A DNA stretch of 12,269 bases from Abditibacteriaceae bacterium (GTDB lineage Bacteria; Armatimonadota; Abditibacteriia; Abditibacteriales; Abditibacteriaceae): NCBI GenBank assembly GCA_031372065.1, contig JANMKN010000184.1, positions 1-12,269 on the forward strand, written 5' to 3'. Position numbers and translations under genes: made by a program. The notes under the pieces were generated by a model. It was not told the DNA's origin. It saw nothing but the letters and a program-made list of their open reading frames with translations, and searched no databases. Shown here piece after piece: positions 1 to 12,269 of the stretch (its first letter is position 1; each line of letters opens with the position of its first letter).

Positions 1-83
1 AGTCACTTTCTCGAAGGGAAAGCTGGAAATCTCTTGAAGAAAGCTGGATTTCTCTTGAGAAAAGCCAGATTTCCCTTGAGGTT
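1..83. repeat. Degenerate 21-nt tandem repeat (3 clear units plus a partial one, possibly continuing off the left edge)
   Basis: Units at 21 (agctggaaatctcttgaagaa), 42 (agctggatttctcttgagaaa) and 63 (agccagatttcccttgaggtt). The tttctc at 7-12 is in the same register. Confidence 0.75.
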
Positions 84-104
84 TCGACGCTGTATAACGA
101 AAAC

Positions 105-129
105 AGCCGCCGCGCGAACGCGGACGGCT
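105..129. terminator. GC-rich stem-loop, possible intrinsic terminator
   Basis: AGCCGCCGCG (105-114), loop CGAA (115-118), CGCGG-a-CGGCT (119-129): 10 bp with one bulge. On the - strand the loop reads UUCG and is followed by GTTTTCGTT; on the + strand it is followed only by TAAT. Confidence 0.4.
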
Positions 130-211
130 TAATGGCAAACATAATAGGCAATGCGGCGACTTTGCAACCTGCAAAAGCGAAATTTGTCCGCATATTGTCT
201 CGAAAATTTCC

Positions 212-2686
212 ATGAATCGAATTCTATTTGCATTTTTAGGCTTGTCGGTTGGCGGTGCGGCTTTGCTGTGTTTTAACGCGCCGCAAACTGTTGTGGCGCA
301 AAGTGCCAAGCCGAATGTCAGCGAAAAGCAGTTTCGCGCCTTTTTAGAGCAGCAATGCTTTAGTTGTCACGATTCCCAAAGCAAAAAAGGCGGGCTGGCG
401 CTGGATAAATTAGCCTTCGATTTCAAGGACGCCAAAAACTTCGATCAATGGCTGCGCGTATTTGATCGCGTGGACAAAGGCGAAATGCCGCCGCCCAATA
501 AGCCGCAGCCTTCGGCGCATGATCGCGCGGCACATCTCGCTTATTTGCGCTCACGTTTGCTGGATTTTTCGCATCAAAAACAAGCCGCCTCAGGCCGCAC
601 TGTTTTGCGTCGTTTGAACCGCGTGGAATACGAAAATACTATGCGCGATTTATTGGGCATTGACACGCGCTTGCAAGAATCTCTGCCCGAAGACACGCCT
701 GTGCAAGGCTTCGACACCGTCGCCGAGGGCTTGCGGCTTTCGCAGTTGCACATCGAAAAATATCTCGAAGCCGCCGACCTCGCTTTGAATAACGCGATTC
801 GCTTGGACGAAAAACCAGACGTGAAACAGCAGCACTTCGTCTATAAAGAACAAGAAGGTATCGTCAAGAACGCCGCCACCGAACATAGCCAAGTTTTGCC
901 GTTGGACGATGCGGCGGTCATTTTCAACGATGCGTCTTACATTACCAAAATCAACGGCGTAAATTTTCGAGAAAATGGCCTGTATAAATTTCGTGTGTCG
1001 GGCTACGCCTATCAAAGCGAAAAACCTGTCGGCCTCATCTTTTACGCGGGCACTTACAAAGCGGGCAGCACGCGCATTTTGGGCAACTTCGATATGCCGT
1101 CCAAAAGCGCCGATGGCAAAGCGCGCGAAGTGGAATGGACAGCGCACATCGAAGCGGGCGATTATGTTTATCCAGCGCCCGAAAACAACGACGCTTCGCC
1201 CGACGGCAAGAATATTTACAATGTCGGCGCGGCCAACTACAAAGGCGCCGGGCTTGCCGTGCAAGCCGTAGATATTGAAGGCCCTCTGCTGGCAAGCTGG
1301 CCGCCACCAAGCGTGAAACTGCTTTTCGGCGACACGCCAATGGTCGAGTTAGAAAAGAAAAAACAACGCTACGCCAACGGACGCAAAATTGCGTATCAAT
1401 TGGCACCGGGAAACCCGAAAGATTCCATTCGTCCGCTGGTCGAACGCTTTGCAACGCGCGCTTATCGCCGCCCATTGGAGGCAGGCGAAGTGGATGGTTT
1501 TATCAAGTTGGCGGAGGATAGCTTGGCAGCGGGCGCTTCATTTGAAGATGCCCTTCGCGTTGCCTTTCGCGGCATTTTAGTGTCGCCCGCGTTTTTGTTT
1601 TTAGAAGAAAAACCGGGGCCGCTCAACGATTATGCGTTAGCCTCGCGCCTATCCTATTTCTTGTGCAGCTCCATGCCCGACGAAGAATTATTAAATCTCG
1701 CGGCCAAAGGCGAATTGCGCAAGCCGGAAATTTTGCGCGCCCAAACCGAGCGAATGTTGAAGAGCGAGAAAAATTCTTTGGCGCGGAACTTTGCCGGACA
1801 ATGGCTGGAACTGCGCAAAATTGACGACACCACGCCCGACAAAAAACTGTATCCCGAATACGATGAACTTTTGAAAATTTCGATGCTGACCGAAACCGAA
1901 TCGTTCTTCAACGAGATGCTAAATAAGAATCTGAGCGTGTCCGAGTTCATCAACTCGAACTGGACGATTCTCAATCGCCGCTTGGCGCAGCATTATGGCA
2001 TTGAGAGCGTCGAAGGCGAGCAATTTCGGCGCGTAAGTTTGCCCGCCGATTCACCGCGTGGTGGCCTTCTCACGCAAGCCGCCGTTTTAAAAGTGACAGC
2101 CAATGGCACGACAACATCGCCGGTTTTGCGCGGCTCATGGGTGCTAAAACATATCATGGGCACGCCGCCCACACCGCCACCGCCCAATATTGGGAGTATA
2201 GAACCAGACACGCGCGGCGCCACAACGGTGCGCGAACAACTGGATAAGCACCGCACTTCGCCGACTTGCAATTCGTGCCATCGCCTGATTGACCCGCCCG
2301 GTTTTGCTCTTGAAAGTTTCGATGTTATCGGCGGCTGGCGTGACCGTTATCGCTCGCAAGGCAAAGGAGATAGGCCGACTTATAAATTTCAAGGGCGCAG
2401 CATTTACGAATATAAACTCGGTTTGCCCGTTGACGCGACTGGTGAATCGGCTGATGGCCGCAAATTCAGCGATGTGCGCGATTTCAAAAAACTGCTGATG
2501 GAACAGCAAGATCAAATCGCGCGGGCCTTGGCCGGGCAGTTATTAACCTACGCCACTGGCGCAGGTGTGCAATTTTCTGATCGCGCCGCTGTCGAAGAGA
2601 TCGTGAAAAATGCGAGCCAAGATAAAATCGGTTTGCGCTCGTTAATTCACGAAGTGGTGCAAAGTCCGGCGTTTCGCAATAAGTAG
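212..2686 (+). CDS. DUF1592-family planctomycete-type cytochrome c protein (PSCyt1 + DUF1587/DUF1595/DUF1592/DUF1588/DUF1585 architecture), exported
   Basis: Hydrophobic N-terminal signal. CFSCH (aa 49-53) with GEMPP (Met92) as likely distal ligand. Family-typical blocks LRRLNRVEYENTMRDLLG, FATRAYRRP, LASRLSYFL..SMPDEEL, RGGLLTQAAVL..TSPVLRG, second heme motif CNSCH..IDPPGFALESFD (nt 2267-2281), LLTYATG and C-terminal SPAF. Confidence 0.92.
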   Translation: MNRILFAFLGLSVGGAALLCFNAPQTVVAQSAKPNVSEKQFRAFLEQQCFSCHDSQSKKGGLALDKLAFDFKDAKNFDQWLRVFDRVDKGEMPPPNKPQPSAHDRAAHLAYLRSRLLDFSHQKQAASGRTVLRRLNRVEYENTMRDLLGIDTRLQESLPEDTPVQGFDTVAEGLRLSQLHIEKYLEAADLALNNAIRLDEKPDVKQQHFVYKEQEGIVKNAATEHSQVLPLDDAAVIFNDASYITKINGVNFRENGLYKFRVSGYAYQSEKPVGLIFYAGTYKAGSTRILGNFDMPSKSADGKAREVEWTAHIEAGDYVYPAPENNDASPDGKNIYNVGAANYKGAGLAVQAVDIEGPLLASWPPPSVKLLFGDTPMVELEKKKQRYANGRKIAYQLAPGNPKDSIRPLVERFATRAYRRPLEAGEVDGFIKLAEDSLAAGASFEDALRVAFRGILVSPAFLFLEEKPGPLNDYALASRLSYFLCSSMPDEELLNLAAKGELRKPEILRAQTERMLKSEKNSLARNFAGQWLELRKIDDTTPDKKLYPEYDELLKISMLTETESFFNEMLNKNLSVSEFINSNWTILNRRLAQHYGIESVEGEQFRRVSLPADSPRGGLLTQAAVLKVTANGTTTSPVLRGSWVLKHIMGTPPTPPPPNIGSIEPDTRGATTVREQLDKHRTSPTCNSCHRLIDPPGFALESFDVIGGWRDRYRSQGKGDRPTYKFQGRSIYEYKLGLPVDATGESADGRKFSDVRDFKKLLMEQQDQIARALAGQLLTYATGAGVQFSDRAAVEEIVKNASQDKIGLRSLIHEVVQSPAFRNK

Positions 2687-2692
2687 AAGCCC

Positions 2693-3967
2693 ATGAACAC
2701 ACAAAATTTGTCGCGGCGCACGTTTTTGAAAGGCTCAGGCGTGGCGCTTTCGCTGCCGTTTCTTGATGCGATGCTGCCGCAGCGCTTGCTTGCCGATGGC
2801 AGCAAAGCCGCGCCGCCGCGTCGTATGGTATGCATTTGCACTTCGCTTGGGTTGCACGCAGAAAATCTGTTTCCCGAAACGCCGGGCCGCGATTATACGC
2901 CGACGCCATATTTGGAAATGCTCAAAGACCACCGCGACGATTTTTCGGTGTTTTCGGGCCTTTCGCATCCCGAACAGTCGGGCCGCGATGGGCATTCATC
3001 GGAAATGACGTGGCTGACCAGCGCCAAAAATCCGGGGCTTGCCGGTTTCCGCAATACCATTTCGATTGACCAATATATTGCCGAAAAAATCGGCTACGAA
3101 ACGCGTTATCCATCACTGATTATGGGCAGCGGCGGCGGCAGTCAATCTTACACGCGCAGCGGCGTAATGATTCCCGCCGATTCCAGCCCGTCGCGCGTTT
3201 TTGCGAAATTGTTTCTTGATGGCTCGCCCGGCGAAGTGAAAGCGCAAATGCAAAAAATCCGCGAAGGCCGCAGTATCATGGACGCGGTGCAAGAACAGGC
3301 TAACGGCTTTTCGAAGCGCATCGGGCAAGCTGACCGCGACAAGTTGGATGAATATTACACCTCGGTGCGCGAGATGGAACAGCGCCTCGTCAAAGCCGAC
3401 GATTGGACGCAAAAACCCAAGCCCAAAGTGGATGTGGAGCCGCCCAAAGACATTCAAGACGAACGCGATTTCATTGGCCGCACCAAACTGCTTTTCGATT
3501 TAGTGCCGCTGGCTTTGCAAACCGATTCGACGCGTTTGATAACAATTTTAGTTTCGGGCGGCGGCAAAGTGCCGCTCGTCGAAGGCGTGACGATTGACCA
3601 TCATGGCCTCAGTCATCACGGCAAAGACCCCGATAAATTGGCGCAACTGAAACGCGTCGAAGAAGCGCAATTTCGGGCGTTCGGCGGCTTGATAAATTCG
3701 CTGAAGAATCAGCGCGAAGGCGATGCGCGCTTGATTGATAACACGATGGTTTTGTTCGGCAGCAACCTCGGCAATGCCAACGCGCACGACTGGCGCAACT
3801 TGCCCGTTGTTTTCGCTGGCGGCGGCTTCAAACACGGCGCTTATCATGCCTTCGACGCGCAAAATAACAAGCCATTTAGCAACTTGTTCGTGACGATGTT
3901 GCAACGCATGAACATCGAAACCGAAGCCTTCGGCAGCAGCAGCGGCACGATTAACGAAATCATTTGA
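2693..3967 (+). CDS. DUF1552 (HXXSHH) family protein, Tat-exported
   Basis: Twin-arginine signal SRRTFLKG..LSLPFLDAM. Signature HGLSHH (nt 3602-3619), SIDQ, KLDEY..SVRE.E.R and GNANAH...LP motifs. Lies 6 nt downstream of the DUF1592 gene, the usual arrangement. Confidence 0.92.
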   Translation: MNTQNLSRRTFLKGSGVALSLPFLDAMLPQRLLADGSKAAPPRRMVCICTSLGLHAENLFPETPGRDYTPTPYLEMLKDHRDDFSVFSGLSHPEQSGRDGHSSEMTWLTSAKNPGLAGFRNTISIDQYIAEKIGYETRYPSLIMGSGGGSQSYTRSGVMIPADSSPSRVFAKLFLDGSPGEVKAQMQKIREGRSIMDAVQEQANGFSKRIGQADRDKLDEYYTSVREMEQRLVKADDWTQKPKPKVDVEPPKDIQDERDFIGRTKLLFDLVPLALQTDSTRLITILVSGGGKVPLVEGVTIDHHGLSHHGKDPDKLAQLKRVEEAQFRAFGGLINSLKNQREGDARLIDNTMVLFGSNLGNANAHDWRNLPVVFAGGGFKHGAYHAFDAQNNKPFSNLFVTMLQRMNIETEAFGSSSGTINEII

Positions 3968-4755
3968 ACGCCCCCATTATAAAATCTCGTCAGCATCCGC
4001 TTTGCAAGTTAGTGCGCGCTTTAAATCAGCCGCGCGAACGAAGACAGCGCGGTTTATTTATTGCGCCCGGCGGCAACGCGGTCACGGCTGCATTAGCGGC
4101 GCGTTGGCCTTTAGAGCGCATTGTTGTTTCGCCCGACGATGCGCAAAGCGGCTGGGCACAAATCGCTGAAAATGCGGGCGTGCCGCTGGTTTTGGCCGAC
4201 GAAGAAATACTTGAATATATCGGCGATGTGCCAAGCGCCCCGGACGTTTTAGCCATCGCGCGAATGCCAAAAGAACAAGGCGAATTGCCGCGCGATGGCC
4301 TGATTTTGGTGTTGGATGGCATCGGCGACCCCGGCAATGTCGGGACACTGATTCGCAGCGCCGATGCGTCTGGCGCGGCGGCGGTTTTATGTTCGCAAAA
4401 CAGCGCCGATGCTTTTGGCCTCAAAGCCGTGCGCGCTTCGGCGGGCAGCGTTTTTCATTTGCCGCCGCTAACATTCGAGAATCACGCACCGGAAGCATTA
4501 GCCGCACATTTGCAACGCGAAAACCTTCCGATTATTGTTGCTGTGGCGCACAACGGACAAAGCTGTTTTGAATATCGCTGGCCGGCGCGCTGCGCTTTAG
4601 TTCTCGGCCACGAAACGCGCGGGGTGGCGTCCGTTTGGGAAGAAAATGCCTCGGTGCGCGTGACAATTCCGCTTTTTGGCCGCGCCGAATCGTTAAATGT
4701 CGCAGCGGCAGGCGCCGTTTTGCTTTATGCGGCGCGCAATCAGGCTTCGCAATAG
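3964..4755 (+). CDS. TrmH/SpoU-family (SPOUT) RNA 2'-O-methyltransferase with N-terminal substrate-binding domain
   Basis: SPOUT motifs LDGIGDPGNVGTLIRSA, LVLGHETRGV and IPLFGRAESLNVAAA. The TTG start overlaps the upstream TGA (TTGA at 3964-3967); exact start uncertain. Confidence 0.9.
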   Translation: MNAPIIKSRQHPLCKLVRALNQPRERRQRGLFIAPGGNAVTAALAARWPLERIVVSPDDAQSGWAQIAENAGVPLVLADEEILEYIGDVPSAPDVLAIARMPKEQGELPRDGLILVLDGIGDPGNVGTLIRSADASGAAAVLCSQNSADAFGLKAVRASAGSVFHLPPLTFENHAPEALAAHLQRENLPIIVAVAHNGQSCFEYRWPARCALVLGHETRGVASVWEENASVRVTIPLFGRAESLNVAAAGAVLLYAARNQASQ

Positions 4756-4840
4756 GTCTTTGGGGTTAAGTTTTCGCTTGAAACTGTGCTTTCAATTTCG
4801 TCCGTAGAATCATTTCGAGAGTGTGTAAACTTCGCTTGTT

Positions 4841-5197
4841 ATGCCACTGCAACCAACAAAAACACTGGAAACTTTTCCCAACCCGCATCCCGCCAACAAT
4901 TACACCATTCGCTTTCAAACGCAGGAGTTTACAACCCTGTGCCCGCTGACCGGGCAGCCCGATTTCGCGCAACTCACTGTCGAATATGCGCCCGCTGCGC
5001 TCTGCCTCGAATCGAAAAGTCTCAAGCAATTTCTGTGGAGTTTTCGCAACGAAGGCCACTTTCACGAAGATGTGACCAACATCCTTCTCAATGCCTTCGT
5101 CGAAGCCATTCAGCCCCAATGGATGGTCGTAACCGGCCATTACAATGTGCGCGGCGGCATTGATTTCGTGATTACGGCGCGACATGACCAAACATGA
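4841..5197 (+). CDS. queF: NADPH-dependent 7-cyano-7-deazaguanine (preQ0) reductase, unimodular type I QueF
   Basis: EFTTLCPLTGQPDFA (catalytic Cys34, Asp41), QueF motif ESKSLK, FHE and C-terminal RGGI. 118 aa. Confidence 0.95.
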   Translation: MPLQPTKTLETFPNPHPANNYTIRFQTQEFTTLCPLTGQPDFAQLTVEYAPAALCLESKSLKQFLWSFRNEGHFHEDVTNILLNAFVEAIQPQWMVVTGHYNVRGGIDFVITARHDQT

Positions 5198-5730
5198 TTA
5201 TTGATAGCGCGCGCAGTTTCGATGAAGCGTTTGAAGGCAAACGTGTGCCGCAATTTATACGGCGTCATTTGTCGCTGCTGGACATTGATTATTGGAGTTT
5301 CGATGGCACTTTGCATCGAGGGCAAATTATCGTCAATGAAGTGTTAGCCGACGAAGTGCGCGCCCTATTCGAGGATATTTGCGTCGCGCGTTTTCCAATT
5401 GCGAAAATGTGCCTTATATGCGAATACAATTGGGACGATGACCTTTCTATGGCCGACAACAATTCCAGCGGCTACAATCCGCGCCGCGTGTCGGGCACGC
5501 GGCGCAAATCCTTGCACGCGATGGGCCGCGCCATTGACATCAACCCGTTTCTCAATCCGTGGGAACACGACGGAAAAATTGAGCCGCCCGGCGCCGTTTA
5601 CAACCCCACAAAACCCGGCACAATGACAGACGATGATGCTGCGGTGCGCGCCTTTTTACAACGCGGCTGGGAATGGGGCGGCCATTGGACGACGATGAAA
5701 GACTGGCATCATTTCCAAAAGCCAGAGTAG
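5194..5730 (+). CDS. M15-family zinc metallopeptidase (D-Ala-D-Ala carboxypeptidase-like)
   Basis: SxHxxGxAxD motif (SLHAMGRAIDINP), upstream NNSSGYNPR and C-terminal WGGHW...DWHHFQ. ATGA overlap with queF. Confidence 0.9.
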   Translation: MIIDSARSFDEAFEGKRVPQFIRRHLSLLDIDYWSFDGTLHRGQIIVNEVLADEVRALFEDICVARFPIAKMCLICEYNWDDDLSMADNNSSGYNPRRVSGTRRKSLHAMGRAIDINPFLNPWEHDGKIEPPGAVYNPTKPGTMTDDDAAVRAFLQRGWEWGGHWTTMKDWHHFQKPE

Positions 5731-5740
5731 AAATAAAGAA

Positions 5741-5769
5741 TTCATGAACGCGGCCATTTTTTGTAAGCT
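5741..5769 (+). promoter_or_regulatory. Weak candidate sigma70-type promoter for lutBC
   Basis: TTCATG (5741-5746), 17 nt, TAAGCT (5764-5769) in an AT-rich intergenic gap. Only 3/6 match in each box. Confidence 0.25.
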
Positions 5770-5789
5770 ACCGATTGAAAGCCAATCCC

Positions 5790-7274
5790 ATGACCACTGC
5801 TGAAACCACCGCCGAACAGATTCATACGCCGAGCCATACTGCCGACACTTATTCCGAGCAATATTCGTCGCCCGCCAAGCAGTTTCATCACGACGCGCAT
5901 GAAATGACGCATGATTTGGCGCATCGTGCGCTGATTCAAAAGGCGCTTAGTGGCTACTATGTCAAGCGCGATGAATGGAAGAATCGCTATGTGTCGTGGC
6001 AGGACGCACGGCAGGCGGCGGGCGAAATCAAATGGGAAGCTGTCAATCATCTTGACCGCTATTTGGATGAATTCGCGCAAAAAATCGCCGCGCGCGGCAC
6101 GCAGGTTTTTTGGGCCGAAGACAGCAAGGCGGCGCGCGATTATATTCTCGAAGTCTGCAAAAAAGCGGGCGCCAAAGTCATCAAATCGAAGACGATGACC
6201 AGCGAGGAAATTCATCTCAACGAAGCCCTGATCCAAAATGGTTTGGAAGTGGTGGAAAGCGATTTGGGCGAATATATAGTGCAATTGCGCGAAGAAGCGC
6301 CGTATCATTTTGTGTTTCCGGCGATGCACCTGACGCGCGGGCAAATTAGCGATATTTTCCAAGAAAAACTGGGCACGCAGCCCAGTGACAGCCCCGAAGA
6401 ACTCACCATGATTGCGCGGCGCGTGATGCGCCAAAAATATCTCGAAGCGGATGTCGGCATTACGGGCGCCAACTTCGCTATCGCCGAAACGGGCACCATT
6501 TCCATCACCGAAAACGAAGGCAACGCGCGCTTGACGATGAGTTTGCCGCGCGTGCATATTGTTTTAGTTGGCATCGAAAAAGTGCTGCCCAAATTGGATG
6601 ATCTCGCCTTGTTTTTGCCGATGCTCGCCACCGCAGGTGCCGGCCAGCCGCTCACCGGCTACAACACCATGATTTCTGGCCCGCGACGCGAAAATGAAGC
6701 GGACGGCCCCGAAGAAATGCACGTTGTTTTGCTCAACAATCAGCGCACCGAACTGTTGGCCGACCCCGAACAACGCGATGCTTTGCATTGCATCCGCTGC
6801 GGCGCCTGTTTGAATGTTTGTCCGATTTTCAAAAACGTCGGCGGCCATGCCTATGGCACGACGTATCAAGGCCCGATTGGGGCGGTTATCACGCCGCATT
6901 TGCGCGGTTTGCAAGAATGGAAGCATTTGTCGGGTGCGTCTTCGTTATGCGGCGCCTGCACCGAAGCGTGCCCGGTGAAAATTGATTTGCATCATCATTT
7001 GCTGCAAAGCCGCCGCAACGCCGCAGCGGAAAAGCCGAAATTTCCCGAAAATTTAGCGTGGAAAGGCTTTAGTTTTTTGATGCGGCGTCCGCGCCTTTAC
7101 CAAACTGCCATGCTATTGGGCCGCGTTTTTCAGCCGTTTCATCGCTTAGTTGATCGCACGCCGCTTGACCCGCTGAAAGCGTGGACAACAGTGCGCACTT
7201 TTCCCCGATTAGCGCGCCGCTCGTTTCGCGAAGAATGGCAAGCCGCCAAAGCCGAACGCGGAGGTGACGCATGA
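5790..7274 (+). CDS. lutB: Lactate utilization protein B (LutB/LldF/YkgF): LUD domain plus two 4Fe-4S motifs
   Basis: KSKTMTSEEI, ESDLGEYIVQL..E.PYH.V.PAMH, ITGANF.IAETG..ENEGN, CIRCGACLNVCP, Y.GPIG and SSLCGACTEACPVKI. ATG at 5790 chosen; an in-frame TTG at 5775 is the alternative start. Confidence 0.93.
   Translation: MTTAETTAEQIHTPSHTADTYSEQYSSPAKQFHHDAHEMTHDLAHRALIQKALSGYYVKRDEWKNRYVSWQDARQAAGEIKWEAVNHLDRYLDEFAQKIAARGTQVFWAEDSKAARDYILEVCKKAGAKVIKSKTMTSEEIHLNEALIQNGLEVVESDLGEYIVQLREEAPYHFVFPAMHLTRGQISDIFQEKLGTQPSDSPEELTMIARRVMRQKYLEADVGITGANFAIAETGTISITENEGNARLTMSLPRVHIVLVGIEKVLPKLDDLALFLPMLATAGAGQPLTGYNTMISGPRRENEADGPEEMHVVLLNNQRTELLADPEQRDALHCIRCGACLNVCPIFKNVGGHAYGTTYQGPIGAVITPHLRGLQEWKHLSGASSLCGACTEACPVKIDLHHHLLQSRRNAAAEKPKFPENLAWKGFSFLMRRPRLYQTAMLLGRVFQPFHRLVDRTPLDPLKAWTTVRTFPRLARRSFREEWQAAKAERGGDA
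7260..7267 (+). promoter_or_regulatory. Shine-Dalgarno sequence for lutC
   Basis: GGAGGTGA, with GGAGG ending 6 nt before the ATG at 7271. Confidence 0.7.
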
Positions 7275-8005
7275 AAAATGTAGCAAAAGGCCAGCAACTC
7301 GGCGCGCGCGAAGCGATTCTTTCCAAAATCACACGCGCCTTGCAAATTCCCGCGCCAAAACCCGGTGCGCATACCACCCCCCACCCAACCTCCCCCACAG
7401 GGGGAGGAGTTGTGCTTCCTGTCATCAACGGCGCGCAGTGGCAACAATGGCTGCCGCCCGCCGGTGAAAAATGGGACGATTGGGCCGCGCTCTTTGCCAG
7501 CAACGCCGAAGGCTTGAAAGCCGACTTTCGCTTGCTGGCAAATGAAAGCGAATTGCCCGCCGCCCTGCAAAAACTGCGCGACGAAAATCATTGGCAGCGC
7601 ATCGCGTTTCATAGCGGTGAATTAACCGAAACAGCCAGACACACTTTAGATTTGCCGTCGCTGGAAATTGTCGAAGGCTATGACCGCGACGAACTGGAAA
7701 AATGCGATGCCGGAATTACGCTGTGCGACGCGCTGATTGCGCAAACTGGCAGCATTTTAATTACTTCGCGCAGTGCCGGAGGCCGCGCTCTTTCGGTTTT
7801 GCCGCCGCATCATGTGGTGTTGGCGCGGCGCGAGCAACTCGTGCCCGATTTGCCATCGGCTTTTGAACTTTTGCGCGCTTCTTACGGCGATGATTTGCCC
7901 AGCATGATGGGTTTTATTACCGGCCCCAGTCGCACGGGCGATATTGAGCGCATTTTAGTTCTTGGCGCGCATGGGCCGAAGCAACTGACAATTTTTTGCG
8001 TTTAA
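7271..8005 (+). CDS. lutC: Lactate utilization protein C (LutC/LldG/YkgG), LUD domain
   Basis: N-terminal AREAILSKI, GIT.CDALIAQTGS, GR.LS.LPP.H and the diagnostic ITGPSRTGDIE..LVLGAHGP. ATGA overlap with lutB. Confidence 0.92.
   Translation: MKNVAKGQQLGAREAILSKITRALQIPAPKPGAHTTPHPTSPTGGGVVLPVINGAQWQQWLPPAGEKWDDWAALFASNAEGLKADFRLLANESELPAALQKLRDENHWQRIAFHSGELTETARHTLDLPSLEIVEGYDRDELEKCDAGITLCDALIAQTGSILITSRSAGGRALSVLPPHHVVLARREQLVPDLPSAFELLRASYGDDLPSMMGFITGPSRTGDIERILVLGAHGPKQLTIFCV
7377..7410. repeat. Short GC-rich palindromic (REP-like) element read in frame within lutC
   Basis: CCCCCCACCCAA followed by a perfect 8-bp hairpin, CCTCCCCC (7389-7396) ACA GGGGGAGG (7400-7407). Encodes PHPTSPTGGG. 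Composition differs from the surrounding coding DNA. Only one copy in the window. Confidence 0.65.
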
Positions 8006-8023
8006 AATGGCATAATCTCAGCG

Positions 8024-8062
8024 TTGCTCGCACAGCGCATTGCCTTTACAATAGCCTTGTAA
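8024..8062 (+). promoter_or_regulatory. sigma70-type promoter for the TIR-STAND-TPR gene with overlapping inverted repeat (candidate operator)
   Basis: TTGCTC (8024-8029), 17 nt, TACAAT (8047-8052). TTACAA-tagcc-TTGTAA palindrome at 8046-8062. ATG is 20 nt after the -10 box. Confidence 0.6.
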
Positions 8063-8072
8063 GGCCCAAACT

Positions 8073-11000
8073 ATGCCTCTGAACGCTCCTTCTTTTGACT
8101 TCGACATCTTTGTTTCCTACGCGCACCGCGATGACCATGATGGATGGGTCGAAGCGTTCGTAGATGCCCTTACAACCGAGCACGCCCGCTTCACGCCAAC
8201 GCCACTGCGCCTCTTTTTTGATCGCGATGATATTCAAGCTATGCACGACTGGGAACATCGCATTTTGCGCGGCTTGCGCGGCTCGAAAATCATGTTAGCG
8301 CTGCTTTCGCCGCATTATTTCGACAGCCCTTATTGCCGCAAAGAATGGGAGATTTACATTGATCACGAATTGGATCGTGCCCTACCCGGCCAAGGCATCG
8401 CGCCGATTTATGTCGCCACAGAACCCGGCTTTGAAGATGAAGCAGCGGCGGCGCTTGATCATTGGTTGATAAACCTCAAGCGCCGTCAGTATTTGGATAT
8501 CCGATTGTGGCGCGAGCATGGCCCGGCAGGTTTGCAACACGAGGACGCCCAAATGCGCATTGCCCTACTCGACCAGCAAATCACCGAAAAGTTACAATTC
8601 GCCGAGGATGTCGCCAGTTCGCCGACCAATGCGCCCCCACATAATCGCAATTTCGCGGGGCGCGTCGAAGAACTGCGCAAATTGCGCGAAACATTGGCTT
8701 TGGGTCGCGTGGGAACAATCGCCGTGCTACACGGTTTGGCGGGCATCGGTAAAAGCGCCTTGGCTTTTGAATATGCTCACGCCTATGCCAGCGAATATCC
8801 CGGCGGACGCTTTGTGGTATCGGCTGCTGGTGTCGCCGATTTGCGCATACCAATTATCAATTTGGCCGACTTAAAAGGCGTTGAACTTACCGAAGACGAA
8901 CGTCAAAATTTGGAGGCGGCTTTTGCCCGCGTGCGCGCTGCCTTTGAAAGCGGGCCGCGCAGTTTGCTCGTTTTAGATGGCGTGGACGAGGCCACGCTTC
9001 TCTCACCCGCACAACGCGCGAAATGCCTGCCTGCCAGCGACAACGTTCACATTTTAGCGACCACGCGCCTCGAAGCCAAACGCGCTCATGGCTTGGAATT
9101 TATCACCATTGACGCCCTGCCCGAACGCGAAGCGTTGGCGCTCTTGGAAAAGCATCGCCCATTTGAAAATGAAGATGATCGCGCCGCTGCCGGGCGCATT
9201 GTGGCGCGACTGGGCGGTCACACTTTAGCGATGGAAGTTGTCGCCGTTTATCTTTGGCAAACACCGGAAGTTTCGTATTCAGGCTACGCCGCACGCGTGG
9301 GTGCTGAAGGATTGGGCGCCGTCGAAGGTGTGGCGATGGAAGAAGGTGTCGAACTGACGCGCCATCATGAAACAGTGCTTTCGCAATTGCTGGCACCAAC
9401 TTTGGATTCGTTAGATTCCACCGAAACTCTCATAGTGAATTACGCTGCCCTTTTGCCGCCAGAGCGCATTGCATTTCCGTGGCTCAAGGCGCTGATTGGA
9501 CAAACAGACGCGCGCTTTTCTGGCCCGGTCAAACCCGGTTATCCCGATCAGTGGAAGCAAATCGAAAGACGCCTTTTAGGTCTGCGCATTTTGACAGAAG
9601 GCGAAGAAACGCGCCTTGCCCGGATGCCGCGACTGACGCAGGAAATCATTGCCTCACGCCTTGACGATGCCTTTTGCCAGCGCGCTATTTTGGTGGCCCA
9701 CGCAGCGGAGCGCGCCAGTTGGTTGTTGGAAAACTGGACTGGCGTTGACAATCGCTGGGAAGTCGGCCCCTTATTGGACTTTGCCAAATTGCTTTTATCG
9801 GATGAATCCACCTTCGCGCAAGGCGCGACACTGGCAAATCCTGTTTCCGATGTGTTGATTCTGTTGGGCCGCTATTACGACGCCCTTTCCTTGCTGGGAC
9901 AGGCCACCACAGGCCTATCCGCGCCCGTTTTGCACGCTGATTTGCTGTCGAATTTGGCTTTGGTCGAACAAGCCTTAGGCGACACTGGCAAAGCAAAATC
10001 GCGCCTCCACGACGCGTTAAAATTGGCCGAAGACAATCAACTTTCCGGCGAAATTATGGCGCGCCTGCTTTCTAATTTGGCGGGTGTTGAGTCCGATTTA
10101 GGTGACCTGAATGCCGCACGTTCATTGCTTCAGCGAGCGATTGAAATTGAAATACAAACTTTGGGCGCGGCGCATCCGGCGCTGGCGACCAGCTATTCCA
10201 ACTTGGCCGATATTGAGCGAGAAGCCGGTCATCTCGACGAGGCGGCGCGTTTATTAAACGAAGCCATCCAAATTGAAGAAGCCGCATTAGGCACCGAGGC
10301 GCCGAATTTAGCGGTGCGCTACGCGAATCTGGCAGCGGTAGAACAAGGGCGAGGTTATCTCGCTGAGGCGCGTGCTTTGTTGCAAATCGCCATCAATTTG
10401 CAAGAACAAAATTTGGGAGACGAGCATCCCGATCTGGTAATTGGCTATTCCAATTTGGCGACCATCGAACGCGACTTAGGCAACTACGCGGCGGCGAAAA
10501 CTCTGCTCGAACGCGCCATTGATTTGCAGAAGAAGTCACTGGGCGCGGAGCATCCGGCTTTGGCAACGCGTTATTCCAATTTGGCGCTGGTTGAGTTGGA
10601 TTCGGGCAACGCGGCGCAGGCGCACCGCTTGTTGCAAGACGCCGCGCGCCTTATTGAAGACAACTTCGGTGCCGACCATCCCGCGCTGGCCGTGATTTAC
10701 TCACATCAAGCGATGGCCGAGCGTGATTTGGGAAACTTCGAGGCGGCCCGCGCCTTGATTTTGAAAGCTGTCACCGCCGATGAAGCCGCGTTCGAGCCAG
10801 ATAATCCCAATCTCGCCATTACCTATTTCAAACACGCCAGTATTGAATTGCATAGCGGCCAACTCAAAGCGGCGCGGGCACCTTTGGAGCGCGCGATTGC
10901 CATTCAGGAAAACGCCCTCGAAAATGACCATCCCCGCTTGGCGCAAAGTCTCTTTTTGATGGCCCAACTCGAAGCCGCGCATGGCAACGAAGCCGCTGCC

Positions 11001-11102
11001 CGTGAGTTTGCAGCCCGCGCTCACGCCGCTCAACACACCAGATTAGGAGCCGCACATCCCGACACCCAAAAATCAGCGGCATGGCTGCAATTGAGGACGT
11101 GA
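8073..11102 (+). CDS. TIR - NB-ARC/STAND ATPase - TPR protein (bacterial NLR-like)
   Basis: TIR: FDIFVSYAHRD, LFFDRDDI, LLSPHYFDSPYCRKEW (Glu91). NB-ARC: FAGRVEEL, Walker A GLAGIGKS (aa 221-228), Walker B LLVLDGVD (aa 298-305), ILATTR, LGGHTLA. C-terminal 42-aa TPR repeats. Confidence 0.92.
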   Translation: MPLNAPSFDFDIFVSYAHRDDHDGWVEAFVDALTTEHARFTPTPLRLFFDRDDIQAMHDWEHRILRGLRGSKIMLALLSPHYFDSPYCRKEWEIYIDHELDRALPGQGIAPIYVATEPGFEDEAAAALDHWLINLKRRQYLDIRLWREHGPAGLQHEDAQMRIALLDQQITEKLQFAEDVASSPTNAPPHNRNFAGRVEELRKLRETLALGRVGTIAVLHGLAGIGKSALAFEYAHAYASEYPGGRFVVSAAGVADLRIPIINLADLKGVELTEDERQNLEAAFARVRAAFESGPRSLLVLDGVDEATLLSPAQRAKCLPASDNVHILATTRLEAKRAHGLEFITIDALPEREALALLEKHRPFENEDDRAAAGRIVARLGGHTLAMEVVAVYLWQTPEVSYSGYAARVGAEGLGAVEGVAMEEGVELTRHHETVLSQLLAPTLDSLDSTETLIVNYAALLPPERIAFPWLKALIGQTDARFSGPVKPGYPDQWKQIERRLLGLRILTEGEETRLARMPRLTQEIIASRLDDAFCQRAILVAHAAERASWLLENWTGVDNRWEVGPLLDFAKLLLSDESTFAQGATLANPVSDVLILLGRYYDALSLLGQATTGLSAPVLHADLLSNLALVEQALGDTGKAKSRLHDALKLAEDNQLSGEIMARLLSNLAGVESDLGDLNAARSLLQRAIEIEIQTLGAAHPALATSYSNLADIEREAGHLDEAARLLNEAIQIEEAALGTEAPNLAVRYANLAAVEQGRGYLAEARALLQIAINLQEQNLGDEHPDLVIGYSNLATIERDLGNYAAAKTLLERAIDLQKKSLGAEHPALATRYSNLALVELDSGNAAQAHRLLQDAARLIEDNFGADHPALAVIYSHQAMAERDLGNFEAARALILKAVTADEAAFEPDNPNLAITYFKHASIELHSGQLKAARAPLERAIAIQENALENDHPRLAQSLFLMAQLEAAHGNEAAAREFAARAHAAQHTRLGAAHPDTQKSAAWLQLRT
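9930..11075 (+). repeat. Array of about nine 42-aa kinesin-light-chain-type TPR repeats
   Basis: Consensus HPxLAxxYSNLAxxExxLGxxxxAxxLLxxA. Equivalent codons at 10194, 10320, 10446, 10572, 10698, 10824 and 10950 (exactly 126 nt apart), plus two LSNLA units upstream. Boundaries approximate. Confidence 0.9.
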
Positions 11103-11120
11103 AGGCGCGCTTTATAACAC

Positions 11121-12269
11121 CTATGGCGCATCCTCAACTTTGATACGAAAAGTGTGAAAAATTTCCTGTCCCAGCGTGTCGTGAATGGAAAGAATTACAA
11201 CTTCCTCAGTGCCCGTGTAGTTGGCTGGCGGCATCCAAGTGAGCCGTCCTTTTTCTGTAATCGCCATTCCCGGCGGGCCACTATCCAGTTTAAATGTCAC
11301 AGCATGGCGCGCCACAACATCCAATTGATAGGTGTAGTGGCGTCCTTTGACGGCCACGTTCGGCGGCACAGATTGCACGAATAAATAATCCACATCAAGT
11401 TTTTGTAACTCGCGCAATAGTTCGATAGGCCGCAACACCAATTGGTCACGCGCGGCGGAAAGCGTCACCAGCAAATTATAAGAGGGCATGAAAAAGATGC
11501 GTTTATCGGCGGGCAAGCGATCACTTGAACGAACGCCGGCCATTGGGTCGCCGACTTCCTCAAGTGTCGCCAGTTTCATAATCAAGCGGCGGTCATTGGC
11601 CGAATACAAAGATAATTCGACTGGCGATGGTTTTTGCTGCCCAAAACCACCAGCGCGTCCCCAAAAACGATTGACACCATTCAGTCCTAAATAAAACGCC
11701 GAGGAATAGGATGGAAGAAAGGCAATTTCCTCATTGCGGCGCTCATTTTCTCGCCCATCAAGCGGTTTCATGTCGGGCGTAAAAAGGCCAACCGAGGTAT
11801 AAATCGTGCGGCCATCGGGCGAGGGTAAGACAAGGCCAACATCAGCAACGCCGACACGCCGACTTAATACGCTGCCGTTTAGCACCGTTATGCCCCCCTC
11901 GCGCGGCGACCCTTCGTTGACCCACGCCGTGAATAAGGTTCCATCGGCAGAAACGCGCACATTTTTGCCTTCGATGCCGCGCGGGTTGACGCCATTAGGG
12001 ATTATTTTCACATCCAGCGGCTGCAATTTTTGCAAGTCGAAAAAGACAATCGGGCCACCGGAATCTGGCCCACGCCAACGCGTTTGTTGAGCTATGCCTA
12101 CCGGCCCTTGCGACGAGGCACCCATGCCTGCGCCCACAGCGATAAAGCCGCCGGGCAACAAAGTAGATAATTCGCGTTCGCCGGTCAGCAAATTCCAGCG
12201 TTGAATAATACCTTCATTGGGCAGAATCACAACTAATTTATCCATGCCCGCCGCAATATAGGCTTCGTC
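11121..12269 (-). CDS. C-terminal part of a larger, probably exported protein: beta-propeller-like region plus C-terminal putative Ig (He_PIG/cadherin-like) domain; 5' end outside the window
   Basis: Frame is open from the window edge (DEAYIAAG-MDKLVV...), so the Met at 12245 is probably internal. Blade-like motifs VRVSADGTLF, PSPDGRTIYT and IVFFDL. Ig-like tail SVPP..AVKG..YTYQL.V....FKLDSGPPGMAITEKGRLTW.P. TAG at 11123-11121. Confidence 0.75.
   Translation of the reverse strand, partial: DEAYIAAGMDKLVVILPNEGIIQRWNLLTGERELSTLLPGGFIAVGAGMGASSQGPVGIAQQTRWRGPDSGGPIVFFDLQKLQPLDVKIIPNGVNPRGIEGKNVRVSADGTLFTAWVNEGSPREGGITVLNGSVLSRRVGVADVGLVLPSPDGRTIYTSVGLFTPDMKPLDGRENERRNEEIAFLPSYSSAFYLGLNGVNRFWGRAGGFGQQKPSPVELSLYSANDRRLIMKLATLEEVGDPMAGVRSSDRLPADKRIFFMPSYNLLVTLSAARDQLVLRPIELLRELQKLDVDYLFVQSVPPNVAVKGRHYTYQLDVVARHAVTFKLDSGPPGMAITEKGRLTWMPPANYTGTEEVVILSIHDTLGQEIFHTFRIKVEDAP

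Follow-up and report, generated by a model that had tools for sequence, protein, structure and literature searches.

The DNA analysed here, called the window, is a stretch of 12,269 nt from an Abditibacteriaceae bacterium (JANMKN010000184.1:1-12,269, forward strand; all coordinates are positions within it), and one of its genes encodes a protein, P0001, that is best read as a TIR receptor switched on by its ligand to produce an ADPR-type messenger for separate SLOG, SLATT, TPR-S, or RyR membrane receivers, a reading to which we give slightly less than an even chance. The TPR repeats would bind a target protein, upon which P0001 would oligomerise; by analogy with the NB-ARC and TIR families, a bound nucleotide is expected to hold the receptor off, the ligand to trigger assembly of a ring, and the clustered TIRs to cleave NAD+ through Glu91. 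Gene context suggests that the NAD+ product would be a messenger of the ADP-ribose type, whose predicted readers are separately encoded membrane proteins with SLOG, SLATT, TPR-S, or RyR domains; candidate receivers that may act in trans, namely a SLOG-SLATT protein and a K+ channel with a RyR domain, are encoded on another contig of the host genome (G000:C60), and the outcome would most likely be that phage infection is stopped. It is possible, though doubtful, that the system is plant-TNL-like throughout, with an NB-ARC-gated TIR that senses an invader, cADPR or ADPR that opens SLOG-SLATT pores or RyR channels, a fused NUDIX domain that sets the threshold in some members, and a C60 operon shared in trans with a second TIR linked to a haem sensor.

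If P0001 does make a messenger, NLR pattern recognition would be joined to Thoeris-type signalling in bacteria, as in plant TNLs, and the reading of NAD-derived signals by RyR and SLOG domains could be studied in a simple system; should NAD+ depletion be all that it does, the family would be one further Avs-like family in poorly studied phyla. A messenger function would matter because, in the accessible portions of the two sources, the bacterial STAND receptors assayed kill via their own effector domain (PMC13581612) and STAND-fused and stand-alone TIRs were left out of the Thoeris survey (10.64898/2025.12.03.692087). It should be noted that this survey excluded the TIRs of Avs and stand-alone proteins as likely NAD+ depleters, which speaks against a messenger.

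Domain architecture and conserved sites

The reading frame at 8073-11102 (+) is translated over 1009 codons with no internal stops, a single contig from run X1, perhaps the source sample, covers positions 6948-11953 with zero differences, and the AlphaFold2 model has a mean pLDDT of 94 and a pTM of 0.87. The effector-ATPase-sensor layout proposed in the first-pass annotation is borne out by this intact frame and by Pfam; the HMM searches that it recommended were run, and TIR_2, NB-ARC, TPR_10, and TPR_12 all score above the cut-off. Assignment of P0001 as an NLR-like receptor with a TIR head is supported by these domain matches, and the features are collected in Table 1.

Table 1. Features of the receptor gene and its upstream region
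Feature	Positions	Strand	Details and basis
Weak candidate promoter, TTGCTC-17 nt-TACAAT	8024..8052	+	8/12 consensus matches; below scan threshold
Gene for P0001 (TIR / NB-ARC / TPR)	8073..11102	+	1009 aa; ORF, Pfam, AlphaFold2
TIR domain, ~aa 10-175	8100..8597	+	Pfam TIR_2; profile matches to solved TIRs
YxxxE motif, Tyr87 and putative catalytic Glu91	8331..8345	+	Family conservation; site role from 10.1101/2022.05.07.491051
NB-ARC (AP-ATPase) module, aa 186-530: NBD, HD1, winged helix	8628..9662	+	Pfam, profile, and VIA matches
Walker A, GLAGIGKS, aa 221-228	8733..8756	+	Lys227 at 8751-8753; Lys in 69/69 aligned
Walker B, LLVLDGVD, aa 298-305	8964..8987	+	Asp302 in 68/69 aligned
MHD-equivalent motif, Met-Pro-Arg	9624..9632	+	Alignment of family
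Nine kinesin-light-chain-like TPR repeats, ~42 aa each	9924..11054	+	Period analysis

The TIR_2 match spans residues 12-144 (E 1e-17), and profile matches to the TIRs of Cat1, TcpB, AbTir, Roq1, and RUN1 have E values of 1e-8 to 2e-7. Glu91 had been placed in the SPYCRKEW helix at nt 8343-8345, and translation confirms it there; the equivalent Glu is kept in all 197 aligned TIR-bearing members (drawn from 203 family members examined), and the residue at -4 from it is aromatic in 187 of the 197. By motif, an α-C-helix Glu with an aromatic residue at -4, P0001 would belong with the enzymatic TIR NADases, and its TIR is probably catalytic. The -4 site is described as aromatic in all cyclase TIRs in the accessible text of 10.1101/2022.05.07.491051; P0001 carries Tyr there and not Trp, which counts against a messenger. 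Unfused TIR forms in the family amount to six proteins of 97-312 residues, of which several come from short contigs and are probably fragments; they give no evidence of an unfused working form. An 824-residue "Tetratricopeptide repeat protein" in the PDB (9M0N/9UMD) is a weak TIR match (E 0.12) that the NOD profile did not match at E≤5, and no relevant paper was found under these codes.

By type, the NTPase belongs with Apaf-1, CED-4, and the plant NLRs. Pfam NB-ARC (PF00931, residues 200-394) scores 29.8 bits against a cut-off of 23.5 and the NACHT domain of bNACHT proteins (PF05729) only 17.2 against 26.7; profile searches match AfsR, Apaf-1 (E 3e-15), and Roq1, and the nearest NOD folds are CED-4 (VIA with the module, Z 28.2, rmsd 3.4, 346 residues aligned) and the plant resistosomes. 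Both Walker motifs, which the first reading of the sequence had called intact, are present, as are the TTR sensor, the GLPL-like motif, HD1, and the winged helix of STAND AP-ATPases. A substitution absent from that reading is Pro519 in place of the MHD His, which 175 of 186 members of the family retain; four of the eight closest orthologues also lack it and have Gln or Asn instead.

Self-identity of the repeat region is 0.34 at lag 42 and lies within 0.06-0.16 for each of the 19 remaining lags between 30 and 49, so the 42-residue period noticed earlier is real, and repeats 1-6 share an Asn at one fixed helix-A position. Across nine close orthologues, the mean identity of the same repeat is 0.60, compared with 0.34 for successive repeats, and since each repeat is conserved in its own way, the ligand is likely to be a single conserved surface, of a peptide or of a protein. 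Fungal allorecognition NLRs have a hypervariable sensor; such a reading is rejected for P0001, in which each repeat keeps its own residues across the nine orthologues and pN falls well short of pS. Comparison with two orthologues gives a pN of 0.19-0.38 and a pS of 0.69-0.79; the receptor gene is under purifying selection.

The receptor gene follows lutC on the same strand after a gap of 67 nt. It had been credited with its own candidate promoter, a claim that needs qualifying: the promoter scan found no sigma-70 site on the + strand, the best candidate, at 8024-8052, scoring under its threshold. A palindrome, TTACAA-N5-TTGTAA, at 8046-8062 occurs once in the genome, but a perfect 6-bp inverted repeat is present in 11% of 2000 random 67-nt windows and the palindrome was not seen upstream of orthologues, and therefore no operator role is claimed.

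Family distribution and gene neighbourhoods

The wider family comprises 544 clusters at E≤1e-30. The suggested check of presence and absence in relatives revealed a patchy distribution: of the 27 host-family genomes, five carry the gene, whereas none of three congeners does, and the pattern expected of defence genes is thereby supported. The carrier genomes are related to each other and perhaps reflect two independent events; the phylogeny of the gene mirrors the host split, and its genomic site has changed among relatives. Its GC (0.552) and GC3 (0.572) match those of its neighbours, so that recent horizontal arrival is unsupported, and host-like GC together with a phylogeny that follows the host makes it unlike a recently mobile defence gene. 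The family has no match among plasmids (at 1e-20) or phages (at 1e-10), and viral contigs, searched with the full-length alignment, yielded no member either; the TIR alignment gave one weak TIR match there. Carriage of the family by such elements is thus not indicated.

Pfam searches of the eight other main ORFs, and PADLOC on seven of those, found no defence genes in the window. The description of the gene as stand-alone, with no partner or defence island, therefore stands within the window but not for the family, in which SLOG, RyR, or TPR-S genes occur at 10 of the 22 long loci (those of 9 kb or more), as against 0 of 40 distant NB-ARC loci; near other TIRs they occur at 2 of 16 loci. When the SLOG and RyR profiles are derived from loci other than the neighbourhoods counted, the figures are 8/22 and 0/40. 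The receiver-neighbour label is scattered over the family tree (seven changes, at least three of them forced), and direct same-strand neighbours of receptor relatives include a SLATT gene (L026), a RyR-protein gene (L036 and L105), and SLOG followed by SLATT (L037). A sequence search of the PDB failed to identify the SLOG domain, and Foldseek supports a SLOG fold through YpsA (E 7e-5), DprA, and the ThsA SLOG. Each of the five genomes with the receptor gene, the host genome among them, also has full-length RyR channel and SLOG-SLATT genes, organised as an operon. However, no receiver gene lies in the window, nor within ~8 kb at 12 of the 22 long loci, which argues against a messenger, and the C60 operon includes its own TIR in seven of its eight occurrences (in the remaining genome the contig stops at that point) and is present in three genomes without this receptor, so that co-location may only reflect shared islands.

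Alternative explanations

The main rival, which we regard as rather unlikely, is a self-contained abortive-infection receptor in which a phage protein clusters the TIRs and these deplete NAD+ directly, with no partner. The solitary position of the gene in the window and at the 12 long loci would follow naturally, Cat1, the best solved TIR match (E 1e-8, level with TcpB, AbTir, and the plant TIRs), is an NAD+ depleter, Avs families use their own N-terminal effector to kill, and NUDIX domains, found as fusions in 16 of 203 members, might break ADPR down and so hinder recovery from depletion. What direct depletion leaves unexplained is the enrichment of SLOG, RyR, and TPR-S neighbours, the fusion of a RyR domain in family member P0137, and the fact that the carriers are a subset of the receiver-bearing genomes, all of which a messenger read by separate receivers would accommodate; the NUDIX fusions are counted in favour of the messenger as well.

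The TPR superhelix resembles the short-peptide binders APPBP2, Rap-Phr, and NprR, and its groove might take a host or community peptide, the TIR messenger then driving a physiological ion-channel pathway. Such non-immune signalling would suit the Tll0287-HAMP (haem-type) sensor encoded in the C60 operon, the host-like GC and phylogeny, and the sub-cut-off FxSxx-system TPR and TIR proteins that head the NCBIfam matches; it is nevertheless improbable, given the scarcity of the gene in the host family and its changes of site, the lack of an FxsB above cut-off in the host genome, and the McrBC, caspase-like, CHAT, other STAND-TPR, TIR, and toxin-antitoxin genes among the neighbours of its relatives. 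That the gene is a decaying relic, its partners lost on a move beside lutC, would fit Pro519, the weak promoter, and a location apart from the island genes that flank relatives, but the intact frame, Glu91, Walker A, and Walker B, the low pN relative to pS, and the replacement of the MHD His in half of the eight closest orthologues as well make this very improbable indeed.

Comparison with known systems

The bacterial TIR-NB-TPR architecture is already published (PMC9806590, PMC7159879, and PMC11350192, here and below as represented in their accessible text), and a literature search, with subscription papers mostly out of reach, found no experimentally tested member of this receptor family. 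The E. coli anti-phage system TIR-II is similar in layout: it combines TIR and TPR, nearly 30% of the systems also have an ATPase, and defence needs the TIR (PMC11350192). The FxSxx-COOH system has the same TIR / AP-ATPase / TPR layout and gives the best NCBIfam matches (PMC7159879), both below cut-off (NF040586, 233 against 300; NF040588, 49 against 130); it differs in that the window is without peptide-processing genes, and the best match to the radical SAM FxsB (TIGR04269) in the 94% complete host genome reaches 25.7 bits against a cut-off of 370.

The PADLOC and NCBIfam libraries include Avs models. No Avs-named model or chain in PADLOC 2.0, NCBIfam, or the PDB matched P0001, for which PADLOC gave only weak PDC-S66, TPR, and mad8 matches, and the earlier judgement that this is not a characterised Avs type agrees with the curated models. 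As described in the accessible part of PMC13581612, Avs1-24 likewise unite effector, STAND NTPase, and TPR-like sensor in a single chain, and the P0001 family resembles them in its patchiness and the defence-type neighbours of its relatives; P0001 differs in its Apaf-1/plant NB-ARC-type NTPase and 42-residue KLC-like repeats. One of the 589 STAND clades in that paper may nevertheless include the family, since its separation from Avs is one by curated models.

Plant TNP and TNL proteins share the domain order and the P-loop, TTR, Walker B, GLPL-like, and MHD-like motifs, and cell death by maize TNP requires the TIR Glu and the P-loop (PMC9806590). P0001 is bacterial, and is likened to them by domain order and motifs; the same text mentions bacterial TIR-NB-TPR proteins and rests the plant-bacterial similarity on the nucleotide-binding domain only. 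In Thoeris I, VII, and VIII, a catalytic-Glu TIR has as its neighbour an effector that recognises cADPR isomers and bears a SLOG, SLATT, or TPR domain, with SLATT and TPR-bearing effectors accompanying the cADPR-making TIRs of types VII and VIII (10.64898/2025.12.03.692087, accessible portion). These are two-gene operons, whereas in P0001 TIR and NB-ARC switch form one chain, with no signal-reading effector as a neighbour in the window; at the loci of four relatives, genes of effector type are direct same-strand neighbours.

Architecture of the receptor and its window

The gene for P0001, a TIR/NB-ARC/TPR protein, is a single open frame on contig C344 of the host genome, G000 (94% complete). 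TIR_2, NB-ARC, and 42-residue TPR models all score above the Pfam cut-off, and the effector-ATPase-sensor layout proposed in the first-pass annotation, with Glu91 in the TIR, a Walker A motif containing Lys227, and a Walker B motif, was found intact on Pfam search and motif inspection; P0001 also has a TTR sensor and a GLPL-like motif. The C-terminal part is periodic at a lag of 42 (identity 0.34, against 0.06–0.16 at other lags) and contains nine repeats, of which the first six share an Asn at a given position of helix A. AlphaFold2 predicts the structure with high confidence (pLDDT 94, pTM 0.87).

The NOD module is of the AP-ATPase/NB-ARC kind. A NOD profile built from 26 relatives matches AfsR, Apaf-1, and Roq1 best, the model of P0001 aligns with CED-4 over 346 residues (Z 28.2, rmsd 3.4) and also with plant resistosomes, and NACHT is below the Pfam cut-off in P0001. 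With the TIR profile, matches to Cat1, TcpB, AbTir, and plant TIRs are of similar strength (E 1e-8 to 2e-7), a result that gives no indication of the product. The MHD motif of plant NLRs helps to keep the off state; since Pro519 occupies the place of its His in P0001, the activation threshold may be shifted. Four of the eight closest orthologues (P0002–P0009) have also lost this His, and none of the eight retains the sensor-1 Arg (TTT in place of TTR), which P0001 keeps.

The other genes of the window encode a DUF1592/DUF1552 pair, SpoU, QueF, an M15 peptidase, LutB, and LutC (Pfam); a further ORF, which runs open into the contig end, has no match in Pfam, NCBIfam, or PADLOC and was not found in the five relatives searched. 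PADLOC, run on seven of these eight ORFs, gave no match for any. The candidate promoter of its own proposed earlier for the P0001 gene is weak at best: no site on the + strand of the window exceeded the threshold of a sigma-70 scan, the best being a weak candidate.

Coordinates of features in the window, in G000, and at loci (L) of relatives (C, contig)
Feature	Location	Strand	Remark
P0001 gene	window 8073-11102	+	1009 aa
Glu91 in TIR of P0001	window nt 8343-8345	+	
Weak candidate promoter	window 8024-8052	+	8-of-12 consensus
Contig-end ORF	window 11121-12269	-	at least 374 aa
Operon: small RyR protein, 311-aa TIR, Tll0287-HAMP, K+ channel (TrkA-N + RyR), SLOG-SLATT	G000:C363:359-1686; G000:C60:678-5552	-; +	loci L092, L087
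Second NB-ARC-TPR gene	L091:5930-8844 (G000:C277)	-	676 aa; NF040586, 424 bits, above cut-off
DUF4062-nSTAND1-TPR gene	L090:5388-9911 (G000:C362)	-	1508 aa as called; extra N-terminal part
Protein of ~880 aa, ATPase-like middle, C-terminal RyR domain(s)	L036:12472-15093; L105:5249-7939; L110:15089-16510; L099:7454-9787		
TCAD9 + TPR-S gene pair	L026:1182-3650; L028:15279-17191; L032:10368-11478		near planctomycete members
TraG/VirD4-like coupling-protein gene	L039:5817-7907; L113:2134-3696		directly upstream of family gene
SLOG-like gene flanked on both sides by TIR-ankyrin genes	L100:1979-9060 (G016:C3)		G016 lacks family NLR

Distribution and conservation of the family

Within the host family, 5 of 27 genomes have the P0001 gene, and it was not found in any of three congeners (79–97% complete). 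Its presence or absence at the lutC locus in relatives was a check named beforehand; the gene is patchy, and in the three congeners other genes come after lutC. All five Abditibacteriota copies group together on the tree (100/97), with P0001 as sister to the other four; its GC is host-like, and, in comparison with orthologues, synonymous sites are near saturation and pN is low. Distribution, clade, GC, and substitution pattern together fit an old inheritance followed by repeated loss and by relocation. Across nine close orthologues, identity falls from 0.77 in the TIR to 0.60 in the TPRs, and each repeat retains its own residues, which suggests a single fixed ligand as opposed to a diversifying sensor.

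With the TIR+NOD core as query, 544 clusters at 50% identity reach E ≤ 1e-30; the listing covers the best 150. The closest relatives of P0001 are Abditibacteriota (about 54%), and named family loci also come from Planctomycetota, Armatimonadota, Verrucomicrobiota, Ignavibacteriota, Acidobacteriota, and Halomonas. The putative catalytic Glu is kept in all 197 proteins with a scorable TIR among 203 examined (of the other six, four have no TIR match and two were excluded because of a low score or a gap), and 187 of the 197 have an aromatic residue at −4 (Tyr 121, Trp 49, Phe 17), a site at which all cyclase TIRs have an aromatic residue, mostly Trp, according to passages of 10.1101/2022.05.07.491051. 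Of 169 members with a long C terminus, 143 fall in one TPR cluster, and others bear HEAT, RyR, PEGA, or a second TIR. An N-terminal NUDIX-type domain occurs in 16 of the 203; the Nudix-box pattern is complete in four of these, and its first part is present in the other 12.

Gene neighborhoods and predicted receivers

Near the four closest orthologues lie genes for McrBC, caspase-PEGA-TPR, TPR-CHAT, DUF4062-nSTAND1-TPR, a K+ channel (TrkA-N + RyR), and a SLATT-like protein, whose G000 orthologue is modeled with an N-terminal SLOG fold (Foldseek: YpsA, E 7e-5; DprA; ThsA SLOG); NUDIX-SLOG-SLATT, TPR-S, TCAD9, RyR, SLATT, and further TIR genes lie near more distant members. The earlier statement that P0001 has no partner gene thus holds for the window but not for its relatives: SLOG, RyR, or TPR-S genes, predicted to read an NAD-derived messenger, are found in 10 of 22 long family loci (at least 9 kb, from 33), versus 0 of 40 distant NB-ARC loci and 2 of 16 other-TIR loci, a comparison whose nominal p of 1e-4 overstates the significance because the TPR-S profile was derived from family loci, Pfam was not run on the controls, and certain loci are related to one another or share a genome. 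With independent SLOG and RyR profiles, from loci outside these neighborhoods, the counts are 8 of 22 versus 0 of 40. On the family tree the receiver label requires seven changes, at least three of them forced, and in four loci (L026, L036, L037, L105) the family gene has a receiver-type gene immediately beside it on the same strand.

The genes for the recurring RyR protein of ~880 residues lie next to members of the family or to a small SLOG gene, and PADLOC gave no match for either of the two such proteins scanned. Two of the members beside TCAD9/TPR-S pairs are NUDIX-type fusions. The family gene beside the coupling-protein gene of L039 is in pieces. At L100 a different sensor type appears to adjoin the same receiver.

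Orthologues of the island genes are present in G000 on other contigs, including an operon split between two contigs whose starts share an identical 87-nt stretch. Its gene order is the same in G002, G003, G018, G012, and G021, and the small RyR gene is missing there in G006. Because its own TIR is present in seven of eight genomes, the operon is independent of P0001. The channel and SLOG-SLATT genes occur in all five receptor carriers, and G002, G003, and G006 have both without the receptor; the carriers are therefore a subset of receiver-bearing genomes, as dependence predicts, on the basis of perhaps two independent events. G000 also has a second NB-ARC-TPR gene, directly behind a weak adenylate/guanylate-cyclase-like gene, a possible cyclase-coupled NLR, and a DUF4062-nSTAND1-TPR gene with an orthologue near the receptor in G018; DUF4062 is reported to be a TIR-like NADase (10.64898/2026.05.01.722283).

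Proposed mechanism and relation to known systems

Beyond what is directly observed for P0001 (anatomy, motifs, selection, patchiness, and context), NB-ARC biology suggests that its off state would be held by nucleotide and that a ligand in the TPR groove would induce ring assembly; the clustered TIRs, by analogy with other TIRs, would then cleave NAD+ via Glu91. The gene context of the family points to messenger signaling, and the product may be an ADPR-type messenger read by SLOG, SLATT, TPR-S, or RyR-domain proteins, a tentative reading to which we give slightly under an even chance. Direct depletion of NAD+ by P0001 is the main rival and is less likely; the NUDIX fusions fit either reading, as they could damp a messenger or destroy ADPR. 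Non-immune peptide signaling is improbable. A search with the repeats finds kinesin light chain (E 3.5e-42), and in structure they resemble the peptide-binding superhelices of APPBP2, Rap, and NprR; FxSxx-system proteins are the best NCBIfam matches of P0001 yet fall under the cut-off, and no FxsB passes the cut-off in G000. That the P0001 gene is a relic is very hard to credit.

The P0001 gene is genuine and intact and encodes an NLR-like TIR receptor of already known architecture; it belongs to a large family, for which a literature search found no experimental test. Burroughs and Aravind (2015, 2020) reportedly described SLOG, SLATT, NUDIX, and TPR-S systems and may already predict such neighborhoods. 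PADLOC gave only weak matches for P0001, in agreement with the initial view, in which it was not recognized as a characterized Avs type. Bacterial TIR-NB-TPR proteins are noted in passages of PMC9806590 and PMC7159879, and passages of PMC8195603 and 10.1101/2024.11.07.622273 hold nothing specific. An excerpt of PMC11350192 describes protection of E. coli by TIR-II systems that include TPR and ATPase. A Thoeris survey, as excerpted, associates TIRs that make cADPR with SLATT and TPR-bearing effectors and takes out STAND-fused TIRs (10.64898/2025.12.03.692087), and the TIR/NB-ARC/TPR family may be among the 589 clades into which STANDs are sorted in PMC13581612.
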